This document shows positions 1 to 64,000 of a stretch of 64,000 nucleotides of DNA, one piece after another. A program made the position numbers and the translations under genes. The stretch is from contig OY761614.1 in NCBI GenBank assembly GCA_963664825.1, forward strand, positions 2,112,001 to 2,176,000, written 5' to 3'. The stretch is from an uncultured Holophaga sp. GTDB lineage: Bacteria > Acidobacteriota > Holophagae > Holophagales > Holophagaceae. Positions within the stretch are counted from its first letter, which is position 1. Each line of letters opens with the position of its first letter. The notes under the pieces were generated by a model. It did not search any database, was not told where the DNA came from, and saw only the letters and a program-made list of their open reading frames with translations.

Positions 1-810
1 CAGCTGCCAGAGGCCCTGGACCACCTGGATGCCCATGCTGCCGGTGACCAGTGCGCCTCCCAACGTGCCCCGGCCCAGATCCCGGAGGGTGATGGGGCGG
101 CGTTCGAAGATCACCTTGGAAGGGCTGAAGGCGATGCCGATCCTGCCGACGCCATTCTCGTTCGCGGGAGTCACCGTCAGGTCGAGGAGCTTGCCGCCAC
201 GGTCGATGCGGAGGGACAGGGGCTGTCCGGGATGCTTCTGGATGTAGGCCGTGGTTTCACTGGCCTCGCTGCCCGGGAAGCGCAGCTGGTCCATGGCCTG
301 GATCTGGTCGCCGGACTGGAGGCCTGCCCGGGCCGCGGGGCTGCTGGGCATGACTTCGGCAACGGCCAGGGGGGAGGGCACGGGATGGACGGTGGCCCGG
401 GATTGGTCCACCCCCAGGATGCAGAGGAGCACCAGGGCCGTGGCGATATTGGCCAGGATGCCCCCGGAGTAGAAGAGCATCCGCTTACCGAAGGGCTGCT
501 GGAGGAAGCCGTGGGGGTCTTCGGCATCGGGCTCCTCGGGGTTGTAGCCCGCCAGCTTCACGTAGCCGCCCAGGGGCAGGATGGAGAGGCGCACATCGGT
601 CTCCCGCCACCGGAAGCCCACCAGACGCTGGCCGAAACCCAGGGAAAAGACATCCACGGGCATGCCCATCCACTTGGCCATGAGGAAATGACCCAGCTCA
701 TGCAGGAAGATCAGCCCGGCGATCATGATGATCGCGCCCAGGATCCCCACGGCCCTGGGGGATAGCGCGATAAGGGCGAGGGCCGGGGTGGCATAGAGAA
801 AACGCTTCAT
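1..810 (-). CDS. rseP: RIP metalloprotease RseP (site-2 protease, PDZ); 3' end lies outside the window
   Basis: Manual translation from the ATG at 810: MKRFLYATP...IFLHELGHFLMAKWMGMPVDVFSLGFG (HExxH and FSxGFG motifs); near dxr/cdsA/uppS. Confidence 0.9.
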   Translation of the reverse strand, partial: MKRFLYATPALALIALSPRAVGILGAIIMIAGLIFLHELGHFLMAKWMGMPVDVFSLGFGQRLVGFRWRETDVRLSILPLGGYVKLAGYNPEEPDAEDPHGFLQQPFGKRMLFYSGGILANIATALVLLCILGVDQSRATVHPVPSPLAVAEVMPSSPAARAGLQSGDQIQAMDQLRFPGSEASETTAYIQKHPGQPLSLRIDRGGKLLDLTVTPANENGVGRIGIAFSPSKVIFERRPITLRDLGRGTLGGALVTGSMGIQVVQGLWQL

Positions 811-918
811 GCGGGTCCTTGAAAACAAGAGGCCCACCGGAGCAGCGGCGGGCGATGGGACAAGGATATCAGGAGGGGGCGGCGTCTTTGGCCGGAAGAG
901 TCCCAGGCCCCTTGGGGG

Positions 919-949
919 ACCGTTCAACCGGCCTGGGAGCCGTTCATCC
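919..949 (+). promoter_or_regulatory. Candidate LytTR-binding direct repeat (CCGTTCA x2, 20-bp period)
   Basis: CCGTTCA at 920-926 and 940-946, upstream of a LytS/LytTR pair; resembles AlgR/LytTR boxes. Confidence 0.55.
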
Positions 950-1024
950 GTGCGCCTCTCGCCCGGGGTCCAGGTTTCTTCCACGCTTGGACTTGCGCGG
1001 AATGCGCCCTAGCCTGGAGCAACC

Positions 1025-2056
1025 ATGACCTCGGATCCCTTCGCCTCGACCAGTGTCTCCCAGCGGGTGCGGTGGCTCACCCTCATGGCCCCCTTGATGG
1101 GAGTTCTCTGCGCGGTGGCCACGGGACAATTCGTGAGTACGGTGCTCGGCGACCACCACTGGGGAGCCCTCGGAAGACCCCGTTGGGCTGCTCATTCCGG
1201 AGCCGTCGGTTTGGTTGTGGCGCTAGGTCTGAGCCTTGTCGGCCTGGGGGCCGCACGCTTCACGTCCTGGTGGGTGGCTCGAGTCCCCACCATGGCCCGG
1301 GACCATTTCCGGGGCTGGTATTTCTGGAGCGCCCTGGTGGGCATCCCCGTGGGTTTGGCGCTGGGACATATGATGGTCTGGCTCACCCACGTCCAGCGCG
1401 TTCCGGCCTCGGCTGTGAACATGGCCCTGCTGGGCACCGTGGCCACGGTGATGACTTCCGGGATGATCGGCTACTACCGCCTGGAGAGCCTCGCCCGCAC
1501 CCAGCGAGGGCTTCTGCTCCAGAGCCAATTGGCCCCCCACTTCCTCTTCAATAGCCTCAGCACCCTGAAGGGGCAGATCGCCGACGAGCCCCTGGAGGCC
1601 CAGGTCACGGCGGATCGCCTCTCCCGTCTCTTCCGGGAACTCATGGATATGGGTGGCCAGGCCTTCATTCCGCTCTCCCGGGAACTGGCCTTCGTGGAGG
1701 CCTATCTCGGCCTGGAGAAGGCCCGGCTCGGAGACCGTCTCCAGGTGCGGATCGAAGTGCCGGAGGAACTGGAGAGCTTTCCCGTACCGCCCCTCAGCCT
1801 GCAGGTGCTGGTGGAGAATGCTGTTCGTCATGCCCTCGCACCCCGGATCGAGGGCGGTCTGCTCAGCATTCGCGCCAGCTTCGTGCCGGCCGGGCTGCAG
1901 CTGGTGGTGGGAGATCCGGGCACCGGCCAGTCGCCCAATCCAGGCACCGGCCGCGGCCTCCAGGTTCTGCGGGCGCGGCTGACACGGCCCTCGGATCTCA
2001 CCTTCGAGAGGCTTCCCGCGGGGCATCAAGCCACGCTGCTCTTGAGGAAGGCATGA
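1025..2056 (+). CDS. LytS/YehU-family membrane sensor histidine kinase
   Basis: About 4 TM helices, QLAPHFLFNSL H-box, LVENAVRH N-box. Confidence 0.9.
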   Translation: MTSDPFASTSVSQRVRWLTLMAPLMGVLCAVATGQFVSTVLGDHHWGALGRPRWAAHSGAVGLVVALGLSLVGLGAARFTSWWVARVPTMARDHFRGWYFWSALVGIPVGLALGHMMVWLTHVQRVPASAVNMALLGTVATVMTSGMIGYYRLESLARTQRGLLLQSQLAPHFLFNSLSTLKGQIADEPLEAQVTADRLSRLFRELMDMGGQAFIPLSRELAFVEAYLGLEKARLGDRLQVRIEVPEELESFPVPPLSLQVLVENAVRHALAPRIEGGLLSIRASFVPAGLQLVVGDPGTGQSPNPGTGRGLQVLRARLTRPSDLTFERLPAGHQATLLLRKA

Positions 2057-2748
2057 TCCGCATCGTCGTAGCTGAAGACGAACCCGCCAGTCGCCGACTG
2101 CTGGTGGGCTACCTGCGGGAGCTGCCGGGCGTGGAGGTTATCGGCGAGGTGGGGCACGGCGCCGAGGCCCTTGATCTCGCGGCCAGGCTCCATCCGGATG
2201 CCCTCTTTCTGGATATCGAGATGCCGGGTCTTTCTGGGATGGCGCTGGCCGCGGCTCTCCCTGATCCGAAGCCGCGCCTAGTCTTCGTGACGGCCTATGC
2301 CCAGCACGCCGTGGAGGCCTTCCGCCTGGGGACCGCCCACTACCTGCTCAAACCCGTATCCCGAGTGGATGTGGCCCAGGCGATTGCGCGGCTCTATCCC
2401 CAGGAAGCCTCCGTGCGTGGCGAGTGGCTGCGCATTCCCGTCCGGGAGCGCCATGGACTGCGCATGCTCCTTCCTGAAGATGTGGAGGCGCTGATTGCGG
2501 ATTTGGGGGATTGCCAGGCTCTCACGCCGGAGGGGAAACTGCGGGTGGAAGGCACGCTGGCCCAGTGGGAGGAACGCCTCCAACCCGTCGGGTTCTTCCG
2601 CATCCACCGCAACGCCTTGGTGCGTCTGGGGGCCGTGAAGGCATTGACCGAAGGCGACGAGGTGATCCTGCCCTCGGGCACGCTCTCCCTCAGCCGCCGT
2701 CGGCGCGAATCCCTGGCGCGGGCCCTGGGCTTTCATCTTCAGCGATAG
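2053..2748 (+). CDS. LytTR-family response regulator
   Basis: REC domain (EDE, FLDIEMP, LLKP) plus FFRIHRNALV LytTR motif; ATGA overlap with the kinase. Confidence 0.92.
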   Translation: MIRIVVAEDEPASRRLLVGYLRELPGVEVIGEVGHGAEALDLAARLHPDALFLDIEMPGLSGMALAAALPDPKPRLVFVTAYAQHAVEAFRLGTAHYLLKPVSRVDVAQAIARLYPQEASVRGEWLRIPVRERHGLRMLLPEDVEALIADLGDCQALTPEGKLRVEGTLAQWEERLQPVGFFRIHRNALVRLGAVKALTEGDEVILPSGTLSLSRRRRESLARALGFHLQR

Positions 2749-2762
2749 ACGCCCTTCTCGGT

Positions 2763-3932
2763 TCAGGACGGGTGACGCCCCAACCACTCCCTCGCTACTT
2801 CCCTGGCCCTACCATCCACGTTCATCACCTGTTCCAGATTCTGGGCCTCCTCGCTGGGCAGGGTGGCCAGGGTCTCGGCATTGCAGGCCTGGATATCCCA
2901 GAAGCCGATGCGGCCCGCCAGGAAGGCCGCGACGGCCTCTTCGTTGGCGGCGTTGAGGATGGTGGGGGCCGTGCCGCCGATGCGAAGCGCCTCGTAGGCC
3001 AGGGCCAGGCAGGGGAAGCGATCCAGATCCGGGGCCTCGAAGGTCCAGGCTCGGCTGGTCTCCCAGTCGTAGGGGGGCACGGGGCCGGGCATGCGGTCGG
3101 GCCAGAGTAGGGCGTACTGGATGGGCAGCTTCATGTCATTGACGCACACCTGGAGCTGGTAGCTGCCGTCGGTGAAGCCCGCCATGGCGTGGACCTGGCT
3201 CTGGGGATGGACCGTCACCTGGATCTGGTCGGGGGTGAGTCCGAAGAGGACGGCGGCTTCGATGACCTCCAGCCCCTTGTTCATGAGGGTGGCGCTATCG
3301 ATGGTGATCTTGGGACCCATCTTCCAGGTGGGATGATTGAGGGCCTCCTCCACCGTGGCCGCCCGTATGCGCGCCAGGGGCCATTCCCGGAAGGGGCCTC
3401 CGCTGGCGGTGATGCGGATCTCCCGGATGGTACCTCCGGGCCGTCCCGCCAGGAGCTGATGCAGGGCCGCGTGTTCGGAATCGATGGGCAGGAGTTCGCC
3501 CTGGCCTTCCCGCAGGGCCTTCAGCATCAGGGCGCCGCCCACCACCAGCGACTCCTTGTTGGCCACGCAGGCGCGCTTGTCCGCCCTCAATGCCGCCTCG
3601 GTGCTGGCCAGGCCCGCCGCCCCCACCACGGCCGCCACCACCGTATCGGCCTCCGGGTGGAGGGCGCAGGCCATCAGGCCTTCGGCGCCGTAGTGGATCT
3701 CAGGCTTATAGTCCAGGCGGGAGCCCAGCCAGGCCGCATCCTTGGCGAGGGCCAGGGAGACGAGTTCGGGCCGGTAGCGCTCGCACTGTTTGAGCGCCAG
3801 TTCCCGATTGCGTCCTGCCGCCAGGGCCACCACGGCTAGGCGCTCGGGATGGGCGTCCACCACCTCCAGGGTGGAGGTGCCGATGGAGCCCGTGGCCCCA
3901 AGGATCGCCAGGCGCCGGGGCAGCTTCTCCAT
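2763..3932 (-). CDS. dxr: 1-deoxy-D-xylulose-5-phosphate reductoisomerase
   Basis: LGATGSIG, ANKES, PIDSEH, TIDSATLMNKGLEVIEA. Confidence 0.97.
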   Translation of the reverse strand: MEKLPRRLAILGATGSIGTSTLEVVDAHPERLAVVALAAGRNRELALKQCERYRPELVSLALAKDAAWLGSRLDYKPEIHYGAEGLMACALHPEADTVVAAVVGAAGLASTEAALRADKRACVANKESLVVGGALMLKALREGQGELLPIDSEHAALHQLLAGRPGGTIREIRITASGGPFREWPLARIRAATVEEALNHPTWKMGPKITIDSATLMNKGLEVIEAAVLFGLTPDQIQVTVHPQSQVHAMAGFTDGSYQLQVCVNDMKLPIQYALLWPDRMPGPVPPYDWETSRAWTFEAPDLDRFPCLALAYEALRIGGTAPTILNAANEEAVAAFLAGRIGFWDIQACNAETLATLPSEEAQNLEQVMNVDGRAREVAREWLGRHPS

Positions 3933-4834
3933 CAGTTCAGCCCATGGACGAAGTGCACGTAGGCGTAGAGGGCCGGGGCGGCGTAGACGAGGCTATCGAC
4001 CCGGTCCAGGATGCCGCCGTGGCCGGGGATGGAGATGCCGATATTGGAATCCTTCACCCCTGCGCTGCGCTTCCAGGTGCTCTCCACCAGATCCCCCAGC
4101 TGGCCCACGAGGCCCAGCAGCAGGGCGATGGCGAGGGTATCCACCAGGCTCCACTGGGTGCAGACCCAGGTCCGGATGATGAAGGCACCCCCCACATTGC
4201 CCAGCACATTGCCCAGGGCGCCCTCCCAGCTCTTCTTGGGGCTCACCTTGGGGGCCAGCTTGTGCTTGCCGCAGGCGCTGCCCAGGAAGTAGGCGCCGGT
4301 GTCGCCGAACCACACGATGAGGAAGAGGGCCAGGATGAGCCGCGCGCCGGTATTGGGCAGGGTGGTGTCGTTGTACATGAAGAGCTTCACCATGAAGCCC
4401 GTGCCCAGGCCCATGTAGAGGGCCGACATCCAGGTGATGGCCTGGCTGGAGAGGGCGTTTTCCAGCGGATCCTTGCTGAAGAGCAGGGCCCCGAAGTGGA
4501 TGAGGATGCCGCCTCCGGCCAGCACCAGCCAGAGGGGCAGGGGCTCCGCAGCCCTCAAGGCCTCTCCCCCGGAGAGGTAGAAGTGCAGCAGGAAGCCCAG
4601 TCCCACCAGCGTTCCGCCCAGGATGGAGGGATGGTGGCCCACCTTGCGGGCGATGAGGCACATCTCCCGGACCCCCATGAAGAGGGCCAGGGCCATGAAG
4701 AGCAGCCAAGTGAGCTTGGCCCAGGGGCGTTCGCCGAAATAGAGCAGGGAGAAAAATAGGACGCCGAAGATCGCGGCTGTGCCCACGCGGAGGGCCAAAT
4801 TGCCTTTGTCGAAGCGGTGCGGGGCAGTGCTCAT
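3932..4834 (-). CDS. cdsA: Phosphatidate cytidylyltransferase
   Basis: SPKKSWEG, GDLVESxWKRSAGVKDS, PGHGGILDRVDS; start taken at MSTAPH. Confidence 0.95.
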   Translation of the reverse strand: MSTAPHRFDKGNLALRVGTAAIFGVLFFSLLYFGERPWAKLTWLLFMALALFMGVREMCLIARKVGHHPSILGGTLVGLGFLLHFYLSGGEALRAAEPLPLWLVLAGGGILIHFGALLFSKDPLENALSSQAITWMSALYMGLGTGFMVKLFMYNDTTLPNTGARLILALFLIVWFGDTGAYFLGSACGKHKLAPKVSPKKSWEGALGNVLGNVGGAFIIRTWVCTQWSLVDTLAIALLLGLVGQLGDLVESTWKRSAGVKDSNIGISIPGHGGILDRVDSLVYAAPALYAYVHFVHGLN

Positions 4835-4847
4835 GGGTCTCCTTGGT

Positions 4848-5534
4848 TCAGATCCCGCCGAAGCGGCGCTCGCGGACGGCATAGGCGGCCAGGGCCTCCC
4901 GCAGCTGGGGGCCGCGGAAGTCGGGCCAGAGGCATTCGGTGACGTAGAACTCGGCGTAGGCGGCCTGCCAGAGCAGGAAATTGGAGATGCGCATTTCCCC
5001 TGAGGTGCGGATGAGCAGGTCCACCTCGGGCGCATCCGCCGTCCAGAGGCGGGCCTGGAGGGCCTCCTCGGTCACTTCCTCGGCACGCAACCCGTCCTCG
5101 ATGCATCGTTGCGCCGCATGAGTGATCTCCAAGCGGCTGCCGTAATTGACCGCCAGGTGGAAGGTCATGCCCGTATGGGCGGCCGTGGAGGCTTCCAGCG
5201 CGCGGAGATCCCGCTGGATGCCTGCGGGCAGGCCTTCGAGGGCGCCCAGATGATGGAAGCGGATGTTCTTCTTTTGCAGCTTGGGCAGGAACATCCGGAG
5301 GTACATCCGCAGGAGGGCCATGAGTCCGGCCACCTCCAGGCTCGGCCGCTTCCAGTTCTCGGTGCTGAAGGCATAGAGTGACAGGTGCTGAATGCCCGCC
5401 TCCGCAGCGGCGTCCAACACCTCCTCCACGGCCCGCACGCCCTCCTTGTGCCCCTTGATTCGGGTCCAACCCCGCTGAGCCGCCCAGCGCCCGTTCCCGT
5501 CCATAATAATGGCTACGTGATTCGGCGCGCTCAT
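4848..5534 (-). CDS. uppS: Undecaprenyl diphosphate synthase
   Basis: HVAIIMDGNGRWA, FSTENWKR, LLIRTSGEMRISNFLLWQ. Confidence 0.97.
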   Translation of the reverse strand: MSAPNHVAIIMDGNGRWAAQRGWTRIKGHKEGVRAVEEVLDAAAEAGIQHLSLYAFSTENWKRPSLEVAGLMALLRMYLRMFLPKLQKKNIRFHHLGALEGLPAGIQRDLRALEASTAAHTGMTFHLAVNYGSRLEITHAAQRCIEDGLRAEEVTEEALQARLWTADAPEVDLLIRTSGEMRISNFLLWQAAYAEFYVTECLWPDFRGPQLREALAAYAVRERRFGGI

Positions 5535-5577
5535 AGGGCCACCCCGCAGAAATCGCGCGTCCAAAGGCTTGGTGCTG

Positions 5578-5751
5578 AGGCTTCGCGTATGGCCGCAGGC
5601 CATACCGAAATAATGATGCCCACGTGGGCCGGAATACTCATCGCGGGATCCCTGCTCGTGGTTTAGAACCGCCCCGCGTGTAGGTCTCGGACATCCCCGC
5701 AGGGGATTCCGAGATAATGATGGAGACCTGATTCGGGACGCTCATCGCGGG
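5578..5751. repeat. Tandem 104-bp-period repeat with a covarying hairpin
   Basis: Hairpin with GCA loop followed by CCGA(A/G)ATAATGATG-N18-CTCATCGCGGG at 5605-5647 and 5709-5751. Confidence 0.7.
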
Positions 5752-5938
5752 CACCCCTCGGGGGGGCACCAGAAACTGGGCGATGTGGCCGGAAGGCTCA
5801 AGGGCAGGATCTCCGGGAAGCCCCTTTCAGGGGCCTGAGGGCTTGGACGAACGGGCGAATTCTAGCATGGGGGGCGGGGCCCCAGGGGGGGTGGGGAAAA
5901 TCCTGCTAGGCTGGAGAGATCACCCGGGACTTCCACCC

Positions 5939-8293
5939 ATGGTCCAATTCAACACGCGCGCTAACGAGATCCTGCTGAAACTGGTCTACTACGGCCCAGG
6001 GCTCTCGGGCAAGACGACCAACCTCCAGTCCCTGCACGCCATGTGCCAGGAAGTGCAGCGGGGCGAGCTGTTCTCCGTCAACACCCAGGAGGATCGCACC
6101 CTCTTCTTCGATCTGCTTCCCATCAATCTCGGCTACATCTACGGCAACGCCATCCACCTTCAGATCTACACGGTGCCCGGCCAGGTGCAGTACGACGCGA
6201 GTCGGCGGGTGGTGTTGGGCGGGGCCGACGGCGTGGTCTTCGTGGCCGATTCCAGCGAATCCAAGATGCAGGAGAATGTGGATTCCCTCTCGAATCTTTA
6301 CCACAACCTCAATGCGAACCGGCTGAACATCAAGCAGATCCCCTTCGTGCTGCAGTACAACAAACGGGATCTGGATGATGCCATGCCGGTGGGCGTGATG
6401 AACCGGCGGCTCAATTTCCGCTCGGTGCCCTTTTTCGAGGCCGTGGCGCCTCGGGGCACGGGCGTATTGGAGACCTTCCTGTCCATCACCAAGGACACGG
6501 TGGGCACCACCTTCAAGAAGTATCACCTGGACAAGAAGATCAAGGATTTCGACGAGATGCTCAATCTCATCGAGACCAATATCCGCTCCAGCATGCGGGA
6601 GCTCCCGGCTGCCGATCAGCTGCCCCTGCCTCGGCCCGAGAGCACCGTGCTGCGCCATAGCGATGTGAGCGTGGCCGATCTGACCCCCGGCAAGGTGGCC
6701 GATGCCCAGGAACTCCTGGAGGATGCCCTCAAGTCCAATATGGAGACGGCCCGTCTCTACAGCGAACTCAAGCAGACCAAGGAAGCCCTGGACAAGAAGG
6801 GCGAGGAGATGGCCACCCTCTTCAATCAGCTGGAGCGGGCCAACCAGGATAATCTCAAGACCCGTCGCTACCTGGAGGGGCTCATCCAGAGCGTAGGGGA
6901 AGCCATCATCTCCTTCAGCCACGATGGCCGGATCCTCACCTGGAATACGGCCGCCGAGCAGATCTTCGGGTATCCCCGCAGCGAGATCGTCGGCAGATCC
7001 TTCCAAATGCTCCTCCCTCCTTCCAAGGCCGGAGAACTGGAACAAGCCATCCTCCAGGTAGGCAAGGGGCAGGTCCTCCGGGATATCCCCAGCGTTCGTG
7101 TGCGCAAGGGAGGCCAGGAATTTCCGGCTTCGGTCACCTACGCACCCATCCGGGGCAGCGATGACCGGGTGCTGGCCTTCTCAGCCCTGGTGCGGGATGT
7201 GGGCGAACAACGGACGCTGGAACATAAGCTGGAACACGCCGAGACCAGTTCGAGCCTGGCCCGCATCATGCCGCCCCTCTTCAACGAACTGGCCAACCGC
7301 CTCGGCCCGGTCCTGCTCCAGAAGAGCCTGTTGCTGGAGATGACCCCGGATCCGGGCCAGCAACTCCGCATGTCCCGGCTCTTGCAGGGGGTGGACGCGT
7401 CCCAGAACCTGTTGCGCCCCCTCCTGATGGTGCTCTCGCCCTCCTCTCCCCGCCTCGAATCCACGAACGTGAATCTCCTGGTCCAGGAGGCTGCCAAGCG
7501 CGTGGAAGCCGAGGCCGCCGCCAGCGGTGTGGCCATGGATTTCACCATGGATCCCACGGTGCCGGATTGCGGATTGGATCCCGATATGGTTCGGGAGGCC
7601 CTGGTCAATCTCTTCCGCAGCGGGGTCTTCGCGGCGGCGAAATCCACCGTGAAGCGGGTTCGCGTGGGCACTCGGGTGGCTGGAAACATGATCCAGATCG
7701 TGAGCCAGGATACGGGCGATGCCATTCCCGAACCCGAACAGGGGCGGGTCTTCGATCTCTCCGCGGCTTTGGACATCGAGGCTCTGGGTCTCTGCACGGT
7801 GGCCACCGTGGTCCATGCCCACGGGGGTCGTGTCTCGGTGCGCAGTCAGGCCGGGGTCGGGAATGCCTTTCTCGTGGAGTTGCCCATGTCCGATGCCGCT
7901 CCAAAAACGAATGCCGAACCCTCCATGCAGGGGAAGAAGATCCTGGTGGTCGATGACGAAGCCTTCCTGCTGGAGTGTCTCGTCGATGCCATGGAGGCCT
8001 GGGGATGTGTCGTGACGCCCTGCGACCTGGCCGCCGAGGCCATCCAGAAGCTTCAGGTGGGTAGCTTCGATCTCATCGTCTCCGATATCCGGATGCCCGG
8101 CCTGAGCGGCATCCAACTCTTCCAGTGGATTGCCGAGTACCAGCCCGAGATGACCAAGAAGATCATCTTCACCACGGGGGATGCCTTCGATCCGGAGACC
8201 CGCACCTTCCTGGAGGAGGCCAAGCTGCCTCATCTGGGCAAGCCCTTCGATCTTAAGAAGATGAAACAGGCCATGGGGGACGTGCTCATTTAG
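5939..8293 (+). CDS. MglA-like small GTPase fused to coiled coil, PAS, degenerate HisKA/HATPase and REC domains
   Basis: GPGLSGKTTNL, DRTLFFDLLP, TVPGQ, NKRD; PAS WNTAAEQIFGY; REC VVDDE...SDIRMPG...KPF. Confidence 0.88.
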   Translation: MVQFNTRANEILLKLVYYGPGLSGKTTNLQSLHAMCQEVQRGELFSVNTQEDRTLFFDLLPINLGYIYGNAIHLQIYTVPGQVQYDASRRVVLGGADGVVFVADSSESKMQENVDSLSNLYHNLNANRLNIKQIPFVLQYNKRDLDDAMPVGVMNRRLNFRSVPFFEAVAPRGTGVLETFLSITKDTVGTTFKKYHLDKKIKDFDEMLNLIETNIRSSMRELPAADQLPLPRPESTVLRHSDVSVADLTPGKVADAQELLEDALKSNMETARLYSELKQTKEALDKKGEEMATLFNQLERANQDNLKTRRYLEGLIQSVGEAIISFSHDGRILTWNTAAEQIFGYPRSEIVGRSFQMLLPPSKAGELEQAILQVGKGQVLRDIPSVRVRKGGQEFPASVTYAPIRGSDDRVLAFSALVRDVGEQRTLEHKLEHAETSSSLARIMPPLFNELANRLGPVLLQKSLLLEMTPDPGQQLRMSRLLQGVDASQNLLRPLLMVLSPSSPRLESTNVNLLVQEAAKRVEAEAAASGVAMDFTMDPTVPDCGLDPDMVREALVNLFRSGVFAAAKSTVKRVRVGTRVAGNMIQIVSQDTGDAIPEPEQGRVFDLSAALDIEALGLCTVATVVHAHGGRVSVRSQAGVGNAFLVELPMSDAAPKTNAEPSMQGKKILVVDDEAFLLECLVDAMEAWGCVVTPCDLAAEAIQKLQVGSFDLIVSDIRMPGLSGIQLFQWIAEYQPEMTKKIIFTTGDAFDPETRTFLEEAKLPHLGKPFDLKKMKQAMGDVLI

Positions 8294-8320
8294 TCGGGGC
8301 GCCCAAGGAAACAACTGAAC

Positions 8321-8373
8321 CACAGAGGGCGCTGAGGGAAGGAGTTCATTTCTCCCTCTTTGCGCTCTCTGCG
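8321..8373. repeat. Imperfect long hairpin between convergent genes (possible terminator or REP-like element)
   Basis: cacagagggcgc...gagggaag pairs with ctccctc...gcgctctctgcg. Confidence 0.45.
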
Positions 8374-8409
8374 ATTTTGCTTTTAGCTAGGTGGGTCCAG
8401 GATCCTGGT

Positions 8410-9036
8410 TCAGTTACCCGTGAACCCGTCCGCGAGATTCACCACCGTCATGGCTTCGTATTCCTGATGCGGGCCGGTGGCGGCCCCGGCCACGTGGATG
8501 TCTGGATTGAAAATGAGGCGGCGGTGGCCCCGGTCCGGGACCCCATCGTCGATGAGGAGCTGAAGGACCGTCATGCGCGGGGTTTCCGCGCCGTAGTTGA
8601 TGACTTCCCCGAAGGTGGAAAGGGGTAGGCCGTGCTTCAGGAGCCGCTGCTGCAGGGTGGAACCGGTGGTACCCCTGTGGCCTGTCTGCTGGGTGCGGCC
8701 CTGGTCGCGCACATGGTCCCGGGCGGCCCGGGACAGGCCCTCGTCCCAGCGCAGGGGGCCGATGGGGAGGGCCTTCTCGAGGTAAGCGATGGCCTCCTCC
8801 AGGGCGGCGGCACCTTCCTCCGTCAGGACCGTGATCTGGCCGGGCCGCTTCAGCCTCTTCCCCTCGAAAAAGGGGCGGAGTTCCCGCAGGAACCGGGCGT
8901 ATTCCCGAGGGGCCGTGCGGGCCCAGGAGAGTTCCTTCACCACAGCCACTTCCAGGGCTTCGGCCTTGGGGACCTCGGGCACCTCCGGCGCTGGGCAACC
9001 GAGGGCGGGGACGAGGAGGGCCAGTGCGGGATGCAT
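8410..9036 (-). CDS. CAP (SCP/PR-1) domain secreted protein
   Basis: AARDHVRD, GEVINYG, LLIDDGVPDRGHRRLI; N-terminal signal-like segment. Confidence 0.85.
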   Translation of the reverse strand: MHPALALLVPALGCPAPEVPEVPKAEALEVAVVKELSWARTAPREYARFLRELRPFFEGKRLKRPGQITVLTEEGAAALEEAIAYLEKALPIGPLRWDEGLSRAARDHVRDQGRTQQTGHRGTTGSTLQQRLLKHGLPLSTFGEVINYGAETPRMTVLQLLIDDGVPDRGHRRLIFNPDIHVAGAATGPHQEYEAMTVVNLADGFTGN

Positions 9037-9041
9037 GAACC

Positions 9042-9761
9042 CTACTCTTCGCCCTTCCGCTGCTTGCCCTCGGGATCGAAGGTGTAGCCCACGCTGCGCA
9101 TGGTATGGACCCAGCGGGGATGGTGGGCGTCGATCTCCATGGCGCGGCGGATGCGGACGATGAAGTTGTCCACGGTGCGGGTGGTGGGGTAGGTCTCTTC
9201 GCCCCAGACCTTGTCGAGAATCTCGGTGCGGCTCACCACCTGGCCCGGTTTCTCCATGAGGAGCTTGAGGATCATGCACTCCTTCACCCCCAGCTGGAAG
9301 GCGCCTCCGGGGCCTTCGCCGCAGAAGTTCTCGAAATCCACCCAGTGGGGGCCGAAGTTCTGGCGGCCGGCCAGGGTGCGATTCCGGTACCAGGCCTCCC
9401 GGCGCAGGATGGCGCGCACGCGCAAAAGCAGCTCCCGCACCTGGAAGGGCTTGCCCAGGTAATCGTCACCGCCTGTCTCGAAGCCGTGGACGCGATCATC
9501 CTCGGTATTCTTGGCGGTGAGAAAGAGGATGGGGGTGAAGTTCTTCGCATCCCGCACCCGCTCGCAGACGGAGAATCCGTCCATGCCCGGCAGCATCACG
9601 TCCAGGATCACCAGGTCGTAATCGTCATGGAGGATGCGCTTGAGGGCCTCGTCGCCCCGGGTGATCCACTCGCAGGGCAGGCCTTCCATTTCGAGATTGA
9701 GCTTGATGCCCTCGGCCAAGCTCAGTTCGTCTTCGACCAATAGGATCCGGGGTGCGGGCAT
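9042..9761 (-). CDS. OmpR/PhoB-family response regulator
   Basis: LVEDE, LDVMLPG, KPF, winged helix TRTVDNFIVRIR...VGY. Confidence 0.93.
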   Translation of the reverse strand: MPAPRILLVEDELSLAEGIKLNLEMEGLPCEWITRGDEALKRILHDDYDLVILDVMLPGMDGFSVCERVRDAKNFTPILFLTAKNTEDDRVHGFETGGDDYLGKPFQVRELLLRVRAILRREAWYRNRTLAGRQNFGPHWVDFENFCGEGPGGAFQLGVKECMILKLLMEKPGQVVSRTEILDKVWGEETYPTTRTVDNFIVRIRRAMEIDAHHPRWVHTMRSVGYTFDPEGKQRKGEE

Positions 9762-9816
9762 GGAGACTCCAGGTTATAGAAATCCTAGCGCTAGAATGGA
9801 ATTTGGAGTCTAACCA

Positions 9817-10770
9817 ATGAACACCCCTTACGTGAGCATCGTGATTCCCATCTTCAACGAGGAGGAAAACATCCCCGTTCTCTGGGAGCGCCTTTCGCGC
9901 GTGCTCCTCGAACATTTTCCCGGCGGGGACCGGGATTGGGAGGTGGTCTTCACCGACGATGGCAGCCGGGATAACAGTCTGGAGCTGCTCAAGGCCATCG
10001 CCGAACAGGAACCCCGGGTCTCCGTGGTGGAGTTCAACCGCAACTACGGTCAGCACAGCGCCATCTTCGGAGCCTTCTCCATCGTGGCCGGCCAGGTCAT
10101 TGTCACCCTGGACGCCGATCTCCAGAACCCTCCGGAGGAAATTCCCAAGCTGGTGGCCAAGATAGATGAAGGCTTCGACGTGGTGGGGGGATGGCGCCAG
10201 GGTCGCATGAATAACGACAGCCTCTTTCGGACACTGCCCTCGAAAATCGTCAATGCGGTGACTCGGAGGACAACGGGGGTGAAGCTCAACGACTACGGGT
10301 GCATGCTGCGGGCCTATCGCCGGGAGATCGTGGATGCCATGCTCCAGTGCAAGGAACGCTCGAGCTTCATTCCCGCTCTGGCCAATTCCTTCGCCAAGCG
10401 CATCACCGAAGTGCCAGTGGCCCATGCGGAGCGCGCCGCCGGCGAGAGCAAGTACGGCCTCTGGAAGCTGATCAATCTGCAGTTCGATCTGCTCACCAGC
10501 TTCAGCCTCCTGCCGCTGCAGATGCTCAGTGTGCTGGGGGTCGTCGTGGCGTTCCTGGGCTTCCTCCTGTTCCTGGGTCTCGTGGCTTACCGCTTCCTGC
10601 ATCCGGAGGGAACAGCTGAAGGTGTCTTCACCCTCTTCGCGGTCCTCTTTTTCTTCGTGGGTTGCCAGTTCGTGGCCTTCGGACTCCTGGGTGAATACAT
10701 CGGCCGCATCTACCAGGAGGTCCGGGATCGCCCCCGCTTCGTGGTCAAGCGCATCCACAAGGAACTCTGA
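9817..10770 (+). CDS. ArnC/GtrB-like GT2 polyprenol-phosphate glycosyltransferase
   Basis: IPIFNEEEN, DDGSRD, RNYGQH, DADLQNPP, two C-terminal TMs, GEYIGRIY. Confidence 0.9.
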   Translation: MNTPYVSIVIPIFNEEENIPVLWERLSRVLLEHFPGGDRDWEVVFTDDGSRDNSLELLKAIAEQEPRVSVVEFNRNYGQHSAIFGAFSIVAGQVIVTLDADLQNPPEEIPKLVAKIDEGFDVVGGWRQGRMNNDSLFRTLPSKIVNAVTRRTTGVKLNDYGCMLRAYRREIVDAMLQCKERSSFIPALANSFAKRITEVPVAHAERAAGESKYGLWKLINLQFDLLTSFSLLPLQMLSVLGVVVAFLGFLLFLGLVAYRFLHPEGTAEGVFTLFAVLFFFVGCQFVAFGLLGEYIGRIYQEVRDRPRFVVKRIHKEL

Positions 10771-10843
10771 AATAGGAGCTGAACCCAGCTCCTGAATGAC
10801 CCACCATTCGTTTTCTGCGATCGGCCTTTTCCCTGGAGTCCCC

Positions 10844-12241
10844 ATGCGCATCTCCTTCCACGGCGCCGCCCAGGGCGTGACGGGCTCCTGTCATCTCCTG
10901 GACACGGGTTCGGCGCGGATCCTGGTGGATTGCGGGCTCTTCCAGGGCAGCCGCAAGCTGCGGGAGGAGAACGAGGCCCCCTTCGGTTTCGATCCGGCCT
11001 CTATCGATGTGGTGCTCCTCACCCATGCCCATCTGGATCACTGCGGCCGCATCCCGCTGCTGGTGAAGCAGGGATTCAAGGGGAAGGTGATCTGCACGGC
11101 GGCGACCCGGGAGCTGGCTCGCATGGTGCTGCTGGACACGGCCCACCTCCAGGAGGAGGAGGTCGCCAGGGCCCAGCGCCGCTTGGCCCGGGGCCAGCAC
11201 ATCCACGGCATGGCCGAAGAACCTCTCTACGATCATCTGGAGGTGGAAGCGGCCTATGAACTCTTCCAGGGCGTGGCGGAGTATGGGAAGGCCTTCGAGA
11301 TCGCGCCGAATCTCAAAGTCCTATTCCAGGACGCGGGGCATATCCTCGGTTCGGCCAGCATCCTGGTGGAAGCCAAGGAAAACGGGCATTCTCGGCGCAT
11401 CGTGTTCTCGGGGGATATCGGCAGCCCCGACCACCCCATCGTGAATGACCCTGTGCCAGCGCCCGAGGCCGATGCCGTGGTGATGGAGACCACGTACGGC
11501 GGGCATCACCATCGCGGCGTCCTGGAGACCGCGATGGAATTTTTCGATGCCATTTCGACGACCATTCAGGCCGGGGGCAATGTGCTGGTGCCCACCTTCG
11601 CCCTGGAGCGGGCCCAGGAAGTGGTCTATGGTCTGCGCGAAGGCCTCGAGCACAAGCGTCTGCCCTCGGGGCTCAAGGCCTTCGTGGATTCCCCCATGGC
11701 CGTCAGCGCCACGGATGTCTTCCGAGCCCACCCCGAGTGCTACGACAGCCAGGCGCTCCTGGTGCTGAAGGACCGGGATCCCTTTGCCTTCCCTGGCCTC
11801 AGCTACACCCGGGAGCGCAGCCAATCCAAGGCCATCAACGCGGTGCGATCCGGCGCGGTGATCCTGGCGGGGGCGGGCATGTGCACGGGGGGGCGTGTGC
11901 AGCACCATCTGGAACAACTCCTGCCCCGGCCCGAGTGCGCCGTGGTCTTCGTGGGCTATGCGGCCTTCGGGACTCCCGCCCGAGCCATCATCGACGGCGC
12001 TAAGACGCTTCGGCTCTTCGGTCAGGACGTGCCCGTGCGCGCCAAGATCCACACCATCAACGGGTTCTCCGGCCACGGCGACCACGGCACCCTGATGCAA
12101 TGGCACGGGGACCGGGCCAAGGCGGGCCTCACCTTCCTGGTGCACGGCGAAGCCGATCGCGCCCAGGCCCTGCGCCAGGACCTGGAAGGGCGGGGCTTCC
12201 CATGCGAGTACCCGGCGCCCCACCAGGGATTCGAGCTCTGA
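10844..12241 (+). CDS. MBL-fold beta-CASP ribonuclease-like protein
   Basis: THAHLDHCG, AGHILGS, FSGD, FSGHGD, VHGE. Confidence 0.92.
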   Translation: MRISFHGAAQGVTGSCHLLDTGSARILVDCGLFQGSRKLREENEAPFGFDPASIDVVLLTHAHLDHCGRIPLLVKQGFKGKVICTAATRELARMVLLDTAHLQEEEVARAQRRLARGQHIHGMAEEPLYDHLEVEAAYELFQGVAEYGKAFEIAPNLKVLFQDAGHILGSASILVEAKENGHSRRIVFSGDIGSPDHPIVNDPVPAPEADAVVMETTYGGHHHRGVLETAMEFFDAISTTIQAGGNVLVPTFALERAQEVVYGLREGLEHKRLPSGLKAFVDSPMAVSATDVFRAHPECYDSQALLVLKDRDPFAFPGLSYTRERSQSKAINAVRSGAVILAGAGMCTGGRVQHHLEQLLPRPECAVVFVGYAAFGTPARAIIDGAKTLRLFGQDVPVRAKIHTINGFSGHGDHGTLMQWHGDRAKAGLTFLVHGEADRAQALRQDLEGRGFPCEYPAPHQGFEL

Positions 12242-12331
12242 GGTCGGACTCGAAGGAGGACCCCAAAGGGCATTCCGAGAAGCTGGTCGCGGATTTCGCC
12301 CTGGGGCGCGCACGCCAAGCCAGAGTAGCTC

Positions 12332-13957
12332 TCAATAGGATCTCGGCACCTTGATCACGTCCTTAGAGGGCAGCTTGAAGGCCTCGGGCCGCTCCTTCAC
12401 GACCTTCCGCAGCCACTCCTGGGAATAGCCCTGCTCCTGGGGATGGCCCTTGGCGTCCTTCACGTAGCCATCGTTGTATTTGGTGAAGAGGGTCTCCGCC
12501 AGCTGGATCCAGCGGCGGGTCACCTGTTCGCCACTGGACACGCAGTAGTCGGTGAGGAAGCGGGTGGCCCGTTCGGGATCGGCCTTCAGCATCTCCAGAG
12601 CTGTGGCCTCGATGGCGGGCTGGAGGGCGAAGAAGTTGCCTTCCAGCTCCTGCTGGACCTTCAGGATGTCCTTGGACATGTGCGAGAAGCGGAGCTGGGC
12701 GTAGTTGGCCACGAGATTGAAGACCCACCAGGCCGAATCCCAGGAGAACTTCTTCAGCTCCCCCCGGGCGAAGGAGGGTGGCACCGCGGAGATCCCCGCG
12801 TAGAGCGGGAAGTAGCAGCTGGTGTAGGTGTCATCCACGCCGTACCACAGGAGGCCTCCCACGGGATCGGGTAGGAAGGCCCGGGCCTGGGCCACGAAGG
12901 AGCAGCCGGTCTGCTGGGCGGAGATGGGCCGCTCCCAGGTGTACGAGGCGTCATCCACCTGGAAGCCCATGGGGCGGGCTCGCAGGGGCGAGCCGAAAGG
13001 CCCCGCGTCCAGGCCCTGGGTCATGTCCAGAGGGGTGCCTTCGTAGTGGTCGCGCATGAGGGCCATGACATCCTGGACCCCGAGCTTGCGGTCGGCCTTG
13101 ATCCACAGGGGATAGGGCTTCGCGCCCTGGATGCCGTGGCAATAATCCAGCGACAGGTCCAGGGAGGGAGCCGCCCGCCGGAAGATCGACCACACGCGGC
13201 TCTCGGTGTAGCGCAGCTCCTGGGCCGTGGCAGGGCAGTAGGCCTCGCAGAAGCGGAAGGGGCCATCGGTCTTGGGGTTGAAGTAGCCCTTCTGGGTGGC
13301 GAAGGCGATCACCTCAGGCGAGTAGAGGCAGTTCTCGGGATCGTTCAGGGGAAAGCCGCCGATGCGCGAGCGGTTGGCGTGGGCGGAGATCATGCCGTCG
13401 GGCACCCTCAGGGCCACCCAGTGCGCGCCCTTGCCGCCCTCGCCGGGGCCGATCATCTCCAGAATCCAGGCTTCCTTCGTGTCGGCGATGGAGAAGGATT
13501 CGCCCGTGGAGGCATAGCCGAACTCCGCCACCAGCGAGGTCATGACCCGGATCGCCTCCCGGGCCGTGCGGGCGCGTTGGAGGGCCAGATCCATCAGGTC
13601 CCAGTATTCCAGCCCGCCCTTGCCGTTCTGGAGCTCGGCGCGGCCATCGAAGGTGGTTTCGCCGATGGCGAGCTGGTGCTCGTTCATGATTCCGGAGAAG
13701 GCATAGGTGTGAGCGACCTGGGGAATCCGCAGGCGCACCACTCCATCCCAGCCCTTGAGCTCGCACGGCTCGCCAGGCTTGTGGTCTGCCGCAGGGGCAT
13801 GCTCCAGGCGCGGGTGGAATTCCCCGTCCACCGAATAGGCGATGATCACCGAGGCATCCTTGGAGGCTCCCTTGGTCACCAGGATATTGGTGCAGGCGAG
13901 GCCCTGGCGGAAGGGCGTCAACGCGAGCAGGAGCAGCAGGATGGCGCTTCGTCGCAT
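12332..13957 (-). CDS. C69-family dipeptidase (secreted)
   Basis: Signal peptide then catalytic CT, MNEHQLAIGETT, GESFSIAD. Confidence 0.88.
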   Translation of the reverse strand: MRRSAILLLLLALTPFRQGLACTNILVTKGASKDASVIIAYSVDGEFHPRLEHAPAADHKPGEPCELKGWDGVVRLRIPQVAHTYAFSGIMNEHQLAIGETTFDGRAELQNGKGGLEYWDLMDLALQRARTAREAIRVMTSLVAEFGYASTGESFSIADTKEAWILEMIGPGEGGKGAHWVALRVPDGMISAHANRSRIGGFPLNDPENCLYSPEVIAFATQKGYFNPKTDGPFRFCEAYCPATAQELRYTESRVWSIFRRAAPSLDLSLDYCHGIQGAKPYPLWIKADRKLGVQDVMALMRDHYEGTPLDMTQGLDAGPFGSPLRARPMGFQVDDASYTWERPISAQQTGCSFVAQARAFLPDPVGGLLWYGVDDTYTSCYFPLYAGISAVPPSFARGELKKFSWDSAWWVFNLVANYAQLRFSHMSKDILKVQQELEGNFFALQPAIEATALEMLKADPERATRFLTDYCVSSGEQVTRRWIQLAETLFTKYNDGYVKDAKGHPQEQGYSQEWLRKVVKERPEAFKLPSKDVIKVPRSY

Positions 13958-14069
13958 GGGAACTCCGGAGGCGAAAGATCGGTGGGCATCCGAATTCTAG
14001 CGCCTTGGGGATGCCTCCGGCCCTTTCGGAACGACTCGAACTCCCGGGCTTATTTTGTGTCGAGAGACC

Positions 14070-15116
14070 TCAGAGCCTCAGCTGCGCCTTCAGGCTGGCG
14101 GCCATGTCCATGAAGACCTTGCTCTGGGGGCTCTCCGGGTGGCCGATGACGAGGGGTGTGCCCTGGTCGCTGCCGAGGCGGATCTCCAGATCGATGGGGA
14201 TCTCGCCCAGGAAGGGCAGGTCCATGCGGAGGGCCGCGGCCTTCACGCCGCCGTGGCCGAAGATAGGAGTCTCGCCCTGGCAGTGGGGGCAAATGAAGCT
14301 CGACATGTTCTCGATGACCCCGAGAATGGGAGTCTCCACGGTCTTGAAGAGCCCAATGGCCTTCTTGGCATCCAGGAAGGCCACATCCTGAGGCGTGCTC
14401 ACCACGATGGCGCCGCCCTTGTCGATGGCGCCCTTGGCATTCTGCACGAGGGTGATCTGCACGTCGCCCGTGCCCGGGGGCAGATCGATGAAGAGGATGT
14501 CGAGATCTCCCCACAGCACATCCCCCAGGAACTGCTGGAGAGCCTTGTTGAGCATGGGCCCCCGCCAGAGGACGGGCCGGTCCTCGTCGATGAGGAAGCC
14601 CATGCTCATGAGCTTCAGGCCGAACTTCTCGATGGGCTTGATCTTGCCCTCGGGGGTGCCTTCGGGGCCGTCCTGGATGCCGAACATCATGGCCATGCTG
14701 GGGCCGTAGATATCGGAATCCAGTAATCCCACCCTCAGCCCCAGCTTCGCGGCCGCGCAGGCCAGATTGGCCGCCACGGTGCTCTTGCCCACGCCCCCCT
14801 TGCCGCTGCCAATGACCACGGCAGCCTTCACGGTGGGCAGCAGGTTCTTGAAATCCGCCTCGGGCGCGCGCTCCCAGGTGAAGGCCAGATCCACCTCTTC
14901 GACTCCATCCACCGCGCTGAACCTTTCGCGAAGGGCCTGGCCGATGAGTTCCTCCCGATCCTTATAGGCCTCCAGGAGTTGGAGGGTGAGCCGGACTTTG
15001 GCGCCCTCCAGGTCGATGCCCTTGACGGCCTTCAGGGCCACCAGGCTGGTCTGGACGCCGGGGACTTCCCAGGTATTGAGGATATCGAATAGGGCGGCGC
15101 GGCTGATCTGGGTCAC
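14070..15116 (-). CDS. apbC: Mrp/NBP35 (ApbC) Fe-S cluster carrier ATPase
   Basis: SGKGGVGKST, DIYGPS, DLPPGTGD, ENMS..CPHC. Confidence 0.93.
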   Translation of the reverse strand: MTQISRAALFDILNTWEVPGVQTSLVALKAVKGIDLEGAKVRLTLQLLEAYKDREELIGQALRERFSAVDGVEEVDLAFTWERAPEADFKNLLPTVKAAVVIGSGKGGVGKSTVAANLACAAAKLGLRVGLLDSDIYGPSMAMMFGIQDGPEGTPEGKIKPIEKFGLKLMSMGFLIDEDRPVLWRGPMLNKALQQFLGDVLWGDLDILFIDLPPGTGDVQITLVQNAKGAIDKGGAIVVSTPQDVAFLDAKKAIGLFKTVETPILGVIENMSSFICPHCQGETPIFGHGGVKAAALRMDLPFLGEIPIDLEIRLGSDQGTPLVIGHPESPQSKVFMDMAASLKAQLRL

Positions 15117-15291
15117 AGCATTCTCCTGCCTCTAGCCTGCCACGACTGGCCCGAGGGGTGGGGATCCCGGATTTCGCCTTGGGAATCAAGGCTTTTCCAG
15201 GTATCCTGACCCTTCGCCCGATTTCCGGGTACGGGCCGCCAGGCCTTAAACCAACGAGAGGGCTGGAAATACCAGCCGGGTAGGAGGATCC

Positions 15292-15963
15292 ATGAGCAAC
15301 ACTGAAACCATCATCGTGGCCTTGCGTGAAACGGTCGGCAAGGCCGCCTCCCGCGAACTTCGCAAGAGCGGTTTCATCCCCGCGACCATCTATGGCCTGG
15401 GTGAGGCCGTGGTTTCGGTCGCCATCAGCCCCAAGATCGTGGCCCGCATCCTGGCCAGCGATACCGGCATGAACTCCATGATCCATATGCAGCGCGAAGG
15501 CACCGATATCCAGCGCCACGCCATCATCAAGGACCTGCAGCGCGATCCCGTCACGGGCCGCCTCTCCCACGTGGATTTCATGCGCGTGGATCCCACCCAC
15601 AAGGTGAAGGTGCAGGTCCCCATCATTCTCAAGGGCATTCCTGCGGGCGTGAAGGAGGGCGGCATCCTTGACTTCGTCCATCGTTACATTGAGATTGAGT
15701 GCCTGCCCGCCCTCATTCCTGCCCATGTTGAAGTCAACGTGGACCGCTTGATGGTCGGCGATGTCATCCGCGTCGATCAGATCGAGCTGGATAGCCATCT
15801 GACGGTGCTGGGCGATCCCCGCAATGTGATCTGCTCTGTCCAGGGCGCCATGGCCGAGGAAGAGGTCGCTCCCGTCGTTGCTGCGGAAGCCCCCGCCGCT
15901 GAAGGTGCGGTCAAGGAAGCCGAAGCCGCTCCCGCCAAGGGCAAGAAGGACGACAAGAAGTAG
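15292..15963 (+). CDS. rplY: 50S ribosomal protein L25/CTC
   Basis: GKAASRELRKSGFIPATIYG, HVDF, C-terminal CTC domain. Confidence 0.95.
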   Translation: MSNTETIIVALRETVGKAASRELRKSGFIPATIYGLGEAVVSVAISPKIVARILASDTGMNSMIHMQREGTDIQRHAIIKDLQRDPVTGRLSHVDFMRVDPTHKVKVQVPIILKGIPAGVKEGGILDFVHRYIEIECLPALIPAHVEVNVDRLMVGDVIRVDQIELDSHLTVLGDPRNVICSVQGAMAEEEVAPVVAAEAPAAEGAVKEAEAAPAKGKKDDKK

Positions 15964-15981
15964 TTCCTTTTTCCGAGAACC

Positions 15982-16013
15982 ACGAATGGCCGCCTGAGAG
16001 CGGCCATTCGTTT
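15982..16013 (+). terminator. Hairpin after rplY (short U tract)
   Basis: acgaatggccgc / gcggccattcgt followed by tt. Confidence 0.55.
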
Positions 16014-16027
16014 AGCGGGAGCCGACC

Positions 16028-16711
16028 GTGTGGGGTGTATTGCAGAAGCTCTTGGGCTCCCGGATGCAGACGGAGCCCCTGCCGGTGGGGCCCCACTGGA
16101 TCCTGCTGCCTCTGGGCAATCCCGGTGGAAAATACTCCGCCACCCGCCACAATCTGGGGCGTCTCGTCGTGCAGCGCTGGATGGAGCGCCACTGCCCGGA
16201 GCCCGAGACGCTGCATCGCTTTCAGACCGGCACGCTCTACGGCTTGAAGGAGCCCTTCCTGGCCCTCGTGCCCGGCACCTACATGAACCTCTCCGGCCAG
16301 GTGGTGGCCGAGGCCCTGGAGGCCGGGATGGATCCGGCCCGGATGATCGTGCTCTTCGATGACAAGGATCTGCCCCTGGGCATGGGGCGCTTCCGCCTGG
16401 AAGGGAGTGCCGGGGGCCACAATGGCCTTCAGAGCGTGATCGAGCATTTGGGCGGGCCGAAGGTGGCGCGACTGCGCCTGGGCATCGGCCCCTTCCAGCG
16501 TCCCCTGGCTGCCTTCGTCCTCCAGGATTGGAGCGAGGCGGAAAGGGCGCGCATCGAGGCCCTGGACGGGCCTTTCGCGCGATTCATGGAACTCCTGGGA
16601 GGCTGCGAGAATCTGGAGAGCCTCAGCGGGAGGGTGAATGGCGCGGCCTTCTGGGGGGAGGCTCCAGGCTCGGCCTCAGAAACTTCCCTTGAGCCTCAGG
16701 CCGAACCCTGA
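16028..16711 (+). CDS. pth: Peptidyl-tRNA hydrolase
   Basis: LGNPG.KY..TRHNLG, TYMNLSG, GGHNGL, RLRLGIG. Confidence 0.92.
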   Translation: MWGVLQKLLGSRMQTEPLPVGPHWILLPLGNPGGKYSATRHNLGRLVVQRWMERHCPEPETLHRFQTGTLYGLKEPFLALVPGTYMNLSGQVVAEALEAGMDPARMIVLFDDKDLPLGMGRFRLEGSAGGHNGLQSVIEHLGGPKVARLRLGIGPFQRPLAAFVLQDWSEAERARIEALDGPFARFMELLGGCENLESLSGRVNGAAFWGEAPGSASETSLEPQAEP

Positions 16712-16745
16712 GAAACTGTTCTTTCACGCTCCCCGCCGGGGAGCT

Positions 16746-16817
16746 CTCCTTGCTCTGGCCCACCATGATCGTCATGGCCGGGAATGAACCGGGGCTTCAC
16801 ATCCACAAGGAGGATGA
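16746..16817 (+). promoter_or_regulatory. S6:S18 ribosomal protein leader RNA
   Basis: CTCCTTG (16746-16752) pairs with CAAGGAG (16806-16812) covering the SD; internal hairpin and CCG motif; directly upstream of rpsF. Confidence 0.7.
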
Positions 16818-17207
16818 ATGCGTCGTTACGAGACGATCTTTATCGCCTCCCCGACTTTGACCGACGAGCAGATTGACGAGCTCGTGCGTTATTTCGAGGG
16901 AATCGTTGTCGAGCAGGGTGGCGAGCTGCTCAGGACCGACAAGTGGGGCCGCAAGAAGCTGGCCTACGAAGTGCAGAAGTTCAGCGAGGGCTACTACACC
17001 CTGTTCGAAATGAACGCGGGTCCCAGCCTCATCGCCGAGCTCGAGCGCCGCTTCCGCAACCACGACTCCGTCATCAAGTTCATGTCAGTGCGCATGGACG
17101 AGCAGGCCAAGGCCGCTGAGCGTCAGAAGATCCGCTACGCCCGCGAGGCCAAGCGCAAGGCTCAGGCTGGCATCAAGGAGCGTTCCGCTGAAGAGGTGAT
17201 GGGATGA
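16818..17207 (+). CDS. rpsF: 30S ribosomal protein S6
   Basis: [23 protein letters not shown]. Confidence 0.97.
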
Positions 17208-17467
17208 AGAAGCGCGCAGCTGCAAAGGGCAAGCCCAAGAAGAAAAAGCAGTTTGGCGGACGGCGCAGCAAGTTCTGCAAATTCTGCGTCGAAAAGTCCA
17301 CGTTCGTTGATTACAAGGATGTGAAGACCCTCCAGGGCTTCACTCCCGAGCGCGGCAAGGTCCTGCCCCGCCGCACCAGCGGCGTGTGCGCCCTCCACCA
17401 GCGCATGCTCGTCGAAGCGATCAAGCGCTCGCGCAATATCGCGCTGCTGCCTTTCGCCACTGACTAG
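17204..17467 (+). CDS. rpsR: 30S ribosomal protein S18 (Zn-ribbon C+ form)
   Basis: [32 protein letters not shown]. Confidence 0.97.
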
Positions 17468-17483
17468 GCTTTTCCGTTTTACG

Positions 17484-17512
17484 AAGCGGGCCGCCCCAGG
17501 GCGGCCCGCTTT
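17484..17512 (+). terminator. Rho-independent terminator
   Basis: aagcgggccgccc-ca-gggcggcccgctt-t. Confidence 0.7.
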
Positions 17513-17551
17513 GTAATTTCAAGAGCGGCCTTCAGCGGGTACCCTAGGGGC

Positions 17552-18067
17552 ATGCCCGAGACTGCCCCCCCCTCGCTCACCCTTCCCCTCCGCCGCATGA
17601 AGGCCCTCCAGGCCAGCTGGAAGCCCCTGCTGCTCAATTGGCTGGTACCCGGCCTGGGTTACTGGCGGATCGGAGAAAAACTGCGGGCCAAGGTGCTCTT
17701 CGGCGTGAGCCTCACCTTCTGTCTGCTGGCCTTCCTCCAACTCCACTTCGGTGCCGTGGACGGCATCACGGGCGGCGTGTTCGTCCCCAAGACTGATCCC
17801 TTCGAATGGATGCCCACCCTGGGCGCCCTGGGCACGGCGGGCGTGGGGCCTGTCTACACGCTCTACGCCTGGGCCTTTGGCGGCTCCGTGGCCGAACCCG
17901 TGCGCAACCTCACCCAGGAATACGGCGCCACCTACCTCATGGTGGCCGGCCTCCTCAACTGGCTCGCCTGCTTCGATCTCTTCGACCGCGTGACGGGGCG
18001 CTGGATCTATCGCCTGCCCAAGGACGAGCTGGATACCCTGACGAAGAAGGAAACGAAGGGGGAATAG
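17552..18067 (+). CDS. Membrane protein (DUF6677-like)
   Basis: WLVPGLG, EYGATYLMVAGLLN; several TMs. Confidence 0.7.
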   Translation: MPETAPPSLTLPLRRMKALQASWKPLLLNWLVPGLGYWRIGEKLRAKVLFGVSLTFCLLAFLQLHFGAVDGITGGVFVPKTDPFEWMPTLGALGTAGVGPVYTLYAWAFGGSVAEPVRNLTQEYGATYLMVAGLLNWLACFDLFDRVTGRWIYRLPKDELDTLTKKETKGE

Positions 18068-18068
18068 G

Positions 18069-19781
18069 GTGCCGTCTCTCCCTGCTTGCATGGCCGCAAT
18101 CAGAGCCTTTCTTGCGGGGCCGTGGAGTCGTCGGAGCCGAAGTCTGGCGGAGTTTCGCAAGGCCTGGGGGCTGGAGATTCCTCGGGAGCGGAACATGGAC
18201 CTGATTGCCATGTTCCACGAACTCAGGCGCGGATCTCGCACGACAGGTGCGCTGTCCCGGGGGGGGCATCTCGAAGGTCGTGAGCAGGCTGTCCCCCCTG
18301 ACATCATTGACGAGAAGACCTGGCAGGACCTGGCCATGGACGAGGTCTTCGCCAAGCTTGACCGCACGGTCAGCATGCCGGGGCGGCAGGTGCTCTACGA
18401 CCAGATGCGGACCTGTGAGGCTGACGACCGCGTCCTGTTGGAACGGGCCCGCCAACATGCGTGCTTCCACGGGGACGCCAGGCTTCGGGAGGAGATCCAA
18501 CTGCTCCTGGCCCGCCTGGGCGACCCGAGGGCGGCCTGGATCTCTCCCCTGCTGCTCAAGGATCTGCCCGAGGTCCCCACGTGGGCGCCTCTGCTCTATC
18601 CGTGCAGTTTCCTGTCCCTGGCCTGCCTGGCGGGGGCCTTCTTCTGGAAACCGTTCATCCTGCCCTCCCTCGGGTTGATGCTGCTCAATCTCGTGGTGAA
18701 CGAGACCTACGGGCGGCGTATCACGCCATACTTTTCCGGGTTCAGCCAATTGGACGCCCTGTTGGGTTCCATCCTTGGGCTGGCCGGAATGGGGGAGGGC
18801 CGGGGCCTCCCTCAGGTGGATCTCATGCGAGAGGCCGTTCCCCTCGTGGTCCGCCTGCGTCGACGCTTCGGTTGGCTGGCCCGCGATCGGGCGACACTGC
18901 CCGAACCCATGCCCGCGCTCATTGGGTATCTGAACCTGCTGTTTCTTTTCGATGTGGTGATCTTCCTGCGTTCTGTGGCAAGCCTACGGAAGCATCGGTT
19001 GGTTCTCGTGGATCTGCTGGAGGCCGTGGGATCCCTGGACGCGGCCATTTCAGTGGCTTCCTATCAAACGGGCCTGTCCCACTGGACGGTGCCCGAGATC
19101 ACCCCGGAACGCCGAATCCAGGCCGAGGGGTTGTACCATCCCCTGCTTGCCGCGCCCGTGGCCAATCCGTTGCACCTAACCCAGCGTTCGGCCCTCATCA
19201 CGGGCTCCAATATGGCGGGCAAGACCACCTTCATCCGCACGGTTGGCATCAATGTGATCCTGGCTCGCACGCTGAACTTCTGTCTGGCGGAGCGGGCCAC
19301 CCTGCCCAAGGCCATGGTGAAATCCTCCATCCGTCGGGAGGACAAGCTCGCTGAAGGCCAGAGCTACTACTTCACGGAGTTGAAGCGCCTTCGGGAATTC
19401 CTGGATGCGGGGCCTCTTCATCTCTTCCTCATCGACGAGATCTTCCGGGGCACCAATACCGTGGAAAGGATTGCGGCTTCTTCGGCCGTGTTGCGCCAAC
19501 TGGCTCGGGATCACATGGTGCTCGTCACGACCCATGATCTGGAACTCCACGAATGGCTCGCCGAGGATTTCGATATGCACCATTTCAGCGAACAGGTGGT
19601 GGAAGGTCGCTGCGGGTTCGACTATCGCATCCAACCGGGCCCGGCCCGGTCCCGCAATGCCATCAGGCTCCTGGAACTCAACGGCTATCCCGCATCCATC
19701 ACAGGGGAAGCCAGGGAGCTGGCCGAGAAGATCGCGGCGGGTTTCGAGGGGGGCGGCCTCCCTTGCGTCTTGAAGTCTTAG
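18069..19781 (+). CDS. MutS-related membrane protein with only the domain V ATPase (start uncertain)
   Basis: ITGSNMAGKTTF, SYYFTELKR, FLIDEIFRGTN, VTTHD; N-terminal TMs. Confidence 0.85.
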   Translation: MPSLPACMAAIRAFLAGPWSRRSRSLAEFRKAWGLEIPRERNMDLIAMFHELRRGSRTTGALSRGGHLEGREQAVPPDIIDEKTWQDLAMDEVFAKLDRTVSMPGRQVLYDQMRTCEADDRVLLERARQHACFHGDARLREEIQLLLARLGDPRAAWISPLLLKDLPEVPTWAPLLYPCSFLSLACLAGAFFWKPFILPSLGLMLLNLVVNETYGRRITPYFSGFSQLDALLGSILGLAGMGEGRGLPQVDLMREAVPLVVRLRRRFGWLARDRATLPEPMPALIGYLNLLFLFDVVIFLRSVASLRKHRLVLVDLLEAVGSLDAAISVASYQTGLSHWTVPEITPERRIQAEGLYHPLLAAPVANPLHLTQRSALITGSNMAGKTTFIRTVGINVILARTLNFCLAERATLPKAMVKSSIRREDKLAEGQSYYFTELKRLREFLDAGPLHLFLIDEIFRGTNTVERIAASSAVLRQLARDHMVLVTTHDLELHEWLAEDFDMHHFSEQVVEGRCGFDYRIQPGPARSRNAIRLLELNGYPASITGEARELAEKIAAGFEGGGLPCVLKS

Positions 19782-19854
19782 GACCTGACCTAAGCCCCGC
19801 TGGGTAGGCTGAGCCTCTGCTTAGCGGAACTGGGATGTGCGGCGCCATGTACTC

Positions 19855-20031
19855 GACTCATGTGGAGATGATGCTCGCTGGGCGGGTCCCCGCTCGTCGG
19901 GCTGCACTGCAGCCCGTCTCAGCACCGCAGCGTGTGCGGCGCGTCTCGCGACCCTGCCGTCTGTGTGACCCATGTGGAGATGATGCTCACTGAGCGGGTC
20001 CCCGCTCGTCGGGCTGCACTGCAGCCCGTCT
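19855..20031. repeat. REP/BIME-like direct repeat, two copies of about 65 bp with a 112-bp period
   Basis: catgtggagatgatgctc..gcgggtccccgctcgtcgggctgcactgcagcccgtct at 19859 and 19971, each with two hairpins. Confidence 0.8.
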
Positions 20032-20041
20032 TGCGACCCGC

Positions 20042-20497
20042 TTACAGTTCGCCACCCTTTCTTACGCGGTCCATCTCGCGCTTGTGTTCGCGCTCCTTGA
20101 GGGCTTCCCGCTTATCGCCCAGGGTCTTGCCCTCGGCCAGGGCGATCTTTACCTTGATGAAGCCTCGGGGGGTCAGGTAGATGGCCAGGGGCACGATGGT
20201 GTAGCCCTTGCGGGTGGCCTTGGCGACGATCTTGGTGATCTCGGCGCGGTTCAGCAGCAGCTTGCGGGGCCTCAGGGGATCGTGATTGGCATCGGTGCCG
20301 AAATCATAGGGCGGGATGTGGGCCTGCTTGAGCCAGAGCTCGGTGCCTTGGATATCCACATAGGCGTCCTGCAACTGGCCCTTGCCCGTGCGCAGGGACT
20401 TCACCTCCGTGCCCACCAGGGCTACGCCCGCCTCCCAGGTCTCCAGGATGTGGTAGGTATGGAAGGCCTTGCGGTTGCGGGCGAGATCCTCGGACAT
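20042..20497 (-). CDS. smpB: SsrA-binding protein
   Basis: NRKAFHTY, EAGVALVGTEVKSLR, RKLLL, DKRE. Confidence 0.96.
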   Translation of the reverse strand: MSEDLARNRKAFHTYHILETWEAGVALVGTEVKSLRTGKGQLQDAYVDIQGTELWLKQAHIPPYDFGTDANHDPLRPRKLLLNRAEITKIVAKATRKGYTIVPLAIYLTPRGFIKVKIALAEGKTLGDKREALKEREHKREMDRVRKGGEL

Positions 20498-20535
20498 GGC
20501 TCCAGTGTAGCGTGGGCCGAAAATGAGTCAGGGGG

Positions 20536-22611
20536 CTACTTGCCGAGGAGTTCCTTCAATAGGAAATCGGCGTCATAGAGTTTCCTCAGCGCCTCGGTCA
20601 TGCCGGAGGTGTGCACGGCCACGGCCCGGTTGGCCGTTGCATCGTAGACGACGTTGCCCACGAGGCTCTCGATATTGCCATCGAAGATCAGGCCCACCAG
20701 TTCGCCCGAGCGATTGATCACAGGCGAGCCGGAGTTGCCGCCGATGATGTCGCAGGTGCAGACGAAATCCAGGGGCGTCTCGAGCTCCAGCTTGGCCTTG
20801 CCCTGGACGTAGCGGGAGGGCAGGGCGTAGGGGCCCTGGAAGTCGAAGCTGGCGGCACGGTCATAGAGCCCATGGAAGGTCGTCTTGGAGGGAGCCTGGG
20901 TGCCGTTCAGGGGGTAGCCCTTCACGGTGCCGTAGGAAAGGCGCAGGGTGAAATTGGCGTCGGGGTTCACGGTCTTGCCGTAGACCGCGAACCGCGCCTG
21001 GCCGAGCTTCTCGCCTGCCAGGGTCACGGCGCTCTCCACGTGGTCCTCGTGCCACATGCGCAGTTCCCGCAGGAAGGGATCCAGCTTGCGGACCCAGACG
21101 ATCAGGGGATCCTGGGAGGAAGCCAGGGCCTTGGCGCCCCCCTCCAGGAGCTGCTTGCGCAGGGCGGGCTCCCCGATGCGGGTGCCGGAAATGAGCGCCT
21201 TGGCCACTTCGATGGGCTTTTGGCCATGGAGGGCCGCCTTGACGAAGGGGTCATCCGCTCCGAGTTCCTTCATGGACTGCTGGAGGCTATCGGCCAGCAG
21301 GGTTTCTTCCAGGGCTTTATAGTTTGGCGCCGGGGAAAGGAGGCTGAAGCGCAGGGATTCCAGCCCCGCCTCGTGGAATTCCTCCAGGCGCTCCCCATCG
21401 GGTTTGGCCACTTCGGTCACGTAGCGGAGGAGGGTGAGGGCCGTGCCCGGCAGCTCATAGCCTCCGATGCGCCGGAACATCCGGGGCTTGAGCTGCTCCA
21501 GGGAGAGCTGCTGCGCCTTGTCGATGGCCTCCCAGGCCGGGCCGTAGGCCTTCTGCCATTGGGGCTTGGCGGCCACGAGCCTGCGGAAGTCCTGCTCGTC
21601 CTGGGCCTTCTTGGCCATGAGGTGCCGGTCCTTGAGGCCGTCGTATTCGCCGCCTAGAGCCTTGAGGCTATTCTGCAGGCCGAAGACCAGGCTCCCGGCC
21701 TGCCGGGCTTCCTCCCTCCCCCGGGCCCCGTAGCCCTGGACCACATCCAGGAGGTGCTTGAGCCGGGCGAGGGTCAGCGGATAGAAATGATCGCGGTTGA
21801 ATTCGAGCTGGGCCAGGGTGCTCAGCCGCTCGGTGGAACCGGGATGGCCCGAGACGAAGACCAGTTCGTCCTGGCCAGCCCCCTTGGGATTCCACTTCAG
21901 GTAGGCGGGGCTCTTCACGGCCTGGCCGTTTTCGTAGACCCGGAACATGGCCATATCCAGGTCGTGGCGCGGGAAGGTGAAGTTATCGGAGTCGCCGCCG
22001 TAGAAGGCTATCTGCTGCTCCGGCGCGAAGACCAGGCGGATATCGGTGTATTTCTTGTATCGGTAGATCCAGTATTCGCCCCCCTGGTAGAGGGTCACGA
22101 TATCCGAGCGCAGCCCCGTGGCGTCCAGGCTCTCCTTCTCGAGCCGGGCCATGACGGCCTTGCGGGCTTCCATGGATTGTTTCTCGCTCATGCCGGGTTG
22201 GAGGGCGGCCTGGATCCGGGCCGTGACGTCCTCCATGGACATCAGCACATTGAGTTCGAGATCCGGACAGGGCAGCTCCTCGGCGGCATTCCGGGCGATG
22301 AAGCCGGTCTTGATGTAGTCCTGCTCCGGGGTGGAGACCTTCTGGAGCTGGCCCCGGGCCACATGGTGGTTGGTGAGCACCAGGCCCTCGGGGCTGATGA
22401 AGGAGCCCGAACCGCCGTCATTGAAGCGCACGGAGGCCATGCGCACATGGTCCAGCCAGGCCTTGTCGGGCTCGAAACCATAGCGGGCCTTGAGCTGCTT
22501 GAGGGGCGGGTTATCGAAGGTCCACATCCCCTCTTCGGCCCGCAGGGGCAGACTTCCGATGACGAGGGCGAGGGCGCAGCTGCCCAGGGCGAAGCGGGAG
22601 AGGATGGCCAT
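20536..22611 (-). CDS. S46-family dipeptidyl peptidase
   Basis: EEGMW, TNHHV, DIIGGNSGSPV, FDGN. Confidence 0.93.
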   Translation of the reverse strand: MAILSRFALGSCALALVIGSLPLRAEEGMWTFDNPPLKQLKARYGFEPDKAWLDHVRMASVRFNDGGSGSFISPEGLVLTNHHVARGQLQKVSTPEQDYIKTGFIARNAAEELPCPDLELNVLMSMEDVTARIQAALQPGMSEKQSMEARKAVMARLEKESLDATGLRSDIVTLYQGGEYWIYRYKKYTDIRLVFAPEQQIAFYGGDSDNFTFPRHDLDMAMFRVYENGQAVKSPAYLKWNPKGAGQDELVFVSGHPGSTERLSTLAQLEFNRDHFYPLTLARLKHLLDVVQGYGARGREEARQAGSLVFGLQNSLKALGGEYDGLKDRHLMAKKAQDEQDFRRLVAAKPQWQKAYGPAWEAIDKAQQLSLEQLKPRMFRRIGGYELPGTALTLLRYVTEVAKPDGERLEEFHEAGLESLRFSLLSPAPNYKALEETLLADSLQQSMKELGADDPFVKAALHGQKPIEVAKALISGTRIGEPALRKQLLEGGAKALASSQDPLIVWVRKLDPFLRELRMWHEDHVESAVTLAGEKLGQARFAVYGKTVNPDANFTLRLSYGTVKGYPLNGTQAPSKTTFHGLYDRAASFDFQGPYALPSRYVQGKAKLELETPLDFVCTCDIIGGNSGSPVINRSGELVGLIFDGNIESLVGNVVYDATANRAVAVHTSGMTEALRKLYDADFLLKELLGK

Positions 22612-22763
22612 GGAGACCTCCGTGGAAGGGAACGGGATTCCTCAAGAGGATAGCTCGTCCCACGAATGCGTGCCTGCCGTCTGGGGGTTGAGGAGGAAAG
22701 CCCGCCCTTCCGCGATACGCTGGAGGATTGGCGTCCCGATCGGGTCGCCCCCCGGGAGGCCCC

Positions 22764-23417
22764 GTGTTGCAGAAGATTCTCGCTCCCATCGTCGCCTGCA
22801 TGGTGGCCATCATGGCGGCCATGGGCCCCCTGGGCGTCACGCTGCTCATGGCCATCGAGAGCGCCTGCATCCCCCTCCCCAGCGAGGTCATCATGCCCTT
22901 CGCGGGCTTCCTGGCCTTCAAGGGGCAGATGACCTTCCTGGGCCTGGGGGCGGGACACCCCGTGGCCCAGATCTGGATTGCGGCCATCTTCGGTGCCCTG
23001 GGCTGCAATCTGGGCTCCATCCCCGCCTTCGAGATCGGCGCCTGGGGCGGTCGGAAGGCCGTGGAGAAATACGGGAAGTACATCTGGCTGAACCTGGGCC
23101 ATCTGGACCAGGCCCATCGCTTCTTCGAGCGCTTCGGCACCTGGGCCATCCCTGCGGCCCGCATGTTGCCGGTGGTGCGCACCTTCATCGCCCTGCCCGC
23201 GGGCATCGCCAAGATGGACCGCACCCGCTTCCACATCCTGACCTTTTTGGGCAGCCTGCCCTGGTGCCTGGGACTGGCTTGGATCGGCTACAAATTGGGC
23301 GAGAAATGGCATACCCTCGGCGCCTACTTCCACAGACTGGACGCGGTGATCGGCATCCTGATCCTCGGGGGCCTGGCCTGGTTCATCTGGGACCATCTGC
23401 GGCAGCGAAGGGCCTGA
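22764..23417 (+). CDS. DedA-family membrane protein
   Basis: ESACIPLPSEVIMPFAG, RMLPVVRTFIALPAG. Confidence 0.92.
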   Translation: MLQKILAPIVACMVAIMAAMGPLGVTLLMAIESACIPLPSEVIMPFAGFLAFKGQMTFLGLGAGHPVAQIWIAAIFGALGCNLGSIPAFEIGAWGGRKAVEKYGKYIWLNLGHLDQAHRFFERFGTWAIPAARMLPVVRTFIALPAGIAKMDRTRFHILTFLGSLPWCLGLAWIGYKLGEKWHTLGAYFHRLDAVIGILILGGLAWFIWDHLRQRRA

Positions 23418-23478
23418 TAGGCGAATCCGGGCATCCGGCGATCCGAGGGACTACACTTCCCTGGCACTGGAGGCAGGC

Positions 23479-25752
23479 ATGTCATCGCCCATCCGTTCCC
23501 TGATATTGGCTTTTGGGCTCCTGCTTCCCTTCCTGGCCTGTGGGGGCGGCGGGAGCTCGCAAACGGTCACTCCGGCGCCCAGCGGCACGCCCGCATTGAG
23601 CGGCTTCAGCCCCGTCTCGGGCGTGGCCGGGGACATGATCACCCTCACGGGCAGCGGGTTGGGGAGCCTCACCTACGTGAAGCTGGGGGGCCTGGCCTGC
23701 ACGTTCACCCTCGTCTCCGGTACCCAGGTGAAGGCTGCTGTTCCTGTCGGCGCTGCCTCTGGCGCGGCTTACTTCGTGGCCGGGAATTCCGATCAGACGT
23801 TGGTGAGCCCTGCGGCCTTCACCGTGGCCCATCCTAGCGGCCCCGTGGTGACGGGTTTCAGCCCCTTGAGGGGGGTGGCGGGAGACACCGTGACCCTCTC
23901 GGGCTCCGGGTTCAGCGGCACATCGGTCGTGTACTTCGGAGGGCAGTTGGCGCTCTTCACCCAGAATGTGGATAACCAGATCACGGCCTATGTGCCCTCC
24001 CTGGCCCCCTCGGGGCCCATCTCCGTCACCGTGGGGGGCATCACTGCGGTCTCCTCCAAGAACTTCATCGTCTCCAGCGCCACGCCGACCCTGGATCTCA
24101 GCATCGACGGGCTCTACCTGACCCAGAGCGTGCAGTCGTACGAGGGCACGGTGCCCCTGGTGGCCAATCGGAAGGCGCTGCTGAGGGTCTTCGCCAAGGC
24201 CAACCAGGCCAATGCCGTCCCGGCCATGGTCCGCGTGAAGCTCCTCAAGGCTTCCACGGGGGCGGTGGTGGATGCCTGGGATCTGGTGGCAGGCAGTTCT
24301 GTGCCGACGACGGTGAGCGAAGGCACCCTGGGCGCCTCCTGGAACGTCCTGGTGCCGGGGGCGGAGATCCAGGCGGGCACCTATCTGGCCGCGGAAGTGG
24401 ACCCCTTGAATGCGGTGCTTGAGACCGACAAGAGCAATAACACCTTCCGCTTCCCCTCCTCAGGCGCCCTGGATACCAGGACCGTGAAGGCCTGGAAGGT
24501 CACCCTCGTCCCCGTCACCCAGCAGGGGCTCACGGGGAACGTGACCGATAGCACCAGGACGGCGGCCAGCTGGGTGGACCGGCTCCAGCGCATGTATCCC
24601 ATGGATAGCCTTGATGTGCAGGTGCGCGGCAGCGCCCTTGTCACGACGGGGAACCTCAATACGGGCCTGACCGGCACGGCCGATGACACGGGCTGGAAAC
24701 AGGCGCTCCAGGATCTGGCCAAGGCCCGTGCCGTCGAGGCTCCAGACCGCTACTACTTCGGAGCCATCAATGTGAACTACACAGGTGGCATCGCGGGGCT
24801 GGGCTACATCGGGTCTCCGTCGGCCATCGGATGGGATAAACGGGTCTCCAGCGCCAAGGACGGCTACAACTATCCGGAGGTGCTGGCCCACGAGGTGGGC
24901 CACAACTTTGGCCGCTACCACGCTCCCTGTGGCGTGACTGACGCCGATACCAATTGGCCCACGGCGGCCGCCTATGCCACCGCGCTCACAGGCGCATGGG
25001 GTTGGGACCCGGCCCTCGGTTTGGCCCAGGCCGCCCTCAAGGATCCCGCCTTATGCAAGGACATCATGTCCTACTGCGATGGCGATCTGTGGGTGAGCAA
25101 CTACACCTATGGGGATGTGACCACGGATCCGGTCTCCCCGGCCTCCAGCGGAGGCTCGGCCCTGGGCGGGATCCTGGCCTTCCGGGCCGCCAGCTCCCTG
25201 GGGGATGTGCAGGAGGCCGAGGACTGCCTGATGGTCTCGGGGCGCGTCCGGGATGGGCGGGTGGAGATCGAATCCAGCTACCAGGTCCATGCCCTTCCCA
25301 CCCCCGTCAGGGAGGGTTCCTATGCCCTCCTGTTGCAGGATGGGGCCGGGAAGGCACTGGGTGGCGCGTCCTTCGAGCCGGTGGCCCTGGCCGATACGAG
25401 GGGCTCCGAGGAGAGCCACTTCCTGGTGGTGGTTCCCCTGGGCGCGGTGGGCCAGGCCTCTCTCGCCGGGTTCCAGATCCGCCGTGGAGGGGCGCTGTTG
25501 GCCTCTCTCCGTTCTTCCCAACCTACCGCTGTGCGAGAGCCTGTCGCCATGTTCCTGAAGGCGGGTCAGGCCCATCTGAGCTGGGATTGCGAGGCCCATC
25601 GCCAGGTCATGGTGCGCGATAGCCGAACGGGGCAAGTCCTGGGTTTCCTGGAAGGCGGTTCGGCCCTGATCGATACCGATGCCAGGGAACTGGAATGCAC
25701 CTTCTCCGATGGCGTGCGCAGCCAGCGGAGGACGCTGAAGGTGCTGGAATAG
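23479..25752 (+). CDS. Lipoprotein with two IPT/TIG domains and an M66-like metzincin metallopeptidase domain
   Basis: Lipobox FLAC, two FSPxxGxxGDxxTLxGxG repeats, HEVGHNFGRYH, Met-turn DIMSY. Confidence 0.82.
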   Translation: MSSPIRSLILAFGLLLPFLACGGGGSSQTVTPAPSGTPALSGFSPVSGVAGDMITLTGSGLGSLTYVKLGGLACTFTLVSGTQVKAAVPVGAASGAAYFVAGNSDQTLVSPAAFTVAHPSGPVVTGFSPLRGVAGDTVTLSGSGFSGTSVVYFGGQLALFTQNVDNQITAYVPSLAPSGPISVTVGGITAVSSKNFIVSSATPTLDLSIDGLYLTQSVQSYEGTVPLVANRKALLRVFAKANQANAVPAMVRVKLLKASTGAVVDAWDLVAGSSVPTTVSEGTLGASWNVLVPGAEIQAGTYLAAEVDPLNAVLETDKSNNTFRFPSSGALDTRTVKAWKVTLVPVTQQGLTGNVTDSTRTAASWVDRLQRMYPMDSLDVQVRGSALVTTGNLNTGLTGTADDTGWKQALQDLAKARAVEAPDRYYFGAINVNYTGGIAGLGYIGSPSAIGWDKRVSSAKDGYNYPEVLAHEVGHNFGRYHAPCGVTDADTNWPTAAAYATALTGAWGWDPALGLAQAALKDPALCKDIMSYCDGDLWVSNYTYGDVTTDPVSPASSGGSALGGILAFRAASSLGDVQEAEDCLMVSGRVRDGRVEIESSYQVHALPTPVREGSYALLLQDGAGKALGGASFEPVALADTRGSEESHFLVVVPLGAVGQASLAGFQIRRGGALLASLRSSQPTAVREPVAMFLKAGQAHLSWDCEAHRQVMVRDSRTGQVLGFLEGGSALIDTDARELECTFSDGVRSQRRTLKVLE

Positions 25753-25777
25753 GGGTGCAGGCTACGGCGCGGTCCTC

Positions 25778-26749
25778 TCAGAACCCGGCGAACTTGTCCG
25801 TGGCGGCCACCAGGGCGCGGCTATTGGGGGCTTCCGTGGCGCTGTGGCCGCTGTCGGGGGTGATGATGAAATCGGCCTCCGGCCAGGCGCGGTGGAGGGC
25901 CCAGGCGCTCTCCATGGGGCAGACCACATCGTAGCGACCCTGCACGATTGTCCCCGGGATGTGGCGCAGCTTGTGGGCATCCCGCAGGAGCTGGTCATCG
26001 GTGTCGAAGAAGCCCTTGTGGGCGAAGTAGTGGCATTCGATGCGGGCGAAGGCTAGGGCGAATTCGTCCTCCTCGTAGTGGCCGATGGATTCCGCATCGG
26101 GAATCAGCTTGGAGGTGGCGCCTTCCCAGCCGCTCCAGATCTTGGCTGCCTCCAGGCGGATGGCCGGGGCCTTGCTCGTGAGGCGAGCATGGTAGGCCTT
26201 CAGGAGATCCCCGCGTTCGGCCTCGGGGATGTGGGCCAGGTAGGGCTCCCAGGCATCGGGGTAGAGGATCGAGGCGCCCCGCTGGTATAGCCAATCGACC
26301 TCCTGCTTGCGCAGCAGGAAGATGCCCCGCAGCACCAGTTCAGTCACGCGGTTGGGGAATTTTTCCGCATAGGCCAGGGCCAGCGTGGAACCCCAGCTCC
26401 CGCCGAAGACCTGCCAGCTGTCGAGGCTGAGGTGCTCCCGCAGGCGCTCGATATCGGCCACCAGATCCCAGGTCGTGTTGGCTTCGAGACCCGCGTAGGG
26501 CGTGCTCTTGCCGCATCCCCGCTGATCGAAGTTCACGATGCGGTATTTGTCCGGATGAAAGAAGCGCCGCTGCTTGGGATCCGAGCCGCCCCCGGGTCCC
26601 CCGTGCAGGAAGACCACGGGCTTGCCCTTGGGATTGCCGCTCTCCTCGAAGTAGAGTTCGTGGCCATCGGTCACCTTCAACATGCCTGTGCGGTAGGCCT
26701 CGATGGGTGGGTAGAGCCAGGTGAGGGGATCCTTGACGGGGTGGGACAT
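25778..26749 (-). CDS. pip: Proline iminopeptidase
   Basis: HGGPGGG, DQRGCG, GGSWGS, GRYDVVC, SGHS. Confidence 0.95.
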   Translation of the reverse strand: MSHPVKDPLTWLYPPIEAYRTGMLKVTDGHELYFEESGNPKGKPVVFLHGGPGGGSDPKQRRFFHPDKYRIVNFDQRGCGKSTPYAGLEANTTWDLVADIERLREHLSLDSWQVFGGSWGSTLALAYAEKFPNRVTELVLRGIFLLRKQEVDWLYQRGASILYPDAWEPYLAHIPEAERGDLLKAYHARLTSKAPAIRLEAAKIWSGWEGATSKLIPDAESIGHYEEDEFALAFARIECHYFAHKGFFDTDDQLLRDAHKLRHIPGTIVQGRYDVVCPMESAWALHRAWPEADFIITPDSGHSATEAPNSRALVAATDKFAGF

Positions 26750-26800
26750 GGGCGCCTCCAGATCCGATGATGCTGCGATGCCGCCCAAAAGCCTAGGGAT

Positions 26801-27484
26801 TCAGAGCCCCAGGGCCCGCCGGACATCCTCCATTCTCCTCCGGCTGATGGGGAGATGGCCCGTGGGGAGCCGCAGTTCGTCCTCGGTGCCGATCTCGCGC
26901 ACGGCCTCCAGGCGCACGAGGGCATTGCGGTGGACCCGCAGGAATCCATGCGAGCTGAGGCGTTCCTCCCAGTGGGCTAGGGTCCCATCCACAGGCATCC
27001 TGCCTTCTGCGGTCCAGGCGACACAGTCCCCCAGATCTGCCACCAGGGCTTCGATCTCGCTGGGTTTTAGAAGGCGCGTGCCGCTCTTCCGGCGCACGGG
27101 GATGCGCAGCCATTCCTTCTGCAGGGGGTCGCCCTGGGGGCGGATGCGCGAAAGGGCCTGGGCCACATGGACGCGGGAAATGGGTTTCAGCAGGTAGTGC
27201 ACGGCACCCCCCGCGAAGGCCTCGATGGCATGCTGGGGATAGGCCGTGACGAAGACTATGGAGGGCTTGGGCTCAGGGAACATGTGCATCAGCTCTGTGC
27301 CCTTGATACCGGGCATCTCGATATCGAGAAATACGGCATCGGGTTTGTGTTCGGCGATGGCTTGGAGTCCCAAGCGACCGTTGGCGACACTGGCGACCAC
27401 CTCCACGCCGGGCAGTTCCAAGAGCAGGTCCACCAGATGCTGGCGGGCCAGGGGTTCGTCCTCCACCACCACGATGCGGATCAC
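26801..27484 (-). CDS. LytTR-family response regulator (paralog of 2053-2748)
   Basis: VIRIVVVEDEP, FLDIEMPG, FLRVHRNALVRL. Confidence 0.92.
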   Translation of the reverse strand: MIRIVVVEDEPLARQHLVDLLLELPGVEVVASVANGRLGLQAIAEHKPDAVFLDIEMPGIKGTELMHMFPEPKPSIVFVTAYPQHAIEAFAGGAVHYLLKPISRVHVAQALSRIRPQGDPLQKEWLRIPVRRKSGTRLLKPSEIEALVADLGDCVAWTAEGRMPVDGTLAHWEERLSSHGFLRVHRNALVRLEAVREIGTEDELRLPTGHLPISRRRMEDVRRALGL

Positions 27485-28284
27485 GGAAGAGCTTCCGCAA
27501 GCACTGGATGGCTCATGACCCGGTGCAGAGCCCCGATGGCTACCCCCACCAGGACTGCGCCCAGGACCCACATCCACAGGGGCTGGAGGCTTCCGCCGGA
27601 CAGGTAGGGCGCGTGGAATTTATCGCAGAGTACAGAACCGAGGTTGTTGAGGAAGTGGGCAAAGACGGCGGGCCACAGGGAACCCGTCCGGATCACCAGC
27701 CAGCCCAGGAAGAGTCCCGCCATGAGCGCCGTGGGAAACTGCCAGGGGTTCATGTGAATGAGGGCGAAGAGCAGGGCGGAATAGGCGATGGCCTTGCGGG
27801 GGCCGTAGCGCAGCAGGAATCCCCCCAGCAGCACGCCGCGGAGCAGGGGTTCTTCCGTGAGGGGAGCGCCGACCACGAGTCCGGGCCAGCCCATGTTCTC
27901 GAAGGCCTGGTTCAGCCAACTCGGCATCGGCAGCACCTTCTGCAATAGTCCGTCCATGCCATTGCTGAGCAGGATGAGGCCCAAGACTCCAAGGAGGACG
28001 AGGGGCCATACAGCGGGCGCCACGGCGTGGTGGGGGAAGTAGTCACGCCACTTCTGGTGTCCCATGGTTGTGCAGACACGGAGTGTGAGGGCCGTGCCGC
28101 CCAGTTGGCCCAGCAGGGCCATCCAGGGCAAGGTGCGCGAAAATCCGAGAGCCTTCAGGATGCCGGCCGGGATGCCTGCGAGCCCTGAGAAAAACAAAAA
28201 GAGGAATAGCACCAGCAGGGCCTGGGCGAAGCCTGGGAAAGGCTTGGAAGGGGCGGGCTGGGGTTGGATTGCCGAGTCATCCAT
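27481..28284 (-). CDS. CPBP/CAAX (Abi) intramembrane metalloprotease
   Basis: PLTEEPLLRG, FALIH, AHFLNN. Confidence 0.9.
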   Translation of the reverse strand: MDDSAIQPQPAPSKPFPGFAQALLVLFLFLFFSGLAGIPAGILKALGFSRTLPWMALLGQLGGTALTLRVCTTMGHQKWRDYFPHHAVAPAVWPLVLLGVLGLILLSNGMDGLLQKVLPMPSWLNQAFENMGWPGLVVGAPLTEEPLLRGVLLGGFLLRYGPRKAIAYSALLFALIHMNPWQFPTALMAGLFLGWLVIRTGSLWPAVFAHFLNNLGSVLCDKFHAPYLSGGSLQPLWMWVLGAVLVGVAIGALHRVMSHPVLAEALP

Positions 28285-28316
28285 GGAGAACCTCAAGTTC
28301 TTTCATCATGCCCCGT

Positions 28317-29507
28317 TCAAGGGAACTCCCACCAGCGTCGGGCGTTTCGTTGCCGGGGGATCTCCAGGTTGCCATCCGCGCGGATCGTGAAACGGAAGCC
28401 CCAGCGGGCTTCAAGGCTCTTCAGGGAGGTGGGCCCTCCTTGGGGCGGAAGCTCATCGCTCAGCCGTCCAGTGCCTACCTCCAGTCGGTGCCAGGAAAGG
28501 GCCGTGGGACCTTCGAGATCGTTGATCAGGCGACCCCGCTCCTCCTTCGAGAACATCAGTTGGCGCGCTAGGCGCATGGAAGGGGAGTCGCTGGGCCTGG
28601 GGAAGGGAGATAACGCAGTCCTTTTGACTCCTCGCAGCAGGGTCGAGGCCACGAGGATCCGTCCATTGGGGTCGGGTTCGGCATCCAGGACCGTGACGGC
28701 CCGGTCCTTGAGCGTGGGAATGCGACCCTCGCGCAGGTAATGGCCATTTCGGTTGTCCAGCACGAAGTACCATCCGCCCCGATGGATCAGCACGAGACCC
28801 TCCGGTGTCCGGGCCGTCAACCAGTCCTGCTTCTCGATCCCTTCGTAGCCGGGTCGGGCCTGGATGGCGTTCTGGCCTGGCCGGGGCGGATGCGGGACTG
28901 TGTCGTAGATGCCGTCCAAGCCCAGCTCCACGAGGTGTTCGAACATCAGGTGGCCACGGGCATCCACGCGGTAGCGCGCCACGGGGCTGACGCGATCCAG
29001 TTCCCAGAAGTCCCGGATCCCGAAGGCCAGGAAGGAGCCATCCTCCAGGGGGAGCATCCGCCGGATATGGCCGTGGCTGTCCTCTCCAGGGCGGTAGCGG
29101 GCCAGGAGCTTCCAGTGTTGGAAGTCCGTGGAGAGGTACAGATGCTGCTCAGAGCGCTGGTAGGCATCACTGAAGGCTTGAGGCGGAAATCCCCAGGCCC
29201 GCTTGCCGAGATCGGGGAAATGCCAGGCCGGATGGGTAGGGAATCCATAGGCGAAGGAGCGCCCATTCCAGTGGCTCAGGCTTGGCCAGCGCAGGGATCC
29301 TGGCAGGCGCAGTTCGCTGACGGCCTTGCCATGGCTATCCAAGGCGATGAGGGACTGGCGGCCACGAGCCAAGAACGGAAGCGGAGCCTCCAAGTCGAGG
29401 GTCGTGAGTACCCTGAGGCCCTTCTCCCAGATCTGGGGTCCGCGTTGGTTGGGGAAAGGCTGCGCCGCGAGGGCCATTGTGAAGAGAGGTGCGAGGAGGC
29501 TCTTCAT
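28317..29507 (-). CDS. Hypothetical secreted protein
   Basis: Signal peptide MKSLLAPLFTMALAAQ; long ORF inside the kinase operon. Confidence 0.65.
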   Translation of the reverse strand: MKSLLAPLFTMALAAQPFPNQRGPQIWEKGLRVLTTLDLEAPLPFLARGRQSLIALDSHGKAVSELRLPGSLRWPSLSHWNGRSFAYGFPTHPAWHFPDLGKRAWGFPPQAFSDAYQRSEQHLYLSTDFQHWKLLARYRPGEDSHGHIRRMLPLEDGSFLAFGIRDFWELDRVSPVARYRVDARGHLMFEHLVELGLDGIYDTVPHPPRPGQNAIQARPGYEGIEKQDWLTARTPEGLVLIHRGGWYFVLDNRNGHYLREGRIPTLKDRAVTVLDAEPDPNGRILVASTLLRGVKRTALSPFPRPSDSPSMRLARQLMFSKEERGRLINDLEGPTALSWHRLEVGTGRLSDELPPQGGPTSLKSLEARWGFRFTIRADGNLEIPRQRNARRWWEFP

Positions 29508-29515
29508 GGCGGGCC

Positions 29516-30640
29516 TCAAGGCTGGGGCCAGGCGAAGCTGACACGGTGGCCTGTCGCGAGGCGTTCCATGGTCAGGTCCTTGGGGCTTCTCAGGCGGCTG
29601 CGGAGATTGGCCAGGGCCGTGCCGCTGCCGCGGCCATCCGAGCTGAAGCCGTTGCCGGGATCCTCCACGGCCACCACCAAGCGACGGCCCTCCTGCCGGG
29701 CCGAGATGCGGAGCAAACCCCCCTCCTCCCGGGGCGCCACGCCGTGCTTGACGGCGTTTTCCACCAGCACCTGGAGGGCCAGGACTGGCATCTCACAGCT
29801 CAGCAGATTCTCGGGCACCTCGATCCTGACTCTCAGGCGCTCGCCCAGGCGAGCCTGCTCGATACCCAGGTAATCCTCCACGAAGGCCAGTTCCCGCCCC
29901 AGAGGAATCGTTGGCTCGCTCGTCACTTCCAACGCCTGACGGAAGAGCCCCGCCAGCCGTTCCGTGGTCGCTTGGGCGCGCCGAGGGTCCGCCTCGATCT
30001 GGGCGTGCAGGGTATTGAAGGCATTGAACAGGAAGTGGGGCGCCAGCTTCGAGCGCAGGGCTGTCTCCCGGGCTTCCCGAAGCCCCTTTTGTGCCTCCAG
30101 GCCCAGAAGGGCACCCTCGGTGGCCAACACCAGCAGGAACAGGATGACGGAGCGGGAGAACATTCCCCTACTGCCGAAGACACTGGTGTGGAGCCACCCC
30201 CCCCAGACCGGGTAACTGTTGCCAAAATAGTTTGTAAAATCTGGGAAGAAACGATCAATAATCCCGCGTGAAACCGCAAAGAATCCCAATAGGCTAGGCA
30301 ATAGGGCTACGAAGGCCCAGCCCGCGCCGAAGCGCCGCTGGACGCGGCGCCGCAGCAGGGCCACGGCGCACCAGAGCAATCCCAGAGCGAGGGCCAGACA
30401 GGCCAGGCGGCCCATGGTGCCTGGGATACTGGGCCACAGGGAGCGGTCCACCAGATTCCAGCCCTGAGCCTGGGCGGCCTGGACCAGGGCGGGATCCAGA
30501 TCCTCCAATCGGAAACTCACCGGCTCAAAGTGGTAATCCCAGGGGGCAAAGAGGGCCAGGGCGGCCAGGAGGCGCAGGACGAGGCCCTTCCAGGAGGTGC
30601 CATGGGCCTTGTGCAGCAGAATGGCGAGGTGGCGGATCAT
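29516..30640 (-). CDS. LytS-family sensor histidine kinase (paralog of 1025-2056)
   Basis: KLAPHFLFNAFN, LVENAVKHG, DPGNG, GSGTAL. Confidence 0.9.
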   Translation of the reverse strand: MIRHLAILLHKAHGTSWKGLVLRLLAALALFAPWDYHFEPVSFRLEDLDPALVQAAQAQGWNLVDRSLWPSIPGTMGRLACLALALGLLWCAVALLRRRVQRRFGAGWAFVALLPSLLGFFAVSRGIIDRFFPDFTNYFGNSYPVWGGWLHTSVFGSRGMFSRSVILFLLVLATEGALLGLEAQKGLREARETALRSKLAPHFLFNAFNTLHAQIEADPRRAQATTERLAGLFRQALEVTSEPTIPLGRELAFVEDYLGIEQARLGERLRVRIEVPENLLSCEMPVLALQVLVENAVKHGVAPREEGGLLRISARQEGRRLVVAVEDPGNGFSSDGRGSGTALANLRSRLRSPKDLTMERLATGHRVSFAWPQP

Positions 30641-30703
30641 GAAGGCTCCAGAAAGAGATTCGGATAGGGCGGGTTCGTCCCCAGACTAGGGGACCCGCGG
30701 CTG

Positions 30704-30753
30704 AGCCCGGTCGTCCTTCCCGTAAGCGGTCGTGAGTTCCCCTCGAACGGTCG
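30704..30753 (-). promoter_or_regulatory. Candidate LytTR boxes (CGACCG x3, periods 21 and 19 bp)
   Basis: Minus strand CGACCGTTCG / CGACCGCTTA / CGACCGGGCT upstream of the second kinase. Confidence 0.55.
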
Positions 30754-30771
30754 AAGGGCCGTCGCCATCGG

Positions 30772-31950
30772 TCATACGAATGTCTGCAGCACCATGTTGC
30801 TCAGGAGCATGCCGCGGCTGGTGAAACGGATGATGGGGCCTTCCTGTTCCAGGAGACCATGGGTGAGGAAGGGTTTCAGGGCGCCTTCCCAGGCGTCCAC
30901 CAGGTGGGAGAGATCGAGCATGGCGGCGTGGGCCTGCAGCTCCTCCCAGTCCACGCCGCGATGCATGCGCAGGCCCAGCAGGGGAATCTCCGCCAGTTCG
31001 GCGATGGTGTCCAGTTCCTGGACTTCCGCCTTGCCGCGGCCCTCGACCCAGGCCTGGATGACGCCGCTTTCCGTCCAGCGCCAGCGGTCCAGGTGGCTGG
31101 CGGCGCTGGGGCCCAGGCCCAAGTAGGGGCGCCGCTCCCAGTAGCGCGTGTTGTGGATGGAGATCTCACCCTGCCGGGCGTAGTTGCTGATCTCGTAGGG
31201 AGCCAGGCCCAGCTCGGGGAGTTCGGCCTGGAGGGCCTCGAAGACATCGGCCACCTGGTCGTCGGAAGGCAGCTGGAGCTTGCCGGCCTCCACCCGGGCC
31301 TTGAGTGGACAGTTCTTGTCCAGATCCAGCATGTAGATGGAGAGATGGGTGGCTCCCGCCGCTACCAGTGTGCGGGCGTCCGAAAGCACCTGGCCCAGAT
31401 CCTGGCCTGGGATGCCCACCATGAGATCCGCGCTGATGCGGCGGAAGCCTGCCTCCTGGGCCATGAGGAGGGCGCCCAGGCCCGTCGCGCCATCGTGAAG
31501 GCGGCCCAGGTGTTCCAGCAGGCCATCGTCCAGGGTCTGGATGCCCAGGCTCAGTCGGTCGAAACCCAGCCGCCGCACGGCTCGCAGCCATTCCAGATCG
31601 ATGGTCCCGGGATTGGCCTCCAGCGTGGCTTCGCAAAGGGGGGCGAGATCGAAGGCCTCCTTGGCGGTACGCACCAGGGATCCCAGCTCCTCGACGCTGA
31701 GGATGGAGGGCGTGCCGCCCCCGAAGTAGAGGGTGTCGACTTCTGGGTGGCGAAGGGCCTCGCCCCATTCCTGCAGATCCCTATCCAGTCGTGCCAGGGC
31801 TGCGGGTTTCAGCCCCTCGTTGCGGGTGGCCACGAAGGAACAGTAGGTGCAGCAGTCCCTGCAAAATGGGATATGGATGTAGAGGCCCAGGGGCGCGATA
31901 TGGGCCGCGGTGCGCATGCGGGGAAGATGGGGGGTGAGGGCGGGGACCAT
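30772..31950 (-). CDS. hemW: Radical SAM heme chaperone HemW (start may be 31917)
   Basis: YIHIPFCRDCCTYCSF, GGGTPS, YEISNYA, HNTRYW. Confidence 0.9.
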   Translation of the reverse strand: MVPALTPHLPRMRTAAHIAPLGLYIHIPFCRDCCTYCSFVATRNEGLKPAALARLDRDLQEWGEALRHPEVDTLYFGGGTPSILSVEELGSLVRTAKEAFDLAPLCEATLEANPGTIDLEWLRAVRRLGFDRLSLGIQTLDDGLLEHLGRLHDGATGLGALLMAQEAGFRRISADLMVGIPGQDLGQVLSDARTLVAAGATHLSIYMLDLDKNCPLKARVEAGKLQLPSDDQVADVFEALQAELPELGLAPYEISNYARQGEISIHNTRYWERRPYLGLGPSAASHLDRWRWTESGVIQAWVEGRGKAEVQELDTIAELAEIPLLGLRMHRGVDWEELQAHAAMLDLSHLVDAWEGALKPFLTHGLLEQEGPIIRFTSRGMLLSNMVLQTFV

Positions 31951-31956
31951 GGCCCC

Positions 31957-32526
31957 TCAGTCGATGTGGGCGTCGATGACTTCACACCAGAAGTGGTAGA
32001 TCATCTGATGCACTTCCTGGATGCGGGCCGTGGTGGAGCTCGGCACCACCAGCGCCTCGTCGCAGATGCCCTTCAGCTTCCCGCCATCGCGGCCCAGGAG
32101 CCCCAGCGTCTTCATGCCTTGTTCCTTCGCCGCCTCCATGGCCAGGATCACATTGGGACTGTTGCCGCTGGTGCTGATACCCACCAGGAGATCGCCGGGT
32201 CGGCCCAGGGCCTCCACCTGGCGGCTGAAGATCCTCTCGAAGCCATAGTCGTTGCCGATGGCGGTGAGGGCCGAGGTGTCGGTGGTGAGGGCGATGCCCG
32301 CCAGGGCGCGGCGCTCCTTCACGTAGCGGCCGCTTAGTTCGGCGGCGAAGTGCTGGGCGTCGGCAGCGCTGCCGCCATTGCCGCAGACCAGGATCCGGCA
32401 GCCGCGCTTTAAGCGCTCGGCCATATCCTGGCCCTGGCTGACGATGCGCTCGGCCTCGGCCTGGAAGAAGGCCTGTTTCACGGTTATGGATTCCTGCACA
32501 TGCTGAATAAGGGTGGATTTCATCAA
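31957..32526 (-). CDS. gmhA: Phosphoheptose isomerase
   Basis: [34 protein letters not shown]. Confidence 0.96.
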
Positions 32527-32619
32527 CGGGCTCCCCTTGGATAATGCCAGGATTTCCCACCCTTCTCCCTCGAAAGGCTGTCAAAGTAGATTCCACATTT
32601 CCAGGGAGATTTTCCAACC

Positions 32620-33598
32620 ATGTCTTGGATGGATTGGATGGCTCGTAACCACTCGCTTTTCGTGCACGTCCCGGTGGCCGTGGCGATCCTGCTCCCCTGG
32701 GCGCTGGTTTCTGCGCAGCGGGGCGGGCGTGGAATCCGGCCCTGGTGGGTGACCTGCCGCTACCTGGTATGGTGTGGCGTTCTCTTCTTTCGTGGTGGCG
32801 CTCTTCAGCGGCTTCCTCCAGGCCAAGCAGCAGAATTTCCTGGCTCCGGGTCAGTTCCTGGCGCCCAAGGGCAGCGGGGTCATGGCGCTCTTCCGTTTGC
32901 ATCAGATTCTGGGCCTCTCGAGCCTAGTCCTGGGCGCGCTCACGCTGAAGGCCGTCTTCCGGCGTCGGGAGGAACACCAGGGGCTGGGCATGTTGGCGCT
33001 CTGCCTGGGATTGCTCTGGAGTGCGGCGACCCTGGCAGGTCTTTGGTATGGCCACCAGCTGCGCCAACCGGCCTTGTCCGAGCCTGCCCCTTTGAAGGTG
33101 GATCCGCCCGTGGCGGCACCGAGGCCCGCGGCTCCGATGCCGGGAGGGGAAGCCCAGGTGCCCGTCCGGGCCCTGGATTACCTGAGCCTAGTGCCCATGC
33201 ACTCGGAGCCCGTGCGCAATGCCCTGCACGGCAATCGCTGGATCCGCGTCTGGGCGAGCCCTGGGGCCGAAGAAGCCTATCGCAATGGCCAGAAGCTGCC
33301 CGAGGGCGCCTTCCTGGTGATGAATAGCCTGGAGGACCATTGGGGTCGCCCAGGTCTCGAGGCGGGTCCCCTCTACGCTCTGGAGATGAAGGGCGGCAAG
33401 GCTCACTTCACCTTCTACTGGCCCCATGTGCCCGAAGCGAAGCGCGGCGAGACCGCCGGGGCCGAGCGGGCCTATTGGCATGGAGACGATCCCAATCTGG
33501 CCAGCTGCCTGAAATGCCATCTGGATGGATTGGCCCCCAAGAAGGACCGCAGCACCTGGACTGTGCCCCGGAAGCCCAAGGTGACAGCGGCCCCCTGA
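32620..33598 (+). pseudogene. Frameshifted DUF2231-like membrane domain plus cytochrome P460/c'-beta-fold heme domain
   Basis: Frame A gives NHSLFVHVPVA; frame B continues FVVALFSG...PEGAFLVM...CLKCH; frame shift near 32781-32791. Confidence 0.7.
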
Positions 33599-33951
33599 GA
33601 TGTGCTGAACCAGGCGAAGGAAGCTGAACAGGTCACATCGGATACGTCTGAGGGGTATTCCCTCTGACTCCTTACGTCCTTCCCTTAGGAACCGACTCCA
33701 TAGCTACACCACCCCTGCCATTCCCGGCGAGGCACAATGGAACCACGAAATACCCGACCCGGCGCAAATGCACATTGGGCGAGGATTTCAGGCTACACAA
33801 GTTGTGTCCATGCTGTGCCCGTGAGGCTCGGTTTAGGGTAAAATAAGAACAACACGCACGGGTGTTTTCAAGGTCTTTGGCTGGATAGCAGAAGAGTCTG
33901 AAACGTTCTCGTTTCAGGCTCTTGCATACTTTTAAATTGGCAGCGCTTACC

Positions 33952-34128
33952 GGATTTGAACGGTTGCCGCCAGCGATTCGCGCCTGGATCCGCTGCGACA
34001 GCCCACCGGGCTGTCTCGCGGGGCGCTCATCGGGCGGCTGCCCCTCGCAGGTTCAAATCCTGTCGGGCCTCGACGGAGCTGCCGGTACAGCAAAAGGCTC
34101 GGCAAATGCCGAGCCTCTCGATTGGTAG
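33952..34128. repeat. 177-bp direct repeat, copy 1 (tRNA 3'-derived palindrome plus terminator)
   Basis: Aligns without gaps to 36842-37018, 11 mismatches by manual count. Confidence 0.92.
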
Positions 34129-34474
34129 TGTGGCGAATCCTTGGGACTGATCGGGGCCTCAGATGTCCCCGCATCAGGGTAATTTTCAGGGAATCCCGCG
34201 GTTTTGTTCGGGGTCTCCCATTTCTCGTTCTGTGCCTTTGCTTGGTGAATTCCCCGTAATAGCCTTCCATGTCGCCGAGTTTGCAAGGTGTCCACAAAGC
34301 ACCGCGAGTGGGTGTTGAGATCCCACTCCTCAAACTTGAAGGGGAACTTGATTTACTCTTAAGATAAATGATTATCATATATCCTGACCTCACGGTTTTC
34401 TGACAACCCTTTTCTCCAACCCCTTCCATAGGAGGCACTTCGTGTCCTCATCCGGCAACATGCTCGAAAAGTTC

Positions 34475-35932
34475 GCCCGTGTCCCGTCAAGTGGTGTAGG
34501 AAGGTCGGCGCAGCCGATTCCGTAAGGTTGTCAAAGTTCTGTTGCTGATTGTCAGGCTGTGGGCGGTGTGGAAAGGCCGAAGGGCTTTCCAAGGGGCGGT
34601 GGGCAACCGCAGGTTGTCCATGGCCCCGGCACCGTCCATGGCCGGGTCAGGGGGGGCGTTTGAGCCCATCTTGTTTCATGCATCCATCCGGATGTAGGCG
34701 ATGCGGGCGCTGACCCACTCGGCATGCTGATCGAGGAGTAAGCTCCCGAGCAGGCGCAACACCGCGGCCCGATTGGGGAAGATCCCCACCACATCGGAAC
34801 GGCGGCGCAGTTCGCGATTCTCCCGTTCCAGGACGTTCGTGGAGTGGATCTTTCGCCAGTGGGCCTTCGGGAAGTCCATGAAGGCGGTGACGTCCTCCAC
34901 GGCCTCATCCAGCAGGGCTGCGAACCCTGGGTGCTTGCGCTCGGTGTCCCGCGCCAGGGCCGCGATCAGGGCCTGGGCCTCCTCCTTGGTGGGGGCCTGG
35001 AAAACCCGCTTGAGGCGATCCAGCATCTGCTCCTGAACGGACTTCGGTAACCGTACGGCAGCGTTGCGCATGAAATGGACGCGGCATCGCTGCCAGGTGA
35101 CCCCATTCAGCACCTTCCTGACGGCGGCTTTCAGCCCGGCGTGAGAATCCGAGATGACCAGATCTACACCCGCGAGACCGCGCTGCACAAGGCTTTCCAG
35201 GAATGCTGACCAGGCGCTCTCCATCTCGCCTTCAGCCACGGTCAGCCCCAGCACCTCGCGTTTACCCTCCGCATTCACGGCCATGGCCACCATCACCGCC
35301 AGCCCTACCACGCGCCCGCCTTCCCGAACCTTCGGATAGAGGGCGTCCAGCCAGAGGTAGCGGAAAGAACCTTCCAGCGGGCGGTTCCGGAACGCCTCCA
35401 CCTCCGCATCCAACTCCTGCGCCAGCCGGGAGACCTCGGACTTCGACATCCCCCGGCAGCCTAGGGCCTCCACCAACGCCTCGACCTTTCGCGTGCTCAC
35501 GCCCGCGACGTAGGCCTCTGCCGCCACGTTCACGAAGGCCTGTTCCCACCGACGGCGCGGCTCCAGGAAGTTCGGGAAGTAGCTGCCCTGCCGGAGCTTT
35601 GGGATGGCCAGCGGCAGCGTGCCCAGCCGCGTTTCCAGTTCCCGGTCGCGGTAGCCGTTTCGGTGGTTCTCCCGTGACGGCGTCCGCTCCCCAGGGCCCG
35701 CTTGGCAGAGCCCCGAAACGTCGGACTCCATCACCGCCTCCAGCCCCATCAGCAGCACACGCCGCAGGAAATCACCGTTCCCCTCCTCCAAAACCTTGCT
35801 CAGGGCTTCCAGCCCAGACACCCTATTGATGGCCATCGGTCTCTCCGTTCGGTAAGTTCGCAAACCTCACCTTACGGAACCGGTGGCCACCTCTCACTGA
35901 ACCACTGCTACACCACTTGATGGGACTCTATC
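34475..35932 (-). mobile_element. IS256-family insertion sequence (1458 bp) with 8-bp TSD AAAAGTTC
   Basis: IRs GCCCGTGTCCCGTCAAGTGGTGTAG / GATAGAGTCCCATCAAGTGGTGTAG; TSD at 34467-34474 and 35933-35940. Confidence 0.92.
34676..35836 (-). CDS. IS256-family DDE transposase
   Basis: RNGYR.R...[46 protein letters not shown]. Confidence 0.95.
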
Positions 35933-36743
35933 AAAAGTTCTACCTGAAAACTTTCAAGGTCGTGATCCTCACGGTCATGAGCTTGGCCCTGCTCGGGTCC
36001 ATCGTCCTGCTGGGCATGAGCGCCTACCAATATGTGTCAAGGACGCCCAAGAAAATCGAGCCGGCCAAGCCCGCGCCGATGACGGCCGTGGACCCCGCCG
36101 AACTGGTGAAGGAGTTGGCGAAGGCCCCCGAGGCGGCCCCCGTCGCCAAGCGTGGCGCCGTGAAGACCGGGGCACCCGTGCCCAAGCGGGCCTCCGGGAA
36201 GTATCTGGAGGAAGCGAAGCAGTTACTGGATGTCAACTACAAGTTTCAACTCCAGTTCGATCCGAAGGCTAAGTCCCCGAGCGAGGCCCAGATCGAAGAC
36301 CTACGAGGTGGGCTTCAGCGAGTCTCCGACGCGGACGAGGACCGTGGGCAGGCCTTCGCCACTGACTTGGTGAAGTATGTGAACGCGGTTCTTTCCTCGC
36401 CAGAGGTGATCCAGGCTGCCAAGGATGGCCGTTCGAGGCCGGCCTTTTTCCGGGCGCTAACGAAGTTCGTCAAGGAGTGGGACGACGCCAAGGCCAAGGT
36501 GAAGAAGCACAACGCCGCCGAGGCAGCCCGAGTGGAGCGGGAGAAGGACGCTGAAGCGGCCTCCATCGGGGCCACCAAGGCTCAATCGATGGCATCTCTG
36601 ACGAGTGCCGCCATGGCCTTCGGCGCCTTCCTGGCGCTGGCCTTCTACCTCATCGTGGCCGCAGTGGAGTCGAACCTGCGGGGAATCCGCGAGTCCGTTC
36701 GCCAGTCGACACCGTCCCAGGAAGCCTAAGCGACTCGTTCGCA

Positions 36744-36781
36744 ACGAGGGCCCAAATCCGTTCGGACCGGGCCCTTGTTTC
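36744..36781 (+). terminator. Hairpin terminator after the islet gene
   Basis: aacgagggccc...gggcccttgttt. Confidence 0.5.
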
Positions 36782-36841
36782 GTACCGGATTCTGGCGTGA
36801 TGCCGTGGCTCGGCCAGGCCTCTCGGTTGGTCGCTGCCGCA

Positions 36842-37012
36842 GGATTTGAACGGTTGCCGCCAGCGATTCGCGCCTGGATCCGCTGCGACAGCCCACCGGG
36901 CTGTCTCGCGGGGCGCTCATCGGGCGGCTGCCCCTCGCAGGTCCAAATCCTGCCGGGCTTCGTTGGGGTCGCCGGTACAGCAAAAGACTCGGCAGATGCC
37001 GAGCCTTTCGAT

Positions 37013-37018
<6 letters not shown>
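36842..37018. repeat. 177-bp direct repeat, copy 2, overlapping the tRNA 3' end
   Basis: See copy 1; offset 2890 bp. Confidence 0.92.
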
Positions 37019-37089
<71 letters not shown>

Positions 37090-37100
37090 CCGGAATGGCA

Positions 37101-37128
37101 AGTATAGCATTCGAGGGCGGCAGTGCAA
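37101..37128 (-). promoter_or_regulatory. Sigma70 promoter for tRNA-fMet
   Basis: TTGCAC-N16-TATACT with extended TGn. Confidence 0.6.
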
Positions 37129-37171
37129 GGGCTCATTTGTGCGCTAAGCTCGATGGATTCTGGGATCCGCC

Positions 37172-39103
37172 ATGTTGCGATGTCTTCTTTCCGCCCTTCT
37201 CCTTGCTGTGCTGCCGCTGGCAGCGAGTGTGCACGACTGGACGCCGGAGCGCTGGTTCGCTCAGCCCCGGTCGCCGCGAATCGCCAACTACCACATCCGG
37301 GCCACCCTGGATTGGGAGGCCAAGACGCTCGAGGGCCAGGAGACGATCACCTGGCGGAACGCGGGTGTGGCGCCCACCTCCGAGTTCCCGCTGCATCTCT
37401 ACCTGAATGCCTTCAGGGGGCCCCAGAGTCTCTTCCAGCGGGAAGGGGGCCTGCATCAGCCCCGTCCTTCTCATCCCAGGGGATGGGGCTACTGCCGTTT
37501 GACGGGGGTTCGGGCGGAGGGACGGGAACTTCAGGGCCACGTTGGCGAGGACGAGACCGTTTACTGGGTGCGCTTGCCTCGGGCGGTCTCTCCCGGAGAG
37601 AGCATCCAGGTGGAACTCTCCTGGGAAAACCGCTTTCCGACGCTAGGGGTTCGCTCGGGCTGGAGCGGCCTCTTCCTCATGGGCGCCCAGTGGTTTCCCA
37701 AGGTGGGGGTCTACCAGAGGGATGCCTGGAACTGCCATGCGTACCACGCGAATACGGAGTTCTTCTCGGATTTCGGCGTCTTTGATGTGGAACTCTCCAT
37801 GCCGAATGCGCTGTTGCTGGCCCATACGGGGACCCAGACCAATTTCAAGGACGCCAGCGATGTGACGAAGGACCCCAAGCATCCCCTCAATGTCATCTGG
37901 AAGCTTCACGCGGAGGATGTCCACGACTTCGCCTGGGCCGTAATGCCGGAGGCGAGCTGGGGTTACACGCATTTCGAGTATCGGAAGACCCAGATCTTCT
38001 ACTTCACTCAGGGCGCCAATATGCACAATCAGTTGCGCCAGCATGAGGCCATCAAGGCCGCCATGCGCAACGCTTCGGATTGGTTCTTCCCCTACCCTTA
38101 TCCCGTGCTCACCGTGGTGGATGTGCCCGAGGGCGCCTGGGGAGCCGATGGCATGGAATACCCGACGCTCATCACTGCGAGCTCGGTGCACTTCGACCCG
38201 CTTCATCTGCGGATGGTGCCCGAGGGGGTCTCAACCCATGAATTTGGCCATCAGTATTTCTACGGCATGCTCGCCTCCAATGAGGCCGAGGAACCCTGGC
38301 TGGACGAAGGTTTCACCTCCTGGTTCACCCATAAGGCCACCCAGCGGACCTATCAGGGGCTCTTCTCGAGTCGTCGCTTCCAGGTGGGTACCGAATTCGG
38401 CGAATGGGTGTCCTACTGGATGGATCCTTCCGTGGATCCCCTCAGCCAGTGGGGCTTCAAGGTGCGAGATGGGGCCAGCTACAACCGCTCGGCCTACGCC
38501 AAGCCGACCCTGATCCTGGATCAGCTGGAGGCCATGGTGGGGCGACCCGTGATGGAGGAGATCCTGCGGGCCTATGCCACTGAAATGGCCTTCAAACACC
38601 CGGTCCGGGCTGACTTCAAGCGCATCGCGGAACGGGTATCGGGTCGGGATCTCGGCGTTTTCTGGAGGGATTTCGTCGAGGGGACCGAGGTCCTGGATTA
38701 CGTCATCGGCAGGGTGCAGAGCACCGAGGTCTTCGAGGGGGGCTGGATGGATTCGTCCACCGGGCCGGTTTTTGCCGCGCCGCAGCCGGTGTCGCCAGGC
38801 CACCGGGGTTCCATCACCCTGGAACGCCGGGGAGGCATGAAACTTCCCATCACCCTCTGGGTGCGCCTGGAGGATCGGAGCGAACAGCGGATCCTATGGG
38901 ATGGCCAGGAGCGATGGGTCACCTACGAATTCGAACAGCCCATTCTCGCCGCGGTCCTGGATCCTGACGGGAATTACCCCATCCTCAAGGACCGCCTCCA
39001 TGCGGCCTATACGGTCAAGCCCATCTCCCGCGGCCTGCACTACTGGAGCCAGATGGTCTGGGGCGCTGTGCTTGGCCTCCTCCAGGGCGTGGGTTTCGCT
39101 TAA
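37172..39103 (+). CDS. M1-family metallo-aminopeptidase (secreted or anchored)
   Basis: GMEYP, HEFGHQYF...WLDEG, AYAKP. Confidence 0.9.
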   Translation: MLRCLLSALLLAVLPLAASVHDWTPERWFAQPRSPRIANYHIRATLDWEAKTLEGQETITWRNAGVAPTSEFPLHLYLNAFRGPQSLFQREGGLHQPRPSHPRGWGYCRLTGVRAEGRELQGHVGEDETVYWVRLPRAVSPGESIQVELSWENRFPTLGVRSGWSGLFLMGAQWFPKVGVYQRDAWNCHAYHANTEFFSDFGVFDVELSMPNALLLAHTGTQTNFKDASDVTKDPKHPLNVIWKLHAEDVHDFAWAVMPEASWGYTHFEYRKTQIFYFTQGANMHNQLRQHEAIKAAMRNASDWFFPYPYPVLTVVDVPEGAWGADGMEYPTLITASSVHFDPLHLRMVPEGVSTHEFGHQYFYGMLASNEAEEPWLDEGFTSWFTHKATQRTYQGLFSSRRFQVGTEFGEWVSYWMDPSVDPLSQWGFKVRDGASYNRSAYAKPTLILDQLEAMVGRPVMEEILRAYATEMAFKHPVRADFKRIAERVSGRDLGVFWRDFVEGTEVLDYVIGRVQSTEVFEGGWMDSSTGPVFAAPQPVSPGHRGSITLERRGGMKLPITLWVRLEDRSEQRILWDGQERWVTYEFEQPILAAVLDPDGNYPILKDRLHAAYTVKPISRGLHYWSQMVWGAVLGLLQGVGFA

Positions 39104-39142
39104 ACGAGAAGGTGCACTCCCGGTAGCCGCCGATGCAGGCGA

Positions 39143-40108
39143 TCACTCCTTGGTTAGGGCCGCATCTCCCATTCGGATGGAAGCGATGAGACCGGTGGCA
39201 TCCAGTCGGATATCGATGGGGAAATAGGCCAGGGCGCAGGCCACGAAGGGCTCCCGGCTGGGGGCCAGGTAGGCCCTGCGTTCCGTGGAACCCACCTGTT
39301 GGGCGAGATGGCGGGCCTCCTCCAGGCTTTCGCCTTCTAGGACGGAAAGGTGGGTGGAGAGGTCGCTGTGCATGCAGGGGATGATCCAGGTGGAGCCTTC
39401 AGGGGCCGCCGGCGCACCGGGCTCCAGGGGCACGATGTAAATGCGAGGTCCCAACCGGCCCAGGGGGAGATCCAGGGCCTCGAGCCCGGGGAGGGACCAC
39501 AGGTAGATGCGGGGAGGCGGGCCGCCGAGCAGGGAGAAGGCTCGCTGGAACTGCTGCACGAGATCGGGGACCTCCCCCTCCCAGGCTTCCTTGAGGCGAC
39601 CGAGGCGGCCCTCGTCGGCCTCTGCCAGGGCGAAGCAGAAGGCGTGGCGAAGGACCCAGCCCCGGATGATCTGGGAACCATTTTCCTGGAGGAGGCGATC
39701 CTCCCAAGCCTGGCGAAGGCCGCGAGGCATTTCGCCCCTGCGGACCAGGGCCTGCCCCCGGCGCCAGAGGGCCGCCTGGGAACCCGCCAGGGAGAGGGGC
39801 AGGGTCTGGATTCGGGGACCCCATTGCTCCATGGGTGCGGCGAGAAAAGCCCGCAGGGCTTCGGCCTCGCGGTAGGATGCACTTCCCTTCGGGAAGGGAT
39901 TGTGGGGCAGGGGCTCCCGGAGGGCCGCCAGGAGCCATTCCCGGGCGGGGCGATCCTTGGGGCGAACGGAAGGGGTGGGCAGCTTCTGGGGGGAGGGATC
40001 CTCGTCGAAGGCCTCTAGGATCTGCGGCAGGGCTTCCCCCAGGGGCAGCACCGGAGGAGCCGCCTGGAGCAGGACGGTCGCGAAGGTAAGCAGATGGGCT
40101 GGGCGCAT
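39143..40108 (-). CDS. Hypothetical secreted protein
   Basis: Signal-like MRPAHLLTFATVLLQA; divergent from pyrF. Confidence 0.6.
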   Translation of the reverse strand: MRPAHLLTFATVLLQAAPPVLPLGEALPQILEAFDEDPSPQKLPTPSVRPKDRPAREWLLAALREPLPHNPFPKGSASYREAEALRAFLAAPMEQWGPRIQTLPLSLAGSQAALWRRGQALVRRGEMPRGLRQAWEDRLLQENGSQIIRGWVLRHAFCFALAEADEGRLGRLKEAWEGEVPDLVQQFQRAFSLLGGPPPRIYLWSLPGLEALDLPLGRLGPRIYIVPLEPGAPAAPEGSTWIIPCMHSDLSTHLSVLEGESLEEARHLAQQVGSTERRAYLAPSREPFVACALAYFPIDIRLDATGLIASIRMGDAALTKE

Positions 40109-40190
40109 GGGAGCCTCAGGCTGGACTTTGGAACCAAGTCGTACACGTTTCCTGAGAGAATGACAGACCTTGTGTTGACCATCACCCGGA

Positions 40191-40916
40191 GTGCCCATGC
40201 CCGAATCTTCCCTCCCTGTCGAACGCCTCGTGGTGGCGCTGGATGTTCCGACGGCTTCCGAAGCCCTCGCATTGGCGCGGAAGCTGGTTGGTCGGGTGGG
40301 CATGGTGAAGGTGGGGCTCGAACTCTTCTGCGCCGAGGGGCCTGCCTTCGTGCGGGAACTCCAGCGCACCGTTCCGGTCTTTCTCGACCTGAAATTCCAC
40401 GATATCCCGACGACCGTGCAGCGCGCCCTCGAGGCCGTGCTCCCCCTCGATCCCCGGCTTGTGAATGTCCACGCCCAGGGAGGGGCCGCCATGCTGGAGG
40501 CCGCTGCGGATGTGGTCAGGGCCCATCGCCAGAGGGGTGGCACCACCGAACTGCTTGCTGTGACTGTGCTCACGAGTCTGGACCGGGAAGCCCTCGCCCG
40601 CCTGGGGTCCACGGCGGAGCCCGGGGACATGGCCCTTCATCTGGCCCGGCTGGCCCAGGTCTGCGGCACCGATGGTGTGGTTTGCTCGGCCCAGGAGGCT
40701 CTCGCCCTTCGCCAGGCCTGCGGGCCCGCCTTCCACCTACTCACCCCAGGGGTCCGTCCCCAAGGGGCGGCGGTCCAGGATCAGGCCCGGGTGGTCACAC
40801 CCGCCCAGGCCCTGCGAAACGGAGCCACCTGGCTTGTTGTGGGGCGGCCCATCACCCGAGCGGAGGACCCTGCCGCAGCGGCAGACGCCATCCTCCGCGA
40901 AATGGCTGCGTCTTGA
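40191..40916 (+). CDS. pyrF: Orotidine-5'-phosphate decarboxylase
   Basis: VALD, KVGLEL, DLKFHDIPTT, VTVLTS, TPGVR, VVGRPI. Confidence 0.96.
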   Translation: MPMPESSLPVERLVVALDVPTASEALALARKLVGRVGMVKVGLELFCAEGPAFVRELQRTVPVFLDLKFHDIPTTVQRALEAVLPLDPRLVNVHAQGGAAMLEAAADVVRAHRQRGGTTELLAVTVLTSLDREALARLGSTAEPGDMALHLARLAQVCGTDGVVCSAQEALALRQACGPAFHLLTPGVRPQGAAVQDQARVVTPAQALRNGATWLVVGRPITRAEDPAAAADAILREMAAS

Positions 40917-40926
40917 GGCACCCGCA

Positions 40927-41481
40927 GTGACCTCCCTCACGCCCCTGGTCTATCGTCCCAGCCTCGCCCAGAGGGCGGTAGCACTCCTCCTCTTCGCGGG
41001 GTCCTGGATGGTCGGCGTCCGGGGCCTGGTCCAGGTGATCCAGCAGTTGCCCCGACTGGTGGCGCTCCTGCGCCTGGCGGAGCTGAATGCCGAGCCCACC
41101 CTACGGATCTGGGTGGCGCTGGTGACGAGCGTGGCGGCCTGTGCCGGGGGCGGGATCCTCCTGCTGCTTTCGATCCTCTTCCTGCTCTTCATCGAGGGGA
41201 CCCAGGTGCTTGTGGACGAAATGGGGATCGCGGTGGAATTGGGTCCGGTTCCGGGCCCCATCGCGCGTCGCATGGGGGCGGGGCGGCTCAGTTGGAAGCA
41301 GGTGGGGCACCTGGAAAAGGGGCGTTTCTTCTTCATCCTGCGGGGGGGTGGGGATCCCCAGGCCAAGCTGAAACAGGGTTTGGGACCCGACCCCGTGCTG
41401 CGTTTTCTGGTGGTGGACCAGCTGGATCGTCTTATTTTGACTATCCTGGAGCGAAGCCCCAATCTGCACTTCAAGGATTGA
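40927..41481 (+). CDS. Hypothetical membrane protein (2 TM plus PH-like tail)
   Basis: Hydrophobic segments; follows pyrF closely. Confidence 0.6.
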   Translation: MTSLTPLVYRPSLAQRAVALLLFAGSWMVGVRGLVQVIQQLPRLVALLRLAELNAEPTLRIWVALVTSVAACAGGGILLLLSILFLLFIEGTQVLVDEMGIAVELGPVPGPIARRMGAGRLSWKQVGHLEKGRFFFILRGGGDPQAKLKQGLGPDPVLRFLVVDQLDRLILTILERSPNLHFKD

Positions 41482-41555
41482 GCACGGAAAGACCGGGGGT
41501 CGATCCCGGGACGCCTTCGGGCTACGCTAGAGTCTTCGATTCTGTTGGAGATCCC

Positions 41556-42575
41556 ATGAGAACTTCCCTTCTTTTCCCCGCCGTCCTGGTCTGCAGCGCC
41601 TTGGCTGGGCAGACCGCAGGCCCCGAGACGTTGGTTCAGCGCTTCAATACCAATCTGCCGGATGTCAATAAGCTCCTGAATGAGGTGAAATTCCAGGAAG
41701 CGCTCGAAAAGGCGCAGGGCCTCCTCCCCGCGCAGTCCCCCGTTTTCGTCGCCAAGGATCCCGCTGCCATCGAGGGGAGTCTTGAAAACGGTCGCGGGAT
41801 GTTGGCCCTCCTCAAATTGAGGATCTCCTGCGTGGCCGCCCTGGGGCAGTGGGAAAAGGCCGTGGAGCTCAATCAGGCCCGCCTGGACTATTCCCATGCC
41901 CTGAGCGCGGACCTGAACAAGGCCACCGGCGATCTCAGCGCCCAGTGGACCAAGGTCGTCGAAGAAGGGAAGGCCTACATCCTTCAGAATGAATCCAAGG
42001 CTGCCGAGATCGAAAAGAATCTCGCAAAGCTCCAGCAGGACATCAAGGACTTCAACGAGAAGAAGGTCAAGCTCGACAAGACTCAGCTCGGAGAGCTCCA
42101 GGCCAGGGCCAAGGCTGCCCCCCAGGAAGAACAGCAGATGCTCGAGATCAAGGGCAAGGTCGGGGCTTACAAGGAAGCCCAGGGGCGCTACAAACAGTTT
42201 TCGGACTGGGTGGCCGAGACCCATAAGCAGGCCGATGCCATGATCAAGGACGCCGAAGAAGGATTGGCCAAGGCCCAGGACACCCTCAAGGGTCAGGCCG
42301 CCGAGATTGCGAAGTTCAATGCCGATCAGCTGAAGAAGAACAAGAAGTTCAAGGCTGAGGGCAGCAAGAAGTGGGTCGAAGCCGTCATGCGCGACAAGAC
42401 CAATCTCACCAAGCTCGAAACGCCGCGGCTGCAGGGGCAGCTCCTGAACCGCCTGTTGGTGCTCGATCCCACCGAGAAAAATGCCCTGATGGCCTTCGAA
42501 AATGTCAAGCAGGGCCGCGATCCCTTCTTCGCGGCAAAGTCCGCCTCCAAGTCCAAGAAGGCCCCCAAAAAGTAG
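41556..42575 (+). CDS. Secreted TPR-like/coiled-coil protein, paralog 1
   Basis: Signal peptide, GQWEKAVE, long coiled coil, RLLVLDP, Lys-rich tail. Confidence 0.8.
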   Translation: MRTSLLFPAVLVCSALAGQTAGPETLVQRFNTNLPDVNKLLNEVKFQEALEKAQGLLPAQSPVFVAKDPAAIEGSLENGRGMLALLKLRISCVAALGQWEKAVELNQARLDYSHALSADLNKATGDLSAQWTKVVEEGKAYILQNESKAAEIEKNLAKLQQDIKDFNEKKVKLDKTQLGELQARAKAAPQEEQQMLEIKGKVGAYKEAQGRYKQFSDWVAETHKQADAMIKDAEEGLAKAQDTLKGQAAEIAKFNADQLKKNKKFKAEGSKKWVEAVMRDKTNLTKLETPRLQGQLLNRLLVLDPTEKNALMAFENVKQGRDPFFAAKSASKSKKAPKK

Positions 42576-42597
42576 CCTGTTGCTAGAAAGGAATCCC

Positions 42598-43488
42598 ATG
42601 AGGACCCTCATCGCTCGAACTGGGTTGGCGGTTTGTTCTGCCGTTCTCGTCGCGCAGGTCCCGGCTCAGCCGGGTCTGAACCCGGAGCTGCGGGCGGCGC
42701 TGCCCGAAGCCCAGAAACTGGTCACGGCATTCAAGGCCCGCGAGGCGGAGGCTAAGCTCGGCACGCTCCTGCCGACCACGGTGCCGGCCTGGGACAAGAC
42801 CGGTCCGCAGACCCAGTTCGCCAGCTACACGGCCTACCGCGAGTATGCCTACGCGTTCTTCCTCGCGGGCCAGGCGGCCGATGCCTCGGGTCATTGGGAG
42901 AAGGCCCTGGAGCGATATCAGAAGGCCGGGGAGATCGCCAAGACCAATGCGGATTCCGTGAAGGCTTCCTTCCCGTTCATCGTCGATTACTACAACAACC
43001 TCGTGGTGGGCAGCAAAAAGACGCTGGAGGAGAACGCGGATTTCATCAAGACGCTGCGGGCGAAACCCAACCCCGATGAGGGTGACAGGCAACAGATCGA
43101 CTTGATCAAGGGTGAGGAAGCCTCCATCGAAGTGAACCAGAAGTCGGCCAAGGTCTTTGCGGACTACATCGTCAGCGCCCAGAAGGAGGCGGACTACTAC
43201 GCCAAGTTCTCCGTGGACGAGGAAACCCAGATCAAGGACGAACTCGATCAGCTTGAAAAGTACAAGTACAAGCATGACAAGGTGAAGTTCGTGGAAGGGA
43301 TCATGAGCTCCAAGACCTTCCTGGATCAGCAATTTTCAGAGAAGTCCGACAAGGTCCGCTACCTCTATCGCTTGAACGTGCTGGACCCCAGCAACCACAA
43401 GGTCGCCCGGGAGATTGAACAGCTCACAGGCGTCAGTGTCGTGGTCACGGCCTCCGAAGAGAAACCCAAGGGCAAGAAGGGCAAGTGA
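42598..43488 (+). CDS. Secreted TPR-like/coiled-coil protein, paralog 2
   Basis: Signal peptide, GHWEKALE, RLNVLDP, Lys-rich tail. Confidence 0.8.
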   Translation: MRTLIARTGLAVCSAVLVAQVPAQPGLNPELRAALPEAQKLVTAFKAREAEAKLGTLLPTTVPAWDKTGPQTQFASYTAYREYAYAFFLAGQAADASGHWEKALERYQKAGEIAKTNADSVKASFPFIVDYYNNLVVGSKKTLEENADFIKTLRAKPNPDEGDRQQIDLIKGEEASIEVNQKSAKVFADYIVSAQKEADYYAKFSVDEETQIKDELDQLEKYKYKHDKVKFVEGIMSSKTFLDQQFSEKSDKVRYLYRLNVLDPSNHKVAREIEQLTGVSVVVTASEEKPKGKKGK

Positions 43489-44354
43489 AGATGCGCACCT
43501 GGCTTGCCGTTCTGGTCGTACCCGCCCTCGTGGCGCCCCTGGGGGCTCAGACCCTGGCTGATCGCCTCAAGGAAGGTCACAAGGCCTGGGATCTCGCGCT
43601 GGAGCGGGGCGATGCTGCCAATGTCCGGCGCGGCACGGAGGGCCTCCTCCAACGGGAGGCCCTCACGGTCGGGACTACGGATTACAACGAGATGCGCGCA
43701 CTGGTCGCCGTCCATGACTACGCCGCCCGAGCCTGCGCCCAGGAAGGTGCGTGGGAGGATGCGATCGTCCATCTCCAGAAGGCCGCAGCCTCCGCCGCCG
43801 AGAACCTGACGGCCACCGAAGGCACCTTCTCCCGCATCCGCAAGGATCATGAGGCCAAGTTGGTCGAATGGCGCGAGACCATCGCCAAGCAGGAACAGCG
43901 CTTGAAGGACCTGGAGGCCCAATCGGGCCTTACGGAAGAGCACATGAAGCTCCGCGCGCAGATCCGGGGTTTCCTGGATGAGCATCGCAGCGCCATTGCC
44001 CACAGCGAATGGTCCCTCAAGGAGATCGATGGCTTGCTGGCCCAGCTCCGGAAGGAGAAGGAGACCTATGTGGCCTCCCTGGCGGCCTGGCAGGATTTCC
44101 TCGTCCGGGAAAAACAGGAGATCGCTCAGGCCGGGGGCAGTCCCAAGTTTGTGGCAGAAAAACTGGAGCAGGTGAAGGCCGATGATGCCCGCCCTAAGGG
44201 GGATCGGTTGGCCTATGGCCGGCGTCTGTTGCGCCTGGATCCCGAAAATAGCGAGTGCAAGCGGTTTGTGAATGGCCTCGTCGGCGTTTCCGATGAGCCC
44301 GAGGCCCCCGTCAAACCGGCCAAGAAGAAGGTCCGGAAATCCAAGAAGGGCTGA
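43485..44354 (+). CDS. Secreted TPR-like/coiled-coil protein, paralog 3
   Basis: Signal peptide, GAWEDAIV, RLLRLDP, Lys-rich tail. Confidence 0.8.
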   Translation: MKMRTWLAVLVVPALVAPLGAQTLADRLKEGHKAWDLALERGDAANVRRGTEGLLQREALTVGTTDYNEMRALVAVHDYAARACAQEGAWEDAIVHLQKAAASAAENLTATEGTFSRIRKDHEAKLVEWRETIAKQEQRLKDLEAQSGLTEEHMKLRAQIRGFLDEHRSAIAHSEWSLKEIDGLLAQLRKEKETYVASLAAWQDFLVREKQEIAQAGGSPKFVAEKLEQVKADDARPKGDRLAYGRRLLRLDPENSECKRFVNGLVGVSDEPEAPVKPAKKKVRKSKKG

Positions 44355-44370
44355 ATTCCGGTCGGTCTAT

Positions 44371-44401
44371 AAAGAAGCCCCGCCATGGCGGGGCTTCTTT
44401 T
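44371..44401. terminator. Bidirectional terminator (30-bp perfect palindrome)
   Basis: aaagaagccccgccatggcggggcttcttt between convergent genes. Confidence 0.8.
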
Positions 44402-44417
44402 GGGTTGGGAAAGGGTT

Positions 44418-45068
44418 CTAGAACACGCATCCGAAACTGACACGGACGAAATCGGTGTTGGGGGGATCATTCTTGGCTGTGTCGTTACCCGTGAGCGTCT
44501 TGTGGTAGGTGGCCTCTAGGGTGAAGCGCAGGCCTGCGTCGTAGCCGAAGGTGTGGCCGATCCCGAAGTTGCCTCCCAGGCGGGATTTGCGCGTGGTGTC
44601 GACATCGTCGTAGTTGTCGTAGTAGTTATCGTCCAGGTTTCCGAAGCTCCGCTCGAAGCGTTCGAAGTCCGCAGAGAGACCGACGATGAAATAGGTACCT
44701 CGGTGGCGGTAGGCGCTCTCCGTGAAAATCTGGAGATCGCCGCCCACACTGAACATCGTGTGTCTGAGATTGATCTTGTCGTAGCCGGGTGCCGTGTTTG
44801 AACCGTCCGTGACCTGTCCACCAAAGTCCAGGCGGATGGCGAGTTTGGGATCCACGGGAAAGCTGACCGTGAACTGGCCGCCAAAGCCAAGGTCATAGCC
44901 TTCGTTCTGGGAGGCCAGGACTGACCCGCTCGGGGGATAGGTCTTGTTGTTGAAGTCCCCTGTAGGCATAACCAGATTGAACGCGACTCCGAAGCGGGGT
45001 TGCTGAGCCTGGAGTGCGGAGCCCGTGCCGATCAGGGCGACCAGGGCGGGAATCATCATTCGTTTCAT
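44418..45068 (-). CDS. Outer-membrane beta-barrel protein (OmpA/OmpW-like)
   Basis: Signal peptide, alternating beta strands, C-terminal VSFGCVF. Confidence 0.82.
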   Translation of the reverse strand: MKRMMIPALVALIGTGSALQAQQPRFGVAFNLVMPTGDFNNKTYPPSGSVLASQNEGYDLGFGGQFTVSFPVDPKLAIRLDFGGQVTDGSNTAPGYDKINLRHTMFSVGGDLQIFTESAYRHRGTYFIVGLSADFERFERSFGNLDDNYYDNYDDVDTTRKSRLGGNFGIGHTFGYDAGLRFTLEATYHKTLTGNDTAKNDPPNTDFVRVSFGCVF

Positions 45069-45089
45069 GGAAACCTCCAGGAATAAAGC

Positions 45090-45105
45090 AGCGAAGACCG
45101 TGCCA
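45090..45105 (-). promoter_or_regulatory. Sigma54 (-24/-12) promoter for the OMP gene
   Basis: TGGCACGGTCTTCGCT, GG-N10-GC, just upstream of the GGAGG SD. Confidence 0.6.
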
Positions 45106-45229
45106 TCTCTCTACGGCCCCATACCGCTAGGGGATTAGCCCCTAGGGCGCAGGGAAGGTGGTGCGAATTGCTTCAGGTGTGGCAATGATGCAACGGGGGA
45201 CGATAACCTAGGGATGACAGAGGTGGATC

Positions 45230-45961
45230 GTGGTTTGGAAACAGGACTTGGCGAGACTGAAACAACAATTCAAGGATGCTGGAGAGCCCAGCCCGAAGCC
45301 CCAGGCTCCGAAACCGGTCCCCAAGCCCGTGGCTCCGGGCACCATTGAAGACGAGGATACCCTCTTCCTGAATGCCATGGGGCGACGGCAGGCCCCGCCC
45401 GCTCCGCGGAAGGACATGCCCTCTCCTTCGGAGGTTGTCCCCGCGGCGCCCCTCCCTTCCCCGGCACCCGCAGAGGATTTCCAGGCGGCGATGGGAGGGC
45501 TAAAGGGTCTGAAACCCCTGGGGTACAGAATCCCCGTCGGGGCGCCTAGGGAACAGTCGGTAGCCCCTGTGGAGAGCCCGGCTCCGCTGCGGGTGCCCGA
45601 AATCGAGGAACCTGCCGCCATTCCGCCCAGCCCTCCCCCGGAAACGGCCCTGCGCACGAGCCCCGAACTGATTCATCTGGCCGCTGGCATGGCCATCGAG
45701 GTGGAGGGCAGCCTGGATCTTCGCGGTCACACGGCGGTGGATGCGCTGGAGCGGTTCAGGGAAAGGCTTCAGGATGGAGTCTTCCTCGGATGGCGCACCT
45801 TTCATGTCACCCTTGGCCCCTCGGAAGAATTGCGGGAAGCTTTCCTGGCCTTCCTGGGTACCCCTGAGGCCATGGTCATCGTACGCTATGCCCAGGCCCC
45901 AATTCCTATGGGTGGAAACCATGCGTGGATCCTCTACTATGTAAGTCCGACTGCCCACTAA
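45230..45961 (+). CDS. Smr-domain-like protein, degenerate
   Basis: FQAAMGGLK.L, LDLRGHT, QAPIPMGG; Pro-rich linkers. Confidence 0.7.
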   Translation: MVWKQDLARLKQQFKDAGEPSPKPQAPKPVPKPVAPGTIEDEDTLFLNAMGRRQAPPAPRKDMPSPSEVVPAAPLPSPAPAEDFQAAMGGLKGLKPLGYRIPVGAPREQSVAPVESPAPLRVPEIEEPAAIPPSPPPETALRTSPELIHLAAGMAIEVEGSLDLRGHTAVDALERFRERLQDGVFLGWRTFHVTLGPSEELREAFLAFLGTPEAMVIVRYAQAPIPMGGNHAWILYYVSPTAH

Positions 45962-45971
45962 TGGAGTGAAC

Positions 45972-46883
45972 ATGAGTCTTCTCGCCGTGGGCAGTGTTGC
46001 CTTCGATGATCTCGAGACCCCCTTCGGAAAGCGGGAGAGGGTTCTGGGAGGGTCCGCCAGCTATTTTTCCCTCTGTGCCAGCCGCTTCCACCCGGTTCGG
46101 GTGGTGGCGGTGGTGGGTGAGGACTTTGGCCCCGAGCAGTATCGGGTCTTCGACGGTCACCCCATCGATCTTTCGGGCCTGGTGCGGAAGCCCGGGAAGA
46201 GTTTCCACTGGAAAGGGGCCTATGGCTTCGATCTGAACGAGGCCAAGACCCTGGAAACCCACTTGAACGTCTTCCAGGATTTCCACCCGGTCCTCCCCGA
46301 CGCCTTCCGGACCTCACCTTACCTGTTCCTGGGGAACATCGATCCCGTGCTCCAGTTGGATGTGGTGAGGCAGATGGTCCAGCGTCCACGATGGGTGGCT
46401 CTGGACACGATGAACTTTTGGATCAATGGTTCCCGGGAGGCGCTACAGAATGTCCTGAAGGAAGTCGATATTCTTCTGGTCAATGAGAGCGAGGCCCGGG
46501 CTCTTACCCAGGAACATAACCTCCTGAAGGCCTACCGGAAGGTCCGGACCATCGGGCCGCGGATCCTCGTGGTCAAGCGGGGTGAATACGGGGTGTCCCT
46601 CTTCACTCCCGAAGGCATCTTTGCGGCCCCGGCCTTCCCACTTGAGGATGTCTTCGATCCCACCGGTGCCGGCGATACGTTTGCGGGCGGATTCTTGGGC
46701 TATTTGGCCGCAGCGGGGAACATGAATGTGGAGACCCTCAAGGGAGCCACCTTGACCGGAGCGGTCATGGCCAGTTTTACCGTTGAACAATTTGGGACCC
46801 AGAATCTGGAAAGGGTCACGGATCAGGATATAAAAGGACGGACCAAAGCTTTTTCAGACATGATCCGAGTCGATGGACTATAA
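45972..46883 (+). CDS. PfkB-family carbohydrate/nucleoside kinase
   Basis: GSVAFD, LGGSASY, VKRGEYG, DPTGAGDTFAGG. Confidence 0.92.
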   Translation: MSLLAVGSVAFDDLETPFGKRERVLGGSASYFSLCASRFHPVRVVAVVGEDFGPEQYRVFDGHPIDLSGLVRKPGKSFHWKGAYGFDLNEAKTLETHLNVFQDFHPVLPDAFRTSPYLFLGNIDPVLQLDVVRQMVQRPRWVALDTMNFWINGSREALQNVLKEVDILLVNESEARALTQEHNLLKAYRKVRTIGPRILVVKRGEYGVSLFTPEGIFAAPAFPLEDVFDPTGAGDTFAGGFLGYLAAAGNMNVETLKGATLTGAVMASFTVEQFGTQNLERVTDQDIKGRTKAFSDMIRVDGL

Positions 46884-46907
46884 TTCTTCAAGCTACCAAG
46901 GGGGAAC

Positions 46908-48080
46908 ATGATGCATCAGCGGCCTAGGCTGTTTGCGCTCTCCGTATTGACCTGTTTTGCCCTCGGCCTCTCGGCCCAGGAGCCGCAGCCTGCCCCGGAA
47001 CCAGGGGTCGGCGAAGTCCAAAAAGTGGCTGCTCATTTCTCCAAGTGGGACTTTCCCAAGGAAGTGACCGTTCCCACCGGCAGCCAACTCTATCTGGTTG
47101 TGAAGGGCGATACCCTCTGGGACCTGGGACAGAGTTTCCTGGGAAATCCCTTTGCCTGGCCCCAGATCTGGGAACAGAACAAGTGGGTCAAGGATCCGCA
47201 CTGGATTTACCCTGGCGATCCTTTGATCATCCCCGTGGCCAAGCAGACCGTGGCAGGCCCCGGATCGCCGGCCCAGGCGTCCTCCGAGGTCGCCGGTCTC
47301 AGGCCCGACCGCACCATGGCCCACAAGCCCATCCAGGAGGAGTACGGGTTCACCTTCCAGGATTTCATCCAGTTGCCGTACCTGGTTCCTGCGGGTGCCG
47401 AGGCCCACTTCAAGGAAATCGGTGCCTTCACCATCACGGAGCGGCGGGAAGAGATCCGCAGCTTCCTGGGGGATGGAGAGACGGTCTATCTCGCTGGCGG
47501 AGCGGATCGCGGCGTAAAAGTCGGGGACCGCATGGTCATCCTGAAGGTGTCGAGTCGGAAGCTCCGGCATCCCGAACCGAAGACCCATCGGAAGCCCCTC
47601 GGGGATGTGGTTCAGCAGATCGGTGTCCTCCGCATCACCACGGTGAATCCGGCCGGTTCCATCGCCGTGATCGAACGTTGCATGGATGCGGTGGAGGTGG
47701 GCTTCCACGCGGCACCCTTCGTTGAGCCCGCTAATATGGTCGCCAAGCTTCGCGCCGATATCACGGGTCCAGTCGCCCTTCAGGAGCCCACGGCCAGGAT
47801 CGTGTTCGCCCGGGAGAACCACCAGGAAACGGCCAATGGGGAGATGATCATCATCGATCAGGGCTCCAAGGACGGGCTCAAGGTGGGGGATGTGCTCATG
47901 GCCGCCCGCGTTCGTGTGTGGCCCGCCAACGAGGCCCGGAAGGCCAAGGAACGGGTCACCGAGAAGACCACCTATTATGTCGGCCAGGTCTTGGTGGTGC
48001 GTGTGGACGAGGCCAGCGCCACGTGCCGGGTTCTGCGCGCCAAGGAAGAATTGCACGGAGGCGATATCCTTACCCGCTAG
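46908..48080 (+). CDS. LysM peptidoglycan-binding protein (TsaP-like architecture)
   Basis: YLVVKGDTLWDL...WPQIWEQN..VKDPHWIYPGD. Confidence 0.88.
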   Translation: MMHQRPRLFALSVLTCFALGLSAQEPQPAPEPGVGEVQKVAAHFSKWDFPKEVTVPTGSQLYLVVKGDTLWDLGQSFLGNPFAWPQIWEQNKWVKDPHWIYPGDPLIIPVAKQTVAGPGSPAQASSEVAGLRPDRTMAHKPIQEEYGFTFQDFIQLPYLVPAGAEAHFKEIGAFTITERREEIRSFLGDGETVYLAGGADRGVKVGDRMVILKVSSRKLRHPEPKTHRKPLGDVVQQIGVLRITTVNPAGSIAVIERCMDAVEVGFHAAPFVEPANMVAKLRADITGPVALQEPTARIVFARENHQETANGEMIIIDQGSKDGLKVGDVLMAARVRVWPANEARKAKERVTEKTTYYVGQVLVVRVDEASATCRVLRAKEELHGGDILTR

Positions 48081-48102
48081 GGTGCAGAATCTGTCGATTC
48101 AG

Positions 48103-48131
48103 GAAACCGGTCCTCTCAGAGGGCCGGTTTC
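48103..48131. terminator. Hairpin between convergent genes
   Basis: gaaaccggtcctc-tca-gagggccggtttc. Confidence 0.55.
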
Positions 48132-48703
48132 TGTGTCAGGCGGAGGATGACGCGCTCTCCTCGGGTGGGGAGGCCATAGGGGTGGACCTCCAGATCCCAG
48201 CCAGGAGGGCAAGGATCACTGCGCCAGCTCTCGCCCTTGGGGAGGAGGAGGGGCGCTCCGGGCTTCCCATGCTGGGTCCACCACCCCGTAAGCAGTTCGA
48301 GGCTTCCCACGGCCTTGGCCGTGCCGAGATCGGCCGACAGGGGAGGGAGTTCCTCTGCCCGGGCTGCCACCAGCAATAGATTGACCAGGCCCAGTTCCAG
48401 CCCCACCTGCCGGACGAAGGCCACCTTCTTCCTGGATTTGTCCACGGCTCGGATCCTCAGGTCGGGTCGCGCCATGGCGAGCACCAGGGCCGGGATCCCC
48501 ATACCGGTCCCGAAGTCCGCCACCTGGGCCCCGGAAGGCAGCCCGGAAAGCAAGGGCAGGAGGGCACAGGCGTCCAGGATCAGTTCCTCGAAACGGGCTT
48601 CGGGGGGCAGTGCCGTAAGGGCATGGGTGCCATTCCATTGGTTTAGGAGCTCGAGGAATCGAGGGGCCAGTGCCTGGACGGCCGGGGGGACGAAGGGTTC
48701 CAT
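48116..48703 (-). CDS. rsmG: 16S rRNA m7G527 methyltransferase
   Basis: LNQWN..HALT, DFGTGMGIPAL, KKVAF, RAEE, PKG. Confidence 0.88.
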   Translation of the reverse strand: MEPFVPPAVQALAPRFLELLNQWNGTHALTALPPEARFEELILDACALLPLLSGLPSGAQVADFGTGMGIPALVLAMARPDLRIRAVDKSRKKVAFVRQVGLELGLVNLLLVAARAEELPPLSADLGTAKAVGSLELLTGWWTQHGKPGAPLLLPKGESWRSDPCPPGWDLEVHPYGLPTRGERVILRLTQKPAL

Positions 48704-48857
48704 ACCTTGAAAATACTCTGATTTTTGGGCCAGGCCGAGCCTGTCCATGCACCTTGGGTTCCGGATGCTGGGATGCAAGACGGAATTCGGAGCCTTTCCT
48801 GCCTTTGTAATGTGCTGATATCTACCATGGTATGGGGAGGAAATAGCCCTTACGCCA

Positions 48858-48886
48858 TTGACAAATAGAATGGTTATGCGAATATT
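48858..48886 (+). promoter_or_regulatory. Sigma70-like promoter for ybeY
   Basis: TTGACA-N17-AATATT in an AT-rich intergenic region. Confidence 0.45.
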
Positions 48887-48921
48887 TTTAAAGCTGAGAA
48901 TAGCCAATTAGTGGACCTGCC

Positions 48922-49665
48922 ATGAGCAATACTCCTGCCCCCCTTAAAGTCGACTGGTCATCCCGGAGCAAGCTGCGTGGGCCCGGCGATCGCTCCCTCG
49001 GGGAACTCCTCCAGAAACTGCGGGACAGGCTGGCCCCGGAGGCCGAGGGGCTTTCCATTTCGTATGTGGACGATCGAATCATGCGCAAGCTCAACCGGGA
49101 GCATCGCGGGATCAACCAGACCACCGATGTGCTCAGCTTCCCCTCGGAGGTGGAAAAAGGGGCCTTCCCCCATCTGGGGGATCTTGTCATCAGCCTTGCC
49201 ACGGCGGAGAAGATGGCCAAGAAACTGGGTGTCAGTCGTCGGCGCGAGGTGGAGACCCTGGTGATTCACGGTTTCCTGCACTTGTGCGGGCAGGATCACG
49301 AGAAGGACAAGGGCGAAATGATTGCCCTCCAGTCCCAGTTGGAAAAGGAGTTTCTGGGGGAAGAACCTCTCGCCATGAGCCTCAAGCGAGGCCGGAAGCC
49401 GGGGAGCAAGGTGAAGGTGCTCAAGGATGGCACCCGGATGGTGGTGACCGGTCGGGCCGCCCAGGCCCTGCAGGACAAGCCCAAGCTCAAGAAGGCCAAG
49501 CCGCTGAAGCGCGCGGTCAAGGCCAAGGTTTCCGATCCATCCAAGCCCAAACGTGGGCCTGGCCGTCCCCGTAAGGTGCCGGTCGAAGGCGCTCCGGTGG
49601 CGGCCAAGCGCATCGCCCGGCGCAAGCGGGCCGTTCCCAAACCCCGCAGCGGTGTGATCGGCTGA
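48922..49665 (+). CDS. ybeY: rRNA maturation RNase YbeY with basic AT-hook C-terminal extension
   Basis: LNREHRG..TDVLSF, LGDLVIS, HGFLHLCGQDH; tail KRGRKPGSK and KRGPGRPRK. Confidence 0.9.
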   Translation: MSNTPAPLKVDWSSRSKLRGPGDRSLGELLQKLRDRLAPEAEGLSISYVDDRIMRKLNREHRGINQTTDVLSFPSEVEKGAFPHLGDLVISLATAEKMAKKLGVSRRREVETLVIHGFLHLCGQDHEKDKGEMIALQSQLEKEFLGEEPLAMSLKRGRKPGSKVKVLKDGTRMVVTGRAAQALQDKPKLKKAKPLKRAVKAKVSDPSKPKRGPGRPRKVPVEGAPVAAKRIARRKRAVPKPRSGVIG

Positions 49666-49738
49666 ATGGAACGTAGATCAAGACTCGGTCCAGGGGTACC
49701 ATAACCCCTTGGCCTTCGGGCCGTCCCCGGGAGAACGT

Positions 49739-50458
49739 GTGATCAATCTACTCTTGGGCCTGGGCGCCGCCATTGTCCTGGTCCTGTTATTCAGCCTCCT
49801 CAAGATAAGCCTCTGGCTGAGCATTCCCCTCGGCTTGTTGGCTGGCGGGGCTCTCTTCGTCTGGCTAGGGCGGAAGGTCCAGGCCGAGTTGGAGAAGATC
49901 TTCAACCGGGCCGGGGAGCTGATGAAGAAGCAGCACTTCGACGCCGCCATTCAGGTGATGAAGGAAGGCTACAAGCTGGGGCCCCGCCAGTTCCTGGTGA
50001 AGGGCTCCATCGATGGCCAGATCGGCGTCGTGCAGTACCTGCGCAAGAAGAACGAGGAGGCTGAACCGCTGCTCAAATCCGCCTCCATGCAGCACTACGT
50101 GGCCAAGGCCATGCTCGCCATCCTCCAGTGGAAGCGGGGCGAGAAGAAAAAGGCCAAGCAGACCTTCGAACTGGCCCTCAAGGCCGGCAAGAAGGAAAGC
50201 CTGCTCTATGGTGTCTACGCCTATGCCCTCAACGAGATGAAGGAGCGGGACGCCGCCATCGAGGTCCTCAACCGCGGTCTCAAGGTCTGTCAGGGCGACG
50301 AGCGGCTGCTCACCAATCGAAGCCTCCTGCAGAACGCCAAGCCCATGAAGATGAAAATCTTCGGCGAGCAGTGGTACCAGTTCATGCTTGAGCGTCCCAT
50401 CCTTCGCCAGGAACCACCTCCCTTCGCCCGAGTTTCCAAGCGCACTCTTCGGGGCTGA
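49739..50458 (+). CDS. Membrane-anchored TPR protein
   Basis: Two N-terminal TMs, helical repeats. Confidence 0.75.
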   Translation: MINLLLGLGAAIVLVLLFSLLKISLWLSIPLGLLAGGALFVWLGRKVQAELEKIFNRAGELMKKQHFDAAIQVMKEGYKLGPRQFLVKGSIDGQIGVVQYLRKKNEEAEPLLKSASMQHYVAKAMLAILQWKRGEKKKAKQTFELALKAGKKESLLYGVYAYALNEMKERDAAIEVLNRGLKVCQGDERLLTNRSLLQNAKPMKMKIFGEQWYQFMLERPILRQEPPPFARVSKRTLRG

Positions 50459-50508
50459 TACTTTTCCGCTAGAACAGCCACCCTCATTCTTGATTACTGG
50501 AGTCACCC

Positions 50509-51240
50509 ATGTCCGGCCACAGCAAATGGTCCACCATCAAGCACAAGAAGGGGGCCGCCGACGCTAAGCGCGGCAAGGCCTTCACCAAGATCCTCAAGGA
50601 GATCACCGTGGGTGCTCGCCTGGGCGGCGGCGACGTGAACGCCAATCCTCGCCTGCGCCTCGCGGTGGATATGGCCAAGGCCGCTAATATGCCCAAGGAA
50701 AACTGGGAACGGGCCATCAAAAAGGGCACAGGTGAACTTGACGGCGTGACCTACGAGGAAGTGACCTATGAGGCCTATGGCCCGGGGGGCGCCGCCATCA
50801 TCGTCGAGGCCATGACCGATAACAAGAACCGCACCACCCCTGAGATCCGCAGCTACTTCTCCAAGTTCGGCGGCGATCTGGGGGCCGTGGGCAGCGTTTC
50901 CTACCTCTTCACCCGCCAGGGCCAGATCGTGGTCGAAGGCGAAATTTCTGAAGACAAGATCATGGAAGTGGCCTTGGAGGCCGGGGCCGATGATGTCATC
51001 CAGGACGAGGACGTCTGGATCATCAAGACCACGCCCGATTCCTATCAGGTCGTGAAGGACGCCGTGGACGCCGCCAAACTGCCCGTCCTTGAGGCCAAGA
51101 TCATCAATGCCGCCAGCACCAGCGTCGAGATGGATCCCGGGAAGCTGAAGAGTTTCCTCAAGCTCATCGACCTCCTGGAGGACAACGACGATGTGCAGAA
51201 CGTCTGGCACAATGCCGAATACGACGAACCGGAAGATTAG
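50509..51240 (+). CDS. yebC: YebC/PmpR-family protein
   Basis: MSGHSKWSTIKHKK, YEAYGPGG, TDNKNRT, LEDNDDVQNVWHN. Confidence 0.96.
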   Translation: MSGHSKWSTIKHKKGAADAKRGKAFTKILKEITVGARLGGGDVNANPRLRLAVDMAKAANMPKENWERAIKKGTGELDGVTYEEVTYEAYGPGGAAIIVEAMTDNKNRTTPEIRSYFSKFGGDLGAVGSVSYLFTRQGQIVVEGEISEDKIMEVALEAGADDVIQDEDVWIIKTTPDSYQVVKDAVDAAKLPVLEAKIINAASTSVEMDPGKLKSFLKLIDLLEDNDDVQNVWHNAEYDEPED

Positions 51241-51252
51241 TCTTCCCTTATC

Positions 51253-51290
51253 CACAGAAATGCCCGGCGAATTCGCCGGGCATTTCTGTG
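51253..51290. terminator. Perfect 38-bp palindrome between convergent genes
   Basis: cacagaaatgcccggcgaattcgccgggcatttctgtg. Confidence 0.75.
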
Positions 51291-51303
51291 AAAAGTCGGG
51301 GCT

Positions 51304-53406
51304 TCAGATCCGTCTTAGCCGCAGGGCGTTGATTACTACCGTAAGCGAACTGAGTCCCATGGCCGCGCTGGCGAGCATGGGACCGCCCACTTTTTCCAGC
51401 AGGCCGAAGGCCGCAAGGGGCACGAGGAGCAGGTTGTAGCCGAAGGCCCAGGCTAGGTTCTGGCGCACCACGGTGCGGGTGCGCCTCGCCAGTCGGTGGG
51501 CGCGCACCAGCGGCTCCAGGCCATCCCGCAGCAAGTTGAGGGGTGCGGCCACCTGGGTGGCTTCCAGGCCCGGCAGGGCGATGCCGGCATCGGCCTGGGC
51601 CAGGGCCGGGGCATCGTTGACGCCATCGCCCACGAAGGCTACAACAGCGCCCGCCTTCTGCAGCTCCTGGATGCGGGAGCACTTGGCTTCGGGTGTGCAG
51701 CCGCCGCGCGCTTCCGGGATGCCGAGGCTGCGGCCCAGTTCCTCCGCCACTTCGGGGCGGTCGCCGCTCAAGAGATGGAGCCGGAGGCCTGTCAAACGCA
51801 GCGCCTTCAAGACCGCGCGCGTCTCCGGGCGCTCCCGGTCCGCCAGCAGGATCACACCCTGGAGCGCCTGATCGTCCGCGAGGCCGACCACGGTGGTGCC
51901 CGCGGGGCTCGTGGGAGAGGCGAAGCCCAGCCACCCTGGATTGCCCAGACGCAGGCGCGTGCCATGGATGGTGGCCTCCACGCCCCCTCCCGGGTGGGCC
52001 TTGAAATTCTCCACCGCGGGCAGTTTCAGGTCCTTGGCCGCTTCCAGGATGCCTCTGGCGATGGGGTGCTCGGAATGCCCTTCCAGGGCCGCCGCCAGGC
52101 GCAGCACCTCGGAGGAGAGCCCGGTTTCCAGGGGCAGCACATCCACCACGGCGGGCCTTCCTTGGGTCAGGGTGCCCGTCTTGTCGAAGACCAGATCTGT
52201 GACGCAGGCTAGGCGTTCCATGGCGGAGGCTTCCCGCACCAGCAGGCCATTGCGTGCTGCTGTGCCCAGGGAGGCCGCCATGGCCACGGGAGTCGCCAGG
52301 CCCAGGGCGCAGGGGCAGGCGATGACCAGGACCGTCACCGCTGGGCGCCAAGCCACAGCGAAGCTGCCGCCGTGGATCCACCAACCCACCAGGGTGAATA
52401 GGGCCAGCACCAGGATGCCCGGTACAAAGACTGCCGAGATGCGGTCGGCCAGGGCCTGCACGGGGGCACGGCTGCCCTGGGCCTGTTCCACTTGGCTGGC
52501 TAAGCGGGCCAGCCAGGTGTCCCGCCCGGCCCCCTCCATCCGGATATCCAGGCTGCCTCCGTGGACCACGGCTCCGGCGATCACGCGGTCGCCCGGCCCC
52601 TTGGCAATGGGCATAGGTTCGCCGGTGAGCAGGGCCTCGGCCACGTCGGCCCGACCCTCCAGCACCGTGCCATCCACGGGGATGGCGCCGCCGGGCTTCA
52701 CCCGGACCCGGTCCCCGGGGTTGAGGAACTGGGTCAGGACGATCTCCTCGCCCTTATTCCTGATGCGCAGCGCCACGGGGGGAGCCAGGGCCAGCATGGC
52801 TTCCAGGGCATTGGTGGCCCTGTGCTTGGCCTTGGCCTCGAGATACTTCCCGATGAGGAGGAAGGCCACCAGCGCCGCCGCAGTCTCGAAGGGGGGGTGG
52901 GGCTTGTCCTGGATGCCCTCGACGAGGGCGAAGGTCCAGGCGATGCCTGCGCCCAGGGCCACCAGGGTATCCATGGTGGTCTCGAAGAGCAGCAGCTGCT
53001 TGATGGCGTTTTCAAAGAAGCGGCGCCCCGTGGCGAAGACCACCAGTGCCGAGAGCAGGGCCTGGACCATCCAGGGCAGATGGAAGTGCAGGCCGGGCAC
53101 CATGCCTACCATGAGCGGCAGTGTGAGGATCCAGGCCGCGATCACGCGAAAGAGGGCGAGCCGGGAGGCGGCCTCTTCTTCCAGGGCGAGTTCCAGGCTC
53201 TCGGTGGTCACCAGGCGGTAGCCCCGTTCCCGGAGGGCCTGGGCCAGAGGCTCTTCGGAAATGCCTTCATAGGTGATGGTGGCTTCTTCGGTGGCCAGGT
53301 TCACCACGGCGCTGGAAACTCCGGAAACGGCCGTCAGGGCCTTCTCCACGCGCCGCACACAGCTCGCACAGGTCATGCCCTCGACTTTGAACGTCTTCAC
53401 GGCCAT
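51304..53406 (-). CDS. copA: Cu(I)-translocating P1B-type ATPase
   Basis: GMTCASC, CPCALGLATP, DKTGT, SEHP, GDGVND, YN and MxxSS motifs. Confidence 0.93.
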   Translation of the reverse strand: MAVKTFKVEGMTCASCVRRVEKALTAVSGVSSAVVNLATEEATITYEGISEEPLAQALRERGYRLVTTESLELALEEEAASRLALFRVIAAWILTLPLMVGMVPGLHFHLPWMVQALLSALVVFATGRRFFENAIKQLLLFETTMDTLVALGAGIAWTFALVEGIQDKPHPPFETAAALVAFLLIGKYLEAKAKHRATNALEAMLALAPPVALRIRNKGEEIVLTQFLNPGDRVRVKPGGAIPVDGTVLEGRADVAEALLTGEPMPIAKGPGDRVIAGAVVHGGSLDIRMEGAGRDTWLARLASQVEQAQGSRAPVQALADRISAVFVPGILVLALFTLVGWWIHGGSFAVAWRPAVTVLVIACPCALGLATPVAMAASLGTAARNGLLVREASAMERLACVTDLVFDKTGTLTQGRPAVVDVLPLETGLSSEVLRLAAALEGHSEHPIARGILEAAKDLKLPAVENFKAHPGGGVEATIHGTRLRLGNPGWLGFASPTSPAGTTVVGLADDQALQGVILLADRERPETRAVLKALRLTGLRLHLLSGDRPEVAEELGRSLGIPEARGGCTPEAKCSRIQELQKAGAVVAFVGDGVNDAPALAQADAGIALPGLEATQVAAPLNLLRDGLEPLVRAHRLARRTRTVVRQNLAWAFGYNLLLVPLAAFGLLEKVGGPMLASAAMGLSSLTVVINALRLRRI

Positions 53407-53496
53407 GGGGCCTCCCGCTTCTTAGGCTAATTCAGGAGCCCCACCGGTACCTCCAGGAATCGATCGGAATCACGGGTGCTTTGCCTTCCGCGGGGC

Positions 53497-53694
53497 TCAG
53501 TTCAGCTGGGCCGTATAGCCTTCGGCTTCCACGGCCTTGATCAGTGCGCTCATCTGGGCGCTGCCTTCGATCTGGGCCTCTCCTGCCTGGAGATCCACCT
53601 CCACGGAGGTGACACCGGCCACGGCCCCGAGGGCCTGTTTGACGTGCATGACGCAGTGGCCGCAGGTCATGCCTTCGATTTTCAATGTGACCAT
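53497..53694 (-). CDS. copZ: Copper chaperone (HMA domain)
   Basis: MVTLKIEGMTCGHC...AEGY. Confidence 0.9.
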   Translation of the reverse strand: MVTLKIEGMTCGHCVMHVKQALGAVAGVTSVEVDLQAGEAQIEGSAQMSALIKAVEAEGYTAQLN

Positions 53695-53818
53695 GACATC
53701 CTCGGCAATTCCGCTGCCCCTTGTGGGCGCATGATAAGCATAGAACCCTCTTCGAAGGCATCCACGGGGAACTCGCAGGCCTGCCTTCTGGGGCGCAGTG
53801 CCCTCGCTGGATAAGCCC

Positions 53819-54631
53819 ATGGACCCTGATCTCTCCCGCATCGTGCGCCTTCTGGAAAGGGCCCAGGCCCTGCAGAGCCGGTCCTTCCTGCTTGCCGTTC
53901 AGCGTCGGCATCCGGAGGGCCCGGCCCGAGCCCTGATGGGTCGCTGGGGTTTTGCCCAGTGCTTTGCCGAGGGGCATTTTCTCAATCAAGCCCTGGCGCT
54001 CGGCCTGAATGGCCCGCTATCTTCGCGTCAGCTAGATCGAATCGAAGCGCTACTGGGTATGGGGGGGCATCCGGTCGTGCTTGAACTGGCGCCCACCGCC
54101 GATTCCGGCCTGAATGCCCTGCTGGCCGAACGGGGTTACCGCATCCAGGCCTTCCAGCAGGTGCTTCAGCGGGGGCTGAAAGCTCGGGAAGCGTTACCGG
54201 CGCCCACTTGGGATGGCCGAGTATCTGTGCGCGGCATTGGCCCCGAGGAAATGGACCTCTGGTGCCGGGTCGTGCAGGCGGGCTTCCAGGATTCGGATGA
54301 ACTGGAACCTGCCGAGGCCACGGCTTCCGGCTTCAGCGCGGAAGCCGAAGGCAATCATTTCTTCCTAGCCATGGTGGATGACCATCCGGCGGGGGCGGCC
54401 GTGCTCGGGTGTTTCAAGGGGGTGGGCGTGTGCTCTGGAACGAGCGTGCTGCCGGCCTTTCGGGGTCTTGGGGTCCAGAGGGCCCTCCTGGCGGCTCGTT
54501 TGGAAGCCGCCAAAGGAAAACGCTGCCGATGGGCCTGTGCCGCCGTGCTCCCCGGGGCGGCCTCCCAGGCCAACTTGGAACGATGCGGTTTCCGCGTGGC
54601 CTACCCGAAGCTCGAAATGACGCGGTCTTGA
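53819..54631 (+). CDS. GNAT-family acetyltransferase
   Basis: VLPAFRGLGVQRALL, SQANLERCGF. Confidence 0.87.
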   Translation: MDPDLSRIVRLLERAQALQSRSFLLAVQRRHPEGPARALMGRWGFAQCFAEGHFLNQALALGLNGPLSSRQLDRIEALLGMGGHPVVLELAPTADSGLNALLAERGYRIQAFQQVLQRGLKAREALPAPTWDGRVSVRGIGPEEMDLWCRVVQAGFQDSDELEPAEATASGFSAEAEGNHFFLAMVDDHPAGAAVLGCFKGVGVCSGTSVLPAFRGLGVQRALLAARLEAAKGKRCRWACAAVLPGAASQANLERCGFRVAYPKLEMTRS

Positions 54632-54687
54632 GCCCCATTTCGACGCTAGACGAGCCTGGGGTGCGACAATTGCTCCCGGAGTCATCC

Positions 54688-55758
54688 ATGGCACGGGAAC
54701 AGGCTGAAATTCTCATCATCGGAGGCGGCATCGCGGGGCTCTCCACGGCCTTCCATCTGGCCCAGGCCGGTCAGAAGGGCGTGCTGCTGCTGGACCGGGA
54801 AGACCAGCCGGGCTTCTACGCCAGCGGCCACAACGCCGGTGTGGGGCGCCAACTCACGGGCCGCCCTGAGCACACGGCCCTTGCCGTGGAGGGCTCCCGG
54901 CGCCTTCATGAGGCGGGCCTCATCGATGCTCGGGGCGGTCTGCTCCTCGGGGCCGAAGGGGGAGGAACGGATGCTCTCGCCGCCGAGGCCGCGCATTTCG
55001 AACTGCCGGTAATGCGCGGCGCCGGAGCCGTGCTGCCTGGGCTCCTGGCCGTGGAGCATCTGGCCATAGCCTCCGATGGGGTCATCGATACGGACCGGCT
55101 GTTGAACTACTGCGCCGAGGGCGCCCGGGCCGGGGGAGCGAGGCTCCACTTTGGTTGGGAGGTACGGGGCATCCAGGTTTCCGGCGATGGATTCGATGTC
55201 CAAACCGATCAGGGCCTGGTTCACACCCACATGCTGGTTAATGCCGCGGGAGCCTGGTGCGGCGAAGTGGGGCGCTGGGCCGGTGGCCTCGATCTCGCCT
55301 TCGATGCGCCGCGCCGCCATCTGGTCTGGAGCAACGCGCCCTATCCCGTCGATCAGCCCTGGGCCTGGTGGGCGGATCGCCCGTTCTACGTGAGGCCCGA
55401 ATCCGGCGGACTGCTCCTATGCGCCTGCGAGGAACAGGCAACGCCGCTGCCGCCCCGCCATGTCCAGCCCGAGAACGACGCAGGTATCCTGGAGAACCTG
55501 TTCGGGAGCCTGCGCGAACTGGCCCCCACCTTCGCGGATCTGCCCATCGCGCGCCTCTGGTGCGGCCTGCGCACCTTCGCGCCGGACCGCCGTTTCGTCC
55601 TGGGTCCCGACCCGATCCAGCCGAATCTCTTCTGGGTCGCCGGTCTCGGAGGCCACGGCATGACCTCGGGCCTGGCCGTGGGTGCCTTGGCGGCCCGGGT
55701 GGTGCTGGGCAAGGCTTCGACCGGCATCCTGGATCCCGGGAGACTGCGCAGCCTCTGA
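54688..55758 (+). CDS. FAD-dependent oxidoreductase (DAO family)
   Basis: IIGGGIAG, ASGHNAG, VNAAGAW, GLGGHG. Confidence 0.9.
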   Translation: MAREQAEILIIGGGIAGLSTAFHLAQAGQKGVLLLDREDQPGFYASGHNAGVGRQLTGRPEHTALAVEGSRRLHEAGLIDARGGLLLGAEGGGTDALAAEAAHFELPVMRGAGAVLPGLLAVEHLAIASDGVIDTDRLLNYCAEGARAGGARLHFGWEVRGIQVSGDGFDVQTDQGLVHTHMLVNAAGAWCGEVGRWAGGLDLAFDAPRRHLVWSNAPYPVDQPWAWWADRPFYVRPESGGLLLCACEEQATPLPPRHVQPENDAGILENLFGSLRELAPTFADLPIARLWCGLRTFAPDRRFVLGPDPIQPNLFWVAGLGGHGMTSGLAVGALAARVVLGKASTGILDPGRLRSL

Positions 55759-55764
55759 GCTCTT

Positions 55765-56238
55765 CTACTCGATCACGCAGAGCAGCTGACGCATCTCGAC
55801 GTTCTCGCCCTGCTTGACGCTCAGCTGCCGGAGGGTGCCTGTCATCTTGGCGTGGATATCGTTCTGCATCTTCATGGCCTCCAGGATGAGGATGGTTTCG
55901 CCCACGTCGACGTGTTCACCCTCCTGCTTGAGGATCTTGATGATGAGGCCCGGCATGATGGCCGTCACGGCACCTGCAGCCTCGACGCTCGCGACCTTGT
56001 GGCTCTTCGAAGGGCCCTTGGATTCTTTCAGTCCCTTCGCTTCGAAGCTGTAGGCGATGCCATCCACTTCGGCAGAGGCGTTCGAGAGCTTCACCGGGTG
56101 GGGGGTGCCGCTGATGATGGGCTGGCCATCCTTCATGGAACAAGTGAATTCCACGCCGTTGACGACCAGCAGGTCGCCCCGGCGCTCGATCTCGTAGGGC
56201 GCGCCCTCCAGCATCAGCGTGAACTTGTTGTTGGCCAT
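55765..56238 (-). CDS. Biotin carboxyl carrier protein (1.3S-like)
   Basis: MPG...LEAMKMQNDI. Confidence 0.92.
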   Translation of the reverse strand: MANNKFTLMLEGAPYEIERRGDLLVVNGVEFTCSMKDGQPIISGTPHPVKLSNASAEVDGIAYSFEAKGLKESKGPSKSHKVASVEAAGAVTAIMPGLIIKILKQEGEHVDVGETILILEAMKMQNDIHAKMTGTLRQLSVKQGENVEMRQLLCVIE

Positions 56239-56239
56239 G

Positions 56240-57727
56240 TCACCACCCCTCTTTCCCAATGCCCCGGGAGCTCAGTTTCCAAGGAGACACCTGGCGGGCA
56301 GGGGCCGTCACAGGTGGAGCCTTCTTCTGGTCCGCCTGTTGGAAGAGGGTGGCCGCGATGGCCGCCGCTACTTCCTCCTTGCCCCCCAGGCCCTTGGCGC
56401 GCCGTTCGAAGAAGGGCCTGGCGACCTGGGGGAAGAGCGCGTAGCTGAGCACGTCCTCCTCGCAGCCCGCGAGCCCGCCGATCTCCTGGCGAGCGGCCTC
56501 CAGGCCTGGCGGGAGCATATCGGCGGGGCGGCAGGTGATGGGCTTTTCCGTGCCGATGGCCTTCTGGCGGATGACGGGATCCATGGGGGCGGGAGGTTGG
56601 CCGTAGTAGCCCCGGAAGTACTGCTTCACTTCCTCTGGGATGATCTTGTAGCGCTCACCGAGCATGACATTGAGTGTCGCCTGAGTTCCGACAATCTGGG
56701 ACGAGGGCGTGACCAGGGGCGGGTAGCCCATGTCCTTGCGCACCCTCGGGATCTCGTCGAGCACCTCGTAGTATTTGTCCATGGCGCCCTGCTGGCGCAG
56801 CTGGCCGATGAGGTTCGTGAGCATGCCACCGGGTACCTGGAACTGAAGCACGTTCACGTCCACCGGGGCGATGCCCGCTTCGAAGCTCGCGTATTTCTTT
56901 CGGATCTCCGTGGTCATCCGGGCGATATCGGCCAGTTTCGGAAGATCCAGGCCCGTGTCCTGCTCCGTGCCCTTGAGGGCGGCCACGATGGTTTCCGTGG
57001 GCGGCTGGGAGGTGCTCATGGCCATGGCCGAGATGGCGCAATCCACCACATCCACGCCCGCTTCGGCGGCCTTGAGGAGGGCGGCCGTGCCGAAACCCGA
57101 GGTGTAGTGGGTGTGGAGCTGCACGGGCAGACCCACGCGCTCCTTGAGGGCCTTCACCAGCTCAAAGGCCACGTAGGGCGTGATGAGCCCGGCCATGTCC
57201 TTGATGGCGATGCTATCGGCGCCCAGGCTCTTGAGATCGGCCCCCATCTTCACGAAGGCCTCCGTGCTGTGCACGGGGCTGATGGTGTAGCTGATGACGC
57301 CCTGCACATGGCCGCCTTCGCGCTTGGCGATCTTCATGGCGAATTCCATGTTGCGGAGATCATTGAGCGCGTCGAAGATGCGGAAGACATCGACGCCATT
57401 CTGCTTGGCCAGCACCACGAAGCGCTCGACGATATCGTCGGGATAGTGCTTGTAGCCCACCACATTCTGGCCCCGGAGCAGCATCTGGAAGGGGGTCTTG
57501 GGCATGGCCTTCTTGAGGGTGCGCAACCGCTCCCAGGGGTCTTCCCCGAGAAAACGCATGGCCGTATCGAAGGTGGCGCCGCCCCAGACTTCCAGAGACC
57601 AGTAGCCGATGTCATCGAGCCTGGAACAGAGGGGCAGCATGTCCTCGGTGCGCATGCGGGTGGCAAGCAGGCTCTGGTGGGCATCCCGCAGCAGCGTCTC
57701 GCAGATCCTCAGGGGATTCTTGTTCAT
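56240..57727 (-). CDS. Pyruvate/oxaloacetate carboxyltransferase (5S/OadA-like, no biotinyl domain)
   Basis: RDAHQSLLATR, WGGATFD, IKDMAG, HTH, VPGGM, PLVTPSSQIVG. Confidence 0.93.
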   Translation of the reverse strand: MNKNPLRICETLLRDAHQSLLATRMRTEDMLPLCSRLDDIGYWSLEVWGGATFDTAMRFLGEDPWERLRTLKKAMPKTPFQMLLRGQNVVGYKHYPDDIVERFVVLAKQNGVDVFRIFDALNDLRNMEFAMKIAKREGGHVQGVISYTISPVHSTEAFVKMGADLKSLGADSIAIKDMAGLITPYVAFELVKALKERVGLPVQLHTHYTSGFGTAALLKAAEAGVDVVDCAISAMAMSTSQPPTETIVAALKGTEQDTGLDLPKLADIARMTTEIRKKYASFEAGIAPVDVNVLQFQVPGGMLTNLIGQLRQQGAMDKYYEVLDEIPRVRKDMGYPPLVTPSSQIVGTQATLNVMLGERYKIIPEEVKQYFRGYYGQPPAPMDPVIRQKAIGTEKPITCRPADMLPPGLEAARQEIGGLAGCEEDVLSYALFPQVARPFFERRAKGLGGKEEVAAAIAATLFQQADQKKAPPVTAPARQVSPWKLSSRGIGKEGW

Positions 57728-57780
57728 CTGGCTACTCCATATCCGGGGGCTTCACCATCAGCGTTCCTGCCCCTGCGCGC

Positions 57781-59331
57781 TCAGAGCGGCATGGTGGAAT
57801 GCTTGCGCGGCGGGTTGCTATCGCGCTTGTTCTGGCAGATCTTCAGGGCCTCGATGAGGCGGGGGCGCGTCTCGGAGGGATCGATGACATCGTCCAGGTA
57901 GCCCCTGCCCGCGGCCACGAAGGGATTGGCGAACTTCTCCTTGTAGGTCTCGATGAGCTCCGCGCGCTTGGCTGCCGGGTCCTCGGCCTCCTGGAGCTCC
58001 TTGCGGAAGATGATGTTGACCGCGCCATCCGGGCCCATAACGGCGATTTCGCCCGTGGGCCAGGCCACGTTGTAGTCGCCGCGGATGTGCTTGGAACTCA
58101 TCACGTCGTAGGCGCCGCCGTAGGCCTTGCGCGTGATCACGGTGAGCTTGGGGACAGTCGCCTCGCAGTAGGCATAGAGCAGCTTGGCGCCATGGACGAT
58201 GATGCCGTCGTGCTCCTGGTTCACCCCGGGCATGAAGCCGGGCACATCCTCGAAGGTGATGATGGGGATATTGAATGCGTCGCAGAAGCGCACGAAACGC
58301 GCACCCTTCACCGAGGCCTTGATATCCAGCACGCCGGCCAGGAAGGTGGGTTGGTTGGCCACGATGCCCACCACATGGCCGCCCAGGCGGGCAAATCCCA
58401 CGATGATGTTGCCCGCATAGGCCGCGTGGATCTCGAAGAAGTCGCCGTTGTCGACGACCTTCGAGAGGACCTCGTGCATATCGTAGGCCTTGCGCGGATC
58501 ATCGGGCACCACGCTATTGAGCGCCTCGTCCCGGCGGTTGGGATCGTCTCCCGTATCCAGGAAGGGCGGATCCTCCATGTTATTGGAGGGGAGGTAGCTG
58601 GTCAGGGTGCGGATCTGTTCGAGGGCGTCCTGCTCGTCCTCACAGGCCAGATGGGCCACGCCGCTCTTGGTGGCGTGCACGGTGGCGCCCCCCAGATCGT
58701 CCATGCTCACGTCCTCGTGGGTGACGGTCTTCACCACATCGGGGCCCGTGATGAACATGTGGCTGGTCTTCTTGACCATCACGATGAAATCCGTGAGGGC
58801 CGGGCTGTAGACCGCGCCGCCCGCGCAGGGCCCGAGGATGGCGCTGATTTGAGGGATGACGCCCGAGGCAAGCGTATTGCGCAGAAAGATATCGGCGTAG
58901 GCCCCCAGGGAGACGACGCCCTCCTGGATGCGCGCGCCGCCCGAGTCGTTGAGGCCGATGACGGGCAGGCCGTTCTTCATGGCCAGGTCCATCACCTTGC
59001 AGATCTTCTCGGCGTGGACTTCACCCAGGGAACCGCCCAGGACCGTGAAATCCTGGCTGAAGACATATACGGATCGGCCTTGGATCTGGCCCCATCCCGT
59101 CACGACGCTATCTCCCAGGAACTCCTTCTTGTCCATGCCGAAGTCGTGGGTGCGATGGGTGACAAACGCATCTAATTCGCGGAACGTTCCCTTGTCCAGC
59201 AGCGCGTCGATGCGCTCCCGGGCCGTCAGCTTGCCCTTGTCATGCTGGGCGTCGATGCGGTCCTGCCCGCCCCCCAGGAGGGACTCTTCACGCAGCCTCT
59301 GAAGCATCTCCTTCTTGGCTTTCGTATCCAT
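57781..59331 (-). CDS. Acyl-CoA carboxyltransferase beta subunit (12S/PccB/MmdA-like)
   Basis: [40 protein letters not shown]. Confidence 0.95.
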
Positions 59332-59543
59332 CCAATGTCCTCCCTAGCGTTTGAATTCCGAGGCGAAGATTCGCTGAACCCTGCTGAATCCCTTGGCGCA
59401 ATTGTGCAAGCACCGAGCCTGCAAAGGGAAAGAGAAATGGGAAGGCGCCATCCAGGACCGTCCTTCTGTCCGGAATCGAGGGCTCAGGTTCTCGGCACAG
59501 AGACTCTTCTTCCGGAAAAGCCTATGACGGGTGGCTCTTCGCC

Positions 59544-59954
59544 TCAGCGCAGGACAAGGCTTTCTTCGACCTCGAAGACCTTCACGGCCCAGGGGTATTT
59601 GAAGCGGGGACGGTCCACCACTTCCCCATCCACCGTGTCGACCCGCACCCGGTAGGTATCCCCCCGCCGGACCTGGTATTGGGTGGGGCAGGATTCGTCC
59701 CCCTGGGGCCAGAAGGCTTCGATCACGCCCTCGTAGGCATGCTTGAGGCCCCGCTCGGAGCACCAGGAGACCCGCGTGCCGATGGGCATGGGCTCTTCCA
59801 CCACCCGGGCCTTGAGACGACCCTTGAAACTATCGGTCTCCGGCCCGAAGAGCCTCTGGACGGCAGGGGCGATGATCTTCCGACGCTCCTCCCGGGAGAT
59901 GCCTTTCGGTGCCCCGGTTTCCGTTTCCACGATTTCACCTCCAAGCCCATTCAT
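59544..59954 (-). CDS. Hypothetical protein (possible SH3/KOW-like barrel)
   Basis: PIGTRVSW...EGVIEA...YRVRV; coding-like codon usage. Confidence 0.5.
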   Translation of the reverse strand: MNGLGGEIVETETGAPKGISREERRKIIAPAVQRLFGPETDSFKGRLKARVVEEPMPIGTRVSWCSERGLKHAYEGVIEAFWPQGDESCPTQYQVRRGDTYRVRVDTVDGEVVDRPRFKYPWAVKVFEVEESLVLR

Positions 59955-60100
59955 GGCCCTTGTGGAGCCCAGAATGCTGTCTCCATTGTGCCGCATCCGG
60001 GCCCAAGGTGCTGCGAATCCCCGAAGCCAGGACCCTGGGCATCGGTGACCCGTGCAACCTCGGTATGCCGATATCCTGTTTGGTTCCCACGAGGATTCTG

Positions 60101-60649
60101 ATGCTATCTGCCTACCTGCTCTGGGTGCGCGCCCATCCCCTGCTTTCGGCTGCCGTCCAGTTCGCCATTTTGGGTACTCTGGGGGAAATGGTGGCCTCAA
60201 GCCTGAAGTCGCGGCGTTTGGCCCTGCCTTGCGGAGCCTTGAAGCTGGCGCTGAAGGTCTTGGCCTGGGCCCTGCTCGGGCTGGTCATCAAATACGGGTT
60301 TACGGGGATGAAGGGCTTCACGGAGCTGCTCCTAGCCAAGGGCATGCTGCCCTCCTGTCTGGCCCAGGGGGTCGGGCATGCCATCGCGATTTCCGTCCTG
60401 ACCAATACCTTCTTCGGTCCACAGATGATGTTGTTCCACCGCATCGAGGACAACCTGATCCTGGGACAGCATGGCTTCAATGGCATCCAGAAGGCCTGGG
60501 GAACCCTGCTCTGGTTCTGGATTCCAGCCCATTCCCTGACCTTCAGCCTCCCTCCGGATTACCAGATCGGACTGGCGGCCTTCTGGGGCCTCGTCCTCGG
60601 CATCCTCCTGGGATGGGCCAAACCAGAGAGTCACTCCTCTGAGGCGTAG
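60101..60649 (+). CDS. Mpv17/PMP22-like membrane protein
   Basis: QFAILGTLGE, NTFFGPQMM, WFWIPAHSLTF. Confidence 0.75.
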   Translation: MLSAYLLWVRAHPLLSAAVQFAILGTLGEMVASSLKSRRLALPCGALKLALKVLAWALLGLVIKYGFTGMKGFTELLLAKGMLPSCLAQGVGHAIAISVLTNTFFGPQMMLFHRIEDNLILGQHGFNGIQKAWGTLLWFWIPAHSLTFSLPPDYQIGLAAFWGLVLGILLGWAKPESHSSEA

Positions 60650-63252
60650 ACTTCCCGAGGCTTCCCGGCTCCCCGATCGGATCCGATGATGCCTTCTTCC
60701 TCCATCCGGTCGATCATGCGGGCGGCGCGGCCATAGCCGATGTTCAGCTTGCGTTGGAGGAGGCTGGTGCTGGCCTTGCGCTCACGCTTCACCACCGTCA
60801 GGGCGCGGTCATAGATATCATCGCCCCCGCCGCCTTCCTCGCCGGTGGTCTGGGTGGCTTCCTCGTCGTTTTCCATGGCATTCAGCAGGGCCTGGTTGAA
60901 CTCCGGCTTCCCGTGGGCCTTGAGCCATTCCACCAGGCGCAGGGTCTCCTCCTCGGTGATGAGGGGGGCGTGGATGCGGTGGGGGCGGGCGTTCCCGGGG
61001 GCCAGGAAGAGGGCGTCTCCCTTGCCCAGGAGCTGTTCGCCGCCGCTGCTATCCAGGATGGTGCGGCTATCGATCTTGGTGTTCACCCGGTAGCTGAGGC
61101 GAGCCGGGAGGTTGGCCTTGATGACGCCGGTGACGATATCCACACTGGGGCGCTGGGTGGCCAGGATGAGATGGATGCCCACGGCCCGGGCCTTCTGGGC
61201 GATGCGGGCGATGCTCTCCTCCACCTCGCTGCGGCAGACCATCATGAGATCGGCCAGTTCATCGATGACCACCACCACGTAGGGCAGGGATTCCAGGTAG
61301 GCGGGGCGGTCCGGCCAGCGCGGGTTGGGCGTGCGGTCGCTGAGATCGATGCTGCCTCCGGCCTCGACGATCTTGGCGTTGAAGCCCTCCAGGTTGCGCA
61401 CGCTGAGCAGGGCCAGGCAACGGTAGCGGTCTTCCATCTGGGCCACCACCCACTTGAGCACCCGGCCGGCTTCCTTCATGTCCGTGACCACCGGGGCCCA
61501 CAGGTGGGGGATGTCCTCGTACATTCCCAGCTCCACCATCTTGGGATCCACCAGGATGAGCTTCACTTCGCTGGGCAGCGAACGCAGGAGCACCGAGCAG
61601 ATCATGGCGTTGACGCCCACGCTTTTGCCGCTGCCGGTGGAGCCTCCGATGAGGAGGTGGGGCATCTTGGCGAGATCGGTCACTACGGGATTGCCCGCGA
61701 TGTCCTTGCCGAGGGCCAGGGCCAAGAGGCTCCGGGCCTCCTTGTGGGCGGGGTCTCGGAAGGCGGGGCTATCGACGATCTCCCGGAAGGCGATGATCTC
61801 CCGCTTGGGATTGGGCACCTCGATGCCCACCAGGTTCCGTCCTGGGATGCGGTCGATGCGCACCTTTTCGGCCTGCAGGCCGAGAGCCAGATCGTTCTCC
61901 ATGGCGATGACCTTGGCCAGGGGCACGCCCGGGTCAGGCTGGAATTCGTAGACCGTGACCACGGGTCCGGGCTGCATGCCGACCACCGTGCCCTTCACCC
62001 TGAATTCGGAGAGCTTCTGCCCGATGAGGGCCCGGGTATCCTCCAGCACCTTGGGGTCCACGCGGGCGCCGGGTCCCGGAGGATCGAAGAGGCGCCTGGG
62101 GGGCAGTTCCAGGCGCTCCGCCGGGGCGAAGGCTGAAGTGTCGCTGTCGAGCCTGCGGGAAGTCTTCCGGGGCATGGGCGTCGGGTCCGGCAGCGGGCGC
62201 AGGGGTGTGGGTTCGGTGAGGCCCAGAGGCTGTTGCTCGGCCATGCGGCCATAGCGGTCTTGCACGACCACGGGTTGCACGAGCTGGGGCTTGGGGGGAG
62301 GGGGCGGGGGCAGATTGCGCAACAGGATTGGGGCTGGGAGGGGCACATCGGCGGGGCGCTGGAGATCCTCCAGCACCAGGGAATCCGGGAGGATCTCCGA
62401 GAAAACCATGGAATGGATGGGGGGTAGCTCCCGGGAAGGGGTATCCAGGCGCATGGACTGGATGATGGGCAGGCTCATCTCGGGAGCCAGGGGCTGGTTG
62501 TTCCGGCGATATTCGGCGGTCTCTCGCTGAGCCCGCAGGAAGGCCTCCTGTTGTTCCCTTTCCACCTGGCCCTGCTGGCTGAGGTGCTGGAACTCCGTCG
62601 CGTCCCGGGCGTCCAGGTCCGGAAGTGTCGTGGCGCGGCCGCTCTTCCAGCTCAGGAAGGGCCGTCCCAGGATGGCCAGCACCTTGCCGGGAAGGGGCTT
62701 GAGAAAGGGCCAGGCGCGCTTTCCCATCCAGCGGCTGAGCAGCGAGCCCAGGGCCCGTGTCAGGATCGGCGCCAGGACCAGTGCAGCGATCAGAATCAGG
62801 AGGGAGAGGGCCAGGGGGAGCCCCACGGGACCTAGGGCCCGCCGGCTGGGAGGCCAGAGGGCCGAACCCAGCCAGCCGCCCCAGCGCCAGGCACCGGTGG
62901 ATTGCCCTGTTTCCGAGGTCCAGCTGCGGGTCCCGAAGGCCCCCAACAGGGTCCACAGGGAGAGGCTCAATACGCACCAGGCCAGGCGCCGGGGCCACTT
63001 GAGGCCATCCCGGGTGAAGACCTCCCAGAGGATGTAGGCCGGGACCAGCCAGGCCCCCACGCCCACCAGGGTCTCGAGGAATCCGGCCAGATGGGCGCCG
63101 AAGAGCCCGCAGGGGTTGTGAACAGCCCCTCCCACGGCCCCTTGGGAGAAGATATGGGGATCCAACGGATGGAAGAAGAACAGCGACACCCCGAGCAGCA
63201 GCGCGAAAAATCCCGCCACGACCCTGAGCAGCAGTCTGCCCATCCCCTTCAC
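60631..63252 (-). CDS. ftsK: DNA translocase FtsK
   Basis: 4TM N-terminus, MPHLLIGGSTGSGKS, VIDELADLMM, ATQRPS, gamma domain LQRKLNIGYGRAAR. Confidence 0.96.
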   Translation of the reverse strand: MKGMGRLLLRVVAGFFALLLGVSLFFFHPLDPHIFSQGAVGGAVHNPCGLFGAHLAGFLETLVGVGAWLVPAYILWEVFTRDGLKWPRRLAWCVLSLSLWTLLGAFGTRSWTSETGQSTGAWRWGGWLGSALWPPSRRALGPVGLPLALSLLILIAALVLAPILTRALGSLLSRWMGKRAWPFLKPLPGKVLAILGRPFLSWKSGRATTLPDLDARDATEFQHLSQQGQVEREQQEAFLRAQRETAEYRRNNQPLAPEMSLPIIQSMRLDTPSRELPPIHSMVFSEILPDSLVLEDLQRPADVPLPAPILLRNLPPPPPPKPQLVQPVVVQDRYGRMAEQQPLGLTEPTPLRPLPDPTPMPRKTSRRLDSDTSAFAPAERLELPPRRLFDPPGPGARVDPKVLEDTRALIGQKLSEFRVKGTVVGMQPGPVVTVYEFQPDPGVPLAKVIAMENDLALGLQAEKVRIDRIPGRNLVGIEVPNPKREIIAFREIVDSPAFRDPAHKEARSLLALALGKDIAGNPVVTDLAKMPHLLIGGSTGSGKSVGVNAMICSVLLRSLPSEVKLILVDPKMVELGMYEDIPHLWAPVVTDMKEAGRVLKWVVAQMEDRYRCLALLSVRNLEGFNAKIVEAGGSIDLSDRTPNPRWPDRPAYLESLPYVVVVIDELADLMMVCRSEVEESIARIAQKARAVGIHLILATQRPSVDIVTGVIKANLPARLSYRVNTKIDSRTILDSSGGEQLLGKGDALFLAPGNARPHRIHAPLITEEETLRLVEWLKAHGKPEFNQALLNAMENDEEATQTTGEEGGGGDDIYDRALTVVKRERKASTSLLQRKLNIGYGRAARMIDRMEEEGIIGSDRGAGKPREVYASEE

Positions 63253-63293
63253 GCGACCTCCTGGTAATCCTCGAGTCTAGCCTAGGCTGGCGC

Positions 63294-64000
63294 CTAGCGC
63301 TGGGCTGTGACGGAGGCCGAAGAAGAGCCTGAGGCCAGGAGTGCGGTCCGGCGGGCCCGCTCCCAGGCGGGTTTCCCGCTGGCCTGGACATAGCTTCCCA
63401 CCTTCTCGAAGCGCCAGCCGTCCTGGATGGCGCGATCCAGGAAGGGCCCCAGGACCCGCGCCGGGCGGTCTTCGGCGGGGCGAGCCGAACCCAGGTGCAT
63501 CAGTACGATGAGACCGTCGCCGTCCTGGCGCTCCATGCGGTTATGGAGGCGATCCAGGATGGCGTTGCCGGTGCGGTAGAGCTTCCGCTCCTTAAGGGTG
63601 GCCCAGTCCAGGGTATCGGCCCCTTCGCTCCAGCCCACGTGGCGGTAGCCCAGCTCCTCGGCCCATCTGCGGAGTTCGAGGGTGTGCTCGCCGTAGGGGG
63701 CGCGCCACAGGGGATCCATGGGACGTCCCAGGAGATGAAAGAAGGCCTGATCTGCGCTGAGGAGCTCGCGCTGGAAGCGCTCCTTCGTCCATCTGGGATC
63801 CCGGGCGCCGTGGGGAGCCAGGTGAGGATGATCCTGGGTGTGGTTGCCAATCTCGTGGCCATCGCGATCGATGCGGCGCACGATCTCCGGGAACTTCTGG
63901 ATGAAGGCGCCGGTGAGGAAGAAGGTGCAGTGCAGGTTCCGGGCCTTCAAGGCCTCCAGCACATCCAGGGCCACCTCCGAGGTGGAGCCCCCGTCGAAGG
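63294..64000 (-). CDS. Polysaccharide deacetylase (NodB/CE4); 5' end lies outside the window
   Basis: FDGG, TFFLTG, GHEIGNHTQDH, RAPYG, LMHLG. Confidence 0.88.
   Translation of the reverse strand, partial: FDGGSTSEVALDVLEALKARNLHCTFFLTGAFIQKFPEIVRRIDRDGHEIGNHTQDHPHLAPHGARDPRWTKERFQRELLSADQAFFHLLGRPMDPLWRAPYGEHTLELRRWAEELGYRHVGWSEGADTLDWATLKERKLYRTGNAILDRLHNRMERQDGDGLIVLMHLGSARPAEDRPARVLGPFLDRAIQDGWRFEKVGSYVQASGKPAWERARRTALLASGSSSASVTAQR

Follow-up and report, generated by a model that had tools for sequence, protein, structure and literature searches.

The locus analysed here lies in a window of 64,000 nt taken from contig OY761614.1 (assembly GCA_963664825.1) of an uncultured Holophaga sp., and all coordinates are positions in this window. 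A single open frame on the plus strand (5783..8293) contains a gene that, read from the ATG at 5939, encodes a protein of 784 aa. A search for a Shine-Dalgarno sequence upstream of this ATG found no close one and the start rests on conservation, because an identical MVQFNTRANE opens each of the nine family orthologues that were drawn from whole genomes. A scan of 5500-8600 returned no promoter-like site and one terminator-like site on the opposite strand, and neither count was above that of shuffled sequences. Pfam assigns to the protein a Ras domain (67-186, 27.4 bits with a cut-off of 21.6), a PAS domain (312-425; PAS_4 59.9, PAS 58.4 and PAS_9 58.2 bits, all above the family threshold), HATPase_c (549-651, 35.5 bits with a cut-off of 26.4) and Response_reg (668-778, 65.1 bits); the 19 families reported at E <= 1 do not include HisKA. 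With 784 aa and four further domains behind the G domain, the protein lies outside the size range of a single-domain GTPase (~150-240 aa). In NCBIfam, neither the full chain nor its G domain is covered by a curated model above cut-off, and the one entry to pass is the generic PAS domain 'sensory_box'; the ESM Atlas returned only generic PAS, kinase and receiver clusters and nothing on the G-domain fusion. The original prediction had read the gene as an MglA-type GTPase joined to PAS, a pseudo-histidine kinase and a receiver in a single chain, and this layout is confirmed by the one uninterrupted frame, the Pfam domains and the conserved orthologues. The features are collected in Table 1.

Table 1. 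Features of the fusion gene and its convergent neighbour (positions in the 64,000-nt window).
Feature	Position	Strand	Evidence
Whole CDS, 784 aa + stop: MglA - linker - coiled coil - PAS - pseudo-DHp/CA - REC	5939..8293	+	ORF, translation, Pfam; orthologues uninterrupted in 28/30 other family genomes
MglA-type G domain, aa 1-195; G1 GPGLSGKT, R53 arginine finger, G3 TVPGQ, G4 NKRD	5939..6523	+	M. xanthus MglA match, E 6.5e-55; model; dN/dS 0.04
Extra helix, aa 204-218, then variable, probably flexible tether, aa ~224-253	6524..6703	+	Model pLDDT; indels
Long helix / coiled coil, aa 256-318, begins with LLEDALKSNMETARLY block	6704..6892	+	AF2 helix 256-318/323; block common to GAF-kinase fusions
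PAS domain, aa 319-425	6893..7213	+	Pfam PAS_4 59.9 bits, PAS 58.4 bits; pLDDT 83-90
DHp-like helical hairpin, aa 426-500; Asn449 (codon 7283-7285) at phospho-His site	7214..7438	+	ZraS/FixL alignment; helices 421-460, 472-499; dN/dS 0.20
Degenerate CA (HATPase_c) domain, aa 507-655; Ser561, DTGDA, EALGL	7457..7903	+	Pfam, alignment; pLDDT ~80-89; dN/dS 0.17
Receiver domain, aa 666-784; D672, D673, D716, T746, K768	7934..8290	+	Pfam 65.1 bits; family alignment
OmpR-type response regulator, convergent neighbour	9042..9761	-	Pfam Response_reg + Trans_reg_C

Residues 5-193 match the solved MglA proteins of M. xanthus (E 6.5e-55) and T. thermophilus (E 2.1e-48). The P-loop GxxxxGK[ST] reads GPGLSGKT, with G19, G24, K25 and T26 identical in 21/21 fused homologues, and the same invariance was found for the whole G1 stretch G19-T27, for D52-R53-T54, for T78-Q82 and for N141, K142 and D144. 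The arginine finger D52-R53-T54 and the T78-V79-P80-G81-Q82 motif, in which Thr replaces the Ras Asp, have the same residues opposite them in the alignment with M. xanthus MglA, and the MglA signature noted beforehand (G1, arginine finger, TVPGQ and NKRD) is intact. An AF2 model of aa 1-340 (pTM 0.70) superimposes well on MglA-GTPgammaS (6izw_A; TM 0.91, rmsd 1.9 A), and the best 12 Foldseek matches in the PDB are all MglA, with 6izw_A at the top. The domain is under strong constraint: dN/dS is 0.04 against a same-genus orthologue, and mean pairwise identity among family orthologues is 0.91, compared with 0.47-0.59 for DHp, CA and REC. In 28 of the 29 full-length matches from other genomes, the family's canonical MglA is 89-96% identical; the exception, at 85%, carries two in-frame stops. 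As judged from these alignments, the G domain of the fusion keeps every catalytic motif and matches the canonical MglA from these genomes in its degree of conservation. From the motifs we infer that it binds and hydrolyzes GTP.

Behind the G domain, the model of aa 1-340 places an additional helix at aa 204-218 (pLDDT ~80), followed by a stretch in which pLDDT drops below 50 (aa 224-229 and 239-250) and in which the means of 10-residue blocks are 44-53 over aa 221-250; throughout aa 224-250 it stays under 55. This tether shows indels among homologues, yet it carries a semi-conserved TVLRHS..VSV..L.PGK motif; the model suggests that its ~30 residues are probably flexible. The LLEDALKSNMETARLY block at the start of the coiled coil is also found in the GAF-kinase fusions described below. 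A full-length AF2 model, built from a 90-row family alignment, reaches a pTM of 0.39 and shows no confident interdomain packing, and the G domain is poorly modelled there (pLDDT 29-63 over aa 1-170), as the alignment hardly varies in this part; aa 1-340 were refolded with a diverse alignment of 21 rows.

The kinase core was aligned residue by residue to ZraS and FixL. In this alignment the phospho-His position is occupied by Asn449 and that of the N-box Asn, which takes part in Mg-ATP binding, by Ser561; the G1 box (DxGxG) reads DTGDA and the G2 box (GxGLGL) reads EALGL, and in the H-box stretch NELAN the E and N are retained. The losses of the phospho-His, the N-box Asn and the G-box glycines that had been proposed from the first reading are thereby located to individual residues. 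Since these groups are missing, the core of this lineage should be unable to autophosphorylate. Of 160 family rows spanning the kinase core, not one carries the second glycine of G1 or the first pair of glycines of G2 (0/160 in both cases). The phospho-His is retained in 71 of them, and 52 of these retain the N-box Asn too. By this count the loss of His and N-box Asn is specific to the lineage. Where lineages keep the His, their DHp may still function in phosphotransfer or as a phosphatase, and hence one mechanism may not fit the whole family. It could be argued that the core of the present copy is still an unorthodox working kinase or phosphotransferase, as its HATPase_c domain scores above the Pfam cut-off, NELAN keeps two of its residues and many relatives keep the His. 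However, with Asn in place of His, Ser in place of the Mg-binding Asn and no G1/G2 glycines in the ATP lid, the second G1 glycine being absent from every family row, we regard such an activity as very improbable.

Loss of the catalytic residues does not appear to have meant loss of the fold. AF2 predicts two helices, 421-460 and 472-499, followed by an alpha/beta domain spanning 507-649 (pLDDT ~74-89), corresponding to a DHp hairpin and a Bergerat-type CA fold. DHp and CA are the fastest-evolving parts of the protein (mean pairwise identity 0.47-0.50), and in the closest pair DHp has a dN/dS of 0.20 and CA one of 0.17, within a range of 0.17-0.25 for DHp, CA and REC. A dN/dS of ~0.2 indicates that purifying selection still acts on the dead core, which seems to be retained as a folded unit. 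The receiver behind it has a complete active site, usually counted as five residues (10.1101/2025.06.23.661182), and all five were found at the positions listed in Table 1, in agreement with the intact REC domain of the original prediction. The phospho-acceptor Asp is present in 150/160 near-full-length family rows, and the DD, T and K motifs are near-identical across nearly all of the ~150 rows with a receiver. Given an intact receiver and a dead kinase in cis, the phosphate of the receiver would have to come from a kinase acting in trans or from a small donor; our search for a cognate donor in nine family loci and among the window ORFs found no kinase in cis and no conserved kinase gene nearby.

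The fusion is a stable feature of its family. Uninterrupted orthologues are present in 28 of 30 other Holophagaceae genomes (aa 1-334 matched at E <= 1.8e-159), and the two genomes without one are 1.1-1.2 Mb in size. The copy of Holophaga foetida DSM 6591, with 787 aa, carries the identical Asn and Ser substitutions, and by their source-given names Geothrix and Mesoterricola are further cultured strains with an orthologue; a Geothrix strain is among those whose copy has retained the His. One might suspect that the C-terminal half is a functionless, decaying relic, to which the fast evolution of DHp and CA would fit, or that the fusion is an artefact of assembly with split homologues. Such a reading is hardly credible any longer and is already contradicted: DHp, CA and REC show the low dN/dS given above, all 29 family frames are free of stops, the active site of the receiver has been conserved, and the same architecture occurs in single-contig genomes as well as in named cultured strains.

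Related proteins reach beyond the family. Other Acidobacteriota families contain MglA-GAF-HisKA-HATPase_c proteins, with maximum scores of 78.6 bits for HisKA and 105 bits for HATPase_c. Canonical H boxes are found in three of these GAF-type fusions (L019, L026 and L023), of which L019 and L026 are canonical in the N, G1 and G2 boxes too; others have lost only the His, with Thr (L021), Asn (L027) or Gln (L020) at that position. In a tree of G domains all 34 sensor-fused sequences form one clade (SH-aLRT 98), and so do the 15 PAS-type rows (SH-aLRT 98). According to this phylogeny, MglA-sensor-kinase fusions make up a class that extends across the Acidobacteriota, some with intact kinases, and the protein represents its branch in the Holophagaceae; the tree and the intact boxes together indicate an origin of the fusion from MglA-sensor-histidine kinases whose cores were intact. 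Loci from Planctomycetota, in contrast, could be aligned to no more than aa 1-198, in frames of 181-514 aa, of which two end at a contig border. Reduced forms exist as well. REC-less proteins of 649-663 aa occur inside the Holophagaceae, and the smallest relatives, of ~410 aa and from a sister family, consist of MglA, coil and PAS with no kinase and no receiver. A REC-less form of the sister family lies among metabolic genes, with a LuxR-type two-component pair ~2 kb off and not adjacent. From the forms that lack the receiver or the kinase it follows that the constant module is the G domain with its sensor. A full-text search of the literature found no paper describing the MglA-sensor-kinase fusion class or this architecture. 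Thus, the first impression that the architecture had not been characterized holds as far as this search goes, but the protein is not a one-off and belongs to a class spread over the phylum.

MglA proteins act together with MglB, and the gene neighbourhood was searched for a partner. As had been stated at the outset, the window holds no mglB, nor does it hold motility genes (Pfam on the 44 further ORFs). Elsewhere in the genome, a canonical mglB-mglA operon was found ~400 kb from the fusion gene; its mglB is the only strong Robl_LC7 gene (genome position 2,517,909-2,518,178) and adjoins the canonical mglA. Exactly one MglB match was obtained in 49 of 61 Acidobacteriota genomes sampled, and a phylum-wide search found up to five MglA-type domains per genome among the best five candidates scored. 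A complex was predicted for the G domain together with a pair of MglB chains, GTP and Mg. In the calibration of the method the mark was reached by 116/157 solved complexes and 2/215 mismatched pairs. The three runs share at least 50% of their contacts, with a partner pLDDT of at least 84, and the median of 0.59 (best control 0.00) is a weak pass, as passes at 0.60 or below comprised 18 of the 157 solved complexes together with both mismatches and are more often wrong unless the interaction is likely beforehand. As MglA-MglB complexes have been solved, the pass could simply reflect likeness to them. It is possible that MglB acts in trans on the G domain. The fusion gene itself sits in a housekeeping neighbourhood, with uppS-cdsA-dxr beside it in all nine family loci. 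The convergent OmpR regulator had been suggested as a partner. An OmpR gene lies within 4 kb in 5/9 family loci, always beside a GT2 glycosyltransferase gene, and as it moves with that gene rather than with the fusion, a role as dedicated partner is unsupported.

The gene product is a soluble, probably dimeric signalling protein, and its enzymatically live parts would be the N-terminal MglA-type GTPase domain and the C-terminal phosphorylatable receiver. The reading that we prefer, although we give it somewhat less than an even chance, takes PAS and receiver as the inputs, the dead kinase as a dimeric scaffold and the tethered MglA as the output. PAS would sense a ligand or a partner, and the receiver would sense phosphorylation. 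The DHp/CA core might serve as dimerization scaffold and as docking site for the receiver, in analogy to DivL. The state of the PAS/DHp/REC body would then influence the GTP state of MglA or how readily this domain reaches effectors and MglB. As some 30 flexible residues tether the G domain, the coupling would work by docking and release rather than through a rigid helix. By analogy with other group-1 MglA proteins, the cellular role may be a polarity- or pilus-type regulation. We place the GTPase at the output side because the minimal conserved module is MglA-coil-PAS. The label 'GTPase-gated' in the original prediction presumes the opposite direction and is not supported by this module; the linkage of a Ras-like switch to phosphorelay through a dead kinase scaffold stands with respect to the fusion, the dead core and the intact receiver, but not with respect to the direction of gating. 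The GTPase-as-output reading also has to cope with a full-length model without confident interdomain packing, with a flexible tether that would equally fit a G domain acting independently, with the housekeeping surroundings and lack of motility genes in the window, and with those family members that keep the His, many of them also the N-box Asn.

A further difficulty is that the N-terminal domains of histidine kinases are the usual place of inputs, and the G domain is N-terminal to the sensor and kinase modules. The signal might hence run the other way: the nucleotide state of MglA, set by MglB or a GEF at the cell pole, would gate the PAS/pseudokinase/REC body, which would act on two-component partners as scaffold, phosphate sink or sequestering agent. 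In the ancestral forms intact kinases lie behind the same G domain and coil, where control of kinase output by the G domain is plausible; the receiver has kept all its active-site residues, and the weak pass of the MglB complex points in the same direction. However, the minimal relatives have neither kinase nor receiver to gate, the G domain is joined to the coil by the flexible tether and not by a continuous helix, and no downstream partner is conserved nearby, the OmpR gene being present in barely more than half of the loci. We consider this direction possible, if rather on the unlikely side.

It is also conceivable that the dimeric PAS domain, or GAF in the relatives, is itself an MglB-like GAP or GEF platform in cis, with a ligand setting the GTPase cycle and with kinase and receiver as add-ons. 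Roadblock/LC7 proteins, including MglB, have been described as small alpha/beta-sandwich dimers that serve as platforms for small GTPases (10.1101/2023.03.05.531159), a precedent for such a role of PAS. The arrangement of G domain, tether, coil and PAS or GAF is constant across the class, the switch I and II faces are invariant, and the tether as modelled has the length that the G domain would need to fold back. Yet a comparison of the PAS and MglB profiles with hhalign gave a probability of 0.15%, that is no sequence likeness and no sequence support for a roadblock-like PAS, and the full-length model, in which the G domain is poorly modelled, shows no docking. We therefore regard this platform as doubtful. 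A bolder version of the GTPase-as-output reading would make the protein a one-chain 'receptor-coupled G protein': a DivL-like dead core would read receiver phosphorylation and the PAS ligand and relay both through docking and release of MglA, with the PAS dimer as possible cis GAP/GEF, so that phosphorelay would set a Ras-like polarity switch and the Acidobacteriota class would be an undescribed junction between GTPase and two-component signalling. This is speculative, and we think it unlikely as a whole.

Comparison with known systems underlines what is shared and what is different. With MglA of M. xanthus and T. thermophilus the fusion shares a G domain that is ~49-50% identical, the arginine finger, TVPGQ, NKRD and the overall structure (TM 0.91), and its genome also encodes the canonical mglB-mglA pair. 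In those organisms, however, MglA is a stand-alone protein of ~195 aa encoded beside mglB, whereas here it heads a chain of 784 aa at a distance of ~400 kb from mglB. SofG is an MglA paralogue with extensions, but it is not known to have sensor, kinase or receiver domains. In Roco proteins a Roc G domain is combined with COR and often with a protein kinase in one chain, another case of a Ras-like G domain within a larger signalling protein; Roc-COR is a different G-domain family, however, and the kinases are Ser/Thr kinases. DivL may be the closest analogue of the dead core, as a PAS-containing kinase homologue without phospho-His, in this case with Tyr at the His position. In Caulobacter crescentus its kinase core has been described as repurposed to sense a phosphorylated receiver, with the flow of information reversed (PMC4211667). 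DivL is not known to contain a GTPase domain and acts with a receiver, DivK, that is a protein of its own, and reverse signalling in the fusion would be an analogy only. The MglA-GAF-HisKA-HATPase_c fusions share the G-domain clade (SH-aLRT 98), the helix block behind the tether and the order of G domain, coil, sensor and kinase; they differ in having GAF instead of PAS, in lacking a receiver and, in several cases, in intact H, N, G1 and G2 boxes. In the MglA survey of Wuichet and Sogaard-Andersen 2015 (group 1), no sequence of more than 240 aa was taken up, and such fusions are consequently not covered there. Cooperation of an MglA-family GTPase with a histidine kinase and an MglB homologue has been described for the actinobacterial conservon (PMC4316618, PMC12236503). 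The conservon comprises four proteins from one operon (CvnA kinase, CvnB roadblock, CvnC and CvnD GTPase), with a group 2 GTPase that has no arginine finger and a membrane-bound kinase, while here a group-1-like G domain and a dead kinase are combined in one soluble chain.

Small Ras-like GTPases and two-component systems of bacteria are usually treated as separate regulatory logics. The known links between them join separate proteins, as in the case of Frz and RomR with MglA or in the conservon. Here both logics are fused in one conserved protein that has lost its kinase chemistry, while the G domain is strongly constrained and the receiver intact. The class provides a natural series, from an intact kinase through a His-less kinase and a fully dead kinase with receiver to no kinase at all, which allows one to ask how a G-protein switch and a phosphorelay communicate and what pseudo-histidine kinases do. 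Orthologues in cultured strains that are not pathogenic make this question testable at the bench. As far as the literature searched goes, no study has addressed this manner of connecting a small G protein to two-component signalling.

The gene at 5939..8293 joins an MglA-type G domain, a PAS domain, a dead kinase and an intact receiver in one chain, as originally predicted. It occupies a single open frame; the ATG at 5939 gives 784 residues, and the N-terminus MVQFNTRANE that follows from this start is common to all nine orthologues from whole genomes of the family (Holophagaceae). Pfam matches are found to Ras (27.4 bits, cut-off 21.6), PAS (about 58-60 bits), HATPase_c (35.5 bits, cut-off 26.4) and Response_reg (65.1 bits), and HisKA is absent among the 19 families matched by the whole protein at E <= 1. 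Residues 5-193 match the solved MglA structures from M. xanthus (E 6.5e-55) and T. thermophilus (E 2.1e-48), and the P-loop, D52-R53-T54, T78-Q82 and N141/K142/D144 are unvaried in 21 of 21 fused homologues. Histidine kinases in general carry their catalytic signatures in the H, N, G1 and G2 boxes. Aligned to ZraS and FixL, the fusion has Asn449 in place of the phospho-His, Ser561 in place of the N-box Asn, and DTGDA and EALGL as G1 and G2; the receiver residues D672, D673, D716, T746 and K768 were all found.

An assembly artefact or split genes do not account for this architecture. We searched 401 genomes of the phylum (Acidobacteriota) with residues 1-334; three of them are flagged as unpublished, and no particular finding depends on those three. 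Of the 30 other family genomes, 28 match the query over its full length (E <= 1.8e-159), in stop-free frames of about 690-1570 codons; the two without a match are 1.1-1.2 Mb in size. The protein database holds more than 120 full-length relatives with 65-90% identity, named Holophaga, Geothrix, Mesoterricola or Holophagaceae. Named genome records contain nine complete orthologues of 784-794 aa and two copies broken at contig ends, all from Holophagaceae/Holophagales or metagenome bins labelled only Acidobacteria; the 787-aa orthologue of Holophaga foetida DSM 6591 has the identical Asn and Ser substitutions. Measured against a same-genus orthologue, dN/dS is 0.04 for the G domain, 0.10 for the coiled coil, 0.11 for PAS, 0.20 for DHp, 0.17 for CA and 0.25 for REC, and among eight full-length orthologues mean pairwise identity falls from 0.91 in the G domain to 0.59 in REC, 0.50 in CA and 0.47 in DHp. 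Judged by these values the dead kinase core evolves faster, yet clearly not neutrally. Of 29 full-length hits to the stand-alone canonical MglA in other genomes, 28 are 89-96% identical to the source-genome copy (the exception, at 85%, has two in-frame stops), thus the fused G domain is conserved as much as the family's canonical MglA. Full-text searches outside subscription journals brought up no paper on the fusion of an MglA domain with a histidine kinase or PAS domain, which agrees with the expectation that the architecture is uncharacterised. The standard survey of small GTPases in prokaryotes excluded sequences >240 aa (PMC4316618); MglA/MglB background is covered by PMC4546325 and 10.1101/2023.03.05.531159. 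The fusion is a genuine, conserved gene with an unstudied domain architecture.

The kinase is dead in the window copy, and the extent of its decay differs among family members. We scored 162 family sequences, 160 of which cover the kinase core. All 160 lack the second glycine of G1 and the first two of G2. The His is kept in 71 and lost in 89 near-full-length rows (at least 3 state changes on a FastTree tree), and the N-box Asn is kept in 69 and lost in 91 (at least 12 changes). The receiver Asp is present in 150/160, and the type of the window copy, with receiver and lacking both His and N-box Asn, makes up 71/160. Receiver-less forms of 649-663 aa occur in two family genera.

Nor is the fusion a one-off, since other Acidobacteriota families have MglA-PAS and MglA-GAF-kinase relatives. 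Outside the family, a 629-aa MglA-PAS-HATPase_c form without receiver has canonical N and G1 boxes, and in the alignment a His falls on its H-box position; forms of about 410 aa consist of MglA, coil and PAS only. Proteins of 720-750 aa have the order MglA-GAF-HisKA-HATPase_c; among those sampled, the H box is canonical in L019, L026 and L023, and in the first two so are the N, G1 and G2 boxes. In three others (L021 with Thr, L027 with Asn, L020 with Gln) only the phospho-His is gone and the N, G1 and G2 boxes remain; these became His-less by another path than the window copy. Between tether and sensor, PAS- and GAF-type fusions have a helix block in common, LLE.A..SNME.A.LY. A quick tree search over 42 G domains, with the canonical copy as root, puts the 34 sensor-fused domains in one clade (SH-aLRT 98) and likewise the 15 PAS-type domains in one (SH-aLRT 98); the source genome's canonical MglA and two other paralogues fall outside the sensor-fused clade. 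On the evidence of the single clade, the shared helix block and the varied forms, a single old fusion diversified, and the Holophagaceae form gained its receiver as its ATP site decayed. The architecture is a new combination assembled from known parts.

The source genome (3.47 Mb, one contig) encodes four MglA-type domains, the usual number in the family. The C-terminal tails of the two extended paralogues are proline-rich or acidic and without Pfam match beyond the G domain, and both proteins are conserved across the family. Extended paralogues of 300-550 aa also occur in Planctomycetota, Ignavibacteria, Zixibacteria and Nitrospirota records. An mglB, sought elsewhere in the genome, was found in the canonical position directly upstream of mglA; its true start probably lies beyond that of the ORF, because alignments with homologues begin at residues 2-20, mostly at 8-17. 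Exactly one MglB match is present in 49 of 61 sampled Acidobacteriota genomes (two unpublished included).

Features in the window, at other loci of the source genome (L-numbers) and by genome position
Feature	Position	Strand	Remark
Open frame of fusion	5783..8293	+	
Fused MglA domain gene	5939..8293	+	one of four MglA-type domains
Tether with a semi-conserved motif	6524-6703		TVLRHS.VSV..L.PGKVADAQ
LytS-type kinase (His_kinase PF06580) and LytTR regulator	1025-2748	+	complete two-component pair, 3 kb upstream
CAP/SCP-domain protein	8410-9279	-	between fusion and OmpR genes
OmpR regulator	9042..9761	-	convergent
Second PF06580 kinase	29516-30640	-	
Mutator-family (IS256-like) transposase	34676-35863	-	417.8 bits
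Canonical mglB-mglA	L005:727-1851	-	MglB 175-aa ORF; 194-aa MglA directly downstream
MglA paralogue, 388 aa	L002:1501-2667	+	tail unrelated
MglA paralogue, 292 aa	L004:1501-2379	+	tail unrelated
Second Roadblock/LC7 match	genome 847215-847472		sub-threshold, 20.1 bits

The proposed partnership with the OmpR regulator is not supported, because this gene lies within 4 kb of the fusion in only 5/9 family loci, always adjoins a GT2 gene and is separated from the fusion by variable genes. The CAP/SCP-domain gene holds its place in 2/9 loci. The fusion gene itself is divergent from uppS-cdsA-dxr in 9/9. Apart from the LytS/LytTR pair, the remaining window genes are housekeeping; the ORFs flanking the transposase match no Pfam family and are low in third-position GC (0.55-0.60), pointing to an inserted element.

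A model of residues 1-340 from a diverse alignment (pTM 0.70) has a G domain with pLDDT of about 90, an extra helix at 204-218 (about 80), a low-confidence stretch at 224-250 and a long helix at 256-323. Its best 12 matches in the PDB are MglA structures without exception; the GTPgammaS/MglB-bound form ranks first (TM 0.91), and below them come Ras and Rab proteins at about 0.7. In the full-length model the folds of PAS, DHp, CA and REC are confident (pLDDT about 74-89), but the placement of the domains relative to one another is not (pTM 0.39). The tether motif is near-invariant in the family within a low-confidence region, is recognisable as TVL+Y/H in PAS-type relatives, and may serve as a docking peptide. 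The G domain with two MglB, GTP and Mg gives a weakly supported predicted complex (median 0.59; 0.59, 0.64, 0.59), with the best of three controls at 0.00, runs sharing at least 50% of contacts and partner pLDDT of at least 84. In the calibration of the method the mark was reached by 116/157 solved complexes and 2/215 mismatched pairs; at <=0.60 there passed only 18/157 solved complexes and both of these mismatches. By the method's own account, most passes as weak as this are wrong where the pairing was not already probable. Since solved MglA-MglB complexes exist, the predicted complex may merely mirror them. A PAS or GAF dimer might also offer an MglB-like platform in cis, a variant for which profile comparison gives the PAS domain no sequence support.

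The GTPase could be the input that gates the remainder of the protein, and its N-terminal place and the intact ancestral kinases fit this. We favour the GTPase as output, since G domain and sensor are the constant module of the class and kinase and receiver are present in some forms and absent from others, constraint on the G domain far exceeds that on any other part, and in this lineage no chemistry stays active apart from GTP hydrolysis and phosphorylation of the receiver. Such a reverse flow is possible by analogy with DivL, whose kinase core reportedly reads a phospho-receiver (PMC4211667). The receiver phosphate would have to be supplied from outside the fusion protein, and the tethered MglA G domain would be its output. 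With seven T2SSE-family (PilB/PilT-type) ATPase matches in the source genome, a pilus-type target is possible.
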